From an uncultured Gemmatimonadales bacterium (lineage in GTDB: Bacteria; Gemmatimonadota; Gemmatimonadetes; Longimicrobiales; RSA9): a stretch of 64,000 nt of DNA. Both the position numbers and the translations under genes were made by a program. The notes under the pieces were generated by a model. That model was not told where the DNA came from, made no database searches, and saw only the letters and a list, made by a program, of their open reading frames with translations. Positions 1 to 64,000 of this stretch are shown one piece after another (positions within the stretch are counted from its first letter, which is position 1; the number at the start of each line of letters is the position of its first letter). The stretch lies in contig OY970192.1 in NCBI GenBank assembly GCA_963708135.1, forward strand, positions 4,512,001 through 4,576,000, in the 5' to 3' direction.

Positions 1-2
1 CG

Positions 3-2321
3 CCGCCCGACGCGCTGGAGAACGTGCAGGCCGCGCTGCTCGGGATCCCCCGCTACGAGGCGGTCCGGGAGGACCTCCAGCGGGTGCTGGCCCGCAACCG
101 TCTGGTGACACGCGTGGACTCGATCCTGGCCGGCGCGGAGGAGGACGCGCCGCACGCCGGCATCGGCCCTCGCACCCACACCCTCTCGGGGGAGAGCTAC
201 GCGGACAGCGACCTCTCCGTCATGATCCGCCAGTATGGCATCGGCTACGGCGGCTACCACCGGCTCAAGGTGGCCGCGGTCAGCGATTTCCTCGCGGATG
301 TCTTTGCCTGCGCTGGCGGGCTCGACACCGGCTCTGACGAGTGGTACGGCGTGCGCTATCTCGTCCGCGCCTGGCGCGACGCGCACTACGTCCACTACCG
401 CTCCGAGGACGAGACCGGCCGCAAGCGGACAATGAACGCCTTCCTGTTGCGCTACGACCTGGACTACCGCGTGCGGCGCCTGGCCTACCTCAGGACCCGG
501 CTGGACGAGGTGACCGCAGGCGCCGGCCGGCTGTACGAGGCGCTGGTCCAGGAATCGGGCGCCCCCGCGCACGACGCGCTCAGGGAGCGGCTGTTCGCGG
601 TCCTGGCCGGTGTGGACGCCGCGCTCTCCCTCCTCACCGCCGAGCGCGAGGCGCTGCTCCACGGCCACGAGGCGACGATCCCCGCGGAGGATTCCGCGGC
701 CGCCGACTGGCTTCTCGTCCCGCCGCCGGCTGCGGGCGCCGCGGCCAGGGACTCGCTCGCGGCCGGCGTGGCGGCCACGGGGGTGACGGGCGAGCTGCTC
801 CGTGAGCTGCTGGCGCTCGACACGGACGAGGAGCGGCGCGCCTCCGCCGAGTGGCTGCTCGGCGTACGCGAGACTCCGGAGCCGGACCCCGGCCCGGGCC
901 GGCCGGCGCGGCTCGAGAGGGTGGCGCCGGCGCTGCCCGGCGCGCTGCCGCGCCGGCCGACGGAGCCCGCCGCCTTCGAGCGGCTGGCCGCGTCGATCGC
1001 CGACCGCATCGAGCGCGCGACCATGGCGGCCGGCCGCGTCGCCGGGACGGTCATGGGCGAGGACGCGGTGGGCCGCCTGGCGCGCCGCCTCTACGATGAG
1101 TTCGAGGCCATCGACCTCGTCGCCTATCCGCCGCTGTACGCGACCGAGGCGGGCGGCGAGCTGGACCGTGTGGACGTCTTCCGCGTCAGCCCCGAGGACG
1201 CCACGTCCCTGGTCGCCGACCCTGTCGATGCCCGCCGCAAGCTGGGCGGCGCGAGCTTCTACCACTTCGGCGCCTTCCTGGAGGAACGCTGGCGCCGGAA
1301 CGACATCCTGTGGGGCAGGCTGGACGGCGCCGAGCGCCTCGTCGCGACGGTGGTCCCGCGCGCACACGCCGGCCTGCGCGCCGCGCTGGTGCGGGAGGCG
1401 CAGGTCCCGATCGTGGCCGCCGAGCTCCGCAGCGCGGGCGCCGAGGTGCTCGGGCCGGTGGCCGCGCGCGCCCACACGCTGACCGATGCGGAGCTCTTCG
1501 ATGCCTTCCGCACCGACTACGAGCTCGACCGCCACCTCGACCCGGCCGGCAGCCTCCGCTCCGTGGGCCGCTCCACCACCATCATCGGCCGCATGCTCGA
1601 CGACCTGGCCGACCGGCGCGCCCGCGCCGCGCGGCCGCTCGCCGTCTGGGTGACCCGCCTGGGACGGACCTTCGCCGCCATGGTCGAGCTGGCCACCCCC
1701 GGAAGCTTCGCCCGGATCGGCGGAGCCCAGGTCGTGGCGCTCCTCTACCTCGCGGAGCTCCTCCTGCTGGGCGGCGGCTACGTGCTCGGCCAGCGCGAGG
1801 CCGTGGTGCTCGCGGCCAAGCTCCTCGCGCTCACGCTCGGCGCCCACACGCTGGTCACCCTGCTCGCGCTCTTCATCCGCGCGCCCCGCGGGCTACGCTG
1901 GGCCGCGTACGCCGTGGGACTGGCGATCCCGGTGGCCATCGGGTTCCTCTTCGGACGCGCCGTGCGCGGCCCGATCCCCGCCGCCGACGCCGTCGCCGGT
2001 CGGGCGTGGGCGTTCGTCCGCGGCCTGGCCGCCCTCGCGCCCCGCCGCGCGGTGGCCACGCTCCTCGGCCTCGCCGCGCTGGCGCTGCTCCCGCCCGCGT
2101 TCCGCACGGTCCACGGCCTGTGGACCCGGACCGGCGGCCGCCTCGTCCGCGCTGGCCGACGCCGCTTCTCCGCCTGGCGCGGCCGCCGCCGCCGCGCGGC
2201 CCCCGCGCCCGGCACTCCCGCCGGCGTCGCCGGCCTGCACCCCCAACCCGGCGTCGGCGCCGTGGCCGTGACCCGCCCTGGCCTGCTGCGCCGCTTCTGG
2301 CCGTTCGGCCGCCGCCCCTGA
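3..2321 (+). CDS. Patatin-related protein with DUF3376 domain and C-terminal membrane segments (5' truncated by window edge)
   Basis: Frame is open from the window start. Carries the DUF3376-type motif KLGGASFYHFGAFLEERWRRNDILWGRLDGAERLV and a hydrophobic C-terminus. Confidence 0.7.
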   Translation, partial: PPDALENVQAALLGIPRYEAVREDLQRVLARNRLVTRVDSILAGAEEDAPHAGIGPRTHTLSGESYADSDLSVMIRQYGIGYGGYHRLKVAAVSDFLADVFACAGGLDTGSDEWYGVRYLVRAWRDAHYVHYRSEDETGRKRTMNAFLLRYDLDYRVRRLAYLRTRLDEVTAGAGRLYEALVQESGAPAHDALRERLFAVLAGVDAALSLLTAEREALLHGHEATIPAEDSAAADWLLVPPPAAGAAARDSLAAGVAATGVTGELLRELLALDTDEERRASAEWLLGVRETPEPDPGPGRPARLERVAPALPGALPRRPTEPAAFERLAASIADRIERATMAAGRVAGTVMGEDAVGRLARRLYDEFEAIDLVAYPPLYATEAGGELDRVDVFRVSPEDATSLVADPVDARRKLGGASFYHFGAFLEERWRRNDILWGRLDGAERLVATVVPRAHAGLRAALVREAQVPIVAAELRSAGAEVLGPVAARAHTLTDAELFDAFRTDYELDRHLDPAGSLRSVGRSTTIIGRMLDDLADRRARAARPLAVWVTRLGRTFAAMVELATPGSFARIGGAQVVALLYLAELLLLGGGYVLGQREAVVLAAKLLALTLGAHTLVTLLALFIRAPRGLRWAAYAVGLAIPVAIGFLFGRAVRGPIPAADAVAGRAWAFVRGLAALAPRRAVATLLGLAALALLPPAFRTVHGLWTRTGGRLVRAGRRRFSAWRGRRRRAAPAPGTPAGVAGLHPQPGVGAVAVTRPGLLRRFWPFGRRP

Positions 2322-2398
2322 TGGGCGCCGGCGGCCGCTTGTCTACCGCCCGCTGCCGTCCCATTCTGCTCGGACGGATGCACGGCTAAGGAGGGGGC

Positions 2399-4063
2399 AT
2401 GGCCACGACCGAGGCACACACCGTCCGCGCGCCGCGTGGCGCCGAGCGCACCTGCAAGGGGTGGACGCAGGAAGCGGCGATGCGGATGCTCATGAACAAC
2501 CTGGATCCCGAGGTCGCGGAGCGGCCGGAGGACCTCGTCGTCTACGGCGGCACGGGGCGGGCGGCGAGGAGCTGGGAGGCGTACGAGGCCATCGTGCGCA
2601 CGCTCCGCGACCTCGAGGATGACGAGACGCTGCTCGTCCAGTCGGGCAAGCCGGTGGGCGTCTTCCGCACCACGCCGCACGCGCCCCGCGTCCTCATTGC
2701 CAACGCCAACCTGGTCGGCCGCTGGGCCAGCTGGGAGTACTTCCGGGAGCTCGAGCGGCAGGGCCTCATCATGTACGGCCAGATGACCGCCGGCTCCTGG
2801 ATCTACATCGGCACGCAAGGCATCCTCCAGGGCACCTACGAGACCTTCGGCGCCGTGGCCCGGAAGCACTTCGGCGGCTCGCTGCGCGGCCGCTGGCTGC
2901 TCACCGGCGGCATGGGCGGCATGGGCGGCGCGCAGCCGCTCGCGGCCACCATGAACGAGGCCGCGATCCTCGTCGTCGAGGTCGATCCCGCCCGCATCGA
3001 GCGCCGCGTCTCGACCGGCTACTGCGACCGCATGACGGCCGATCTCGACGAGGCGCTCGCCTGGGTGACCCGCGCCGCGGAGACCGGCGAGCCGCTGTCC
3101 GTCGGGCTCATCGGCAACTGCGCCGACGTGCTGCCCGAGCTCGCCCGCCGCGGCGTCGTCCCCGACGTGCTCACCGACCAGACCTCGGCCCACGACCCGC
3201 TGAACGGCTACGTCCCCGCCGGCCTCTCGCTCGCGCAGGCCGCCCGCCTGCGCGAGCGCGACCCGGAGGATTACGTCCGCCGCGCGCGCGCCTCCATCGC
3301 CCGCCACTGCGAGGCCATGGTCGCGCTCATGCGCGCGGGCGCCGTGACCTTCGACTACGGCAACAACCTGCGGGGCGAGGCGGCGGAGGCGGGCTACGGG
3401 GAGGCGTTCGCCTTCCCCGGCTTCGTGCCCGCCTACATCCGGCCGCTCTTCTGCGAGGGCAAGGGCCCCTTCCGCTGGGCGGCCCTCTCCGGCGAGGCGG
3501 CCGACATCCACCGCACGGACGACCTGGTGCTCGAGCTCTTCCCCGAAGACGAGCACCTGGCGCGCTGGATCCGCCTGGCGCGCGAGAAGGTCCAGTTCCA
3601 GGGGCTGCCCGCCCGCATCTGCTGGCTCGGCCAGGGCGACCGCGCGAAGTTCGGCGTGGCCATCAACGACCTCGTCGCGAGCGGCGAGATCGCCGCCCCG
3701 ATCGTGATCGGGCGCGACCATCTGGACACGGGAAGCGTCGCCTCCCCGTACCGCGAGACGGAGTCGATGAAGGACGGTTCCGACGCCATCGCGGACTGGC
3801 CGATCCTGAACGCGCTGCTGAACACCGCCTCCGGCGCCAGCTGGGTCAGCTTCCACCACGGCGGCGGCGTGGGCATCGGCAACTCGCTCCACGCCGGCCA
3901 GGTGCTGGTGGCCGACGGCACGGACGAGATGAGGGAGCGCATCGAGCGCGTGCTCACGAACGATCCCGGCATCGGCGTCGCGCGCCACGCGGACGCGGGC
4001 TACGAGGAGGCGGTCGAGACGGCCCGCGCCCACGGCATCCGCCTGCCGATGATCGAGACCTGA
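2399..4063 (+). CDS. hutU: Urocanate hydratase
   Basis: 554 aa with hallmark motifs [59 protein letters not shown] and [17 protein letters not shown] upstream. Confidence 0.97.
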
Positions 4064-4120
4064 TGGCGACGCACCCGCCGCCGGCCCGCCGGCGCGCCGC
4101 GCCCGCCCGCGGCTGAGCGC

Positions 4121-5617
4121 ATGCCGATCCTCGTCCCCGACCTGCTCTACGTCCATGGCCGCTTCCTGCCCGGACTGGCCGTGGACTGCGACGCCGCCAC
4201 CGGCCGCATCCGCCGCGTCGGCCCGACCGAGGCGCTCGTCTCCGCCGGCAGCCCGGAGACGCTGCTCGCGGGCGGCCCCGCCGCGGAGCTGGGGCCCGAC
4301 GCCACCGCCGCCGAGTTCCTCGAGGACCGCGACGCCACGGAGCGCCTCCCCGGCCGCGCGCTCCTGCCCGGCTTCGTGAACGCCCACTCGCACGCGTTCC
4401 AGCGCCTCATCCGCGGCCGCACCCAGTGGCGCCCGGCCGACCGGCCCGAGGCCGACTTCTGGAGCTGGCGCGAGGCCATGTACGGCGCCGCTCAGATCCT
4501 CTCCCCCGACGACGTCTTCCACGCCAGCCGCTTCGCGTTCCTCGAGATGCTGCGCGCCGGCTTCACCAGCGTGGGGGAGTTCCACTACCTGCACCGCGAT
4601 CCCTCGGGCGAGCCGTACGCCGAGCCGAACGAGCTGGCGCGGCGGGTGCTCGACGCCGCGGGCGAGGTCGGCATCCGCATCGCGCTGCTGCAGGTCTGCT
4701 ACGCGGCCGGCGGCATCGGCCGGCCGCTCGGCGAGGCGCAGCGCCGCTTCGCCACGCCCGACCTGGACGGCTTCCTGGCCGGCTGCGAGGCCCTCGGCCG
4801 CGCCGTCGAGGATCGCCCGCTCGCCTCCCTCGGCGTGGCGCCGCACAGCGTGCGCGCCGTGCCCCGGGACTGGCTCGCGCCCCTTCACGCCTGGGCCGCG
4901 CAGCGCCGCCGGCCGTTCCACATCCATGCGAGCGAGCAGCGCGCAGAGGTCGAGGCCGCGCTCGAGGCCTACGGCCTCCGGCCGCTGGCGCTGCTCGCCG
5001 AGGAGGGCGTGCTCGACGCGCGCACGACGGCCGTCCACGCCACGCACATCGACGAGGAGGAGATCCGGCTGCTGGCGCGGTCCGGCGCCACCGTCTGCGC
5101 CTGCCCGACCACCGAGCGCGACCTGGGCGACGGCTTCCTCCCCGGTGCCTCCCTCCTCGCGGCCGGCGTGCCGGTCGCGCTCGGCAGCGACAGCCAGACC
5201 GTGATCGACCCGCTCGAGGAGATGCGGCTCCTCGAGTACCACGAGCGCCTGCGCGCCGAGCGCCGCGTGCTGCTCGCCGCGCCCGCCCCCGACCACCCCG
5301 ACCGCGTGGAGGTGGCCGGCACGCTCCTCCGCGCCGGCACGGTGGCCGGCGCGCGCTCTCTCGGCCTCGAGGCCGGCGAGATCCGCGACGGCGCGCTGGC
5401 GGACCTCGTCGCCTTCGACCTCGCTCACCCCGCGCTCGCGGGGTGGACCGAGGAGACGCTCGCGGCGATGATCGCCCTGTCCGCGCCGCCCGCCGCGATT
5501 CGCGACGTCTGGGTCGCGGGGGTCCGCCGCGTCGAGGGCGGCCGCCACACGCTCGATGCATCCGCCGCACTCTCCTTCCGCGAGGTGGCCGGCCGGCTGC
5601 TCGGAGACACCGCGTGA
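4121..5617 (+). CDS. hutF: Formimidoylglutamate deiminase (amidohydrolase family)
   Basis: Motifs PGFVNAHSHAFQR, FWSWREAMY, GEFHYLH, APHSVRAV, HIHASEQ, CPTTERDLGDG and GSDS; adjacent to hutU. Confidence 0.9.
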   Translation: MPILVPDLLYVHGRFLPGLAVDCDAATGRIRRVGPTEALVSAGSPETLLAGGPAAELGPDATAAEFLEDRDATERLPGRALLPGFVNAHSHAFQRLIRGRTQWRPADRPEADFWSWREAMYGAAQILSPDDVFHASRFAFLEMLRAGFTSVGEFHYLHRDPSGEPYAEPNELARRVLDAAGEVGIRIALLQVCYAAGGIGRPLGEAQRRFATPDLDGFLAGCEALGRAVEDRPLASLGVAPHSVRAVPRDWLAPLHAWAAQRRRPFHIHASEQRAEVEAALEAYGLRPLALLAEEGVLDARTTAVHATHIDEEEIRLLARSGATVCACPTTERDLGDGFLPGASLLAAGVPVALGSDSQTVIDPLEEMRLLEYHERLRAERRVLLAAPAPDHPDRVEVAGTLLRAGTVAGARSLGLEAGEIRDGALADLVAFDLAHPALAGWTEETLAAMIALSAPPAAIRDVWVAGVRRVEGGRHTLDASAALSFREVAGRLLGDTA

Positions 5618-7758
5618 GCGCAGCCCGTCCGGTGACGCCCGGCCGACCCGCCGCCGCCCTCCTGGCCCTCCTCCTCGCCGGGGCCGCCCGGCCGCTCGCG
5701 GCGCAGCGCGAGCCGCTCACGGGGTTCACGCCGCAGGGCTCGGCCGCGGAGCGCGCGCTGGAAGCCGACGCCGTGGCCCGGATCGCGCCGGCCGAGCTCG
5801 ACTCGTTCTCGTACGCGCTGACGCGCCGGCCCCATGTGGCGGGCTCGCCCGAGCAGGCCGCCACCCGGGACTGGGTGCTCGACCACACGCGCGACTGGGG
5901 GCTCCGCAGCGAGTCGAAGGGCTACAGCGTCTACCTGCCGTGGCCCACGGCCCTCTCGCTCGAGATGATCGTGCCGGAGCACCGCGCTTTCGAGCTGCAC
6001 GCGCAGGCGCTCGAGGGGGATCCGACCAGCGCGCTGCCGCAGTTCCCGTGGGTGAACGGCTACTCCGGCACGGGCACGGCGGTCGGGCCGCTCGTCTACG
6101 TCAACTACGGCCTGTACGAGGACTACGCCGCGCTCGACTCGCTGGGCGTGAGCGTGAAGGGGAGGGTCGTGCTGGCCCGCTATGGCCGCTCGTACCGCGG
6201 CATCAAGGCCCGCCTCGCGCAGCAGCACGGCGCATCGGCGCTGATCATCTACTCGGACCCCGAAGACGACGGCTTCGTGCGCGGCGACGTCTTCCCCGAC
6301 GGGCCGTACCGCAATCCGAGCGCGGCGCAGCGCGGCAGCGTGCTGAACGGCGACGGCGATCCCACCACCCCGGGCTGGCCGAGCACGTCCGGCGCGAAGC
6401 GGGTGGATCCCACGAGCACGCCGTGGCTCGAGTTGCCCACCATCCCGGTGATCCCGGTGAGCTATCGCGTGGCCGAGCCGCTGCTCCGTGCGCTGCACGG
6501 GGCCGACCTGCCGCAGCAGGCGTGGCAGGGTGGACTGCCGTTCCGCTACCACGTCGGGCCGGGGCCCGCGGCCGTGCGCGTCACCGTGGCCGATGACCGG
6601 GCCACGCGCGGGATGAAGGACATCTGGAACACCGTCGCGTGGGTGCCTGGCTCGGAGCGGCCGGGCGAGTGGATCGTGATCGGCGGGCATCGCGACGCGT
6701 GGGATGCGGGCGCGAACGACAACGTGAGCGGGACGAGCGCGGTGCTCGCCGCCGCGCGCGCCGTCGCCGAGCTGGCGCGGGAAGGGAAGGGGCCCCGCCG
6801 CACGCTGGTCTTCGCCACCTGGGACGCCGAGGAATGGGGACTGACCGGCTCGGTCGAGTGGGTCGAGGAGATGGCGGACCAGCTCGGCGCGAACGCCGTG
6901 GCCTATATCAACCAGGATGCCATCGCCAGCGGCGCGCGCTTCGGCGCGAGCGCCTCGCCCTCGCTCAAGGCCTTCGTCCGCGGCGTCACCCGCGCCGTGA
7001 CCTCGCCCGAGGGCGGCACGGTCTACGACCACTGGAGGGAGGAGGGGCCCCCCGCGCCGGCGGCGGATGGCGACGTCGCCCTCGGAAACCTCGGCGGCGG
7101 CAGCGACTTCGCCGGCTTCTACAACCACCTGGGCATCCCCAGCGCCTCCTGGGGCTTCGGCGGCGGCAGCGGCGAGTACCACTCGACCTACGACGACTAT
7201 ACCTTCGAGTCCGAGTACGGCGACCCCGGCTTCGTCCACCACGCCGCCAGCGCACGGCTCGCGGCCGTGGCCGCGCTGCGGCTGGCCGATGCCGCCGTGC
7301 TGCCCTACGATTACGGCGAGTTCGCGCGCGAGCTGCGCGCGGCCGTCTTCCGGCTGCAACGCCAGGCCGTGGACGCGCAGCTCGACAATGCGGCCCTGGT
7401 CCGCCTGGACAGCGCGTTCGCGCGCATGGAGGAAGCCGCGGCCGCGTTCGCCGGCGCCCGCGACGCCGCGCTCGTCCGCGCCGCGCCGCCCGCCGCGCTC
7501 GACTCGGCCAACCGGCACCTCATGCTCGTGGAGCGGTCCATGACCCGCCCCGAGGGGCTGCCCGGCCGGCCGTGGATGAAGAACCTCGCCTTCGCCTCCG
7601 ACTTCCGGAACGGCTACGCCACGATCGTGCTGCCGGCGGTGGCCGAGGCCATTCGCGCGGCCGACGCCGGGCGCATGGCCGTGGAGGCCGACGACCTGGC
7701 CCGGCGGGTGGCTGCCGCCACCGAACACCTCCGCCAGGCCGCCGCCGCGCTCCGCTGA
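5614..7758 (+). CDS. Secreted M28 peptidase, glutamate carboxypeptidase II / transferrin-receptor-like (PA domain and TfR dimerisation domain)
   Basis: GTG start overlaps the hutF stop (GTGA). Signal peptide ending PLAAQ; motifs YVNYG, QRGSV, GDPTTPGW, GGHRDAW, DNVSG, WDAEEWG and YHSTYD. Confidence 0.88.
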   Translation: MSAARPVTPGRPAAALLALLLAGAARPLAAQREPLTGFTPQGSAAERALEADAVARIAPAELDSFSYALTRRPHVAGSPEQAATRDWVLDHTRDWGLRSESKGYSVYLPWPTALSLEMIVPEHRAFELHAQALEGDPTSALPQFPWVNGYSGTGTAVGPLVYVNYGLYEDYAALDSLGVSVKGRVVLARYGRSYRGIKARLAQQHGASALIIYSDPEDDGFVRGDVFPDGPYRNPSAAQRGSVLNGDGDPTTPGWPSTSGAKRVDPTSTPWLELPTIPVIPVSYRVAEPLLRALHGADLPQQAWQGGLPFRYHVGPGPAAVRVTVADDRATRGMKDIWNTVAWVPGSERPGEWIVIGGHRDAWDAGANDNVSGTSAVLAAARAVAELAREGKGPRRTLVFATWDAEEWGLTGSVEWVEEMADQLGANAVAYINQDAIASGARFGASASPSLKAFVRGVTRAVTSPEGGTVYDHWREEGPPAPAADGDVALGNLGGGSDFAGFYNHLGIPSASWGFGGGSGEYHSTYDDYTFESEYGDPGFVHHAASARLAAVAALRLADAAVLPYDYGEFARELRAAVFRLQRQAVDAQLDNAALVRLDSAFARMEEAAAAFAGARDAALVRAAPPAALDSANRHLMLVERSMTRPEGLPGRPWMKNLAFASDFRNGYATIVLPAVAEAIRAADAGRMAVEADDLARRVAAATEHLRQAAAALR

Positions 7759-7820
7759 CGGGTGACCTCACCGGCCCCGGCGTGCCGCCTTGGCGGCGCG
7801 CCGGCGGCAAGGGAGACGTG

Positions 7821-8945
7821 ATGGGCAGCTTCCGGCTGGGCAGGATCTTCGGCTTCGAGATCCGGATCGACTTCTCCTGGTTCATCATCTTCTTCCTGAT
7901 CCTGTGGACCTTCACCTTCGCCGTATTCCCGCAGAGCGCGCCCGGCCTCCCGCGCGGGGCCTATGTCGCCATGGGCCTCATCGGGACGCTCCTCTTCTTC
8001 GCCTCGCTCCTCACCCATGAGCTGTCCCACTCCTTCGTGGCGCGCGCGAAGGGCATTCCGGTCGAGGGGATCACCCTCTTCATCTTCGGCGGGATGGCGC
8101 GGACCCGCGCCGAGGCGGCCAGTCCGGGCGACGAGTTCGTCATCGCCGGCGTCGGCCCGCTCACGAGCCTCGGGCTCGGGCTGGTCCTGGGGCTGGTCTG
8201 GTGGCTCGGCACCAGCTGGGGGTGGAGCCCGGCCGTGACGGCCGTGGCTCAGTACGTCGGCTCGCTCAACGTGCTGATCGCCGTCTTCAACCTGCTGCCT
8301 GGATTCCCGCTCGATGGCGGCCGCCTGTTCCGCGCCATCACCTGGAAGCTGACCGGCGACCTCGGCCGCGCGACCCGCCTGTCCACGACCGGCGGCCGCT
8401 GGCTCGGCTACCTGCTGGTCGGCCTCGGCCTCTGGCAGGCCTTCACCGGCGCCGTGCTGGACGGGCTGTGGCTCGTCTTCATCGGCTGGTTCCTCCGCAA
8501 CGCCGCCGCATCGAGCTACCAGCAGCACGTGCTGCTCCAGGTGCTCTCCCGCGTGCCGGCCCGCGAGGCGATGACGCCGCACCCCGAGACGGTCGTCCCG
8601 GACCTCTCGCTCCAGCAGGTGGCCGACGAGCACTTCCTCCGGCGCCGCTTCCTGGGCTACCCCGTGGTCGAGGACGGGCGCACGCTGGGCTTCATCACCC
8701 TCGACCAGGTGCGCGCCGTGCCCCGCGAGCAGTGGCCGGCCCGCTCCGTGCGTGAGACCATGGCCCCCCGGGACGAGGCCTGGGTCGTCCGGCCGGACGT
8801 GGACATGAGCACGGTCCTCGAGCGCCTCGAGGACTCCCCCGTCCGACGCGTGCTCGTCGAGCGGGACGGTGTCCTCGAGGGCCTCATCACCGCGGCCGAC
8901 GTGGCCGGCTGGCTGCGCCGCGTGCGCGCGCTTCCCGGCTCCTGA
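7821..8945 (+). CDS. Site-2 protease (M50) with C-terminal CBS pair
   Basis: HELSH zinc motif, FNLLPGFPLDGGR, multiple TM helices and CBS-type C-terminus. GGAG RBS before the ATG at 7821. Confidence 0.92.
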   Translation: MGSFRLGRIFGFEIRIDFSWFIIFFLILWTFTFAVFPQSAPGLPRGAYVAMGLIGTLLFFASLLTHELSHSFVARAKGIPVEGITLFIFGGMARTRAEAASPGDEFVIAGVGPLTSLGLGLVLGLVWWLGTSWGWSPAVTAVAQYVGSLNVLIAVFNLLPGFPLDGGRLFRAITWKLTGDLGRATRLSTTGGRWLGYLLVGLGLWQAFTGAVLDGLWLVFIGWFLRNAAASSYQQHVLLQVLSRVPAREAMTPHPETVVPDLSLQQVADEHFLRRRFLGYPVVEDGRTLGFITLDQVRAVPREQWPARSVRETMAPRDEAWVVRPDVDMSTVLERLEDSPVRRVLVERDGVLEGLITAADVAGWLRRVRALPGS

Positions 8946-8994
8946 GCCGCCCGTGCCGACCGTTCCCGACCGTCCCAGCCAGCGTGGAGACGCG

Positions 8995-9831
8995 ATGCCC
9001 GACCCGTTCGAGATCCCCGCCCACCGGCTGCCGCCCGGCTTCGCCGAGCGCATCGACGCGCCTCCGGGGAAGCCGGCCGAGACGCGGCCCGCCGCGACCG
9101 CCGTGCTGCTCCGCGACGCGGATCTCGGTCCCGAGACTCTGCTGCTCCGCCGCCCCCGCGCGAGCGGGTTCGTCCCCGGCGCGTACGTCTTCCCCGGCGG
9201 CCGCGTCGACGAGGCCGATGCCGAGCCCGGGCTCCTCGGGCGCGTCGTCGGCATGCCGGCCGCGCCGGAGCCGCCCGCGCCCTACTGGATCGCTGCGGCC
9301 AGGGAGGTGTTCGAGGAGACCGGCGTGCTGCTCGCCACCGACGGCGTTGGCCGGCCCGCGCCGGACGCCGCCAGCGACCGCCGCATGGGCGACTGGCGCG
9401 AGTCGCTGCTCGCCGAGGAGGCCGTGCTCCTCGACGTGCTCGCCGAGGGATCGCTCGCGCTCGACTTCTCCCGGACCGTCTACTGCGCCCACTGGATCAC
9501 GCCGCTCGCGGAACCGCGCCGCTACGACACCCGCTTCTTCCTGGCGGCGCTGCCCGCCGGGCGCGAGGCCACGCACGACCCCCGCGAGATGACCGACGCC
9601 CTCTGGCTCGCGCCCGCCGCCGCGCTCGAGCGCTTCGCCGCCGGCCGCTTGCCGATGGTCTTCCCGACCGTCAAGATGCTGGAGCGGCTCGCCGGCTTCC
9701 ACTCCGTCGCGGAGGCGCTGGAGGCGTTCCGCGGCCGCCGCGTGCGCGCGGTGCTCCCACGCCTCGTGCGTACGGGCTCCGGCGTCGCCATCGTCGTCGA
9801 GGATGAGTCTTCCGGAGAACGACCCGAATGA
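8995..9831 (+). CDS. NUDIX hydrolase (NUDT19-like, possible acyl-CoA diphosphatase)
   Basis: Split Nudix box FPGGRVDEAD...AAAREVFEETGV plus HWITP..RRYDTRFF. Confidence 0.82.
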   Translation: MPDPFEIPAHRLPPGFAERIDAPPGKPAETRPAATAVLLRDADLGPETLLLRRPRASGFVPGAYVFPGGRVDEADAEPGLLGRVVGMPAAPEPPAPYWIAAAREVFEETGVLLATDGVGRPAPDAASDRRMGDWRESLLAEEAVLLDVLAEGSLALDFSRTVYCAHWITPLAEPRRYDTRFFLAALPAGREATHDPREMTDALWLAPAAALERFAAGRLPMVFPTVKMLERLAGFHSVAEALEAFRGRRVRAVLPRLVRTGSGVAIVVEDESSGERPE

Positions 9832-11312
9832 GCTCCAGGCCAACCACCCTGGGCGCGCTGCGCGAGAGCGGCTGGCGCTCCCGGCCCGTCAAGGACGAGA
9901 TCCGCGCCAACCTGCTGGACAAGCTGAGGAGCGGGGAGACGCTCTTCCCCGGCATCGTCGGCTACGAGGACAGCGTCGTGCCGCAGATCGTGAACGCGCT
10001 GCTCTCGCGCCACAACTTCATCCTGCTGGGACTGCGCGGGCAGGCCAAGAGCCGCATCGTGCGCCAGCTCGTCTCGCTCCTCGACGACGAGATGCCGATC
10101 CTGGCCGGCAGCGAGGTCAACGACGACCCCTTCGCTCCACTCTCCAAGTACGGCCGGCTCCTGATCGAGCAGGAGGGCAACGACGCCCCCATCGCGTGGG
10201 TGCCGCGCGCCTCCCGCTACGTCGAGAAGCTCGCCACCCCCGACGTAACAGTGGCCGACATCATCGGCAATGTCGACCCCATCCGCGCCGCCCGCGGCGG
10301 CCACGTCCTCTCCGACGAGCTCACCATCAACTTCGGCCTGCTGCCCCGTGCCAACCGCGGCATCTTCGCCATGAACGAGCTGCCCGACCTGGCCGGCAAG
10401 ATCCAGGTCGGCCTCTTCAACATCATGCAGGAGGGCGACGTCCAGATCAAAGGCTACCCCGTCCGCCTCCCCCTCGACGTCCTTCTCGTCTTCACCGCCA
10501 ACCCCGAGGACTACACGGCCCGCGGCAAGATCATCACGCCGCTCAAGGACCGCATCGGCGCCGAGGTCTCGACCCACTACCCCGAGTCCGTCGAGGATGG
10601 CGCCCGCATCACCAGACAGGAGGCATGGCTCGACCGCGGCGACGCCGCCGTCGACGTCCCCGAGTTCGTGGCCGACGTCATCGAGCGCGTCGCCTTCCTC
10701 GCCCGCGAGGACAAGCGCGTCGACCAGCGCTCCGGCGTCAGCCAGCGCATGCCCATCTCCGTCCTCGAGACCGCCGTCTCCAACGCCGAGCGCCGCGCCC
10801 TCGTCTCCGGCGAGGACCGCCCCGTCACCCGCGTGAGCGACATCTTCGCCGCCCTCCCCGCCATCACCGGCAAGATCGAGCTCGAGTACGAGGGCGAGCT
10901 CGTCGGCGGCCAGAAGATCGCCCACGAGCTCGTCTCCCGCGCCGCCGGCGAGACCTTCCAGGCCTGGGGCGGCGAGGCCGCCGAGGACAGCGTCGAGGAG
11001 GTCGTCGAGTACTTCGACCGAGGCGGCGTGCTCCAGCTCGCCGACGACTCCGCCGCGCCCGCCGTCCTCGAGGGATTCGGCACCGTCCCCGGCCTCCTCG
11101 ACTCCGTCCGCGAGGTCGGCCTCGCCCGCGACGACGCCCCCGGCCGCATGGCCGCCGCCTGCGAGCTCGTCCTCGAGGCCCTCGTCGCCGACCGCCGCAT
11201 CAGCCGCTCCGACGCCGGCCGCTACAGCCGCGCGCCCCGCCGCTCCAGCTCCCACGGCGGACCACACGGCGGCCTCGGCGGCGGCCTCGGACCCCCGCCC
11301 TTCGAGGTCTGA
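9828..11312 (+). CDS. AAA+ ATPase, magnesium chelatase ChlI-like / Rv0958-like
   Basis: Degenerate Walker A GLRGQAKS, GLLPRANRGIFAMNELPDL and TANPEDYT..G.IITPLKDR. ATGA overlap with the NUDIX gene. Confidence 0.85.
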   Translation: MSSRPTTLGALRESGWRSRPVKDEIRANLLDKLRSGETLFPGIVGYEDSVVPQIVNALLSRHNFILLGLRGQAKSRIVRQLVSLLDDEMPILAGSEVNDDPFAPLSKYGRLLIEQEGNDAPIAWVPRASRYVEKLATPDVTVADIIGNVDPIRAARGGHVLSDELTINFGLLPRANRGIFAMNELPDLAGKIQVGLFNIMQEGDVQIKGYPVRLPLDVLLVFTANPEDYTARGKIITPLKDRIGAEVSTHYPESVEDGARITRQEAWLDRGDAAVDVPEFVADVIERVAFLAREDKRVDQRSGVSQRMPISVLETAVSNAERRALVSGEDRPVTRVSDIFAALPAITGKIELEYEGELVGGQKIAHELVSRAAGETFQAWGGEAAEDSVEEVVEYFDRGGVLQLADDSAAPAVLEGFGTVPGLLDSVREVGLARDDAPGRMAAACELVLEALVADRRISRSDAGRYSRAPRRSSSHGGPHGGLGGGLGPPPFEV

Positions 11313-11481
11313 GGCCCGCCGCAGGGCCCCCTCGCGGCCGCGGAGGGTGCGCGCTTCTCGGGCGCGCCTTGGGCTCAGGCTGTGGCGGGTGAAGCAGCCC
11401 GCCAGGCTGGCGGCGGGCCAGTGCAGGGCCTCGCCGGGGCCTCGGCCGAGCGCGGCCCCGGTGCGCCCGGACCGAACCCGC

Positions 11482-12627
11482 TCATCCGCCTGCGCCGCGC
11501 CCCTTCAGTAGCGCGAGCACCTTTTGCTGCGCCACCGGCACGGTATGCCCGTCCAGCCGCTCCGGGTCCACCCAGGCGACGTCTCGCCCCGCGCCCCCCG
11601 GCCCGGAGCCCGTCTCCTCCGCGACCTCGAACCCGAATGCGTGATACGTCGTTCGAAGGTGCGTGAACGTGTGCACGATGCTCCCCAGCGCCCGCCGGGC
11701 GTCCCCGCCCCGGGTGGTCGGCGCAGCGGCGGCATCCTCCGACAGCGCCGCGGCCCTGGCCAGCGCCTCCTCGCCGGCCTTCGCCGCCGCGTCCGCGGCC
11801 GCCTCCTCGCCCGACACCGCCACGCCCGGACACTCCCACAGCCCCGCCAGCAGCCCGCGCTCCGGCCGCCGCACGAGCAGCACGCGGCCGGAGGGGGCGA
11901 CGAGCACTGCGGTGGCGACGTCGCATTCGGGCAGTGTGCGCTTCGGCCGGGGCGCGGGGCGGAGCGCGGCGGTGCCGGCGGCGCGCGCGGCGCATAGATT
12001 GTGGAGGGGACAGGCGTGACAGGAGGGGGCGCGCGGCGTGCAGACCGTGGCGCCGAGCTCCATGAGCGCCTGGTTGAAGTCGCCGGGCCGGTCGGGCGGC
12101 ACGAGCGAGGCGGCCAGCCGCCGAAGCGTCGCCGGCGCGAGCTCCTCGGCATCGAGCAGTCGGCAGAGCACGCGCCGGACGTTGCCGTCCACGGCCGGCA
12201 CGCTCTGCCCGAACGCGATGCTGGCGATGGCGCCGGCCGTGTACTCGCCGACCCCGGGGAGCGTGCGCAGCGCGTCGTAGCCGCCCGGCACCTTGCCGGC
12301 GTGGCGGTCTCGCACGATGCGTGCGGCGCGGTGGAGGTTCCGGGCGCGGGAGTAGTAGCCGAGGCCCTCCCACTGCTTGAGCACGTCGTCCGTGTCCGCG
12401 TCGGCCAGCGCGTCCACAGTCGGGAACCGCTCGAGCCAGCGCTCGTAATAGGGAACGACGGCCTCGACGCGCGTCTGCTGGAGCATGATCTCCGAGACCC
12501 AGACGCGGTACGGATCGACGTCGCGGCGCCACGGCAGCTCACGGCGGCGGGTCTCGTAGAAGGCCAGCAGCGACGCGCGGATCTCCGCGATCTCGGCGGC
12601 CGCGAGCTCGTCTGGCGCGTCGCTCAC
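11482..12627 (-). CDS. mutY: A/G-specific adenine DNA glycosylase
   Basis: Motifs WVSEIMLQQT, WEGLGYYSRARNL, LPGVGEYTAGAI, VDGNVRRVL and NQALMELGATVC; Fe-S cysteine motif; C-terminal NUDIX-like domain. Confidence 0.95.
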   Translation of the reverse strand: MSDAPDELAAAEIAEIRASLLAFYETRRRELPWRRDVDPYRVWVSEIMLQQTRVEAVVPYYERWLERFPTVDALADADTDDVLKQWEGLGYYSRARNLHRAARIVRDRHAGKVPGGYDALRTLPGVGEYTAGAIASIAFGQSVPAVDGNVRRVLCRLLDAEELAPATLRRLAASLVPPDRPGDFNQALMELGATVCTPRAPSCHACPLHNLCAARAAGTAALRPAPRPKRTLPECDVATAVLVAPSGRVLLVRRPERGLLAGLWECPGVAVSGEEAAADAAAKAGEEALARAAALSEDAAAAPTTRGGDARRALGSIVHTFTHLRTTYHAFGFEVAEETGSGPGGAGRDVAWVDPERLDGHTVPVAQQKVLALLKGRGAGG

Positions 12628-12639
12628 CGGGGCCGACCG

Positions 12640-12718
12640 GGTTTTGGTTTTGGTTTTGGTTTTGGTTTTGGTTTTGGTTCTTGGTGCATTTTGCGCTTGC
12701 CCTTGCGCTTGCCCTTGC
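12640..12718. repeat. Hexanucleotide tandem repeats: (GGTTTT)x6, then (TTGCSC)x4
   Basis: Six exact GGTTTT units at 12640-12675. TTGCGC-TTGCCC-TTGCGC-TTGCCC at 12691-12714. Both lie in the divergent mutY/vWA intergenic gap. Confidence 0.95.
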
Positions 12719-12731
12719 TGGAGTCCCAGTC

Positions 12732-14021
<1,290 letters not shown>

Positions 14022-14030
14022 GCGAGCCGC

Positions 14031-17000
14031 CTACGGCCTCGCCCCGCCCCCAGCGCTCACCGGCTCGGCCGCCTCGCCCGTCGGCTCCGGCAGATCGTTC
14101 CAGTTCATGAGCGTGTTCCACACCATCGGGAACTCGTGGTGGTTGAGGAACCGGTGCAGCGGGTCGAACGTGAACGCGACGACCCGCCCCTTCCCGACCG
14201 GCACGTCGAAGATCGCGCCCTCGCCAATGATCTCGTCGGCGTTCCGCACCATCCCCGAGACGACGTAGTCGCCCGCGCCGTTGCCGCCCTCATCCTCGCC
14301 CGCTGCGGCGGGTGCCGCCGCGCGCGGCGCTCCCGGCTCGCCGCGGTCGGGCGCGGTGGCGGGCTTCGCGCCACCGGCCGCCGCGCCGGGCTTCGCTCCA
14401 CCGGGCGGCTGCGCACCCGCGGGCTTCGCGCTACCGGGTGCCTGCGCACCTCCGGCGGCTTCCGCGGCCCCGGAGGGTGCCGGCGCCTTCGTCGCCTTGC
14501 TCGAGGTTTCCGGCATCCCGAGCATCGGCCCCTCCTTCTCGGGCTTCTTCGTCTTCGTGCCGTACTCGAGCACCACCATGGCGCTGTCCCGGTCGGACAC
14601 GGCGAAGAGCGGCGCGTTGCCGCGGAAGATCGTCGTCTTCTCGGGGTAGCCGTAGAGGATCGGGTTCTCCCCGTGCGCCGCCTTCGCGCGCACGATCGAG
14701 CCCGGGTGGAACAGACGGCCGGCCGCGTGCGGCCGGAGCGGCCGGGCCAGCCCCGTCTCCGAGACCAGCCGGGTCGCGTTCGCCAGCGTCACCAGCGTGC
14801 CACCGTCCTCCACGAACTGCTGCAGCCGGTCCATCCCCTCGAACCCCGGGCCGCCCGTCATGTCCGGCGTGGAGGCCGGCGTGCCGAGCGCGGGCGTGGC
14901 TTTCGTCTTCTGGAAGGCCAGCGGCCCCCACTTCGTGTCGATGCCGTGCACCATCGTTGCCGACGGGCCGTTGATGTTCGGCACCAGGATGACGTCGAAG
15001 CGGTCGCGCAGCTTGCCCTTGCGCAGGTCATCCTTGTCGATCGACGTGTAGGGGATCCCGAGCTGCTCGAACGTGAAGCGCGCCCACCCCTCGTCCTGCG
15101 TGCTGTACCAGGTGTGGTAGATGGCCACGCGCGGCAGGTCGAGCGGGTGCCTGGCGACGTCGGGGGCCGCCGCCACGCCGCGCAGCGGCAGCGCGTGCGC
15201 GCGGGCCAGCGTCTCCGCCGCGGCGGCCGGCACCTTCTCGAGGATCAGCGAGCCGGCGGGGAAGCTGTCCCCCGCCGCGGTGAACGGCCGCTCGGCCGCG
15301 TACGCGCGCGCCTTCGAGACGTGGTCCTTCAGCCAGTACAGCGCCGGCAGCACCTCCGCCTGCGCCGTGTACTTCATGACGTAGGCCGGCGACCCTGCGC
15401 CCGCCACGCTGTCCGCGGCGGCCACAGTGTCCGTCACCGGCCGCAGCCCGGGCCAGTGGAACGCGGCCGTGTCATCGACGGCGTTCACGTCCACGCCGTA
15501 CAGGTAGCCGAGCGTCCAGGCGATGTCGTCGTAGGGCGGGTACTGCGCGGTCGGAGGGTAGTGCTGCTTCGTGAGCAGGTTCACGGCCAGGTCGCGGTAC
15601 GGCTGGTCGAGCAGCACCACGAAATCGCCCGCGGAGTCCCCGCTCATCCGCTGCTGCACCTCGATCTTCTGGCGCAGCAGCTGGTTCACCAGGTACGCCA
15701 CCATCTTCGGGTCGCGCTGCCGGTTGAAGCCCGGGATCACGAACGCGTGCGGCGTCTCTTCGCGCCCGCGCTTCAGGCTGTTCACCCCGATCTGCCAGAA
15801 GTCGTGCAGCATCTTGGACGAGTTGTCCGCCGCGTACGTCAGCGACGAGAGCACCCCCGCCTCCATGTAGTTGATGTTGTCGCGCGCCGACCAGCGCACC
15901 TTCTTGGTCGGCGGCCACGGCCGGTACCAGGTGCGGGCCGTGGCCGGCTCGCCCGCGAAGCGCTCGTCGTCCAGCTTGCGCACGTACGTGTCCGCGCCCG
16001 CGTTGCCGAACGTCTCGAAGAAGCGCCCCACCGAGTTGTGGTTGTTCGCCACCCAGATCGCGTAGCCCGGCCACCAGCCGTCGAAGAAGCCCCACGTCCA
16101 CACCCCGGGCAGCCCCTGCGCCGCCAGGCTGCCGATGTCGTTGTTGGCCATGGTCTGCCACTCGCTGATCAGGATCGGGTCGTTGTCCACGTTGTAGGGA
16201 CCCGTCCCCGTCGAGATGTAGAGCAGCGGCACGGATTCGTGCAGGTCGTGCATCACCAGCGGGTGCCAGCGGTAGTAGATGCTGAAGATGGCCTTCGTCA
16301 GGTCCTGCGAGATCTGCAGCCCATCCCGGTTGTTGTCGTGCACCACGTAGTGTCCCCAGTAGGGCGAGCTGCGCGGGAAGCCGTCGTCGAATTCCTTCCG
16401 TCCCTTCGTGTAGTGCAGGTACCAGTCGACCTGCCGGTCCCGCCCGTCCGGCTCCGAGACCGGGTTGATCAGCGTGATCACGTGGTCGCGGATGTTCTTC
16501 ACCGCCGGCGCATCGCTCCCCGCCAGCCGGTAGGCGAGCTCCATCACCATCTCCGGCGAGCCCATCTCCGGAGAGTGCAGCCCCGCGTTCAGGTAGTAGA
16601 TCGGCTTGGCGTCCGCGAGCACCCGCTCCGCCTCCGCGTCGCTCATCCCGCGCGGGTCCGCCAGCCGCGCCAGGTCCGTCCGGTAGCGGTCCAGGTGCTG
16701 CATCGTCTGCTCGTCCGCGATCACGACCAGGTCGATGTCACGCCCCTCCTCCGTCGTGCCCACCTTCTCCACGCTCACGCGCGGGCTCGCCTTCGCCAGC
16801 GCGCGGAAATAGCCGTAGACCTCGTCCGCGTGGTGCATCACCCCCGGCGCCCCCACGATCGTGCCGAAGTGCTCGAGCGGACTCGGCAGCCCCGGATCCA
16901 CCGGCAGGCTCTCGACCGAGGACGGCAGGAAGTGCGGGTCCGTCGTGTACTCCCCGATCATCCGCGTGTACGCCGTGTCCGCGGCCTGCGGCGACGACGG

Positions 17001-17219
17001 GCCCGCCGCGCCCGCAGCCCGGCCGGGAGCCGTCGCGGGGCGAGTAGCCACCGCGCCTCGATGCGTTGCCGCCGGGGTACCTGCCGCGACGCCGTTCTGC
17101 TGCGCCGCAGCCGGCAATGCCGCGGCGGTCAGCGCGTAGAGGATCGAGAGGATCGGGGCGGCGGCGCGAGCCGCCACGCGCACCCGTGCGGCGGGGATGC
17201 GAGCCGGGAACATTCGCAT
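14031..17219 (-). CDS. Large secreted M14 zinc carboxypeptidase with C-terminal GATase-like domain
   Basis: Signal peptide ending AAAQQ; motifs GTTEEGR, LHSPE, DNNRD and HDLHE. Start is 17219 or 17213. Confidence 0.85.
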   Translation of the reverse strand: MRMFPARIPAARVRVAARAAAPILSILYALTAAALPAAAQQNGVAAGTPAATHRGAVATRPATAPGRAAGAAGPSSPQAADTAYTRMIGEYTTDPHFLPSSVESLPVDPGLPSPLEHFGTIVGAPGVMHHADEVYGYFRALAKASPRVSVEKVGTTEEGRDIDLVVIADEQTMQHLDRYRTDLARLADPRGMSDAEAERVLADAKPIYYLNAGLHSPEMGSPEMVMELAYRLAGSDAPAVKNIRDHVITLINPVSEPDGRDRQVDWYLHYTKGRKEFDDGFPRSSPYWGHYVVHDNNRDGLQISQDLTKAIFSIYYRWHPLVMHDLHESVPLLYISTGTGPYNVDNDPILISEWQTMANNDIGSLAAQGLPGVWTWGFFDGWWPGYAIWVANNHNSVGRFFETFGNAGADTYVRKLDDERFAGEPATARTWYRPWPPTKKVRWSARDNINYMEAGVLSSLTYAADNSSKMLHDFWQIGVNSLKRGREETPHAFVIPGFNRQRDPKMVAYLVNQLLRQKIEVQQRMSGDSAGDFVVLLDQPYRDLAVNLLTKQHYPPTAQYPPYDDIAWTLGYLYGVDVNAVDDTAAFHWPGLRPVTDTVAAADSVAGAGSPAYVMKYTAQAEVLPALYWLKDHVSKARAYAAERPFTAAGDSFPAGSLILEKVPAAAAETLARAHALPLRGVAAAPDVARHPLDLPRVAIYHTWYSTQDEGWARFTFEQLGIPYTSIDKDDLRKGKLRDRFDVILVPNINGPSATMVHGIDTKWGPLAFQKTKATPALGTPASTPDMTGGPGFEGMDRLQQFVEDGGTLVTLANATRLVSETGLARPLRPHAAGRLFHPGSIVRAKAAHGENPILYGYPEKTTIFRGNAPLFAVSDRDSAMVVLEYGTKTKKPEKEGPMLGMPETSSKATKAPAPSGAAEAAGGAQAPGSAKPAGAQPPGGAKPGAAAGGAKPATAPDRGEPGAPRAAAPAAAGEDEGGNGAGDYVVSGMVRNADEIIGEGAIFDVPVGKGRVVAFTFDPLHRFLNHHEFPMVWNTLMNWNDLPEPTGEAAEPVSAGGGARP

Positions 17220-17523
17220 CGGTGACTCCGTTGATCGGAAGCGGCGATGGAGGAAGGGTTTCCGCTGCTTAATAACGCGCTCCGGCATCGCCCGGCAAGG
17301 GCCGGGAACGCGGACGGCTTCCCCGGATTGACCGTGCCGGCCACGCGACCCCCCCCGGTTCCCGGCCCGGGCTCGGGCATCCGGGGGAAGGATCCCTCGA
17401 ATCAGCCGGAGGTGAGCTCCGCGCGCATCGGTTCAGGCCAGGAAAAGCCGGATTCGGATCCCGCTGTGCTGGATTCGGATTCGTTGAACGACGGGAGGTG
17501 CGGGCGCTCCTGCCGGGCCGTGC

Positions 17524-18507
17524 TCAGAACACCTTGACGTTGATGTACTTCTTCGGGTTCTGCCGGATGTCCTCGACCAGCAGGTTCAGGTTGGCGGCGG
17601 CGGCGGTCATGTTGTCGTAGAGCGCCTCGTCCTTGGAGAGCTTGCCGAGCGTGCCCTCGCCGCGCTCCATCCGGCCGAGCACGCTCTGGAGCGAGGCGCT
17701 CGCGGCGCTCAGCCGGTCGGCGCTGGTGCCGAGCGCCGCCGTCAGGGTGTCCATGCGGGCCGTGAGCCGCGTCACCTGCTCGCCCGGCTGGGCCCTGGCG
17801 AGGCCTGCGGAGACGTCGCGCATGTTGGTGAGCGTCGCGCTCAGGGAGGCTCGCTCCTGCACGACCAGGTCGCGCGTCGTCGCCAGCAGCTGGCGGAGCT
17901 GCGTCGTCCCCGCGCGCAGCTCCGCGGTGGTCGCGCCCAGGTTGCTCACGTTCGAGGGCGAGAGCAACTCCTGCGCGCGCCCCAGCAGGACGTCCGCCTT
18001 GCCGGTGAGCGCGCCGACGTCGCCCAGCCCGCCCCCGGTCGCGGAGACCCCGGGCAGGGTGCCGCCGCCGCCGATCATCTGCGAGGAGTGGCCGGGCACG
18101 ATCTGCGCCACCATCCCGCCCAGGAGGCCGCTCGACTCGAGGTTCACCCGCGAGTCGACGGGCACGCTGTACTCGCCCTCGAGCTCGAGGCGGACCCGCA
18201 CCCCGTTCGGCACCATCGTGAACTTGGACACCCGCCCAATGTTCACGCCGCGCATCTCCACCGGATCGCCGCGGCGTATGCCGCCGGCATCCGGCACCAC
18301 GGTCGTGATGATGTAGCGGCCGCGGAAGAGCGCGGGGTCCGTGAGCGTGAAGAGCGCGATCAGGATGGAGATGATGCCGACCAGCACGAACGCGCCCACG
18401 ATGACCTGGCGCCCCCCCCGCCGCGGCGGGATCAGCACGTCCGCGGGCACATCCCGGTCTTCGGCATCGTGCTCCCGCGGGCTCCACGCCGTCCTCTCTC
18501 GTGCCAT
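17524..18507 (-). CDS. mlaD: MCE/MlaD family protein
   Basis: Single TM helix, MCE motif AGGIRRGDPVEMRGVNIGRV, helical stalk with GEGTLGKL, and C-terminal DIRQNPKKY. Confidence 0.88.
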   Translation of the reverse strand: MARERTAWSPREHDAEDRDVPADVLIPPRRGGRQVIVGAFVLVGIISILIALFTLTDPALFRGRYIITTVVPDAGGIRRGDPVEMRGVNIGRVSKFTMVPNGVRVRLELEGEYSVPVDSRVNLESSGLLGGMVAQIVPGHSSQMIGGGGTLPGVSATGGGLGDVGALTGKADVLLGRAQELLSPSNVSNLGATTAELRAGTTQLRQLLATTRDLVVQERASLSATLTNMRDVSAGLARAQPGEQVTRLTARMDTLTAALGTSADRLSAASASLQSVLGRMERGEGTLGKLSKDEALYDNMTAAAANLNLLVEDIRQNPKKYINVKVF

Positions 18508-18511
18508 CGCC

Positions 18512-19276
18512 TCAGGTCTCCAGTAGCTCAGCAGAGTTCATGGCCGTATCGCGGTCCAGGAAGGCCCGGACCAGCGGCTCCCGCGACTGCCGGAACTCCT
18601 GCGGCGTGCCGACGAACCGGATCCGGCCGCCGTGCAGGAGCGCTACCCGGTCCGCCACGTCCAGCGCCCCCTCGACGTCGTGGGTCACCAGCACGGACGT
18701 CGCGCCCAGTGCGTCGTTCACGTGCGCGATCAGCCGGTGCACCAGCGCCGAGTTGACCGGGTCCAGCCCCGTGACCGGCTCGTCGTACAGGATGATCTCG
18801 GGGCGCCCCACGAACGCGCGCGCCAGCCCCACACGCTTCCGCATGCCGCCGGAAAGCTCCGACGGGAACTTCGAGAGCACCACCCTGGCGTCCAGGTTCA
18901 CGTGCTCCAGCGCGTTCACGACCCGCCGCGCCACGTCCGGCCGGTCCAGCCGGCGCAGCTCATCCTCGTGGATCCCCGCCGCCACGTTGTCGAAGATCGT
19001 CATCGAGTCGAACAGCGCCGCGTACTGGAAGACGTAGCCGATCTTGTGCCGGATCCGATCCACCGCCGCGGGGCCGTCGAAGAACGGCGACTCGCCGTTC
19101 ACCCGCACATCGCCGCGGTCCGGGACGATGAGCCCCAGCGTGGTCTTGAGCAACACGCTCTTGCCCGTGCCCGACGGCCCCACGATCGCCAGCGCCTCGC
19201 CCGTCCGCACCTCGAGCGAGACGCCCTGCAGCACCGGCACGTCGAACGACTTCCAGATGTCGATGTATTCGATCAC
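18512..19276 (-). CDS. mlaF: MlaF-type ABC transporter ATP-binding protein
   Basis: GPSGTGKS, FQYAALFDS, ELSGGMRKRVGLARA, YDEPVTGLDP and VTHD. Confidence 0.92.
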   Translation of the reverse strand: MIEYIDIWKSFDVPVLQGVSLEVRTGEALAIVGPSGTGKSVLLKTTLGLIVPDRGDVRVNGESPFFDGPAAVDRIRHKIGYVFQYAALFDSMTIFDNVAAGIHEDELRRLDRPDVARRVVNALEHVNLDARVVLSKFPSELSGGMRKRVGLARAFVGRPEIILYDEPVTGLDPVNSALVHRLIAHVNDALGATSVLVTHDVEGALDVADRVALLHGGRIRFVGTPQEFRQSREPLVRAFLDRDTAMNSAELLET

Positions 19277-19286
19277 GCGCGTCCGC

Positions 19287-20111
19287 TCAGTTCAGGAAAA
19301 GCGGCGGGAACATGGCGTCCAGGAACAGCACCGCAAGGGTCATGAACATGACCAATGTCGTCGTCGCCTTGCCGACCCCTTCCGCGCCGCCCCGCGTGCG
19401 CAGTCCCATGTGCACGGCAATGAGCGGGATGATGAATCCGAACGCCTCTCCCTTGCCGACGGAATAGAGCAGGTCCCAGTTGTGCCAGTAGAGCCGCGCA
19501 CCGTAGAAGAACGCCTCCCGCCCGAGCCCCACCGTGCTGCGCGCCGCGAGCATCCCTGCGTAGAGGGCCACCGTGTCCGCGAGTCCCACGAGCATCGGGA
19601 CCACGACCATCCCCGCGAGCAGCCGCGGCGCCGCCAGCTCCTGCACGGGATCCCGGCCCAGCGAATACATCGCGTCGATCTGCTCCGACACCTTCATGCT
19701 GCCGAACTCCGCCGTGATGCGGGCACCCACCCGGCCGATCAGCACCACCGCCGTCAGCACGGGCGCGAGCTCCAACACCACGCTCGACGTCACCACGCTG
19801 CCGAGCACATAGAGCGGGATCGAGCCCGTGAACTGGTAGCCGCCCTGCTGGGAGGTCACGACCCCCGACAGCACGGCCGTGATCAGCACGATCGGGATGC
19901 TCAGCACCCCCATCCAGTAGGCCTGCTCCGTCACGGCTCGCAGCGGCACCTTGCCGCGCACCACCGCCACGCCGATCTGCCAGATGAGCTGCGCCATCTC
20001 CGCCAGGTGCTTGAGCACGCCCTCGCCCACGCGCCCGAGGGCGAGCAGCACCCGCCTCGGCGCCTCCACTATTGCTGCCGTGCCTGCCGTGCCGTTCGCC
20101 AAGTCAACCAT
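19287..20111 (-). CDS. mlaE: MlaE-type ABC permease
   Basis: ELAPVLTAVVLIGRVGARITAEFGSMKVSEQIDAM and GGAEGVGKATT. Start chosen at ATG 20111. Confidence 0.9.
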   Translation of the reverse strand: MVDLANGTAGTAAIVEAPRRVLLALGRVGEGVLKHLAEMAQLIWQIGVAVVRGKVPLRAVTEQAYWMGVLSIPIVLITAVLSGVVTSQQGGYQFTGSIPLYVLGSVVTSSVVLELAPVLTAVVLIGRVGARITAEFGSMKVSEQIDAMYSLGRDPVQELAAPRLLAGMVVVPMLVGLADTVALYAGMLAARSTVGLGREAFFYGARLYWHNWDLLYSVGKGEAFGFIIPLIAVHMGLRTRGGAEGVGKATTTLVMFMTLAVLFLDAMFPPLFLN

Positions 20112-20304
20112 CCTCGCTGTCTCCGCCGCGCCTAACGCGCGGCGGTGCGGCTCCGGTTCCTCCCCCCCGCAAGCAATGTACGAGCCTTCCCGGCCGGGCG
20201 CGAAGCACCGTCGGCGGCCGCCGACGCCCGCCCCTCTGGCTCCGCATGCCCTCCCCGCCCATATTATCTTCCCCCTGGAATTCGCCAGACAAGGAACCGG
20301 ATCC

Positions 20305-23118
20305 ATGCGGACCACGAGCCGCCGGTCGCCGCACCGACTGTGGCTGCGCCCCGGGCTCCGCGCGCTCCTCGCCGCCGCCATCCTGCCGGCCGCCGCATCC
20401 GCGCAGCGCCCCGCCGCGGCCGCGCCGGCGCACGCGCGCCAGGCCACGCGCGCGCCGGCCGTCTCCGCGGCCGGCGGCGGGCTGACCACGAAGACCCTCG
20501 ACGCCCTGAAGCTCCGCTTCATCGGGCCCGCGGTCATGAGCGGGCGCATTACCGCGCTCGCCGTCCCGGCGGCGGCCGCGGGGCGGGTGATCTATGCCGG
20601 CTCGGCATCGGGCGGCGTGTGGAAGACCGACAACGCCGGCACGACGTGGACGCCGGCGTTCCAGGATGGCGGCTTCTCCTCGATCGGCGACGTGGCCGTC
20701 GCGCCCTCGGACCCGGACGTGGTGTGGGTCGGCACCGGCGAGCGCAACTCCCTGCGCTCCAACGGCTGGGGCGACGGCGTGTACCGCTCGACGGATGGCG
20801 GCAGGACCTGGAAGCACATGGGGCTCGACGAAACGCGCGAGATCGGCCGGATCGTGATCGACCCGAGGAACCCCGACGTGGTCTACGTCGCCGCGCTCGG
20901 GCACCTGTGGGGACCGAACCCCGAGCGCGGCATCTACCGCACAAACGATGCGGGCCGGACCTGGAAGCGCCTGCTCTTCGTCGATGACACGACCGGGTTC
21001 GTCAACCTGAAGATCGATCCCCACGATCCGGACGTCCTCTACGCCGCCTCCTGGCACCGGCTGCGTTGGGGCGGCCCCCGGATGGAGGGAGCGGGCGCCG
21101 GCAGCGGCATCTGGAAGACGACGGACGGCGGCGCCACCTGGACCCGCCTCACCGAGTCCAGACTCGACGACGGCCTGCCCTCCTCCGACCTCGGCCGCAT
21201 CGGGCTCGCCCTCTCGCCGAAGGACCCGCGCATCCTCTACGCCGTCGTACAGGTGGCGAAGGCGTCCACCAATGCCCGCCTCTCCGCATTCGGCGGCGTA
21301 TTCCGGACCGACGACGCCGGCGCGCACTGGAGCCGCGTGAACGATCTCTCCGCCGTTCCCGACTATTACTACAACGACGTCTGGCTGAACCCCTCCGATC
21401 CCGACAATGTCTGGTTCACCGCCACCACCCTCGACCACTCCACCGACGGCGGGCGCTCGATCGCGCGCTTCGACACCGGCCGCCGCATGCACGGCGACTT
21501 CCACGCCATGTGGATCGACCCCGCCGACGCGCGCCACATGATGGTCGGCAACGACGGCGGCCTCTACATCAGCTGGGACGGCGGGAAGAGCTGGGCGCAC
21601 CAGATGATCCCGGTCGCCCAGTTCTACGAGGCCGACCTGGACTCCACCCGCACCCCCTACCACGTTTGCGGCGGGCTCCAGGACAACGGCGTCTGGTGCG
21701 GGCCGAGCCGCACGCCCGAGAAGATCGGCATCACCAACGCCGACTGGTACATGGTCTACGGCGGCGACGGCTTCCGCGCCGCAGTGCCCGCGGACAGCCC
21801 CACGCTCCGTTTCGCGGAGTCGCAGTATGGCGACATCACCCGCCTCGACGTGGTCAACTGGCGCTACACCCCGGTGCAGCCGCAGGCCGAGGACGCCGGC
21901 GTCGAGAGCGGCTACCCGTTCCGCTGGGACTGGGACACGCCCTTCATCCTCTCGCCGCACGATCCGTCCGTGCTCTACGTCGGCGGCAATCGCCTCTTCC
22001 GCATGCCGCACCACGGCCGGTCCTGGACCATCCTGGGCCCCGACATGACCCGCGCCGCGCGCGAGCACCCCGAGCCCGACGTCGGCCACACCGCCTACCA
22101 CGCGCTCCACTCCATCGCCGAGAGCCCGCTCGACGCCCGCATCCTCTGGACCGGCAGCGACGACGGCCTGCTCTGGACCTCCGCCGACGCCGGCGCCACG
22201 TGGACCGACGTGACCGGCCACATCCCCAATGTCGCCGCCCGCCACTGCGTCGTGAGCGAGATCGCCGCCTCCCACTTCTCGCGCACCCGCGCCTACGTGA
22301 GCTACGACTGCCACGACCGCGACGACTACCGCCCCCGCGTCTACCGCACCGACGACGCCGGGCGGAGCTTCACCGCCATCGCGCGTGACCTCCCCGCCGA
22401 CGCCGGCAGCCACGTCGTCCTCGAGGACGCGAAGAACGCCGGTCTCCTCTTCGTCGGCACCGAGCGCGGGCTGTGGATGAGCATCAATGCCGGCCGCCGC
22501 TGGGTCCGCCTCCACTCCAACCTGCCCACCGTGGCCATCCGCGACCTCGACGAATCCCCCGGCGCCCGCGAGCTCGTGGTCCCGACCTTCGGCCGCGGCG
22601 TCTGGATCCTCGACCTCGCCCCGCTCCAGCAGCTGAGCGACTCCGTCCTAGCGAGCCGCGCGTTCCTCTTCGACCCGCCGCCCGCGCGCCAGTACGAGCC
22701 GCGCGACACCTACGGCGACGTCGGCGACCGCTTCTTCGCCGCGCCCAACCCCAGGGTCGGCGCCACCCTCACCTACTGGCTGGGCTCCGACCTCGGCAAG
22801 GACGCCACGCTCACCATCCGCAAGGCGACGCCGGGCCCCGCGGCCGCACCGGCGGCCGCCGCCGCCGCGGCTGACACCGCCGGCGTGCTTCGGACGCTCA
22901 CCGGGCCGGGCAGGCCAGGGCTGCACAGCGTGGTCTGGGACCTCACGAGCAAGGAGCCGCGCCCGCGCGAGCTGGGCGGCCCCCTCTCCCCCGAGGAGCT
23001 CGAGCGGGTGGCGCCCGGCACCTACACCGTGACGCTCGACGCCGGTGACCAGACGCTCGTCCGCACGCTCGACGTGCGGCGCGGCTGGTTCACCCGCTCC
23101 GCGGGACTCATACGTTGA
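20305..23118 (+). CDS. Secreted VPS10/sortilin-like BNR (Asp-box) beta-propeller protein
   Basis: Signal peptide; RFIGPAVMSGRI; repeated S/T-x-D-G-G-x-T-W Asp boxes; GNDGGLYISWDGG; GGLQDNG. Confidence 0.85.
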   Translation: MRTTSRRSPHRLWLRPGLRALLAAAILPAAASAQRPAAAAPAHARQATRAPAVSAAGGGLTTKTLDALKLRFIGPAVMSGRITALAVPAAAAGRVIYAGSASGGVWKTDNAGTTWTPAFQDGGFSSIGDVAVAPSDPDVVWVGTGERNSLRSNGWGDGVYRSTDGGRTWKHMGLDETREIGRIVIDPRNPDVVYVAALGHLWGPNPERGIYRTNDAGRTWKRLLFVDDTTGFVNLKIDPHDPDVLYAASWHRLRWGGPRMEGAGAGSGIWKTTDGGATWTRLTESRLDDGLPSSDLGRIGLALSPKDPRILYAVVQVAKASTNARLSAFGGVFRTDDAGAHWSRVNDLSAVPDYYYNDVWLNPSDPDNVWFTATTLDHSTDGGRSIARFDTGRRMHGDFHAMWIDPADARHMMVGNDGGLYISWDGGKSWAHQMIPVAQFYEADLDSTRTPYHVCGGLQDNGVWCGPSRTPEKIGITNADWYMVYGGDGFRAAVPADSPTLRFAESQYGDITRLDVVNWRYTPVQPQAEDAGVESGYPFRWDWDTPFILSPHDPSVLYVGGNRLFRMPHHGRSWTILGPDMTRAAREHPEPDVGHTAYHALHSIAESPLDARILWTGSDDGLLWTSADAGATWTDVTGHIPNVAARHCVVSEIAASHFSRTRAYVSYDCHDRDDYRPRVYRTDDAGRSFTAIARDLPADAGSHVVLEDAKNAGLLFVGTERGLWMSINAGRRWVRLHSNLPTVAIRDLDESPGARELVVPTFGRGVWILDLAPLQQLSDSVLASRAFLFDPPPARQYEPRDTYGDVGDRFFAAPNPRVGATLTYWLGSDLGKDATLTIRKATPGPAAAPAAAAAAADTAGVLRTLTGPGRPGLHSVVWDLTSKEPRPRELGGPLSPEELERVAPGTYTVTLDAGDQTLVRTLDVRRGWFTRSAGLIR

Positions 23119-23156
23119 CAGGCACCATGCACCACTCACCCTCAACAGGAAGGCAC

Positions 23157-26100
23157 ATGATGCAACGACCCTGGTCCGACCGTGCGCGCGGGACCTGGCG
23201 CGCGCTGCTCGCCTCGGCGCTCCTCGCCGCCCTCGCCGCACCGGCGGTCCGCGCCCAGCAGCCCCCGGCCATGCGCTACGACAGCAGCATGTTCAGGGGG
23301 CTCGAGTGGCGCAACGTCGGCCCGGACCGCGGCGGCCGCTCCACCGCGGTGGCCGGCAGCGCGGCGCGCCCGAACGAGTACTACTTCGGCGCGACTGGGG
23401 GTGGGGTGTGGAAGACGACCGATGGCGGCACCACGTGGAAGCCCGTGTCCGACAAGTACTTCCATAGCTCGTCCGTGGGCTCGCTCGCCGTCTGCGAGCA
23501 GAACCCCGACGTCGTCTACGCCGGCATGGGCGAGACCGAGCTGCGCGGCAACATCATGCAGGGTGATGGCGTCTACAAGACCACCGACGGCGGCAAGACC
23601 TGGAAGCACATGGGTCTCGAGAACAGCCAGGCCATTGGCATCATCCGCGTCCTGCCCGGCGGCTGCGACGACGTCTACGCCGCCGTCTTCGGCCACCCCT
23701 ACGGCAAGAGCGACGTCCGCGGCATCTACCACTCGACGGATGGCGGCAGCACCTGGACGAAGTCCCTCTACCGGAACGACCAGACCGGCGCCATCGACCT
23801 CGCGGTCGATCCCGCCGACCCGCACACCCTCTATGCCGCGCTCTGGGACGCGCAGCGTACCCCGTGGTCGCTCTCGAGCGGCGGCCCCGGCAGCGGCATC
23901 TTCAAGACCACGGACGGCGGCGCGCAGTGGACGGAGATCACCCGCAACCACGGCCTGCCGCAGGGCGTGATCGGCAAGATCGGCCTCGCCGTCTCGCCCG
24001 TGGACCACGACCGCGTCTGGGCGCTGATCGAGGCCCGCGACGGCGGGCTGTTCCGCTCCGACGACGCCGGCAAGACCTGGCAGAAAGTGAACGACGAGCA
24101 GAAGATCCGGCAGCGGGCCTTCTACTACAGCCGCATCTACGCCGACCCGAAGGACAAGGACCGCGTCTACGCCCTGAACGTCGGCATGTCGCGCTCCGAC
24201 GATGCCGGCAAGACCTTCAAGAAGAACATCCGTCCGCCGCACGGCGACAACCACAAGCTGTGGATCGCGCCGAACGACCCGGACCGCATGATCGAATCCA
24301 ACGACGGCGGCGCCACGGTCTCGCTGAACGGCGGCGACACCTGGACGGCCGAGGACTACCCGACCGCCCAGCTCTACCATGTCATCCTGGACAACCACCA
24401 GCCCTACCGCGTATGCGGCGCGCAGCAGGACAACAGCACCATCTGCGTGCCCGGCAAGGACTGGCGCTTCAAGGAGGCGGCCGCCCCCTACATGTATTCC
24501 GTCGGCGGCGGCGAGAGCGGCTACATCGCCAACCTGCCGAACGACCCCGACATCTACCTGGCCGGCAGCTACGGTGGCGATCTCTCCGTCTTCAACTACG
24601 CCAACGGGCAGGAGCGCGCGGTCAATCCCTGGCCGGACAATCCCATGGGGTACTCGTCCAAGGACATCGCGGAGCGCTTCCAGTGGACGTTCCCGATCAT
24701 CGTGGATCCGCGCCACCCGAACACCATCTACGCCAGCTCGCAGCACGTCTGGAAGACCACGGACCTGGGCCAGTCGTGGCAGAAGATCAGCCCCGACCTG
24801 ACCCGCCACGAGCCGAAGACGATGCAGGCGTCCGGCGGCCCGATCACGCTCGACCAGTCCGGCGTCGAGACCTATGCCACCGTCTTCACCCTCGCGCCCT
24901 CGAAGCTCGAGGACGGCCTCATCTGGAGCGGCTCCGACGACGGGCTGGTCTACCTCACCCGCGATGCCGGCAAGAGCTGGAGCAACGTCACGCCGCCCGA
25001 CCTGCCGGAGTTCTCGCGCATCTCGCTCATCGAGGCCTCGCCCCACCAGGCCGGCACGGCCTTCGTGGCCGCCAACCGCTACCAGCTCGATGACCTCGGC
25101 GTCTACATCTACCGCACGGATGACTACGGCAGGACCTGGACGAAGATCACCGACGGCATCGCCGCCGGCGACTTCGCCCGCGTCGTCCGCGAGGACCTGA
25201 AGCAGCCCGGCCTCCTCTACGCCGGCACCGAGCACGGCTTCTACGTATCACGCGACGACGGCGCCCACTGGCAGTCGCTCTCACTCGACCTGCCGGATAC
25301 GCAGGTCCCCGACATCGCGCTGACCGACAACGACATCGTCATCGCCACCCACGGCCGCTCCTTCTACATCCTCGACGGCGGCGCCTCCATGCTGCGCCAG
25401 ATGACGCCCGCCGTGGCCGCGGCCGATGTCCACCTCTTCGACCCCGTGGATCCCGTCCGCGGCGTGGACGGCGACGCCTCCTTCTACTACAAGCTCGAGA
25501 AGCCGGCGCAGCAGCTCTCGCTCGACGTGCTCGACGCCCGGGGCCAGGTTATCCGCAGCTTCCAGACGACCGCCGACCACAAGGAGCCGAAGCGCGAGGC
25601 CGGCGGCGGCGGCTTCTTCCGCCGCGGCCAGTCCGCCTTCCCGCCCGACAAGGCCGGGCTCAATCACTTCACCTGGGACCTGCGCTACCCCGCGCCGGAC
25701 ACCTTCCCCGGCATGATCATGTGGGCCGCGCGCGCCGCGGGCCCCACCGCGCCTCCCGGCGGCTACCAGGTCCGCCTCGTCGCCGACGGCAAGACGCAGA
25801 CGCAGCCGTTCACCATCACGCTCGACCCGCGCGTGAAGGGCGTCACCGCGGCCGACCTCCAGGCGCAGTTCGACCTGGCCATGAAGATCCGCGACAAGAC
25901 CGACCAGGCCAACGACGCCGTGCTGCTCATCCGCGGCATCAAGCAGCAGATCGACGACCGGCTCGAGAAGACGAAGGACGCGGGACTCACCCGCCAGGCC
26001 AGGGCCTTCGAGGACCAGCTCGGCGCCATCGAGCAGGAGATCTACCAGGTCCGCAGCCACGCCAGCGAGGACCCGCTCAACTTCCCGATCAAGCTGAACA

Positions 26101-26342
26101 ACAGGATCGCCGCGTTGCAGGGCGTCGTCGAAAGCGCCGACACCCGCCCGACCGCGCAGTCCTACACCATCTTCCAGGCCCTCTCGGCCAGCCTGGATAC
26201 CCAGCTCGCCGCGCTCGACAGGACGATCGGCGCCGGCCTGCCGAAGCTCAACGCCGCCCTCCAGGCCAAGGGCCTCGCCCCCGTCGAGAAGAAGCCCCTC
26301 GACATGTCGAAATCCGACAAGGTGGCCGAGGAAGCCAACTGA
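23157..26342 (+). CDS. Second secreted VPS10/sortilin-like BNR repeat protein
   Basis: Signal peptide; WRNVGPDRGGRS; many TDGGxTW boxes; SNDGGA, GAQQDN and ATHGRSFYILD; C-terminal helical domain. Confidence 0.88.
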   Translation: MMQRPWSDRARGTWRALLASALLAALAAPAVRAQQPPAMRYDSSMFRGLEWRNVGPDRGGRSTAVAGSAARPNEYYFGATGGGVWKTTDGGTTWKPVSDKYFHSSSVGSLAVCEQNPDVVYAGMGETELRGNIMQGDGVYKTTDGGKTWKHMGLENSQAIGIIRVLPGGCDDVYAAVFGHPYGKSDVRGIYHSTDGGSTWTKSLYRNDQTGAIDLAVDPADPHTLYAALWDAQRTPWSLSSGGPGSGIFKTTDGGAQWTEITRNHGLPQGVIGKIGLAVSPVDHDRVWALIEARDGGLFRSDDAGKTWQKVNDEQKIRQRAFYYSRIYADPKDKDRVYALNVGMSRSDDAGKTFKKNIRPPHGDNHKLWIAPNDPDRMIESNDGGATVSLNGGDTWTAEDYPTAQLYHVILDNHQPYRVCGAQQDNSTICVPGKDWRFKEAAAPYMYSVGGGESGYIANLPNDPDIYLAGSYGGDLSVFNYANGQERAVNPWPDNPMGYSSKDIAERFQWTFPIIVDPRHPNTIYASSQHVWKTTDLGQSWQKISPDLTRHEPKTMQASGGPITLDQSGVETYATVFTLAPSKLEDGLIWSGSDDGLVYLTRDAGKSWSNVTPPDLPEFSRISLIEASPHQAGTAFVAANRYQLDDLGVYIYRTDDYGRTWTKITDGIAAGDFARVVREDLKQPGLLYAGTEHGFYVSRDDGAHWQSLSLDLPDTQVPDIALTDNDIVIATHGRSFYILDGGASMLRQMTPAVAAADVHLFDPVDPVRGVDGDASFYYKLEKPAQQLSLDVLDARGQVIRSFQTTADHKEPKREAGGGGFFRRGQSAFPPDKAGLNHFTWDLRYPAPDTFPGMIMWAARAAGPTAPPGGYQVRLVADGKTQTQPFTITLDPRVKGVTAADLQAQFDLAMKIRDKTDQANDAVLLIRGIKQQIDDRLEKTKDAGLTRQARAFEDQLGAIEQEIYQVRSHASEDPLNFPIKLNNRIAALQGVVESADTRPTAQSYTIFQALSASLDTQLAALDRTIGAGLPKLNAALQAKGLAPVEKKPLDMSKSDKVAEEAN

Positions 26343-26365
26343 CCTGACGGGATGCGGGATGCGGG

Positions 26366-26391
26366 TGCGGGGTGCGTCCCCGCACCCCGCA
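26366..26391. terminator. GC-rich hairpin between convergent genes (possible bidirectional terminator or REP-like element)
   Basis: Perfect 11-bp inverted repeat TGCGGGGTGCG-TCCC-CGCACCCCGCA, preceded by short CGGGATG repeats. No U-tract. Confidence 0.45.
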
Positions 26392-26410
26392 GTCCCCGAA
26401 TCCCGAGCCC

Positions 26411-27622
26411 CTACTCATACCTCAACGCCAGAATCGGCTCCATCCCCGCGGCCCGCCGCGCCGGCCACAGCCCGAACACCAGCCCCACCGCGGACGCGAA
26501 GGCGAGGGCCGCGAGCGCGGCCGCCGGCGCCACCGTCGTGTTCCAGCCCGCCACCCGGTGCAGCAGCCACGCGCCGCCGCCGCCCAGCCCCAGGCCGAGG
26601 ACCCCGCCCGCCGTGCACAGCACCAGCGCCTCCACCATGAACTGGAGCAGGATGTCCCTCCGGCGCGCGCCGAGGGCCTTGCGGACCCCGATCTCGCGCG
26701 TCCGCTCCGTCACCGAGACGAGCATGATGTTCATGATCCCGATCCCGCCCACGACCAGCGAGACGAGCGCGATCCCCGCCAGCAGCATCGAGAACGTCTT
26801 CGTCGTCTCCTGGAACGTGGACATGAGCGCCGCCTGGTTGCGGATCGTGAAGTCGTCGTCCGCTCCCGGCCGGATGCGGTGCTCCCGGCGTAGCGCGTGG
26901 TCGATCTCGGCCGTGGCCGCATCCATCGACTTCTCGTCCACGGCCTGCACGTCGATCTGGCTCAGGCGGTCCGACCCGAACACCCGGAACTGCGCCGTCG
27001 CGAGCGGGATGTAGACCATCTCATCCGGGCTCATCCACCCCTGCGACCCCTTGGAGTCGAGCACGCCCACCACCTGGAACGGGATCCCCCGGATCCGGAT
27101 CTCCTGCCCCACCAGGTCGGCGCTGCTCGCCGCGCCCAGCATCCCGCCCACGCTCGAGCCCACCACCGCCACCCGCTGCCGCCCGCGCTCCTCCTGCTGC
27201 GTGAACGAGCGCCCCGCCGCCAGCCCCGAGTTGTTGATGGCGAAGTACGACGGCCACGTGCCCAGCACCGTCGCGCTCGCATTGCCCCCGCCGAAGTCGA
27301 CCTGCAGCCGCTTCTGCATCTCCGGCGCGACGGCCTTCACCGCCACCGGATCCTTCGCCAGCGCGTCCGCATCCGCCGCCGTCAACCTGGCGTTGCCCCG
27401 GTCCACGCCACCCGCGAACTGCTGCCCCGGCCGGACCGTCAGCACGTTCGTGCCCAGCTGCGACAGCCGGTCCTGCACCGAGCGCTGTGCACCCTGACCC
27501 AACGCCATCATCGCGATCACCGCTGCGATGCCGATGATGATGCCCAGCATCGTGAGGAATGAGCGCAGCTTGTTTGCCCGCACCGCGTCGAGCGCGACCT
27601 TAAGGATCTCCCTGGTCTCCAT
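26411..27622 (-). CDS. MacB/FtsX-type ABC permease
   Basis: NKLRSFLTMLGIIIGIAAVI, ISLV-like IALVSLVVGGIGIMNIMLVSVTERTREIGVRKALGA, and C-terminal PILALRYE. Confidence 0.92.
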   Translation of the reverse strand: METREILKVALDAVRANKLRSFLTMLGIIIGIAAVIAMMALGQGAQRSVQDRLSQLGTNVLTVRPGQQFAGGVDRGNARLTAADADALAKDPVAVKAVAPEMQKRLQVDFGGGNASATVLGTWPSYFAINNSGLAAGRSFTQQEERGRQRVAVVGSSVGGMLGAASSADLVGQEIRIRGIPFQVVGVLDSKGSQGWMSPDEMVYIPLATAQFRVFGSDRLSQIDVQAVDEKSMDAATAEIDHALRREHRIRPGADDDFTIRNQAALMSTFQETTKTFSMLLAGIALVSLVVGGIGIMNIMLVSVTERTREIGVRKALGARRRDILLQFMVEALVLCTAGGVLGLGLGGGGAWLLHRVAGWNTTVAPAAALAALAFASAVGLVFGLWPARRAAGMEPILALRYE

Positions 27623-27635
27623 GATGCCCCGCTCC

Positions 27636-28973
27636 TCAGCCGCGCGCGCCGAGCATGCCGCCCGCGCGCTGCTTCATCCGGTCCTGCTGCGCCGCCTGCT
27701 CTCCCTGCAGCCGCGCGCTCGTCGCCAGCACCACCCGCTCACCCGGCCGAAGCCCCGACACCACCTGCGTGTAGTCCAGGTCGTTCAGCCCCAGCATCAC
27801 GTGCCGCGCCTGCGTGCCCATCGCCGTCTGGACGAACACGACCCCCGCGTGCGCGCCCGCCGCTCCCGCGACATCGCCGCCCACGCTGCCCTGCGCCGCC
27901 GACCCGGCGCCGGCGGCGCCGCGCCGTGCCGCACCGCCCGCCGCCGCGCCGCCACCCCCGTGGCCGCTCGCCTGCGCCTGCTCGGACCCGCCGCCCGCGG
28001 CGACGCCCAGCGCCTCGGCCACCGTGCGCACGTCCTTCGGCGCGACCACGGCGTCGTTCGGGACCACCACCGCGTCCTGCACGTCCGCGATCTGGATCTG
28101 CACGTCCGCGCTCATCCCCGGCTTGATCAGCCCCTCGCGGTTGTCCATCTCCACGAGCACCGGGAACATGGTCACGTTCTGGTCAACCACCGCCTGCGGC
28201 TCCACCTTCGCCACCGTGCCGGTGAAGCTCCGGCCCGGGTACGCCTCCACGCTCACGCGCGCCCGCTGCCCGGGCTGGATCCGTCCGATGTCCGTCTCAT
28301 CGACGAGCGTCCGGATCTGGATCCGCGACAGGTCCGCCATCGTGAACAACGTCGTGCCGCCCGACACGGTCTGGCTCGCCGACGCGATGATCTGCCCCGG
28401 CGCCACGTCGCGCTCCAGGATCGTCCCGGCGATCGGCGCGGTGATCGTCACGTCGCCCAGCTTCTCCCGCGCGAGCGCCGCGTTCGTCTGCGCCTTCACC
28501 AGGTCCGCCTGCGCGCTCGCCGCGCCCAGCACCGCCGCCTCGTACTCGTCCTGCGTGATGACCTCGTCCTTGCGCATGAGCTCCGCGCGCTGCTTCTGCG
28601 CGTTGGCGGTCTGCACCTTCACCCGCGCCGCCTGCAGGTCCGCATCCGCCTGCGCCGCCGCGTTCCGCACGTCCCGCGGGTCGATCTCCGCCAGCACGGA
28701 GCCGGCCTTCACCTGCTGCCCCGTCTCCACGTTGAGCGCCGTCACCTCGCCCGACGCCCGGGACTTGACCTCGACCACCTGCAGCGGCTCCGCCGTTCCC
28801 GACGCCTCGGCGGTCACCGACAGCGTCCGCTGCTGGACCGCAACGACGGTGGCGGGCGTGGCCGCCTGCGCGGAGCCCGGATGCGACAGGTGGGAACCCA
28901 CCAGCCACGCCAGGGCGCCGACCACCGGTGCGGCCGCCGCCGTCCATTTCCTTCCACGGGTCCACATCATCAC
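27636..28973 (-). CDS. Efflux membrane fusion (periplasmic adaptor) protein, MacA-like
   Basis: [42 protein letters not shown] and LIKPGMSA. Confidence 0.9.
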
Positions 28974-29172
28974 GCCACCTCCCTCCGCTCCGGTGCGGCG
29001 CTACCGCGCTCGTCCCGGGCAATGAGTCCGTCCTTCAGGAAGATCTGCCGGTGCGCGTGCGCCGCGATGTCCGGCTCGTGCGTCACGAGCACGATCGTCT
29101 GCCCGCCCTCGCGCCGAGCGCGTACTCCTTCGAAAGCCGCTCCGTCCGGATCACCGCCGCCGGCTCGCTCAT
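28970..29172 (-). pseudogene. Internally deleted, frameshifted MacB/LolD-type ABC ATPase
   Basis: ATG at 29172 overlaps the tolC stop and gives [21 protein letters not shown]. Another frame then gives [35 protein letters not shown]...EVA*, with the stop overlapping the MFP start. Walker A, signature and Walker B are absent; 203 nt in total. Confidence 0.88.
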
Positions 29173-30494
29173 AGCGACCTCCCCGCCAGCGCCTCGACCT
29201 GCGCCCGCGCGATCTGATAGTCGTAGCGCGCGCCCACCAGCTGCGTCTCCGCCTGCGAAAGCGCCGTCTGCGACGTCAGCCGGTCCAGCATCGTGCCGGA
29301 GCCCATGCCGTAGCGTTCCACCTGCACCCTCAGGTCCTCCTGCGCCGCCGCCACCGCCTTCTCCCCCAGCGTGATCTGCTGCGCCGCCGTGTTCAGCGTC
29401 GCCAGGTCCTTCGCCAGCTCCGCCGTGGCCGCCCGGTGCGCGTCGGCGAGCTGCGCCTGCGCGGCATCCGCTGCCGACGTCGCCTGGGTCACCTGCGCCT
29501 GCCGCTGGAAGTTGTCGAAGACCGGGATCGACACCCCGAGCCGCAGCGCCCAGCTCGTGTTTCCCCCCGTCAGCACCGGGTCCTGGTTCAGCCAGTCGTA
29601 GCCCGCGCTCACCTTCACCTGCGGCAGGTAGCTCGCCTTCGCCGCGCGCACCGTCGCGTCACCCGCCCGTGCCTGCGCCTCGGCCGCCTGCACCGCCGGA
29701 GCCCGCGCGATGACCAGCGAGTCGAGCTGCGCCGGCGTGAGCGCCAGCGGCTTCACCTCCAGCGACGTCGCCGCCTCCGCCGTGACCGGCCCGCTCGCGG
29801 CGACCAGCCGGCCCAGGGCGTACTCCGCCGTCGTCTGCTGCCCCTCCGCCTGCGCCAGCGACTGCTGCGCCTGCGCCAGCGAGACCTCCGCCCGCAACAC
29901 GTCCGACTTCGTCGCCGAGCCGACCCGCAGCCGCTCCGCGGCCGCCGACTGCGCATCCTCCGCCTGCTTCACCTGGTCCCGGCTCGCCTTCACCAGGTCA
30001 CCAGCGCGCAGCACGTCGTAGAACGCGCTCTGCGCGTCCAGTACCGTCGTCCACCGCTGTGCCGTCAGCCCCGCATCCGCCGCGTCCGACTCCGCCTGCG
30101 CCTTCCGGAGCTCCGCCTTGCGCTGACCGCCATCGTAGACCGTGAGACCCGCCGACAGGCCCGCCGTGTAGGAGTCCGCCGAGCCCGACACCACCGTGCT
30201 CGTCTCCGGGTTCAGCCGCTCAGTGCTCGCCAGCCCCGCCCCCGTGGTCACCGAAAGCGACGGCAGATACGCCCCGATTGCGGCCTTCTCCCCCGCCGCG
30301 GCGTTGTTCACCGCGCCCTGGCTCGACACCATTGCCGGACTCGCGTGCAGCGCCGCGGCCACCACCTCGTCCAGCGTCATCGAGGGCGGCGTCTGCTGCG
30401 CCCAGCCGATCGACGGCAGCACCAGCACCGCGATCAGCGACGCCACCAACGCCGCGGCGAGGATTCCCCTCGCCCGCTTCCCTGTCCTGGTCAT
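29169..30494 (-). CDS. TolC-family outer membrane efflux protein
   Basis: Signal peptide ending WAQQ; two OEP repeats (AYLPSLSV and [27 protein letters not shown]). GGAGG RBS before ATG 30494. Confidence 0.9.
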
Positions 30495-30563
30495 CTCCAT
30501 CCTCCCGCCCGGCTTCGCGCCGCCATTGGCCCCCGGGCACATGATGAAGATATTCGGCCGAGT

Positions 30564-30580
30564 TAAACCCTCGATTAACC
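30564..30580 (-). promoter_or_regulatory. Putative OmpR/PhoP-family response regulator box upstream of the efflux operon
   Basis: Minus strand reads GGTTAA-TCGAG-GGTTTA (11-bp period direct repeat) in an AT-rich island, followed by a -10-like TATCTT. Confidence 0.45.
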
Positions 30581-30724
30581 AGGAGTTGGGCGTTGGGCGG
30601 CAGGCGCCCGGCTCCGGCCGGACCTCCCCTGCGGGCACAATGGCGGCCGCCGCCCGCCGCGCGCCTACCTTGCCCCGAGCCACCCTCGCCCCCACCCTTC
30701 CGCCATGCCTGGACCGGCAACGCC

Positions 30725-31741
30725 ATGACCGCCTTGCTCGTCTTCCTCGACGGCCTCGGCCTGGGTGAGGCCGACCCGGCGGTCAATCCCGTGGCGGCCG
30801 CCCGCCTGCCCTGCCTCCGTGCGCTGCTCGGCGGTGCCCGGCCGCTCCTCCCGGATGCCGGCGCGGCGGGCCCCGGCGCGACCCTCCTCGCCCTCGACGC
30901 GCTTCTGGGCGTGCACGGCCTCCCGCAGAGCGGGACCGGCCAGGCCGCGCTGCTCACCGGCCGGAACGCTCCCGCCCTCTTCGGCCGCCATTTCGGCCCC
31001 TGGGTCCCGGTCGCCCTGCGCCCGCTCGTCGCCCGGCAGAGCATCCTCGCCCGCACCCTCGCCGCCGGCCGCGGCGCCGCGTTCGCCAACGCCTACCCGG
31101 AGGAGCTGCTCGCCGCGACCGAGGCGGCTGACCCGCCGGGGGCGCCCAAGCCAGAGCGAGGATCGGCCCCCGCGGCGCCATCGGCGGAAGCGGAGGCGGT
31201 GAACGCGCGCCTGCGCCGCCTGCCCGGTCCATTGCGCGCCGGCCCACCGCTGGCCGCCCTGGCAGCGGGGCTGCTCACCCGTCACACCGACGCGCTCCGA
31301 AATGGCGATGCCGTGGCAAGCGAGATCGACAACGAGGGCTGGAGAGAGCGGCTGGGAAGGAGGGACCTGCCGGTCGTGACGCCGCAGCAGGCCGGGGCGA
31401 CGCTCGCGCGCATCACCGCCGGGCACGACATGACGCTCTTCGCGCACTACAGCCTGGACTACATCGGTCACCGCGGCGGGTTCGATGAGGCCGTGGCCGC
31501 GCTCGAGCGGGTGGACGCCTTCCTCGGCGGCCTCGTCGAGGCACTGCCGCCGGACGCGCTACTCGTCGTGGCCGCCGACCACGGCAACATCGAGGATGTT
31601 CGCACCGAGCACACGAGGAATCCGGCCCTGGGATTGGTGGCCGGGCTGGGAAGGGAGCGAGCCGCCGCCCGCCTGCGTAGCCTCACCGACGTGGCCGGCA
31701 TCCTCCTCGAGGCCGCCGGCGGACCCGCCGCGGGCGGATAA
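30725..31741 (+). CDS. Alkaline phosphatase superfamily metalloenzyme (cofactor-independent phosphoglycerate mutase / phosphopentomutase-like)
   Basis: VFLDGLGLG, LPQSGTGQ (catalytic Ser position), DYIGH and ADHGNIED...HTRNP. Confidence 0.8.
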   Translation: MTALLVFLDGLGLGEADPAVNPVAAARLPCLRALLGGARPLLPDAGAAGPGATLLALDALLGVHGLPQSGTGQAALLTGRNAPALFGRHFGPWVPVALRPLVARQSILARTLAAGRGAAFANAYPEELLAATEAADPPGAPKPERGSAPAAPSAEAEAVNARLRRLPGPLRAGPPLAALAAGLLTRHTDALRNGDAVASEIDNEGWRERLGRRDLPVVTPQQAGATLARITAGHDMTLFAHYSLDYIGHRGGFDEAVAALERVDAFLGGLVEALPPDALLVVAADHGNIEDVRTEHTRNPALGLVAGLGRERAAARLRSLTDVAGILLEAAGGPAAGG

Positions 31742-32064
31742 GGCCGCCCTTGGCGCCCGCGCCTAGGTTCCCGCCTGCACCCTGGCCACCCAGGCCACTG
31801 GGGAAGGTTGACGAGCCGGCCGGTGCGCTTGCGCACCTCGAGGACGCCTCGGCGCACCGGTGGCCGGCCTCCGGTAGGACGCCCTGCTGATCGACGCCGC
31901 CAATCAGTAACGTCGAGGAGAATTCCCGTTGCGCAAATGCGGCAACCGGCGCTGAGGCTGGTTGCGGGGAAGGGTACGCGGAGGCGGCCGTCGAACCGCC
32001 GCGCGGGCTGCGCCGAGGTTACCCGGCGTGCTCCCGGCGGGCGCGGAAGGCCTCGGGAACGGCG

Positions 32065-32529
32065 CTTGCGCAGGATACGGCGCGCTTCGGCGGCCTCGAA
32101 GGTCTCGTACAGGGCTGCGCCCGTGTGGCTGCTCAGGTTGTCGAGCACGACGCGGATCTTGTCGGCGTCCGCGCAATGCACGTCAACCAGTGCGCGCATC
32201 TGCTGGGCGAAGTCCGCATTCGTGCGACGGGCGGTGACGTCCACATGCCGCCAGCCTCGCAGCGGCTCCACGAGCAGGAAGAGGTTGGCGGTCCCGCGGC
32301 GCACGTACTCGTAGTCGACGCGTTGGCGCCGACCCGGAGCGGCCGGCACCGGCAGGCGGGTTTCCCCGATGAGCTGGTAGGGCACTTCATCGAAGCACAC
32401 CACCGGGCGCCGGGGGTCGTAGGGCTCCTGGTAGAGGTCGAGCACGTCCTCCATGCGGCAGACGAAGTCCCAACTCACCGTCGGGATGCACCACGCTTCC
32501 TTCTGCCAGGGCTTCAGGTCGTTTTTTTT
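32065..32529 (-). pseudogene. IS630 transposase ORF B (DDE domain), C-terminally truncated
   Basis: KKNDLKPWQKEAWCIP...RMEDVLDLY...VVCFDE...DYEYVRRGTANLF...VLDNLSSH...ARRILRK, then the similarity ends. The usual TPKHxSWLN..E segment is missing. Confidence 0.82.
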
Positions 32530-32942
32530 AGAAGCCGTCGGACCGTCTCGTCCGTGATCGCGTCCACCACACGCAACTCGATCAGCTTGTCGGCCAGGAG
32601 CTGCATGGTCCAGCGCACGCGCCCCTCCGGAGGCGCGCTGCACGCCAGCGCGACCAGGAAGGCTTCCTGCTTGCCGTCCAGCAGCCGGGCTTTGCCCGGC
32701 CGAGGCCGATCGTTGAGCGCCCGCTCCAAACCGCCCTCGACGAAGCGCAGCCGCGTGCGCTCCACCGTGCACTTCCCCAGGTGCAGCGCGGCCGCAATCG
32801 CCTTGTCGGTCACGCCCTCGTCGGCCAGCAACAGGATGCGCGCGCGGTTCACCCGGCGCACCCGCGCCTTGCCGCCCTGGAGCAGGCGCTTGAGTTCGGC
32901 CCGCTCGTCGTCCGTGAGGTCCACGATATACTTCTTGGCCAT
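32514..32942 (-). CDS. IS630 transposase ORF A (HTH)
   Basis: MAKKYIVDLTDDERAEL...RARILLLADEG...LACSAPPEGRVRWTMQLLAD...ETVRRLLKKTT*. GAGGAG RBS. Confidence 0.88.
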   Translation of the reverse strand: MAKKYIVDLTDDERAELKRLLQGGKARVRRVNRARILLLADEGVTDKAIAAALHLGKCTVERTRLRFVEGGLERALNDRPRPGKARLLDGKQEAFLVALACSAPPEGRVRWTMQLLADKLIELRVVDAITDETVRRLLKKTT

Positions 32943-32979
32943 CTGCCCTCCTCGCTGGGGGTCCGACAAATGGGCCAAC

Positions 32980-33008
32980 AATATAGCACGGAACTTTAGT
33001 CCTCACAA
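32980..33008 (-). promoter_or_regulatory. Putative sigma70 promoter of the IS630 transposase
   Basis: TTGTGA-17 bp-TATATT with an extended TGn motif on the minus strand, about 40 bp upstream of ORF A. Confidence 0.55.
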
Positions 33009-33042
33009 TCATGATGGCTGAGTACTAGACCTAAGCTGTAGT

Positions 33043-33807
33043 CTAGATCTCCCGCGCCGCGACCGACACCCCCGCCAGCACGAGCATCACCACGCCGTAC
33101 CCCGCGATGTACGCGAACGCGTCCCATGGGATCGCCTGCATCCCGGCAAAGGCGCCCTCGAGCCGCAGGAACTCCGCCTGCGGCGGCACCACCAGCGCGA
33201 TCGCCCGCGTGACCCCCGGCGGCGCCCCGGCCAGCGCCCCCGCCTGGAGCAGCGCGTTCCACACCAGCGCGAATACCCCGACCAGCAGCGCGATCCACGC
33301 ATCCCCGCGCGTCCACACCGAGAGGAAGGCCGTGAGCCCGCCGTACGCCAGGATGTAGGCCGCGATCAGGACGAAGGTGCCGCCGCCCGCCCAGGTGCCC
33401 AGCATCAGCAGGTCGAATCCCGGCAGCAGCATCGCGGAGAGGATGAACGCCACCGCCGCGAGCGCGAGCCAGCGGGCACCGTAGACGCGCAGCGGGGAGA
33501 CGGGCCGCACCGCGTACAACCGCGCGTATCCCGCGCTCCGGTCCGCGCTGAACACGCCCGCCATGAGGACGAGAACGGCGATCAGCGGGAAGCGCCCGAT
33601 GATCCAGCCGAGCAGCAGCAGCGCCGACACCAGCGGGTAGCCGCCCACCACGAACAGCTGCCCCACCTCGACCTGGCCGTGCGGCCCCTTCGCCAGGAAC
33701 CGCCCCGTCAGTGCCGCCGCCACGAACAGCAGCCCGAAGGCGACGAGCGCCGCCATCCGCCGCCGGCGCGCCTTCACCTCCAACCGCACAAGAGGCGCCA
33801 CGCTCAT
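33043..33807 (-). CDS. ABC-2-type permease-like membrane protein
   Basis: About six TM helices; ADRSAGYARLYAVRPVS resembles the ABC-2 ERxxG..P loop; ATGA overlap with the ATPase gene. Confidence 0.75.
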   Translation of the reverse strand: MSVAPLVRLEVKARRRRMAALVAFGLLFVAAALTGRFLAKGPHGQVEVGQLFVVGGYPLVSALLLLGWIIGRFPLIAVLVLMAGVFSADRSAGYARLYAVRPVSPLRVYGARWLALAAVAFILSAMLLPGFDLLMLGTWAGGGTFVLIAAYILAYGGLTAFLSVWTRGDAWIALLVGVFALVWNALLQAGALAGAPPGVTRAIALVVPPQAEFLRLEGAFAGMQAIPWDAFAYIAGYGVVMLVLAGVSVAAREI

Positions 33808-34730
33808 TCCCCCGCCTCCTCGAGCGCCCGCCGCACCCGCTCCTCGAGCGGCTCGGCCGCCGGCTGGAGCGAGACCAGCACGCCGCCGCCCGCGAGGAGC
33901 GCCGCCACCCGCCCGGAGAGCTCTGCCGGGTCCGCAGCCTCGATCCAGTAGACGGGCCGGCCGTCCGCCGCCGCACGCGCGCCCGGGAACGCGTCCGCCA
34001 GCGCGGGTGTGGCCGCGGTGAGCTCCAGCCGCCACACCCCCGCCGCCCCGCCCCGCGCGAGCTCGACCACCTCCCGCACCCGCCCCCTCTCCAGCACCAC
34101 CGCCCGGTCCGCCAGCCGCTCCACCTCGCCCAGGTCGTGGCTCGCGATCAGTACCGTACGTCCCTCCGAGCGCAGCGACTCGACCAGGCCGCGAAGCCGG
34201 ATCCGCCACAGCGGGTCGAGCCCCTCCGTCGGCTCGTCCAGCACCACCAGCGGCCTCGCCGCGAGCAGCGCTTGCGCCAGCCCGAGCCGCTGCAGCAGAC
34301 CCCGCGAGAGCGCGCCCACCGGCTTCCCGCCGTGCTCCACGAGCCCCAGCCGGTCGAGGACGGACTGCACCCGCCCCTCCGCCGCGCCGCGGCCGAGACC
34401 CTCGAGCCGCGCCAGCGCGAGCAGCGCCGCACGCACGCTCCACCCGCCCGGCAGCTGGAAGCGCTCCGGCAGGTACGCCGCGCCGCGTCGCCTCATGTAC
34501 GCACGAGGCGCCATCCCGTCGAGAGCGACCTTCCCCGATGTCGGACGGAGGAAGCCGAGCACCAGCGCGAAGAGCGTGCTCTTGCCGGCGCCGTTCGGAC
34601 CCACCACCGCCGTCACCTGGCCCGGCCGGACCGACAGCGTCACCCCATCCAGGGCGCGCACGCTCTTCGCGCCGCCCTCCGAGGACGGCGGCGTCCGGAA
34701 CTCTCTCGTGACTCCCTCGAGCTCGATCAT
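33804..34730 (-). CDS. ABC transporter ATP-binding protein
   Basis: GPNGAGKST, LSRGLLQRLGLAQA, VLDEPTEGLDP and ASHDL. Confidence 0.92.
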   Translation of the reverse strand: MIELEGVTREFRTPPSSEGGAKSVRALDGVTLSVRPGQVTAVVGPNGAGKSTLFALVLGFLRPTSGKVALDGMAPRAYMRRRGAAYLPERFQLPGGWSVRAALLALARLEGLGRGAAEGRVQSVLDRLGLVEHGGKPVGALSRGLLQRLGLAQALLAARPLVVLDEPTEGLDPLWRIRLRGLVESLRSEGRTVLIASHDLGEVERLADRAVVLERGRVREVVELARGGAAGVWRLELTAATPALADAFPGARAAADGRPVYWIEAADPAELSGRVAALLAGGGVLVSLQPAAEPLEERVRRALEEAGE

Positions 34731-34768
34731 CCCGCCCCGGGCATGCATCCTGCCTGCCAGCCGCCCCC

Positions 34769-35569
34769 ATGAACGACAATTCCGGTGAGCGACGGCGCCG
34801 GCCGCGCGGCCGGCTGACCGCGGGCTCCGACGCGCTCTATCGTACGTTGCGCTTCGTCGCGGGGCACGTCCAGGGATTCTACGCCGCCTACGCCGCCTTC
34901 CTCACCCTCGCCTTCCTCGGCGCCGCCGCCTTCGCCGCCTTCATCGGGTTCGGCAAGCTCGTGGCCGAGGGCGTCACCCTCTCCTTCGACGACTCCGTGC
35001 TCCGCTGGTTCGCCGCGCACCGCACCGCCACCGCCACCTACGTCGCCCTCAGCCTGACCTCCCTCGGCAGCGAGGTCGTGCTCATCGCTCTCGTCCTCGT
35101 CGCCTCCGTCTTCCTCTGGGCCACCCGCCACCACTACTCCGTCTACCTCCTGCTCATCGGCGCCTTCGGCGCCTGGGGGCTCAGCGCTCTGCTGAAGGAG
35201 GTGTTCGAGCGGCCGAGGCCGAGCATCGTCAGCCACCTCGTCATCGTCCACAGCGACTCGTTCCCCTCCGGCCACGCCATGCACTCCATGGTCGTCTACG
35301 CCTCCATCGCCCTGCTCGTCGCCCGCCTCGCCCCCGGCCGCTCCCTGCGCACCCTCACATGGACCGTCGCCATCCTGCTGATCGCCGGCATCGGGACGAG
35401 CCGCCTCTACCTCGGCGTGCATTACCCGAGCGACGTCGCCGCCGGCTACGTCGCCGGCCTCGCCTGGATCGCCTTCGTCGCCGCCGGCCTCGCCGGCGCC
35501 CGCTACCTCTCCGCCCGCAACCCCGCCATCGAGTCCGCCGAGCGCGACCTCCACGCCGATCCCCCCTGA
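34769..35569 (+). CDS. PAP2-family membrane phosphatase
   Basis: KxxxxRxRP, SFPSGH and SRLYLGVHYPSDV motifs. Confidence 0.92.
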   Translation: MNDNSGERRRRPRGRLTAGSDALYRTLRFVAGHVQGFYAAYAAFLTLAFLGAAAFAAFIGFGKLVAEGVTLSFDDSVLRWFAAHRTATATYVALSLTSLGSEVVLIALVLVASVFLWATRHHYSVYLLLIGAFGAWGLSALLKEVFERPRPSIVSHLVIVHSDSFPSGHAMHSMVVYASIALLVARLAPGRSLRTLTWTVAILLIAGIGTSRLYLGVHYPSDVAAGYVAGLAWIAFVAAGLAGARYLSARNPAIESAERDLHADPP

Positions 35570-35647
35570 CCCCCGGCCCCGGCCCCCCGGCCCCCGCGCG
35601 GCCCATCCAGCCATTCCCCCGCCCCACTCCCCCTCCCATGCTCGGCG

Positions 35648-37669
35648 ATGATGCCCCGTACCCGGGAGACGACCCTGCCCGACCCCGTCCGCCGCGCCCT
35701 CGGCCGCATGCTCCTCGATGCCGGCGCCATCAGCCCAGAGGAGCTCGAGCACGCGCTCGACCTCCAGCGGCGCGAAGGCCGCCGCCTCGGCGAGCTGCTG
35801 GTCCGGGGCGGCCTCGACCCCGAGCGCGTCGCCCGCGCCCTGGCCGTCCAGCTCGGGCTCGCCTACGCCCCACCGCCGCTCCGCCCCGGCGCCGACGCGC
35901 TCCGGCTCGTCGGCCGGCCCCTCGCCGTCCGCCTGCGCGCGCTCCCCCTCGCCCTCGCGGACCGCGCGCTGCGCGTGGCCATGGCCGACCCCCTCGACAT
36001 CGCCGCCGTGGACGACCTCCAGTTCCAGACCGGCCGCCGCGTGCAGCCCGTCGTTGCCACCGGCGCCGCCGTGGAGCGGGGGATCGTCGCGGCCTACGGC
36101 GGCGATGCCGTGCGCGCGCTGGTCTCCCGGCTGCCCGGAAAGGCCGCCCCGCCGGGCGGCACGGCTCCTCCCGCGGCACCGGCCGATGAAAAGGGCGCCG
36201 AGCTGCGCCGCGCGGCGGAGGCGCCGCCGATCATCGCGCTCGTCGAGCTCATCCTCGCCCGTGCCGTCACGGCCCGCGCCAGTGACATCCACATCGAGCC
36301 CGCCGCCGGCCGGATGCGCGTCCGCGTGCGGGTGGATGGCGTGCTCCGCGAGATCCTCGACCTGCCCGCCAGCGCCGCCGCCGCGGTCGTCTCGCGGCTC
36401 AAGGTGATGGCGGGCCTCGACATCTCCGTCAAGCGCCGCCCCCAGGACGGCCGCGCCGCCATCGCCGTTGAGGGCCGCGACCTCGCCCTGCGTATGTCCA
36501 CGCTCCCCTCCCGCCACGGGGAGAAGGTCGTGCTCCGCCTCCTCGACCCCCGCAACTCCGGCCGACCTCTCGATGCCCTCGACCTCGAGCCCGCCGACCG
36601 CCGCCGCCTGGATGCCTTGCTCGGCCGCGGCCACGGCGTCCTGCTCGTCACGGGCCCCACCGGCAGCGGCAAGACGACGACGCTCTACGCCGCCCTCGCG
36701 GCGCTCGACCGCGCGCGCCGCAACATCATCACCCTGGAAGATCCGATCGAGTACCAGCTGGAGGGGATCACGCAGGTCCAGGTGCACCGCCGTGCCGGGC
36801 TCGGCTTCGCCGCCGCGCTCCGGGCCGTGCTCCGGCAGGACCCGGACGTGATCATGGTCGGCGAGATGCGCGACCGCGCAACCGTGCAGGTCGGCCTGGC
36901 CGCCGCCCTCACGGGCCACCTCGTGCTGTCCACCCTCCACACCAACGATGCCCCCGGCGCCGTGACCCGGCTCCTCGAGATGAAGGCGCCGGCGTACCTC
37001 GTAGCCGGCGCCCTCATCGGCGTGGTCGCGCAGCGCCTCGTGCGCCGGCTCTGTCCCCACTGCCGCGCTCCACGCGACGCCGCCCCCGCCGAGCTCGCCG
37101 CGCTCGGCCTGCCGTCGCGCCCCGCCCGCCTGTTCGAGCCCGCCGGCTGCCCCCGCTGCGACGGGACTGGCTTCGCCGGCCGCGTCGGCATCTTCGAGGT
37201 CCTGGTCGTGGACGCCCGCGTGCGCGAGCTCATCCTCCGCCGCGCCCCCGCCGATGCCGTCCGCGAGGCCGCTCGCGCCGCCGGCTCGCAGTCCCTCGCC
37301 CTCGACGCATGGCGGAAGCTCGGCCGCGGACTCACCTCCCTCGGCGAGGTGGCGCCGTTTCTCGCCCTCCTCGCCGACGAGGCGCCCCTCTGCCCCCGGT
37401 GCGCCGCCCCCGTCCGCGCCGCCTATAACGCCTGCCCCCGCTGCGCCCACACCCTCCGCCACCGCTGCCGCTGCGGCGCCGCCCTCGACCCCGCCTGGCG
37501 CTGCTGCCCCGCGTGCGCCGCCCCCCTGCCCGATGCGCCGGCGCCGGCCGTTCGCGCCGCCGACGCGTCCGGGCCCGCCCCGAGCCCGCCCATGCCCGGG
37601 TCGGAGCGCTTGGGCGCTGTCGGCGGCGCCGCTCCGTCCCCGCCGCCCGTCGCCTCGAGTGCACCCTGA
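35648..37669 (+). CDS. PilB/GspE-family secretion ATPase with N-terminal MshEN domain and C-terminal double zinc ribbon
   Basis: ASDIHIEP, GPTGSGKTTT, EDPIEY, LRQDPDVIMVGEMRD and STLHTND; tetra-Cys motif; C-terminal CxxC repeats. Confidence 0.9.
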   Translation: MMPRTRETTLPDPVRRALGRMLLDAGAISPEELEHALDLQRREGRRLGELLVRGGLDPERVARALAVQLGLAYAPPPLRPGADALRLVGRPLAVRLRALPLALADRALRVAMADPLDIAAVDDLQFQTGRRVQPVVATGAAVERGIVAAYGGDAVRALVSRLPGKAAPPGGTAPPAAPADEKGAELRRAAEAPPIIALVELILARAVTARASDIHIEPAAGRMRVRVRVDGVLREILDLPASAAAAVVSRLKVMAGLDISVKRRPQDGRAAIAVEGRDLALRMSTLPSRHGEKVVLRLLDPRNSGRPLDALDLEPADRRRLDALLGRGHGVLLVTGPTGSGKTTTLYAALAALDRARRNIITLEDPIEYQLEGITQVQVHRRAGLGFAAALRAVLRQDPDVIMVGEMRDRATVQVGLAAALTGHLVLSTLHTNDAPGAVTRLLEMKAPAYLVAGALIGVVAQRLVRRLCPHCRAPRDAAPAELAALGLPSRPARLFEPAGCPRCDGTGFAGRVGIFEVLVVDARVRELILRRAPADAVREAARAAGSQSLALDAWRKLGRGLTSLGEVAPFLALLADEAPLCPRCAAPVRAAYNACPRCAHTLRHRCRCGAALDPAWRCCPACAAPLPDAPAPAVRAADASGPAPSPPMPGSERLGAVGGAAPSPPPVASSAP

Positions 37670-37698
37670 AAAAAAACGGCGCCCGTTCCCGGACGCCG
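37669..37698 (-). terminator. Rho-independent terminator of the prkA-yeaH-spoVR operon
   Basis: Minus-strand RNA reads CGGCGUCCG-GGAA-CGGGCGCCG-U8: a 9-bp stem, a GNRA loop and an 8-U tail. Confidence 0.85.
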
Positions 37699-37779
37699 CC
37701 GCCGATCCTCCCGCCCGCAGCTCCCCCGCCGTGTCCCCACCCCCACGCCCGCCCTCACCCACCCCGCGGTTGGCGCAGT

Positions 37780-39273
37780 TCACCCCACGCTCCGCTCCTC
37801 CTGCCGATGCTCCTCCCCGTCGAAGCTCATGACCGCCGGCTCGTCGTCCACGAACGTCTCGATGTGGACCGGCCGCTTCCACAGCCGCTGCACGTTCTCC
37901 AGCGTCTCGCGCGCGAAATCGAGCTTCAGCGGCACGCCCTCGTAGCGGTGCACGAGCACGAGCTCGCCACGGTTCAGGTGGTTGCCGTCCGCCACCTCGA
38001 TCCATGGCTGCCCGAAGTTGGTCAGCATGAACAGCAGCTTCTCCTTCACGGCCGCGAAGTCCCGGTCCGTGATCACGTACTGCCCCGTCATCGGGTTGTA
38101 GTCGTAGGAGAACAGGCCCTGCTTGCGCACGAAGTCAGCGGTCAGGAACTCGTCGAGGAAGGTGACGTCGTTGTAGTGGCGGCGTACCTCGAAGAGCTTC
38201 TCCCGCCCGGCCATCTCGCCGGTGTCCCAGCGCTGGCGCGCGTGGAAGTCGTCGCACGCCTCCCACTCCGGACCGTGGCGGCCCTTGTTCCAGCGCTCCT
38301 CGATGTCGCGCCAGAGCTCGATCCCCAGCTTGTACGGGTTCAGCCGGCCGGGCGAGGTGGCCATCGTGCCGGCGTGGTGGTCGGCGTAGTCCAGCAGCTC
38401 GGAGGCGTCGAGCGCGCGCGTCGTCATGATCGTCGAGTGCCAGTACGACGCCCACCCCTCGTTCATGATCTTCGTGCGGCCCTGTGGCGCGAAGTAGTAC
38501 GCCTCCTCGCGCACGATCCCCAGCACGTCCCGCTCCCAGTTCTTGAGCGGCGCGTGCTCCAGCAGGAACAGCATCACGTCCTTCTCGGGACGCGCCGGAA
38601 ACCTCGATTCCCGCCGCTCCCGCTCCGCCAGCCGCTCCCGCTCAGCCTCCAGCGCCGACGCCGGATTGATGTAGGAGTCCATGTACTCCTTCGCCCGCAG
38701 CTTCTTCGGCTCCAGGCGAAGCAGCGCGTCCTCCTCCGACGGCTCCTCCGGCGCGCGGTGCGGCCGCGCCGGCGCGTTGTAGTCGATCAGGTTGTCCAGC
38801 GACAGGCACCGATCCAGCAGCCGCTCCACCACCTCCTCGCCGTACATTTCGTGGTAGCGGCGTACCCGCGAGGCGTGGTTCGCCATCTCATCGACCATCT
38901 TCCGGTTCGTGTGCGCGAACGAGAAGTTGTTCTTGAAGAAGTCGCCGTGCCCGCACACGTGCGCCATTACCAGCTTCTGGTCAACCGTGTGGTTCGCCGC
39001 CAGCAGGTACGCGTACGTGGGATCGTTGTTGATCACCATCTCGTAGATCTTCGACAGACCGTACGCGTAGGAGCGCGAGAGCTCCACGTACTCCATCCCG
39101 AAGCGCCAGTGCGGGTAGCGGCTCGGATAGCCGCCGTAGGCCGCCACCTCGTTGATCTCCTCCCAGTCCAGCACCTCGTAGACGATCTCGAAGAAGTCCA
39201 GCCCGTACGCGCGGGCGTGCTCCTCGATGCTCTGCTGGAGCGAGCGAAGCTCCGGGGTGAGATCATGCTGCAT
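37780..39273 (-). CDS. spoVR: SpoVR/YcgB family protein
   Basis: YPSRYPHWRFG, KIYEMVINNDP, AHVCGHGDFFKNN, TKIMNEGWASYWH and NPYKLG. Confidence 0.93.
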   Translation of the reverse strand: MQHDLTPELRSLQQSIEEHARAYGLDFFEIVYEVLDWEEINEVAAYGGYPSRYPHWRFGMEYVELSRSYAYGLSKIYEMVINNDPTYAYLLAANHTVDQKLVMAHVCGHGDFFKNNFSFAHTNRKMVDEMANHASRVRRYHEMYGEEVVERLLDRCLSLDNLIDYNAPARPHRAPEEPSEEDALLRLEPKKLRAKEYMDSYINPASALEAERERLAERERRESRFPARPEKDVMLFLLEHAPLKNWERDVLGIVREEAYYFAPQGRTKIMNEGWASYWHSTIMTTRALDASELLDYADHHAGTMATSPGRLNPYKLGIELWRDIEERWNKGRHGPEWEACDDFHARQRWDTGEMAGREKLFEVRRHYNDVTFLDEFLTADFVRKQGLFSYDYNPMTGQYVITDRDFAAVKEKLLFMLTNFGQPWIEVADGNHLNRGELVLVHRYEGVPLKLDFARETLENVQRLWKRPVHIETFVDDEPAVMSFDGEEHRQEERSVG

Positions 39274-39285
39274 CGGGATGGACCT

Positions 39286-40389
39286 TCACTTCCCTTTGCC
39301 CAGAAAGGTCTTGATCGAGGACAGGATCGCCTCGCGCCCCTCGATCCGCGACAGCACCACGTTGTCCGCGCTCACGTGCGACTCGAGCGCGTGGAGGAAC
39401 TGGCCGCTGCCGTACCGGCTCTCCACCTGGCCGTAGCCGAACAGGTTCGCATTCGGCAGCAGGCGGTCCTGCAGCAACGCGAAGCATTTCTCGTCGTCGC
39501 CGCCGCCCCAGTTGTCCCCGTCCGAGAAGTGGAACAGGTACACGTTCCAAGATTCCGCCGGATACTCCCGGGCCACGATCTCCGCCGCGAGCTGGTACGC
39601 GCTCGAGATCCGCGTGCCGCCCGACTCCCGCGTCGAGTAGAACGTCTCCCGGTCCACCTCCCGCGCCGCCGCGTCGTGGATGATGTAGCGCGTCACCAGC
39701 CCGTCGTAGTGCGCGCGGATCCACGTGTCGATCCAGAACGACTCGATCCGCACGATCTCCTTCTGCTCGTTCCCCATCGAGCCGGACACGTCCATCATGT
39801 ACAGGATCACCGCGTTCGCCACCGGCTCCGGCTCGTCCTTCCACGAGCGGTAGCGGACATCCTCGCGCACCGGGACCACGACCGGCCGGCCCGCATTGTA
39901 GGCGCCGGTGGCCAGCTGCCGCTTCAGCGCCTCCTTGTACGTCCGCTTGAAGGAGCGCAGGCTCTCCGGCCCGGCGCGCTTGATCCCCGTGTAGCGGCTC
40001 TTCGGCACCGTCAGCGAGTGCGAGCCCTTCGGCTCGATCCGCGGCAGCTCCAGCTCCTCGCCCATGATCTCCGCGAGCTGCTCCACCGTCAGCTCCACCT
40101 CCCGGATGTGCTGCCCGGGCGCATCGCCCGCCTCGCCCGCCCCCCCTTCCCCGCCGTCCGCGCCGATCGGCGTCCCCACGTCCCCGGGGCCCTGCCCCAC
40201 TCCGCCCCGCTCCTTGCGCCCGTAGCGAAACCGCGGCAGCTCGACCTGCGGCAGCGGGATCGACACGAGCTCGTTCCCCCGCTTGCCAATCAGCTCGCCG
40301 CGGGTGATGTGCCGCTTCAGATCCTGCTTGATCCTGCCCCGCACGATCTCGTCGAACCGCCGTCGATCGCGCTCGATCCGCTTGACCAT
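39286..40389 (-). CDS. yeaH: DUF444 YeaH/YhbH family protein (vWA-like)
   Basis: [20 protein letters not shown] and FHFSDGDNW; lies between prkA and spoVR. Confidence 0.9.
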
Positions 40390-40426
40390 CTGATCCTCGC
40401 CTCATTCGCCGCGATCCCAAACTCCC

Positions 40427-40494
40427 ACCCTTACCCTTACCCTCACCCCTACCCTCACCCTACACCCTCACCCTACACCCTCACCCTCACCCCT
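40427..40494. repeat. Degenerate 6-7 nt tandem repeat, 11 units (ACCCTC/ACCCTT/ACCCCT/ACCCTAC)
   Basis: Read directly from the sequence. The minus strand is a run of GGG tracts. Confidence 0.9.
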
Positions 40495-40853
40495 ATCTCA
40501 CCGCCGCCCCCGGCACATCCACCGGCCTCCTCAGCGCCGCCACCGGCAGGAAGGGCTGCATCAGCGCCGCCAGCGCCAGGAGCGCCACCAGCACGAGTAG
40601 CACGAACCTGAGCAGCGGGCTCAGCCGTTCGGCCGCTCGCACCGGCACCGGGCTCTGCACCGGCGCCGTCATGCGCAGCCCGCCCGACTCCTGGAGCAGC
40701 GTCCTCATGTCCGCGCCGCAGCGCTGGCACGGGCGCTCCGCGTCGAAGTTGACGTGCCAGCAGTGCGGGCACACGGCGAGACCCGTCTCGGCCGGCAATG
40801 CGGCCGATCCCAGGCGCAGCCCCGTGACGAGCTCGCGCCACGAGCGAGTCCGG

Positions 40854-40876
<23 letters not shown>
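40493..40876 (-). CDS. Small zinc-ribbon membrane protein (hypothetical)
   Basis: CPHC-x10-CQRC followed by one TM helix; overlaps the prkA 3' end. Start uncertain. Confidence 0.65.
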
Positions 40877-42953
<2,077 letters not shown>

Positions 42954-43049
42954 CGCTCCTACTCCTTCGAAGGGACCGGCTATGCGGGTGCGTTGGAGGC
43001 TGTATGGGCTACACGGCCCGGAACGGCGGAGTTCCTGGCCGGAACGCGT

Positions 43050-43784
43050 TCAGTTGCCGCGCGGCCGACCCCTGAACTCCGCCGCGACCTGCCGCAGCAG
43101 GCGCTCCACCGGGTCGCCGCCGCGCGGCGTGAGATAGCGGTCGGAGAGCCGGTTCAGTGCCACGCGCAGCCGCGGAAACTCGTCGGCACAGCTGCGGTAG
43201 AGGTCGTCCAGCCCCCACGTCTCGGCGTCGCTCGTCTGCGCCGCCAGGCGGTAGCCGTGGGCGCCCAGCTCCTCGTAGTACGACAGTCCGGGCGCGCCTC
43301 GCCGCCCCCGCCGCCCCTCGACCCAGTCCGGGTACAGCCCGCTGACCCAGAGCGCGAACTCCCCGAGGTGCGCCCGCAGCAGGAAGCCGCGCCGGCCCGG
43401 CGCATCGACCCGGGCCACGATCTCCGTCAGGTACCGCATCTCCTCGCCGTCGCCCTCTTCCACCACCCACGCCCGGTTGCGCTGACCGTACTCCAGCAGC
43501 AAGGCCGCCAGGTAGTCGGCCGTCGTGCGGTCTCCCAGGTCGCCCTCCAGCAGCGCGTGGCGGACCAGCAGGTAGAACAGCAGCGCCGCGGGGACCGTCG
43601 AGAGACCGGGGCCGGCAAGCAGCGCGTTGAGCGTGCGGGGATCGTCCAGAAGCGCGTCGAACCCCTCTGTCCGGAGCCGCTCCTCCTCCCGCTCCCGCGC
43701 GGCCGTGTCGCCGCGCGTCAGCACTCCGATCACCAGGTTCGCCTCGGCACGGCCGAATGCTCCACGCACGTTCGGTAGGATCAT
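43050..43784 (-). CDS. Conserved hypothetical protein upstream of prkA
   Basis: 244 aa with host-like codon usage and a GGAGG RBS; contains HLGEFALWVSGLYPD...YYEELG. Confidence 0.75.
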   Translation of the reverse strand: MILPNVRGAFGRAEANLVIGVLTRGDTAAREREEERLRTEGFDALLDDPRTLNALLAGPGLSTVPAALLFYLLVRHALLEGDLGDRTTADYLAALLLEYGQRNRAWVVEEGDGEEMRYLTEIVARVDAPGRRGFLLRAHLGEFALWVSGLYPDWVEGRRGRRGAPGLSYYEELGAHGYRLAAQTSDAETWGLDDLYRSCADEFPRLRVALNRLSDRYLTPRGGDPVERLLRQVAAEFRGRPRGN

Positions 43785-43892
43785 TCCGCTGCCTCCCTCT
43801 CATGGAACGATTCCAGCCCGCCGCCGCTTGCTCGCGACCCCGTGCGCGTCTAAGTTGCCCCGGGTCGAGCGGCTAACGGCAAGTCCCGCCTA

Positions 43893-43909
43893 CGCATTCG
43901 GCATACCGG
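43893..43909 (-). promoter_or_regulatory. Candidate sigma54 (-24/-12) promoter
   Basis: Minus strand reads CCGGTATGCCGAATGCG, with GG-N10-GC spacing, about 110 bp upstream of the operon's first gene. Confidence 0.3.
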
Positions 43910-44191
43910 CATCGGCTGGCCCACCTGGCATATCCGCGCGATGGAACGGCGAAGAATCGCCGCCGGGGCGCCGGACGTCGGCGGAACGGCGCGGCAGATG
44001 TCGGTGTGAAAAAGCAGTTCGGCTGGAAGAGGTCGCGGACCGCGACCGGCGCGGCTTGAGACCCTCGCCGCATGGGGATACCGGATGTCGCCCGCGTACC
44101 ATCGAACCTAAACCGCCGTCCAGACGAAAGTCAAGGGAAGTTGGCGGGGGCGCGCCGAGCGTAGTCGCGCACAACGTGGGAGGAGCGTCGG

Positions 44192-44902
44192 ATGAGCGGA
44201 AGAATCGGGTGGGCACTCGGGGCCGCGGCGGCCCTGTCGGCGTGCGCCGTGAACCTGGGCGGGCCGAAGCCGATCGACTACAACGCCCTCGCCATCGACG
44301 TCGGCGCGGGCACGACCGCCGCGCAGGCGGCGGCCAGCGTCAAGCAGGCCGGCGCAAACCTCGTGCTGGTCTCCGCCACGGCGGACAGCGCCTGGTTCGC
44401 CGAGCTCGCCCGCCAGACGGGTCTCGTGCTGAGCGGCCCCGGCCGCGCCGATTCCCTCGGCCTCGCCTTCCTCGCCGCCAAGCCCGTCGGCGACACGACG
44501 GCCACCCTCGCCGTCGCGAACGCCGCGCCGGTTACGCTCCACGACGCGCTCTACCAGCCGCAGAAGGAGCGCTACCTCGACCTCCTCGAGGTGCACATCC
44601 CCGGCGGCAGCGCCCACGACGTGGCGCAGGCGCTGCTCCGCTACGTCGCCTCGGATGTCATGTCCGCCTCGGCCGTCGTGCTCGCCATGACCAGCCCCGA
44701 CCCCGCGCTCGCCGACTCCGTGGCCACTCTCATCCGGCCGGCCTTCCTCGATGCCCGCGACTGCATGAAGAAGCGCGCGTCCACCTCGGCGGTCCGGCTG
44801 ATGTACGGCCCCGAGACGCGAACCCGCTGCACCGACGCCGAGGTGGTCGCGATTCCCTGGACGGGCGCCGCCGTGAGCGCGCAGCTCGTCGTTGCCCGGT
44901 GA
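44192..44902 (+). CDS. Hypothetical lipoprotein
   Basis: Lipobox LSAC after a hydrophobic signal; GGAGGAG RBS. Confidence 0.7.
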   Translation: MSGRIGWALGAAAALSACAVNLGGPKPIDYNALAIDVGAGTTAAQAAASVKQAGANLVLVSATADSAWFAELARQTGLVLSGPGRADSLGLAFLAAKPVGDTTATLAVANAAPVTLHDALYQPQKERYLDLLEVHIPGGSAHDVAQALLRYVASDVMSASAVVLAMTSPDPALADSVATLIRPAFLDARDCMKKRASTSAVRLMYGPETRTRCTDAEVVAIPWTGAAVSAQLVVAR

Positions 44903-44909
44903 GCCGCCC

Positions 44910-46670
44910 GTGAGCGAACACTTCCGTTTCCCGCGCGCGCCCAATCACGCCGACCGGATCCAGTGGCGGCCCTGGGGGCAGGACGCCTTTGACGAGGCGG
45001 CGCGGGAGGATCGGCCGCTGCTCCTCAACCTGACGGCCGTCTGGTGCCAGTTCTGTCGCGAGATGGACGAGACGACGTTCTCGGATCCCGATGTCATCCA
45101 GATCCTGAACGATCGCCTCGTGCCCGTGCGCGTCGACGCCGACCGCCATCCCGAGGTGCAGGACCGCTACATCGCCGGCGGCTGGCCGACCAACGCGTTT
45201 CTCACGCCCACCGGCGAGGTGCTCTGGGTGGGGACCTTCCTGCCGGTGGGCGAGCTGCTCGGTGTGGCGCGCAGCGTACTCGGCGCGTGGGGCTCAAAGC
45301 GCGATGAGCTCGAGCTCGAGGTCGGGCGCCGCCGCCGCGCGCTCGAGGCCGCGCGCTCGCGCCGCCCCGCCATGGGGCTCGTCCGCCGCGACGCCGCCGA
45401 GGACGTGCTGAACGGCGTCCGCGCCTCCTACGACCAGCGCAACGGCGGCTTCGGGCAGGCACCGAAGTTCCCCTATCCCGACGCCATGGAGCTCCTCGTC
45501 GCGCACGCCGCTCGCTCCGGCGACGTGACCTGGCGCGAGATGGCCGTGCGGACGCTGGACGGAATGGTCGCCGGCGAGCTGTGCGACAACGTCGAGGGCG
45601 GCTTCTTCCGCTACGCCCTGGCCGAGGACTGGACCCAGCCGCGTCACGAGAAGCTGCTCGCCACGTGCGCCGGACTCGTCCGCGACTACGCGCTCGGCGC
45701 TCGCCTGGAGGGCCGCGCCGACTGGCGGGAGCTCGCGGAGCGGGGCGTCGCCTGGGTCGATGCCACCCTGCGCCGCGACGATGGATTCTGGGGCGGCAGC
45801 CAGGCCGCCGACGAGACCTACTTCTCCGCCGGCGCGCAGGAGCGCGCCGGAATGCCCGCCCCGCGTATCGACCGCTCGATCTACACCTCCGCCGTCGCCT
45901 CCTGGATCCGCACCCTCGCCGAGGCCGGCGCCGGTCTTGGCCGCGCCGCCTGGGTGGACGCGGCCGCCGCCGCGTTTCCCCGGCTCCTCGAGCGCATGCG
46001 GGCCGGCAATGGGCTCCTCCATCATTACGAGGACGAGGACGAGCCGACTCCGGCGGTCCCCGGGCTCCTCGTGGATGCGCTGGAGGCCGCGCGCGCGGGC
46101 GTCGCCCTGAACCAGGTGACCGGCAACGCGGCCGCCCTCGAGACCGCCGCCGCGCTGGCGCACGCCATCGAGCGACACCTCTGGGCCGACGGCGGCGGGT
46201 TCCTCGACCGCGCGCACGAGGCCGGCGAGAGCGGCGCCCTGCGCTACCGCGACATGCCGTTCGAGGCGAACGCGCAGGCCGCCCGGCTGCTGCTCGACCT
46301 CCATCACGCCACCGGCGAGCGCAGCTGGCGCGCCCTCGCCGAGCGCGTCCTGGCCACGCTCTCGCCGCTCGCCGGCCGCCACGAGGTCGCCGGAGCCGCG
46401 TTCGCGCTCGGCGTCGAGGAGTACTTCCAGCCGCCGCCCGCGTTCGTGCTGATCGGCGAGGGCGAGGCGGCCGCCGCGCTGCGTGCCGCCGCCCTCGCCC
46501 TACCCCTGCCCGCACGACGTCTGTGGACGCTCCCCTCGGGCGGCCGCATCCTGGGCCGCAGCTTCGCGGCCGCGCCGGCCCCGGAGATCCTCCTTTCCGG
46601 ACCGCACGGCTGGTCCGCCCCGGTGCGCGCGCCTGAGGCGCTGGCGGACGCCGTCGCGGGCGTGCTCTAG
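44910..46670 (+). CDS. YyaL/Spata20-like protein (DUF255 thioredoxin domain and six-hairpin domain)
   Basis: IQWRPWGQDAF, WCQFCREMD, GGWPTNAFLTP, GGFGQAPKFP and GGFFRY. Confidence 0.87.
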   Translation: MSEHFRFPRAPNHADRIQWRPWGQDAFDEAAREDRPLLLNLTAVWCQFCREMDETTFSDPDVIQILNDRLVPVRVDADRHPEVQDRYIAGGWPTNAFLTPTGEVLWVGTFLPVGELLGVARSVLGAWGSKRDELELEVGRRRRALEAARSRRPAMGLVRRDAAEDVLNGVRASYDQRNGGFGQAPKFPYPDAMELLVAHAARSGDVTWREMAVRTLDGMVAGELCDNVEGGFFRYALAEDWTQPRHEKLLATCAGLVRDYALGARLEGRADWRELAERGVAWVDATLRRDDGFWGGSQAADETYFSAGAQERAGMPAPRIDRSIYTSAVASWIRTLAEAGAGLGRAAWVDAAAAAFPRLLERMRAGNGLLHHYEDEDEPTPAVPGLLVDALEAARAGVALNQVTGNAAALETAAALAHAIERHLWADGGGFLDRAHEAGESGALRYRDMPFEANAQAARLLLDLHHATGERSWRALAERVLATLSPLAGRHEVAGAAFALGVEEYFQPPPAFVLIGEGEAAAALRAAALALPLPARRLWTLPSGGRILGRSFAAAPAPEILLSGPHGWSAPVRAPEALADAVAGVL

Positions 46671-46680
46671 GCCTCTCCTC

Positions 46681-47808
46681 GTGGACGCCGAGCGGGGGCC
46701 GCTGCGCGCCGAGCTCACGCGGGCGTTCGCCGACGGTGCGGACACGACCTGGCCGGACGAGCGCTTCGACACCCTCGCCCGCCGCATCTTCCACTATCAG
46801 TTCGAGCGGGTGCCCGCGTACGGCGCCTACTGCCGCCGTCGCGGAGCCACGCCGGACCGCGTCAACCACTGGACCGGCATCCCGGCGGTGCCCACCGCCG
46901 CCTTCAAGGAGGTCGCCCTTGCGGCCGGCGGCGGCGCGGACGCGCAGGCGGTGTTCCGGACCAGCGGCACGACCCGCGGGCGGGAGCGCAGGGGCGTCCA
47001 CCACATCCTCGAGCTCGCCCTCTACCACGGCTCGCTGATCGCCGCCTTCCAGGCCTTCCTGCTCCCCGACGGCGCCCACCTCCCGATCCTCTCGCTGGTG
47101 CCGCGCGCCATCGACGTGCCGGACTCGTCCCTCTCCCACATGGTGGACACCCTCATGGAGCGCCTCGGCAAGGCGGGCGGAGGCCATTACGCTGATCCGG
47201 CGGGCGGGCTGGACGACGTCCGGCTCGATCCCGACCTGGACGCCCACGAGGCGGCCGGGACGCCGGTGCTTCTGCTCGGCACGTCCCTCGCCTTCGCTCA
47301 CTGGCTCGACCGCCTCTCCGCGGCGGGCCGGCGGCACCGCCTGCCCCTCGGGTCGCGCCTCATGGACACCGGCGGGTTCAAGGGCCGGCGCCGGCAGGTC
47401 GATGCCGCGGAGTTGCGCCACGCGTACGGCGATCGGCTCGGCGTCCCCGACGACCACTGCGTGAACGAGTACGGAATGACAGAGATGCTGTCGCAGCTCT
47501 ACGACGCGGCGCTGCGCGACGCCGTGCGCGGCGGCGCGGGGGAGCCCCGCCGCAAGCAGGGTCCGCCGTGGGTCCGCTCGCTCGTGGTCGATCCCGAGAC
47601 GCTGGAGCCTCTGCCGGAAGGCAGCGAGGGGCTGCTCCGCCACGTGGACCTTGCCAACCTCGACGGAGTCGCCGCCATCCAGACCGAGGACTTCGCCCGC
47701 TCGACTGGCGACGGCCTGCTCCTCCTCGGCCGCGCCGCCGGCGCGCCGCCGCGTGGCTGCTCGATCGCCATGGACCTGCTCATCGAGGCGGCGGAACGGG
47801 ACCGGTGA
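46681..47808 (+). CDS. LuxE-like acyl-protein synthetase
   Basis: IPAVPTAAFK, FRTSGTT, MDTGGFKGR, EYGMTEMLSQ, DLAN...IQTED and C-terminal RGCS. Confidence 0.85.
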   Translation: MDAERGPLRAELTRAFADGADTTWPDERFDTLARRIFHYQFERVPAYGAYCRRRGATPDRVNHWTGIPAVPTAAFKEVALAAGGGADAQAVFRTSGTTRGRERRGVHHILELALYHGSLIAAFQAFLLPDGAHLPILSLVPRAIDVPDSSLSHMVDTLMERLGKAGGGHYADPAGGLDDVRLDPDLDAHEAAGTPVLLLGTSLAFAHWLDRLSAAGRRHRLPLGSRLMDTGGFKGRRRQVDAAELRHAYGDRLGVPDDHCVNEYGMTEMLSQLYDAALRDAVRGGAGEPRRKQGPPWVRSLVVDPETLEPLPEGSEGLLRHVDLANLDGVAAIQTEDFARSTGDGLLLLGRAAGAPPRGCSIAMDLLIEAAERDR

Positions 47809-49211
47809 CCACCCTCGATGCGTTCCACCTGCCCGGCCTCGAGGAAGGCGACGTCGCCCGCTGGGAGTTCCGCGACTTCGACGCGTTCCGCCTCCGCTGG
47901 CCCCGGCTGCACCCCGCCGGCCTCTCCCGACAGGTGGCCCGGCTGCGCGCCGCCCGCGCGGCAGCCCTGCGCGACATGCCGGCCGAACGCGTGCTCGAGC
48001 GTATCGCCGCCGCGGCCGAGCGCCTGTGCGACCCCGCGCTGTCGCTACGCGCCACCGCGGAAGAGGCGCTGCCCGCAATCACCGGCTACTCGCGCCCGAT
48101 GGTGCGGCTCATCCTCGACCGCATGGCTCCGGACTGGACGGCCGCCGCCCTCGATCGCCTGCTCCGAGCCGAGCTCCCCGACCCGCGCGTCCTCGACCGG
48201 TTCCGCCCCCATCCGGATGCCGCGCAGACCTGGGTACGGGCGTTCGGGCCCGCTCTCGCCTTCCACGTCTTCTCGGGAAACGTGCCGGGCGTCGCCGTCA
48301 CGGCCATTCTGCGCGCGCTCCTGGTCAAGGCCGCGGTCCTCGGCAAGACCGCGTCCGGCGAACCGCTCCTGGCCCCGCTCTTCGCCCGCGCCCTCGCCGC
48401 TGTCGATCCGGCGCTCGGCCGGACGGTCGCGCTCACGTACTGGCCGGGCGGAACCGAAGCCCTCGAGGAAGTCGCGTTCCGCGAGGCCGACGCGGTAGTG
48501 GTCTACGGCGGCGAGGAGGTCGAGCGGGAGGCGCGGCGCCGGATGGAGGTCGGCGCCCGGCTGGTCGTCCACGGGCCGCGCTACTCGCTCGGGCTCGTCG
48601 GGCGGGAGGCGCTCTCGGAGGTCGCGGCGCCGGCCGTCGCCCGGGCGGTCGCGCGCGCGGTCGCCATCTTCGACCAGCACGGCTGCGTCTCGCCGCACCT
48701 CGTCTACGCCGAGCGTGGCGCCGCCGTGGCTCCTCGTGCCTTCGCGCGCCTCATCGCCGACGCGCTCCGGACGCTCGAGGAGGAGCTGCCGCGAGGCCCG
48801 ATCACCGGAGCCGAGGCCGCCCTCATCCATCAGGAGAGGGCCGCGGCGGAGTTCCGCGGCCACGCGGGTGGCGCCGGCGAGGTCCTTGCCGGCAGCGGCA
48901 CCTCCTTCACGGTGGCCTACGAGGAATCGCCCCGCTTCGAGCCGTCCTGCCTGAACCGGTTCCTTCGCGTGAAGCCGCTGGACGAGCTCGACGACGCGGC
49001 CGGGCACGTGCGGCCGTTCGGGCGTTACCTGCAGACCGTGGGGCTGGCCGTGGACACGGGGCGAGCGGCCGCGCTGGCGGAAGCGTTCGGCCGCCTGGGC
49101 GCCTCGCGCATCGCGCCCTTCGACGCCGTCCCGTGGCCGCCGCCCTCATGGCATCACGACGGCCGCGGGCCCCTCCGCGAGCTGCTCCGCTGGACGGACA
49201 TGGAGCCGTGA
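47805..49211 (+). CDS. LuxC-like acyl-CoA reductase
   Basis: HVFSGNVPG, VVYGG, HGPRYS and FDQHGCVSPH (catalytic Cys position). GTGA overlap with the luxE-like gene. Confidence 0.85.
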   Translation: MTTLDAFHLPGLEEGDVARWEFRDFDAFRLRWPRLHPAGLSRQVARLRAARAAALRDMPAERVLERIAAAAERLCDPALSLRATAEEALPAITGYSRPMVRLILDRMAPDWTAAALDRLLRAELPDPRVLDRFRPHPDAAQTWVRAFGPALAFHVFSGNVPGVAVTAILRALLVKAAVLGKTASGEPLLAPLFARALAAVDPALGRTVALTYWPGGTEALEEVAFREADAVVVYGGEEVEREARRRMEVGARLVVHGPRYSLGLVGREALSEVAAPAVARAVARAVAIFDQHGCVSPHLVYAERGAAVAPRAFARLIADALRTLEEELPRGPITGAEAALIHQERAAAEFRGHAGGAGEVLAGSGTSFTVAYEESPRFEPSCLNRFLRVKPLDELDDAAGHVRPFGRYLQTVGLAVDTGRAAALAEAFGRLGASRIAPFDAVPWPPPSWHHDGRGPLRELLRWTDMEP

Positions 49212-49236
49212 CGCGCGCAACGCCCGCCGCGCCCTC

Positions 49237-49746
49237 TCACGCCCCGCCCGCCACGAGCTCGCGCAGTACGCGCGCATCCCCGTCCGTGTAACCGTAGAGC
49301 ACCACCTCCGCTACCGGCGTCTCCTCCTCGAGATGGCGCCCGATCGCCTCCAGCATCACCGCGGCGGAGCGCCGCAGCGGGAAACCGCCCACGCCGGCGC
49401 CGAGGATCGGCAGTGCCACGCTCCTGGCGCCCAGGTCTGCCGCGATCCGGAGCGCCGCCGCCGTGGCCGACCGGATCCTCTCGGCGCTCGCAGGCTCGTC
49501 CCCCATCGCGGCCGCGTGGATCACCCACCGCGCCGGCAGGGCGCCCCCGCCCGTCGCGACGGCCTCCCCCACCCGGATCGGTCCGTGTTCCCGCACGTAC
49601 GCATCGCACTCCGCCTGGACCGCTGGACCGCCCCGCCGCCGGATCGCCCCGGCCACGCCGGCACCCAGCTGCAGGTGGTTGTTCGCCGCGTTCACGACCG
49701 CGTCGCCGTCGAACGTGCTGACGTCTCCCTGCTCGACCCGGATCAT
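49237..49746 (-). CDS. Macro domain protein (YmdB-like ADP-ribose binding/hydrolase)
   Basis: [24 protein letters not shown] and [13 protein letters not shown]. Confidence 0.92.
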
Positions 49747-49852
49747 GCGTCTGCCCCCGTCTCCGCTTTTGATGAAACACGGAAGTTGTCATGACATGCA
49801 CATCGTTACATAGCAACGTGTTGTGCAGATTTCCACAGCGGATTTATTCGTC

Positions 49853-49869
49853 TTGGAATACGCCTTGCA
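49853..49869 (+). promoter_or_regulatory. Putative sigma54 promoter
   Basis: TTGGAATACGCCTTGCA matches YTGG-N8-TTGCW. It sits in an AT-rich island with the palindrome TGTCATGACA (49787-49796) upstream. Confidence 0.6.
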
Positions 49870-49933
49870 AACCGGCAGCCGGACGCAAGCGGAGCCGCAG
49901 CCCCGGCGTCGCCCCCTGCGAGCGGGAGAGGAT

Positions 49934-50439
49934 ATGGACCCCGAAGCGCTGTCAGACGAGGTCGGATCGGCCCGCCGCAGGCATGGCTGCGGCGGCCTCC
50001 GCGCCGGTGCCTGGGTGCTGGCCATCGCGACCGCGGCCGCGCTGGTCGCCGCCGATGGGGCCGGAGCCGCTGCGGGCCTCACGGCGCCGCGGGAGGTGGT
50101 GCCGGATGTTACGAGAATCCCTCGCTCGACCCCGGCGCGCGCAGCGGGGCCGGTGCGGTGGGACTCATGCAGGTCATGCCGCTGCACCGCGGCCATTGGC
50201 CGTGCGGCCCCGACCTGACCGACGTGGATGCGAACATCTGCTATGGGGCGCACATCTACGCCAGCGCGCTGCGTCGCTCGGGAGGCAACGTGGAGGGGGC
50301 CCTCCTGCGCTACAACGGCTGCGTGGCGGGCACCAACACGCCGGACTGCGCGCGCTATCCGAGCGAGGTCTTCGCGCGTGCGGGGCGCGCGAGCCTGCAG
50401 GCCTGGAGACGGCAGCCCCGCGCCGGCGTGGGGCGCTGA
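49934..50439 (+). pseudogene. Lytic transglycosylase (SLT domain), frameshifted and probably internally deleted
   Basis: ATG 49934 with RBS gives an N-terminal anchor. The SLT core ENPSLDPGARSGAGAVGLMQVMP...NICYG...ALLRYNG is in a different frame from about 50113 to 50439. Confidence 0.75.
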
Positions 50440-50496
50440 GCGGCGGCGCGTACGTGCGTACCCCTCGAGCGGGGTGCGCACGTACCGCCCCGCGCC

Positions 50497-50847
50497 TCAG
50501 ACGACCGTACTCGGAACCGTGGGCCGGATTTCGGCGCCCCGGACCCGCCGCCGCAGCAGCTCCTCGCGCGCGAGCCGCAGCACGTGCGTGTCATCGATCC
50601 GCTCGGCATCCCAGAAGCGCGTGAACGCGTTCCCCCGCCTCCCCTTCCGGTCACAGTCAACCGATCCTGCCGCGCCCCGTCGGTAGCTCAGGACGCAGCC
50701 ATCCCACGTGCCTCGCTTCACGGCACCCCGCTCGAGGTCGAGCGCGAGCTGCACGAGCCCGTCGTAGGAGAACTCCTCGAGCTCCGCCTGCAGCTCCGCA
50801 TCGGCATCCGCCATCCGGGGACTCGAGAGGAAGGAGAATAGCCACAT
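50497..50847 (-). CDS. Hypothetical protein (116 aa)
   Basis: Strong AGGAGG RBS and host-like codon usage; contains WDGCVLSY..G and GNAFTRFWD. Confidence 0.7.
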   Translation of the reverse strand: MWLFSFLSSPRMADADAELQAELEEFSYDGLVQLALDLERGAVKRGTWDGCVLSYRRGAAGSVDCDRKGRRGNAFTRFWDAERIDDTHVLRLAREELLRRRVRGAEIRPTVPSTVV

Positions 50848-51020
50848 ATGCAACCTCCTGCGTGGGAAACGACAACGGCGGGACGGGCCCGCACCGGGAT
50901 GGACGGAAGCGAGCAAGCGAGGGGGTCCCGCGCAGGCGCCGCCTCGCGCGTGGACCCCCTCTCCGTTGCCTGCCCCGGACGGCGTGCGAGCCGCCCGACA
51001 GGCTCAGTCAGCGCCCTGCA

Positions 51021-51938
51021 TTAAAGGTGCCGGGTCTCGGCAATGAGCGACCGGTGCAGCGAGAGCGCCGCCCGCACCCCTTCGGCCGCCGCCTGCACCG
51101 CCAGGTAGGGGGGGCCGGCCAGGTCGCCGGCCGCGTATACGCCAGCCACCGACGTTTCCTGCGAGCGGTCCACGGCCAGGTGGCCGCCCGCATGCGCCCG
51201 GCAGCCGAGCGTCTCACCGAGGGCGCAGCCGGGGCGCGAGCCGAGGTGAAAGAACACGCCTTCGAGCGGAATCCGCGTGCCGCCATCGAGCTCGGCATGG
51301 CGCAGCCGGCCCTCCCTCGAGACGAGCCGGACGACGCGCTCCGTCCGGACCGCCACCCCGTTCGACTCCAGCCGCGCCCTCTCGGCCGGTTCGAGCGCCG
51401 GGGCCGCCCCGTCGGTCAGCAGGGTCAGCCGCTCGGCCCAGGTCAGGAGGAAGAGCGCCAGCGCGGCGGCCTCCCGGTCCGCGCCCAGCACCCCGACCGA
51501 TGCACCCACCATGCTGGGCCCGTCGCAGTCGGGACAGTGGAACACCGAGCTGCCGTACGCCTCCACCAACCCGGCCACCTCGGGTACGATGTCACGCAGC
51601 CCGTACGCCAGCAAGAGGCGTCGGGCCGCCAGCGAATCGCCGCTCTCGAGCTGCAGGGCGAATGCGTCCTTCGCCCCCTGTGCAGCCTCGACCCGGCCCG
51701 GCGACACCTGCGCGCCTGCGCCCTGCGCCTGCTCCCGGAGCCGGCGTCGGAGCTCCGTCGGGCTCAGGTCAGGGAGCCCGGGATACCCGTGGACCGCCCA
51801 GGCCGGATCGTTGCGCGGACCTCCCGCGTCCACGACGCGGACACGCCGGCGATAGCGCGCCAGCCAAAGCGCCGCGGACAGCCCCGCGGGGCCGCCACCG
51901 ACCACGACGACGTCGTAGGGGTCCGGAGCGCGCCTCAT
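51021..51938 (-). CDS. Thioredoxin reductase-like NAD(P)/FAD oxidoreductase
   Basis: VVGGGPAGLSAA, FHCPDCDG and TSVAGVYAAGD. Confidence 0.88.
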   Translation of the reverse strand: MRRAPDPYDVVVVGGGPAGLSAALWLARYRRRVRVVDAGGPRNDPAWAVHGYPGLPDLSPTELRRRLREQAQGAGAQVSPGRVEAAQGAKDAFALQLESGDSLAARRLLLAYGLRDIVPEVAGLVEAYGSSVFHCPDCDGPSMVGASVGVLGADREAAALALFLLTWAERLTLLTDGAAPALEPAERARLESNGVAVRTERVVRLVSREGRLRHAELDGGTRIPLEGVFFHLGSRPGCALGETLGCRAHAGGHLAVDRSQETSVAGVYAAGDLAGPPYLAVQAAAEGVRAALSLHRSLIAETRHL

Positions 51939-53413
51939 CCGTGCGCCGCGCGGACCGCCCGCTGCAGCGTCGCGTCGCCGCGCTCGATCGGGAGCTGGAT
52001 GTGGAACGTCGAGCCATCGTGTGGGCGGCTCTCCACGTAGATCCGGCCGCCGTGCGCCTCCACGATCTCCTTCGCGATGCTCAGCCCCAGCCCGGCCCCC
52101 TTGGCGCGCGCCTCCGAGCCAACCTGGTAGTAGCGGTCGAAGATATGCGCCTGCTGGTCCTCCGGGATCCCGATCCCCGTATCCGCGACCGAGATGTGGA
52201 GCATGCCATCTTCCGGCGCGGCGGCCAGCCGGATCCGCCCCCCCTCCCCAGTAAACTTGAACGCGTTCGAGAGCAGGTTGCCGAGCAGCTGGTCCCGCAC
52301 CCGCTCCGCGTCGAGCATCATCGTTCGCGGCGTCGCCTCGTCGAGCGCCACCGAGAAGTCGATCCCCTTCTGGCGCGCGAGCGCCGTGAACGCCCGCTCG
52401 ACGGACCCGACCAGCCCGCGCAAGTCCACCGGCTCCAGCTCCATCTGGAGACCGCCCGCCTCCAGTCGGCTCATGTCCAGGAGCTGGTTGACCAGCCGCG
52501 TGAGCACCTGCGTCTGCTCCTGCACCGCCGCGAGCACCTCCTGCTGGCGCTCCGGGACGTCACCGTACACGCCGTCCGAAAGTAGCTCCGCGTAGCCGCC
52601 GATCACGTTGATCGGCGTCTTCAGCTCGTGCGTGGCAATGCTGATGAATTCGGCCTTCAGCCGGTCCAGCTCCGCCAGCCGCTGGGTCATCGCGCGGAAC
52701 GAGCGCGAGAGGTCGCCGATCTCATCGCTGCGCCCGTAGGGCAGGTGAGGCGGCACCACGAGCTCGCCCCCCGCCACCGCCGCCGTGGCCCGCCGCAGCT
52801 GCCGCAGCGGTGTGGTGTAGGCGCCGGTCGTCCAGATCCCCAGGAGCAGCGCGATCACCAGCGCCAGCGCCACCCCGCCCAGCGTCGTGGTCGTCGCCGC
52901 GCCACTGATTCGCTGCGCGGCGATCAGGTCCTGCTGGCTGCGCGCGTCGATGGAGCGCGCCGTCGCATCCAGTGAGCGCTGCAGCGCCGGGATGAGCGGC
53001 TTCACCTGCTCGTAAAGGTTGGTGGCCGCCTGGGCCTGGCCCGACTCGATGTAGCCCTGCACGATCCGCGCGGCCCGCTCGAGCGAGTCGAGCGCGACGC
53101 GCGTCGGCTGCACCGCCTCGGCGTAGCGCTGCGACAGCCGCGCGAGCTGGACGCGTGCGTCGTGCAGCGAGCCCTGCACGCCCGCCCGGAGGTCGGGCCC
53201 GCCGGTCGCGATGTAGCTGCGCTCGTAGCGGTCCAGCTCGGCCAGGCTGGTCTGGAGCCTTCCCAGCGCGAGCAGCGCCGCCGCCTGCCGGACGTGCAGG
53301 TCCTCCGCGATCCCACGCAGCCGTGCCAGCCGCGAGACGCCGTACAGGGCCGGCAGCACGAGGAGCAGCATGATCGCGCAGATGGACAGCGCCAGCCGCG
53401 TGCGAACGGTCAT
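51935..53413 (-). CDS. Membrane sensor histidine kinase (periplasmic helical sensor, HAMP, HisKA, HATPase)
   Basis: Two TM helices, HAMP DEIGDLSRSF, H-box THELKTP, NLLSNAFKFT, DTGIGI and GAGLGL. Confidence 0.93.
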   Translation of the reverse strand: MTVRTRLALSICAIMLLLVLPALYGVSRLARLRGIAEDLHVRQAAALLALGRLQTSLAELDRYERSYIATGGPDLRAGVQGSLHDARVQLARLSQRYAEAVQPTRVALDSLERAARIVQGYIESGQAQAATNLYEQVKPLIPALQRSLDATARSIDARSQQDLIAAQRISGAATTTTLGGVALALVIALLLGIWTTGAYTTPLRQLRRATAAVAGGELVVPPHLPYGRSDEIGDLSRSFRAMTQRLAELDRLKAEFISIATHELKTPINVIGGYAELLSDGVYGDVPERQQEVLAAVQEQTQVLTRLVNQLLDMSRLEAGGLQMELEPVDLRGLVGSVERAFTALARQKGIDFSVALDEATPRTMMLDAERVRDQLLGNLLSNAFKFTGEGGRIRLAAAPEDGMLHISVADTGIGIPEDQQAHIFDRYYQVGSEARAKGAGLGLSIAKEIVEAHGGRIYVESRPHDGSTFHIQLPIERGDATLQRAVRAAHG

Positions 53414-53462
53414 CTCAACGTGTCTTTCCCGGATGGAGCGCCGGCCGCCGTCGTGACGCCGC

Positions 53463-54098
53463 TCACGGACGCAGGGTGCGGCGGATGCGCTGGATCTCCT
53501 CGGTCTTCTCCGCCAGCTGCCGGTCCTTCTCGGCCAGCGCGTCGTCGAGCTGATGCACCCGCGCCTGGAGCGTGTCGCGCTCCGCCTGCAGCCGGGCCAG
53601 GCGGACGGTGATCGGCTCCCCCGGCAGTCGAGGCAGCGCGCGGTCCACCCGCGCCAGGGTCCGCTGCGCCGCCCCCGCCTCCGCACGGGCGCTGTCCGCC
53701 TGCGCCTGCGCGCTGTCCGCGCGCGCCGTCACGGCGCCCAGCTCCAGCGCCATGAGATACAAGGTACTCGCCGCCGGCGCCACCCAACGCTCCTCCGTCC
53801 GCAGCCGGAGATACCCCCCCGCCAGCCGCGCGCCCTCATCCATCCGCCGCTGCGGGTTGCGCGGATCGAGCTCCGCGGCGGCGAGCGCGAGAAGCGCGTG
53901 CCGTCCGTCCTCGTCGTCCGGCGAGGCCTGGTAGGCGGCGGTGAGCTGCCGGGCCGCGCGGCCATAATCCGCCGTGTCGAGCGCGCCGAGTCCGGCCTGC
54001 AGGTGGTTCTCCGCGTCCCCGCCCTGTGCGAGATGGAGGACGGAGCACGCCGCGAGGCCGGACGTGCACACGGCGAGCAGCAGCGCGTTGCGGTTCAT
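53463..54098 (-). CDS. Lipoprotein with TPR-like helices and C-terminal coiled coil (QseG/YfhG-like arrangement)
   Basis: Lipobox LAAC; C-terminal heptads ending EEIQRIRRTLRP; directly upstream of the kinase; AGGAG RBS. Confidence 0.72.
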   Translation of the reverse strand: MNRNALLLAVCTSGLAACSVLHLAQGGDAENHLQAGLGALDTADYGRAARQLTAAYQASPDDEDGRHALLALAAAELDPRNPQRRMDEGARLAGGYLRLRTEERWVAPAASTLYLMALELGAVTARADSAQAQADSARAEAGAAQRTLARVDRALPRLPGEPITVRLARLQAERDTLQARVHQLDDALAEKDRQLAEKTEEIQRIRRTLRP

Positions 54099-54205
54099 GG
54101 GATGGCTCCTTCGTCGGGATCTTGGCTCCCCGCGGCGTCCGTGCGAGGCCGGGGATGCAAGCCTCGCGCCCGGGGGCGCCCGGTGTCCGCGCCGCCTGCG
54201 CGGGT

Positions 54206-54222
54206 CCGGCACACTGTCTGCA
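54206..54222 (+). promoter_or_regulatory. Candidate sigma54 promoter of the gvp operon
   Basis: CCGGCACACTGTCTGCA (GGCAC...TGCA, GG-N10-GC), about 125 bp upstream of the first gvp gene. Confidence 0.45.
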
Positions 54223-54345
54223 TGCGCCCCGCCGTGCCCCCCGCGTCTCCCCGGACCGGGCGCGACTCGGTCGCGGCCCGTGCGGTGGCATTCGTGTAAC
54301 TCCATATTGCGCGTGATGGGACGCTCCCCCAACCCGGACAGAACC

Positions 54346-55179
54346 ATGTCGAGCGAATCTCCGCGGGTCTCCTCCGCGCCCGAGCTCGAGACTGTGCCGC
54401 AGCCGGACGCGGCCGGCTCGGAGGAGGGCAAGTACGTCTACTGCGTCATCAAGAGCGCCGACAGCCGGGAGTTCGGGCCGATCGGCATCGGGGAGGGCGG
54501 CAACCGGGTCTACACCGTGCACCACCAGGATCTCGCGGCGGTCGTCAGCGACACGCCGATCCGCATCTACGACCCCACCCGCGAGAACGTGCTCGCGCAC
54601 GAGCTGGTGAACGAGAGCGTGATGCGCGAGTTCACCGTCATCCCGATGTCCTTCGGCACTATTTTCAGGACCAAGGACGACATTGTCGAGCTGCTGAAGT
54701 CGACCTACCGCGCCTTCGACGATGTGCTCGAGAAGATGCGCGACAAGATCGAGTTCGGCCTGAAGGTGCTCTGGGACCGGGAGAAGGTCGTTGCCCGCCT
54801 CGAGGAGGACGACGAGGAGATCCGCCGCCTCAAGCAGGAGATCACCGGCAACGCCCAGAGCTCGACCTACTTCGCCCGGATGCAGCTCGGCCGCCTCATC
54901 GAGAGCGCGCTCGAGCACACGGCCAACGTCTACGTCGTCGATATCCACGAGTCGCTCAAGCCGGTCGCCGTCGCCAGCCGATCCAACAAGCCGATCGGCG
55001 ACCGCATGATCATGAACGCCGCCTATCTCGTCGAGCGCTCCCGCGAGCACGACTTCGATGAGGCCGTCAAGGCGCTCAGCCGGAAATACGAGGAGCTGCT
55101 CTCCTTCAAGTACACCGGTCCCTGGCCGCCCTACAACTTCGTCAACATCAAGCTCCGCCTGGAGCGGGCGGACGCCTGA
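54346..55179 (+). CDS. gvpF: Gas vesicle protein GvpF/GvpL family
   Basis: YVYCVI, DLAAVVSD, LAHELV, TVIPMSFGTIF, EFGLKVLW, NAAYLV and YTGPWPPYNFV. Confidence 0.9.
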   Translation: MSSESPRVSSAPELETVPQPDAAGSEEGKYVYCVIKSADSREFGPIGIGEGGNRVYTVHHQDLAAVVSDTPIRIYDPTRENVLAHELVNESVMREFTVIPMSFGTIFRTKDDIVELLKSTYRAFDDVLEKMRDKIEFGLKVLWDREKVVARLEEDDEEIRRLKQEITGNAQSSTYFARMQLGRLIESALEHTANVYVVDIHESLKPVAVASRSNKPIGDRMIMNAAYLVERSREHDFDEAVKALSRKYEELLSFKYTGPWPPYNFVNIKLRLERADA

Positions 55180-55182
55180 GCC

Positions 55183-55593
55183 GTGGGGCTCCTCAAGCAC
55201 CTGCTCCTCTGGCCCGTGACGGGGCCTCTCTTCCTGACCGAGTTCTCGCTCGGCAAGGTGCAGGGCGTCGTGCGCCAGGAGCTCACCGATGACTCCGCCG
55301 TCAAGGCGGAGCTCCTCGAGCTGCAGCTCCAGCTCGAGCTCGGCGACATCGACGACGAGGAGTACCTCCGCCGCGAGGCCGCGCTCATGCGCCGGTTCCG
55401 CGAGATCCGCGAGTGGCGCGAGCGCTTCGGCATGGCCGTCGCCGGAGGGCTCGTGGGCGTGGCCGGGTCCGAGACGCCGCCGTCTGGCGACGAGGCGCTG
55501 GAGGAGGAGCGTGTGCCGGAATCCCGCCCCGACGAGCCCGCGGTCGCCGATCCCCACGATGCGACCATCGACGTGAATCTCGACTGGGAATAA
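55183..55593 (+). CDS. gvpG: Gas vesicle protein GvpG
   Basis: LLLWPVTGP...ELTDDSAVKAELLELQLQLELGDIDDEEYLRREAALMRR; follows gvpF. Confidence 0.85.
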   Translation: MGLLKHLLLWPVTGPLFLTEFSLGKVQGVVRQELTDDSAVKAELLELQLQLELGDIDDEEYLRREAALMRRFREIREWRERFGMAVAGGLVGVAGSETPPSGDEALEEERVPESRPDEPAVADPHDATIDVNLDWE

Positions 55594-55596
55594 GCC

Positions 55597-57465
55597 GTGG
55601 CCGACCGCCTCGCCGAGCGGCTCCGCGCGCGCCTCACCTTCGTGGTGGGCAAGGGTGGCGTGGGGAAGACGACGACGGCGTGCGCCCTCGCCCTCGCCTC
55701 CGCCGATGCCGGACGGCGCACTCACCTCGTCTCCACCGATCCCGCCCACTCGCTGGGCGATGTCCTGGATGAGCCGGCCGGCGCCGAGCCGCATCCCAGC
55801 CGCTGCTCGCCCCTGCTCACCCTCGAGGAGCTGGATGCGCCCATCCGCGGCCGTGATTGGCTCGACGCCTGGCGCACACCGCTGGCCGGCCTCCTCGAGC
55901 GTGGGACCTACCTGGACGCCGAGGACGTCGACCGCTTTCTCGAGCGGACCCTGCCCGGCATCGACGAGGTGATCGGCGCGCTCCGGCTGGTGGAGCTCGA
56001 GGCCGGGGATGCCGACCGGATCATCGTGGACACCGCCCCCGCCGGACATACGCTTCGGCTGCTCGATGTGCCCGCGCTGCTCGACGGCTGGGTCGATGCG
56101 CTCCGCGCCATGGCCGACAAGGCCGGGGCCGTCGCCCGCGGCCTGCTCGGCCGCGACGTGGCGGATCCGGCCGCGCCGCTCATCCACGAGCTCGAGCGGG
56201 GAGCCGTCGATCTCCGGGATCGAGTGCTGGCCGACGCCGACTTCGTGATCGTCTCCCGCGCCGAGCCGACCGTGCGCGCGCAGACCCGGCGGCTGGCCAC
56301 CGCTTTGCGCGCCCGCGGAATCGAGCCCGCCGCGGAGCTGCTGGTCGGGGCGCCGGCCGGTGCGCCGGGCGCGGCCGACGCCGGGCTGGTGCTGCCGGTG
56401 CCATGGCTCGCGGGGCTCCGGGGCTGCGCCGGGGTGCGCCGGTGGCGTTCCGGTCCGGGTGCAGCGCCGGCCGCACAGCCAGCCATCTCCGCGGCCGCGG
56501 AAGACGCCGAGGCCGGCCGGTCAGTCGGGCGGGAAGGGACCGCGCACGGTCGCCGCCGGGCCGCCGATCGCTGGTGCGTGGAGCGCGCGCGGGGGCTCAA
56601 CCTCTTCGCCGGGAAGGGCGGTGTCGGCAAGACGACATGCGCCTGCGCGCTTGCGCTCGCGCTGGCGGAAACGCGCCCCGTGACGCTCTTCAGCGCGGAC
56701 CCGGCGGGCTCGCTGTCCTCGGTCCTCGACGCGGAGATCCCCGAGGGCGGGGCCCGGCTGGGCGAGTTGCGCGTCCACCGGTCCGAGGCAGCCGCGGACC
56801 TCGCCGCGATCAGGGAGGCGCACGGCGCGAAGGTCGAGGAGGCGCTCGGTCGCCTGGGGATCGGCGGCCACGCCGAGCTCGATCGCCGGGTCCTCGAGGC
56901 GCTCTGGGGGCTCGCGCCGCCCGGAATCGACGAGATCGCCGCCCTGTTGGAGATGCTCCGCGCCACCGAGACGGATGCGGTGGTCGTGGTGGACGGCGCC
57001 CCGACCGGGCACTTCCTGCGGCTGCTCGAGATGCCCTCGACGGCTCTCGACTGGTCTCACTCGCTCATGCGCGTGTTCCTGAAATATCGTGTTTCCTACG
57101 GCCTTGACGAGGTGGTCGAGGGGGTGCTAGAGTTTGCGAACCGATTGAAGGATTTGATTTTCCGGCTCGAGGATCCGGCGCGCGCGGCCGCCTGGGTGAT
57201 CACGCTTCCGGAGCCCGTCGTACGGGCGGAGACTTCGCGCCTCACGCGCGCGCTCGCCCGCTCCGGCGTGCCGATCGCCGCCATCGTGACGAATCGGGCC
57301 GAAGCCGGCCCGCCCGGGCGCGGACGCCGAGGGTCCCGCGAGCGCCAGGCGGACGGTTCCCCGATTCCCGAGGTTCCCCGCCTGTTCGCCCCCGCCCTCG
57401 TGAAGCCGCCGGTCGGCCCGGACGCATTGCTCGCCTTCATCCACCGCTGGGAGCTCCAGGCTTGA
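55597..57465 (+). CDS. Tandem-domain ArsA/Get3-family (SIMIBI) ATPase
   Basis: Two KGGVGKTT deviant Walker A motifs; switch I STDPAHSL and SADPAGSL; two PGIDE motifs; switch II DTAPAGHT and DGAPTGHF. Confidence 0.92.
   Translation: MADRLAERLRARLTFVVGKGGVGKTTTACALALASADAGRRTHLVSTDPAHSLGDVLDEPAGAEPHPSRCSPLLTLEELDAPIRGRDWLDAWRTPLAGLLERGTYLDAEDVDRFLERTLPGIDEVIGALRLVELEAGDADRIIVDTAPAGHTLRLLDVPALLDGWVDALRAMADKAGAVARGLLGRDVADPAAPLIHELERGAVDLRDRVLADADFVIVSRAEPTVRAQTRRLATALRARGIEPAAELLVGAPAGAPGAADAGLVLPVPWLAGLRGCAGVRRWRSGPGAAPAAQPAISAAAEDAEAGRSVGREGTAHGRRRAADRWCVERARGLNLFAGKGGVGKTTCACALALALAETRPVTLFSADPAGSLSSVLDAEIPEGGARLGELRVHRSEAAADLAAIREAHGAKVEEALGRLGIGGHAELDRRVLEALWGLAPPGIDEIAALLEMLRATETDAVVVVDGAPTGHFLRLLEMPSTALDWSHSLMRVFLKYRVSYGLDEVVEGVLEFANRLKDLIFRLEDPARAAAWVITLPEPVVRAETSRLTRALARSGVPIAAIVTNRAEAGPPGRGRRGSRERQADGSPIPEVPRLFAPALVKPPVGPDALLAFIHRWELQA
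57104..57133 (+). promoter_or_regulatory. Candidate internal sigma70 promoter inside the ATPase gene
   Basis: TTGACG-18 bp-TAGAGT with an extended TGn, inside a locally AT-rich, rare-codon patch. Confidence 0.5.
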
Positions 57466-58262
57466 GCCAGACCATCTACCTTTACGGCTTCGTGCCCGTG
57501 GGGACCCGGCTCCCCGAGCCGGGCCTCGCCGGGATCGCCGATCGGCCGGTCGAGCTCCTGGCCGTGGATGGCTGCGCCGCGGCGTTCAGCCGCGTCCCGG
57601 CGGAGGACTACGCCCCCGAGGAGGTGGAGGCGCGCGCCCGCGAGTTGAGGTGGGTCGCGGAACAGGGAGTCGCCCACGAGCGCGTCGTCGCCTGGTTCGT
57701 GGATCACGCCCGTATCCTGCCGGCGCCGCTGCTCACGCTCTACTCCTCCACGCCCGCGCTCGAGGCGCGGCTGCGGGAGCGGGAGAGCGAGATCGTGGCG
57801 CAGCTCGAGCGCTTCGCGGGGCTGAGGGAATGGGACCTGAAGGTGGCCTACGACGCGGCGATCCTCGAGCGGCACCTGGGCGACGCCTCCGAGGAGATCG
57901 CCGCCATCGACGAGCGCATCTCCACGGCCACGGCGGGGACCCGCTTCCTGCTCGAGCGGCAGCGGGCGGAGCGGGTGGGGGAGGAGCTCGGCAGGGCGGC
58001 GCGGCGGCTCGCCTCCGAGTTGTTCGATTCCCTCGCCCGCAACGCGGCGGAGGTGCGGGTCCTTCCGCTCGAACGTTCCGCCGGCGAGCTGCCGGTCGTC
58101 CTCGCCGCGGCGCTGCTCGTCGCCTCCCCCGCCGAGGAGGCGCTCGTACGCGAGGCGCGCCGGCGGGCGCAGGCGCTCGAGGCGCTCGGCGTCGATGTCG
58201 CCTTCTCGGGGCCCTGGGCACCGTACCGCTTCCTCGAAGCGGCGGAGGGCGCGGCCGGGTGA
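57462..58262 (+). CDS. gvpL: Gas vesicle protein GvpL/GvpF family (second copy)
   Basis: IYLYGFV, AHERVV, EWDLKV and FSGPWAPYRF. TTG start overlaps the ATPase stop. Confidence 0.85.
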   Translation: MSQTIYLYGFVPVGTRLPEPGLAGIADRPVELLAVDGCAAAFSRVPAEDYAPEEVEARARELRWVAEQGVAHERVVAWFVDHARILPAPLLTLYSSTPALEARLRERESEIVAQLERFAGLREWDLKVAYDAAILERHLGDASEEIAAIDERISTATAGTRFLLERQRAERVGEELGRAARRLASELFDSLARNAAEVRVLPLERSAGELPVVLAAALLVASPAEEALVREARRRAQALEALGVDVAFSGPWAPYRFLEAAEGAAG

Positions 58263-58460
58263 GCGCCGGGCACGAGGTCTCGGAGGAGCTCCGACTGGTG
58301 GAGCTCGTCAGCCGCGTGCTCGACCGCGGCGTCGTCGTCTCCGGCAATGTCGTGATCAGCGTGGCAGGCGTGGATCTCGTCTATCTCGGGCTCGAGCTCG
58401 ATGCTGACCTCGGTCGAGACCATGCGACGATACGGGTCCCCCCGTGGCGGGGAGCTCTGA
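58259..58460 (+). pseudogene. GvpA-family minor protein (GvpS/GvpJ/GvpM-like) with a +1 frameshift
   Basis: LVELVSRVLDRGVVVSGNVVISVAGVDLVYLGLEL, then an extra base near 58400. Removing it gives MLTSVETMRRYGSPRGGEL*. Confidence 0.8.
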
Positions 58461-59145
58461 CCGCGTGTGGTATGCCTACTGCATCGTGGCGCCGGAATGC
58501 CGGCCACCTGAGGATCTAGCGGGGATCGGCGGTGGCATGGTCGAGGCGCGCGGCCTCGGCCCCTTCGGCTGCTGGCTCTCGCCCCTCGATGCGGTTCCCA
58601 CGCCGAGCATCGACGCGGTCCGCCGGCACAATGACATCGTCGAGCACGCAATGGCAGCCGGAGATACGCCGCTGCCGCTCCGCTTCGGCCAGTGCTTCGG
58701 CTCGCTCGAGGCGCTCGATGCGGCGTTCGACGAGAGAGAGGAGCGCCTTTCGGCCGCCCTCGCGGCCGTGGCCGGCTGCGCCGAGTACGGCATCCAGGTC
58801 CTCGACCCGGCGCGCGAGCGCATCCCGGCCGCGTCCGCCGCCGCGCCGGCGGGCAGCGGCCGCGAGTATCTGCGCATGCTGGCCGTCCGCCAGGCGGCGG
58901 AGCGGGCGATCGATTCGCGGGGACGCGAGCTGGCGGCGGAAATCCGTGCGCAAGTGGGTGCCGCCGTTGAGGGTGAACGCATCGAAGCGCTCCAGACGAC
59001 GCACGGCATCGTGCGACTGGTCCATTTGGTGCATCACGACGCCGGAGGGCGGTACCTTGAAGGGTTGGATGTGGTCCGTGCTCGCCTGCCCGAGCTTCGA
59101 TTCCTGGTCAGCGGCCCGTGGCCGCCCTACTCCTTCGCCGGATGA
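58444..59145 (+). CDS. Gas vesicle protein GvpL/GvpF family (third copy)
   Basis: WYAYCIV, HNDIV, PLPLRFGQ, EYGIQV and VSGPWPPYSFA. Confidence 0.85.
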   Translation: MAGSSDRVWYAYCIVAPECRPPEDLAGIGGGMVEARGLGPFGCWLSPLDAVPTPSIDAVRRHNDIVEHAMAAGDTPLPLRFGQCFGSLEALDAAFDEREERLSAALAAVAGCAEYGIQVLDPARERIPAASAAAPAGSGREYLRMLAVRQAAERAIDSRGRELAAEIRAQVGAAVEGERIEALQTTHGIVRLVHLVHHDAGGRYLEGLDVVRARLPELRFLVSGPWPPYSFAG

Positions 59146-59516
59146 GTGACGGAGCACAGGCGCCGGAGCGGCGGGCGCCAGGGTCTGCCCGGCTGGACGC
59201 GGACGACCCCGAGCTCTTCGCGGCGGAGCTGAGCGAGCTGGCGCCGTCGCTTCCGGCACGGATCGATGCGACCCGCGACACGATCGACAGCGGCCTCGCC
59301 AAGCTGGTGCTGACGCTGATCGAGTTCATCCGTCAGATCCTCGAGCACCAGGCCGTGCGGCGGATGGAGGGCGGCTCGCTTTCCGACGAGGAGGTCGAGC
59401 GGCTTGGACTGGCGCTCATGCGCCTGCAGGAGCGGCTGGAAGAGGTCAAGGCGACCTTCGGGTTGAGCGGCGAGGATCTCAACATCGATCTCGGCCCGCT
59501 CGGACGACTCCTTTAG
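59142..59516 (+). CDS. gvpK: Gas vesicle protein GvpK
   Basis: GLAKLVLTLIEFIRQILEHQAVRRMEGGSLSDEEVERLGLALM...DLNIDLGPLGRLL; ATGA overlap. Confidence 0.93.
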   Translation: MSDGAQAPERRAPGSARLDADDPELFAAELSELAPSLPARIDATRDTIDSGLAKLVLTLIEFIRQILEHQAVRRMEGGSLSDEEVERLGLALMRLQERLEEVKATFGLSGEDLNIDLGPLGRLL

Positions 59517-59530
59517 ACGGGGGCACGCGC

Positions 59531-59842
59531 TTGGCTGAACGATACGAGTTGGGCCCGCACCGCTCGCAGGGGCTGGTGGACATCCTCGACCGGATCCTGG
59601 ACAAGGGACTGGTGATCGCGGGCGACATCAAGGTCAATCTGGCGAACGTCGAGTTGCTGACGATCCAGATCCGACTTCTCGTGTGCTCGGTGGACAAGGC
59701 GGATCAGATCGGGCTGAACTGGTGGCGCACCGATCCCGCGCTGAGCGCGCGACCCGATATCGACCGTCTCGACTCGATCGGCGAGAAGCTCGATCGACTG
59801 GAGAGGCGGCTGGCCGCGATCGAGCGTGGTTCCATTGACTAG
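59531..59842 (+). CDS. gvpJ: Gas vesicle protein GvpJ (GvpA family)
   Basis: [53 protein letters not shown]. Confidence 0.88.
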
Positions 59843-59874
59843 CAGAGCTCCACTCCCCGAACCGGAGATGGTTT

Positions 59875-60171
59875 ATGGCCGTTGAAAGGGCACCGGCTGG
59901 AAACAGTCTGATCGATGTTCTCGACCGGGTACTCGACAAGGGGATCGTGATCGATGCCTACGTTCGCGTCTCGCTGGTCGGCATCGACCTGGTGAGCGTG
60001 GAGGCCCGGATCGTGGTGGCGTCGGTGGAGACCTACCTCCGCTACGCCGAGGCGATCGGCCAGACGGGGGTCGCATCGCGGCCGCTCATGACGTCCGGCG
60101 CGACCTCGGACCTGGAGCGCGTGATGGCGGAGAACGTCGAGCTCAGGAAGAGGCTGGAAGAGCTGGGCTAG
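59875..60171 (+). CDS. gvpA: Gas vesicle major shell protein GvpA
   Basis: [59 protein letters not shown]. Confidence 0.93.
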
Positions 60172-60172
60172 C

Positions 60173-62341
<2,169 letters not shown>

Positions 62342-62387
62342 CGCGCGCGGCGCTCGATACTCCGCGGCTACCGTGCCACCCCCGACC

Positions 62388-64000
62388 ATGCGCGCCCGGA
62401 TCTCACTCGTCCTGACCACCCTGGTCACGGTGTTCCTCATCGAGGGGCAGCGGGTCTTCTTCGGCTCCCTCTTCGGGCTCGTCTCGGACGCGCTCTTCCC
62501 GACCCTCCGCCCCGGCGCAGTGCTGCTGGTCATGGTGCCGGTGCTCCCGCTCCTGCTGCTGCTCATCCCCTTCTCGCGACGGGTGGCGAGGGCGCCGCTC
62601 GTCGCCGCCTCGGCCACCGCAGCCGGGCTCGCCCGCCTCGCGGTGCTGGCGCCGCCGTTTCCGGTGCGCGCGGCCGCCTCCGCCGTCACGATCGTGGCGG
62701 CCGGCCTGTTTCTCGCCAATGCGGTGGGCGAGCTCGAGCGGCGCAGCGTGGCCGCCGGCGTCGCGGGAGGGATCCTCCTGGACCAGCTGCTGCGCTGGGC
62801 TGGCCACACACGCGACCTGACGCTCGCGCCTGGCTGGCTCGTGCCGCAGGTCGGAACCAGCCTCATCGTCGGGCTCCTCGCCTATGCATGGCTGCGGGTC
62901 CGACCCACGGAGCACGAGGCCGGCCTCGAGCGCCGGACCGGCGGCCTGCGGCTGCGCGGAGCCGTCGCCCTCGGCATCATCCTCTTCCTCGAGAGCAACG
63001 TGCTGGCGGTGCCGGCGGTGGCGGCGCACTGGGCGGGGATCGACCTCCGGCTCACCCGCGCCGCGCTGGCGCTCGCGAGCGCCGCCGCGGTGCTCCGGCT
63101 CCTGACCGGTGGCGGGACCGCGCGCTTCTATCGCCGCAGGCTCCTGCTCATGGCGATCCTCGCGGCGCTACCGGCCATCCTGTTCGCCGGCCGGGTCTCC
63201 GGCATCCTGCTGGCCGCAGCGTTCGTGGCGGCCCACGCCTCCGCGCTGCTGCTGCTCGGCCGCGCGCTCGCTCCCGCGAGCGGCCGCCGCGGCGGCTGGA
63301 CGGTGCTGGCCACACTCGCGATCCTGCTGGCGCTCGACCTGCTCTTCGGCCTGACCTTCTTCTCCGCCTACACGATTGCGGCCATGCACGGGGCGGCGCC
63401 CTGGATCTTCTCCGGTGCCGCGCTCCTGCTCACGGCCGCGCTGATCCTGCTCCCGCGCCCGGCCCGCTCGGCGCCGCTCCTCGGCCGTGGCGCTGCGCTG
63501 GCGCTGTTCCTGACGTGTGCGGCGGCAGCCGGCGCCTGGCTTTTCCACGGGCGTGAGGCCGCCCCCCGCCTGCCGCCGGCGGACGCTCACGCGCCGGTGC
63601 GGGTCGCGACCTTCAACGTGCACCTGGGATTCGACGAGGAGTGGCGGCAGGACCCGGAGGCGATCGCCCGGGCGATCGAGGCGACGGGGGCGGACCTGGT
63701 CGCCCTGCAGGAGGTCCCGGTCGGGCTCGTAATGGCCTACAACATCGATCTCGGATCGTGGCTGGCGGATCGGCTCGGCATGCGGGTCTACTACGCGCCC
63801 ATCGTGCACGGGCTTCTGGGCAGCGCCTTCCTCACTCGTTTGCCCGCCACGGGCTTCCGTGCGTGGCTGCTCCCCGGCGGGCCGGGGCGGGCGGGCGCCG
63901 TCGAGCCCAAGGCGCTCCTCCGCCTGGAGCTGCCGGGAGATCGAGATACGCTTCCGGCCTATACCGTGCGCCTCGGTCTCACCCCCGGCGAGCGCGGTGC
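62388..64000 (+). CDS. Polytopic membrane protein with C-terminal endonuclease/exonuclease/phosphatase domain (3' truncated by window edge)
   Basis: Open frame from ATG 62388 (MRARISLVLTTLV...) with many TM helices, then VRVATFNVHLGF...GADLVALQEV. Missing from the ORF track because there is no stop in the window. Confidence 0.8.
   Translation, partial: MRARISLVLTTLVTVFLIEGQRVFFGSLFGLVSDALFPTLRPGAVLLVMVPVLPLLLLLIPFSRRVARAPLVAASATAAGLARLAVLAPPFPVRAAASAVTIVAAGLFLANAVGELERRSVAAGVAGGILLDQLLRWAGHTRDLTLAPGWLVPQVGTSLIVGLLAYAWLRVRPTEHEAGLERRTGGLRLRGAVALGIILFLESNVLAVPAVAAHWAGIDLRLTRAALALASAAAVLRLLTGGGTARFYRRRLLLMAILAALPAILFAGRVSGILLAAAFVAAHASALLLLGRALAPASGRRGGWTVLATLAILLALDLLFGLTFFSAYTIAAMHGAAPWIFSGAALLLTAALILLPRPARSAPLLGRGAALALFLTCAAAAGAWLFHGREAAPRLPPADAHAPVRVATFNVHLGFDEEWRQDPEAIARAIEATGADLVALQEVPVGLVMAYNIDLGSWLADRLGMRVYYAPIVHGLLGSAFLTRLPATGFRAWLLPGGPGRAGAVEPKALLRLELPGDRDTLPAYTVRLGLTPGERG

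Follow-up and report, generated by a model that had tools for sequence, protein, structure and literature searches.

The locus raises the question of what a tandem ATPase of the Get3/ArsA family does inside a gas-vesicle (gvp) gene cluster. The window, meaning the whole analysed stretch of 64,000 nucleotides, carries this gene on the forward strand (55597..57465, +), where the reading frame is open throughout, starts with GTG and encodes a fused pseudo-dimer of 622 residues. All of the flanking gvp genes lie on the same strand. Upstream are gvpF (54346..55179, +; Pfam GvpL_GvpF, 261.7 bits; likely start ATG 54346) and gvpG (55183..55593, +; Pfam GvpG, 54.2 bits), the latter encoding a hydrophobic N-terminal helix (residues 1–19, maximum KD19 1.28). 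The gvpF frame is open from 53974, and the Arg/Pro-rich N-terminal stretch encoded there is not conserved, tblastn against the related loci finding nothing that matches it; the extension upstream of ATG 54346 is probably not translated. Downstream follow gvpL (57462..58262, +; Pfam GvpL_GvpF, 159 bits), a small gvpS/M-like gene of the GvpA family whose GTG overlaps the gvpL stop (58259..58519, +; Pfam Gas_vesicle, 42.6 bits), a second gvpF/L-family gene (58444..59145, +; Pfam GvpL_GvpF, 138 bits), gvpK (59118..59516, +; Pfam GvpK, 116 bits), a gvpJ-like gene (59531..59842, +; Pfam Gas_vesicle, 61 bits, with NCBIfam GvpJ/GvpA matches below cut-off) and gvpA, encoding the major shell protein (59875..60171, +; NCBIfam PRK09371 GvpA, 112.7 bits against a cut-off of 100). 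The window cluster holds no gvpN, hsp20 or Cdc48-type gene, and none of its Gvp proteins ends in a transmembrane-like segment; KD19 peaks at 1.94, in the GvpS core.

The ATPase gene is tightly fitted between its neighbours, as the preliminary description had placed it. The gvpG stop (TAA, 55591–55593) is separated by 3 nt from the ATPase start (GTG, 55597), and the ATPase stop (TGA, 57463–57465) shares a 4 nt overlap with the gvpL start (TTG, 57462–57464). A comparable overlap of a few nucleotides between the end of the ATPase gene and gvpL appears in the ORF calls of four other genomes (loci L109, L110, L111 and L114). Co-inheritance and translational coupling tie the gene to gvpG and gvpL.

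Both halves of the protein carry a P-loop, a catalytic Asp, a PGIDE motif and switch II. In the N-terminal half these comprise GKGGVGKT (residues 18–25; extended motif GKGGVGKTT, residues 18–26, 55648..55674, +), STDPAH with D48, LPGIDE (residues 119–124; 55951..55968, +) and DTAPAGH (residues 145–151; 56029..56049, +). The C-terminal half presents GKGGVGKT (residues 339–346; GKGGVGKTT, residues 339–347, 56611..56637, +), SADPAG with D368, PPGIDE (residues 441–446; 56917..56934, +) and DGAPTGH (residues 466–472; 56992..57012, +). The P-loops, the catalytic Asp residues and switch II show no variation among the 26 aligned homologues. The two halves are joined by an Ala/Pro/Gly-rich linker (residues 251–330; 56347..56586, +) that is mostly of low model confidence, with pLDDT below 50 at residues 257–262 and 288–320 of the AF2 model. 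The fused pseudo-dimer with two motif sets, and PGIDE in both halves, thus stand as originally described, with one nuance: the Asn of a strand motif (VVNA/VNR/INGV), which presumably contacts the base, is Gly250 in the N-half of the window protein and Asn in 15/15 other gvp-linked and 13/13 ArsA sequences, which qualifies the wording "two complete motif sets" for that half. The cysteines of the protein lie at positions 29, 70, 277, 327, 348 and 350, C70 and C277 forming an invariant pair.

Homologues of this protein are automatically named "arsenite-transporting ATPase", and its tandem architecture and fold agree with ArsA, which would make it an arsenite-efflux subunit lying in the gvp cluster by chance. 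In the profile comparisons PF02374 (ArsA_ATPase) reaches 231.1 bits against a cut-off of 24.3 over two stretches of the protein and TIGR00345 (GET3_arsA_TRC40) 240.7 bits against 135, whereas the ArsA equivalog TIGR04291 fails at 155.8 bits against 650. The metalloid-binding Cys triad, C113, C172 and C422 in E. coli numbering, is found in 13/13 ArsA-type sequences and 0/16 gvp-linked ones; the latter have no Cys at any of the three columns, which hold L/V/I/W, a variable residue and G in 16/16 (L115, A189 and G443 in the window protein). Specifically, LPGIDE replaces the ArsA segment ACTTEIAAFDE that holds the first metalloid cysteine, aligning with SGACTTEIAAFDE of L. ferriphilum ArsA, and G443 within PPGIDE occupies the position of the third (SPCTEE). 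Yeast and human Get3 carry PGIDE as well.

The regions following switch II point in the same direction. In the N-half this region spans 77–79 residues in 16/16 gvp-linked proteins versus 65–67 in 13/13 ArsA proteins, and in the C-half 71–72 residues versus 50–56, with one ArsA at 63. The additional length, about 14 residues in the N-half helical pair (residues 158–211; 56068..56229, +) and about 20 in the C-half pair (residues 470–525; 57004..57171, +), sits at the position of the TRC40 insert, and longer helical subdomains of this kind are typical of Get3-type proteins. The genomic setting likewise argues against arsenite efflux, and the earlier observations that the ArsA Cys motif is missing and that no arsenic genes adjoin the locus both hold: no arsenic gene lies near the ATPase gene, which is the only ArsA-family gene of the window genome; ArsD and ArsB are absent from that genome; and its sole Acr3 gene lies at 2.83 Mb, about 1.7 Mb from the ATPase gene at 4.57 Mb. 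By comparison, arsD lies immediately upstream of 9/13 ArsA-type tandem genes of the alignment. The window ATPase has no CxxC zinc clamp; CxxC is present in six gvp-linked relatives belonging to other phyla, and after the N-half in L015, L017, L018, L021 and L023, and the motif may be dispensable in a fused chain (PMC6593721, in the part of the paper available).

Phylogeny places the protein outside ArsA. In a half-domain tree built without eukaryotic Get3, the ArsA halves group together without exception (SH-aLRT 99) and every gvp-linked half lies outside their clade; the gvp-linked halves fall among single-domain archaeal and bacterial homologues, and the 16 gvp-linked N-halves, including that of the Nostoc protein L131, form one clade of their own (SH-aLRT 97). 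A single fusion common to ArsA and the gvp-linked proteins is rejected by the AU test (delta lnL 76.3, p-AU 0.001). The best solved relative by sequence is ARSA1 of Chlamydomonas reinhardtii (5zme), scoring 142.5 bits for the whole protein and 142.7 and 127.7 bits for its halves, while ArsA reaches at most 115. The fold itself does not discriminate ArsA from the Get3 type, because in the PDB search closed ArsA (TMq 0.64) outranks ARSA1 (0.58). The related-locus search of genome contigs was seeded by a generic P-loop and supplied 80 loci, of which six were gvp-linked and used and the rest served as outgroups. Most loci from this search are unrelated proteins of the ArsA/MinD type.

Motifs, inserts, half-domain tree and HMM scores together support, at the level of sequence, the assignment of the ATPase as Get3-like rather than as a true ArsA. 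The identity of a true ArsA is refuted, as far as sequence analysis reaches, by the missing Cys triad, the TIGR04291 score, the position outside the ArsA clade and the lack of ArsD and ArsB, and a chance arsenite pump is almost certainly not what this gene encodes.

Linkage to gvp genes extends well beyond the window. The ATPase gene lies between gvpG and gvpL in 9/10 other matches of the phylum sample, in six further loci from Acidobacteriota, Chloroflexota and Rokubacteria and on a Nostoc plasmid (L131); of 51 metagenome contigs that could be assessed, 48 carry a neighbouring gvp gene. Some of these counts take in two unpublished genomes, G097 and G157. Its position in the cluster is kept across at least five phyla, and the neighbours conserved most strongly beside it are gvpG and members of the gvpL/F family rather than gvpA. 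Because this synteny is conserved across phyla and metagenomes, the conclusion that the ATPase is part of the gas-vesicle cluster is supported.

Membership does not imply that every cluster needs the gene. On the Gvp tree its presence requires at least five changes among 19 clusters, four of them forced by well-supported branches, and in one genome the gene is split into two ORFs; the ATPase is therefore often dispensable. No length feature of GvpG, L, S, K, J or A tracks the ATPase when clusters with and without it are compared. The same pattern of gain and loss among close clusters, together with the split gene and with fast evolution (35–43% ATPase identity where GvpF identity is 73–81%), would fit a nearly neutral passenger heading for loss. 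Such a passenger is, however, a very improbable account, since the catalytic motifs do not vary in either half, the gene keeps its place in the cluster throughout at least five phyla and 48 metagenome contigs, and translational coupling with gvpL is maintained.

The absence of gvpN from the cluster suggests another role, in which the ATPase would replace the AAA+ protein GvpN and supply an energy-dependent step of shell growth, as the preliminary description had proposed in having it stand in for GvpN. The window genome indeed lacks GvpN, its best match reaching 26 bits against a cut-off of 266.8 (TIGR02640), and GvpN was found in 0/10 related genomes with an ATPase match and in 0/301 genomes of the phylum sample, with a working positive control; metagenome clusters that share this gene order likewise lack GvpN over the contig DNA available. 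These absences are matched by others that the replacement would not explain. Nine otherwise syntenic clusters of the same phylum have neither GvpN nor a real ArsA-family gene, among them that of the closest relative, a sister cluster from the same family with Gvp proteins 75% identical when concatenated. Conversely, the Nostoc plasmid, an Anaerolineales cluster and the metagenome contig L191 each carry GvpN alongside the ATPase, and a Terriglobia genome encodes the two proteins at separate sites. The ATPase itself has no match to the AAA+ GvpN model (TIGR02640), and its fold and mechanism differ from those of AAA+ proteins. Moreover, gvpN is present in four of the five cluster types described in the available part of Castillo & Saier (PMC2963123). 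Given these nine clusters and the co-occurrences, the earlier claim is not supported, and replacement of GvpN is improbable.

The AF2 model of the ATPase is a closed pseudo-dimer with pLDDT 83, in which the N-half insert region folds into helices H158–184 and H193–211. The eight helices of the two helical subdomains are 32% charged and contain 3 Met in 163 residues, and they include the conserved polar residues K175, R492, Y497 and W486. These polar residues would suit a nucleotide switch or positioning ATPase similar to MinD, ParA or FlhG, which recruits or spaces the GvpL/F scaffold or the vesicles and has no unfolded client; the shared SIMIBI class, weak P-loop matches to MinD/ParA models and the soluble nature of the GvpL/F-family proteins encoded by the most conserved neighbours are consistent with it. 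Full-length similarity, on the other hand, is to Get3/ArsA and not to MinD/ParA, no membrane-targeting or DNA-binding segment is seen in the ATPase, and Get3-type inserts are kept in both halves, which leaves a switch of this kind rather unlikely. A complex prediction of the ATPase with GvpL scored 0.00 in both runs, made without controls, and provides no evidence either way.

The best explanation, to which we give slightly less than an even chance as a whole, is a gvp-dedicated SIMIBI ATPase of the Get3 branch that is a fused pseudo-dimer and not an arsenite-pump subunit, and that serves as a candidate holdase and auxiliary assembly factor and not as a general replacement for GvpN. A Get3-like holdase for a hydrophobic Gvp segment is a plausible best reading of these sequence features. 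The helical subdomains of the two halves would clamp together when ATP binds, enclosing a hydrophobic or amphipathic stretch of a Gvp protein, and would let go of it once the ATP is hydrolysed. Candidate clients are the GvpA/J/S core, whose shielding by the ATPase is plausible, or the N-terminal helix of GvpG, and delivery may pass through the neighbouring GvpL/F scaffold. The more specific proposal that gvp-linked tandem Get3-like ATPases in general are ATP-gated holdases for GvpA/J/S or the GvpG helix, handing their clients to GvpL/F, is tentative and more doubtful than not. Because closely related clusters manage without the ATPase, it would act as an auxiliary quality or yield factor rather than as an essential core part. 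Published work bears on the holdase reading from both sides: in the parts of the papers available, tandem bacterial Get3 homologues are predicted to have hydrophobic grooves and to act as general chaperones (Farkas et al. 2019, PMC6593721), whereas GvpF and GvpG have already been proposed as GvpA chaperones in B. megaterium (PMC11445434), which counts against a holdase role of the ATPase. The charged, Met-poor helices of the subdomains, the missing Asn of the N-half, the higher fold rank of ArsA and the frequent dispensability of the gene weigh against this reading as well.

If the holdase reading is correct, Gvp proteins would be the first defined physiological client for bacterial Get3 homologues, which would thereby be assigned a function, and a Get3 chaperone would serve a protein-shelled, gas-filled organelle and not a lipid membrane. 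Gas vesicles serve as genetically encoded ultrasound reporters, and proteotoxic shell proteins that tend to aggregate limit their assembly in heterologous hosts (PMC11445434, available part). A dedicated ATP-driven helper, added by many soil and aquatic bacteria to their clusters, could raise vesicle yields. Nature also offers pairs of near-identical clusters of which one has the ATPase and the other lacks it, a ready experimental comparison.

The gene-neighbourhood link itself has been in print since 2010, when Castillo & Saier reported two-domain ArsA homologues linked to gvp genes and proposed that the homologue energises a step of vesicle biogenesis (PMC2963123, as are the following points, all from the available part of the paper). 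Their clusters 4 and 6 likewise contain a two-domain protein of about 600–640 aa within a gvp cluster and no arsR. Their examples (Chlorobi, Bacteroidetes, Geobacter and cyanobacteria) differ in mostly including gvpN and often hsp20, neither of which is present in the window cluster, and the protein is not described there as Get3-like. The gvp-linked Nostoc protein L131 belongs to the same tree group as the window protein. Tandem bacterial Get3 homologues were described in 2019 with their function left open (Farkas et al., PMC6593721, again in its available part). Like the window protein, they have two Get3-like domains per chain, each with an insert following switch II, and lack the ArsA cysteines; they come from Cyanobacteria, Myxococcales and some Proteobacteria, most of them have CxxC, unlike the window protein, and that part of the paper draws no link to gas vesicles. 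A search outside subscription journals found no literature joining gas vesicles with Get3.

Among better characterised systems, GvpN (AAA+, TIGR02640) is also an ATPase of gvp clusters but has an unrelated fold; the two occur together in some clusters and are both absent from others. ArsA of E. coli R773-type plasmids and of L. ferriphilum (1f48, 9nbo) is likewise a tandem SIMIBI pseudo-dimer and the best fold match (TMq 0.64), yet it differs from the window ATPase in its Cys triad, shorter helical subdomains, arsD/arsB context, separate clade and independent fusion. ARSA1 of C. reinhardtii (5zme/5zmf) is tandem as well and carries PPG[LV]DE in both halves (PPGLDE and PPGVDE), as the window ATPase carries PGIDE in both of its own, but it is a eukaryotic protein of a chloroplast pathway with about 30% identity or less to the window ATPase. 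ARSA1 binds tail-anchored proteins.

The window has a G+C content of 72% and carries a single compact gas-vesicle cluster on the + strand throughout, in which gvpF (54346–55179), gvpG (55183–55593), the tandem ATPase gene (55597–57465), gvpL (57462–58262), a small gvpS/M-like gene (58259–58519), a second gvpF/L gene (58444–59145), gvpK (59118–59516), a gvpJ-like gene (59531–59842) and gvpA (59875–60171) are flanked by a divergent histidine kinase on one side and a PAS histidine kinase on the other. The 5.45-Mb genome has three GvpA-family genes, all of them in this cluster. The gvpF frame is open from 53974, and ATG 54346 appears the likelier start because the stretch upstream of it is non-conserved and rich in Arg, Pro and Ser. 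On the minus strand, a frame between about 54098 and 53466 opens with a lipoprotein-like signal, LLAVCTSGLAAC, and continues with coiled-coil-like sequence; a search for a family match to this frame gave none. The 722-aa PAS kinase (60173–62341, +) sits directly 3′ of gvpA. Clusters from Terriglobia, Vicinamibacterales and Rokubacteria (loci L017, L021 and L023) likewise have a PAS kinase of ~710 aa next to gvpA, with a response regulator 3′ of it in the Terriglobia and Rokubacteria clusters. The 722-aa kinase is probably a conserved cluster regulator. Elsewhere in the window, a LuxE-like acyl-protein synthetase adjoins a LuxC-like acyl-CoA reductase, with a PrkA kinase upstream (46483–49211, +; 40854–43049, −); these genes appear unrelated to the ATPase.

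The ATPase gene begins 3 nt beyond the stop of gvpG, and its end shares 4 nt with the start of gvpL, matching the junctions given in the preliminary description. Each half of the 622-aa product contains GKGGVGKT, a catalytic Asp, P-G-I-D-E and DxAPxGH. The PGIDE reading thus stands for both halves, and the claim of two complete motif sets stands for these four motifs, with one departure at a strand Asn of the N-half. Specifically, the N-halves of 15 other gvp-linked proteins and of 13 ArsA sequences keep this Asn, where the window protein has Gly250 (56344–56346); most of its 26 close homologues (43–51% identity) have T-G or V-G in this position. The nucleotide site of the N-half may be weaker, and the two halves would then not be equivalent. 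Additionally, the gene holds Cys codons for C70 (55804–55806), C277 (56425–56427) and C348 (56639–56641). Every one of the 26 close homologues has C70 and C277, and the 15 other gvp-linked proteins have neither; their gain or loss as a pair suggests a disulfide or small metal site peculiar to the subclade of the window protein. At one locus (L113:9144–10836, genome G271) the ATPase is divided between two open frames (236 and 451 aa), representing either decay or a split form.

The ATPase is part of the gas-vesicle cluster. Within the phylum, 11 of 301 sampled genomes, the source genome included, match it at E ≤ 1e-30; in nine of the ten others the gene lies between gvpG and gvpL in identical gene order, and the tenth match is an arsD-linked ArsA. 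The nine in-phylum clusters include two unpublished genomes (G097 and G157), which also enter the trees and alignments. The gene is likewise gvp-linked at six loci of Acidobacteriota, Chloroflexota and Rokubacteria and on an annotated Nostoc sphaeroides plasmid. A metagenome scan with the clade motif PTGHFLRLL yielded 120 loci, of which 40 were too short to judge (≤626 nt) and 80 had their flanks examined. Among these 80, 29 are chance pattern matches and 51 encode the ATPase, with at least one gvp gene adjoining in 48; the remaining three lie on contigs of 1.9–2.4 kb. One metagenome cluster (L185:6323–7315) holds a PhyH-type dioxygenase gene (61 bits) between gvpF and gvpG, and similar gaps of ~1 kb occur in L182 and L210.

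A true ArsA is rejected by model score, cysteine triad and genome content. The protein scores 240.7 bits on the broad TRC40/GET3/ArsA model, above its cut-off of 135, and 155.8 bits on the ArsA equivalog model, below its cut-off of 650. It was aligned with 15 further gvp-linked tandem proteins and 13 tandem proteins of the ArsA type; arsD adjoins nine of the 13 ArsA-type genes, and an annotated plasmid with arsRDABC is the source of one. All three ArsA cysteines occur in every one of the 13 ArsA-type sequences and none in any of the 16 gvp-linked ones, bearing out the reported lack of a metalloid motif. The reported absence of neighboring ars genes also holds: neither ArsD nor ArsB is found anywhere in the source genome, its sole Acr3 lies 1.7 Mb away, and the ATPase gene is its only ArsA-family gene.

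The ATPase, distinct from true ArsA, is Get3-like. Both halves carry extra residues after switch II, at the site of the second ArsA cysteine and of the Get3 TRC40-insert: this segment spans 77–79 residues in gvp-linked N-halves versus 65–67 in ArsA, and 71–72 in C-halves versus 50–56, with one ArsA at 63. In a half-domain tree of 91 rows, among which eukaryotic Get3 is not included, the ArsA halves all group in a single clade (SH-aLRT 99), and the 32 gvp-linked halves fall outside it, close to single-domain homologues from archaea and bacteria, with the gvp-linked N-halves in one clade of their own (SH-aLRT 97). One shared fusion for all N-halves is rejected, as constraining them together costs 76.3 log-likelihood units (p-AU 0.001); this group, the one that a single-fusion hypothesis naturally implies, was set after tree inspection. 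By sequence, the tandem Chlamydomonas ARSA1 is the top solved relative of the whole protein and of each half. The AF2 model is a closed pseudo-dimer (pLDDT 83, pTM 0.84), and the fold does not discriminate between ArsA and ARSA1, since Foldseek places closed ArsA slightly ahead.

The proposal that the ATPase stands in for GvpN is not supported. GvpN was not found in the source genome, in the ten related genomes with an ATPase match, or across the 301 sampled genomes, with scoring confined to eight candidates per genome (positive controls, 388 and 347 bits). Gas-vesicle genes occur in 22 of the 301, and nine of these 22 carry the same gvpF-G-L-S-(F2)-K-J-A cluster minus the ATPase, thus lacking both proteins; genome-wide, these nine and one genome with a differently arranged cluster yield P-loop matches of 26–29 bits only and no real ArsA-family gene. 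Conversely, ATPase and GvpN share one cluster on the Nostoc plasmid, at an Anaerolineales locus and on contig L191, and a Terriglobia genome has both. In a concatenated-Gvp tree of 19 clusters, ATPase presence changes at least five times, and the window cluster is sister to an ATPase-less cluster of the same family. That the gene is lost so often speaks for an auxiliary role. The Anaerolineales cluster also contains a CDC48-type gene, and on the Nostoc plasmid the Get3-like ATPase gene is followed by a double-AAA gene; the window's cluster has neither. The source genome encodes a full CDC48-family protein outside the window (C1:4186034–4188256; 988.7 bits, cut-off 802.65), ~380 kb from the gvp cluster.

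Collectively, the ATPase is a gvp-dedicated, translationally coupled Get3-type pseudo-dimer with intact catalytic motifs and without a metalloid site. Its conserved neighbors, gvpL/F genes and often gvpG, suggest that it works at their step. By analogy with its family, a chaperone role is the best reading, in which an ATP-gated groove of the protein would clamp a hydrophobic segment of a Gvp protein; its subdomain helices are not Met-rich. Castillo & Saier 2010 (PMC2963123) reported ArsA homologues with two domains in the gvp clusters of several phyla and proposed that they energize biogenesis, and Farkas et al. 2019 (PMC6593721) described tandem bacterial Get3 homologues with TRC40-inserts, leaving their function unassigned. 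Our literature search found no work uniting these two groups. The gene is real and correctly described, and is a further member of a class that is already known.
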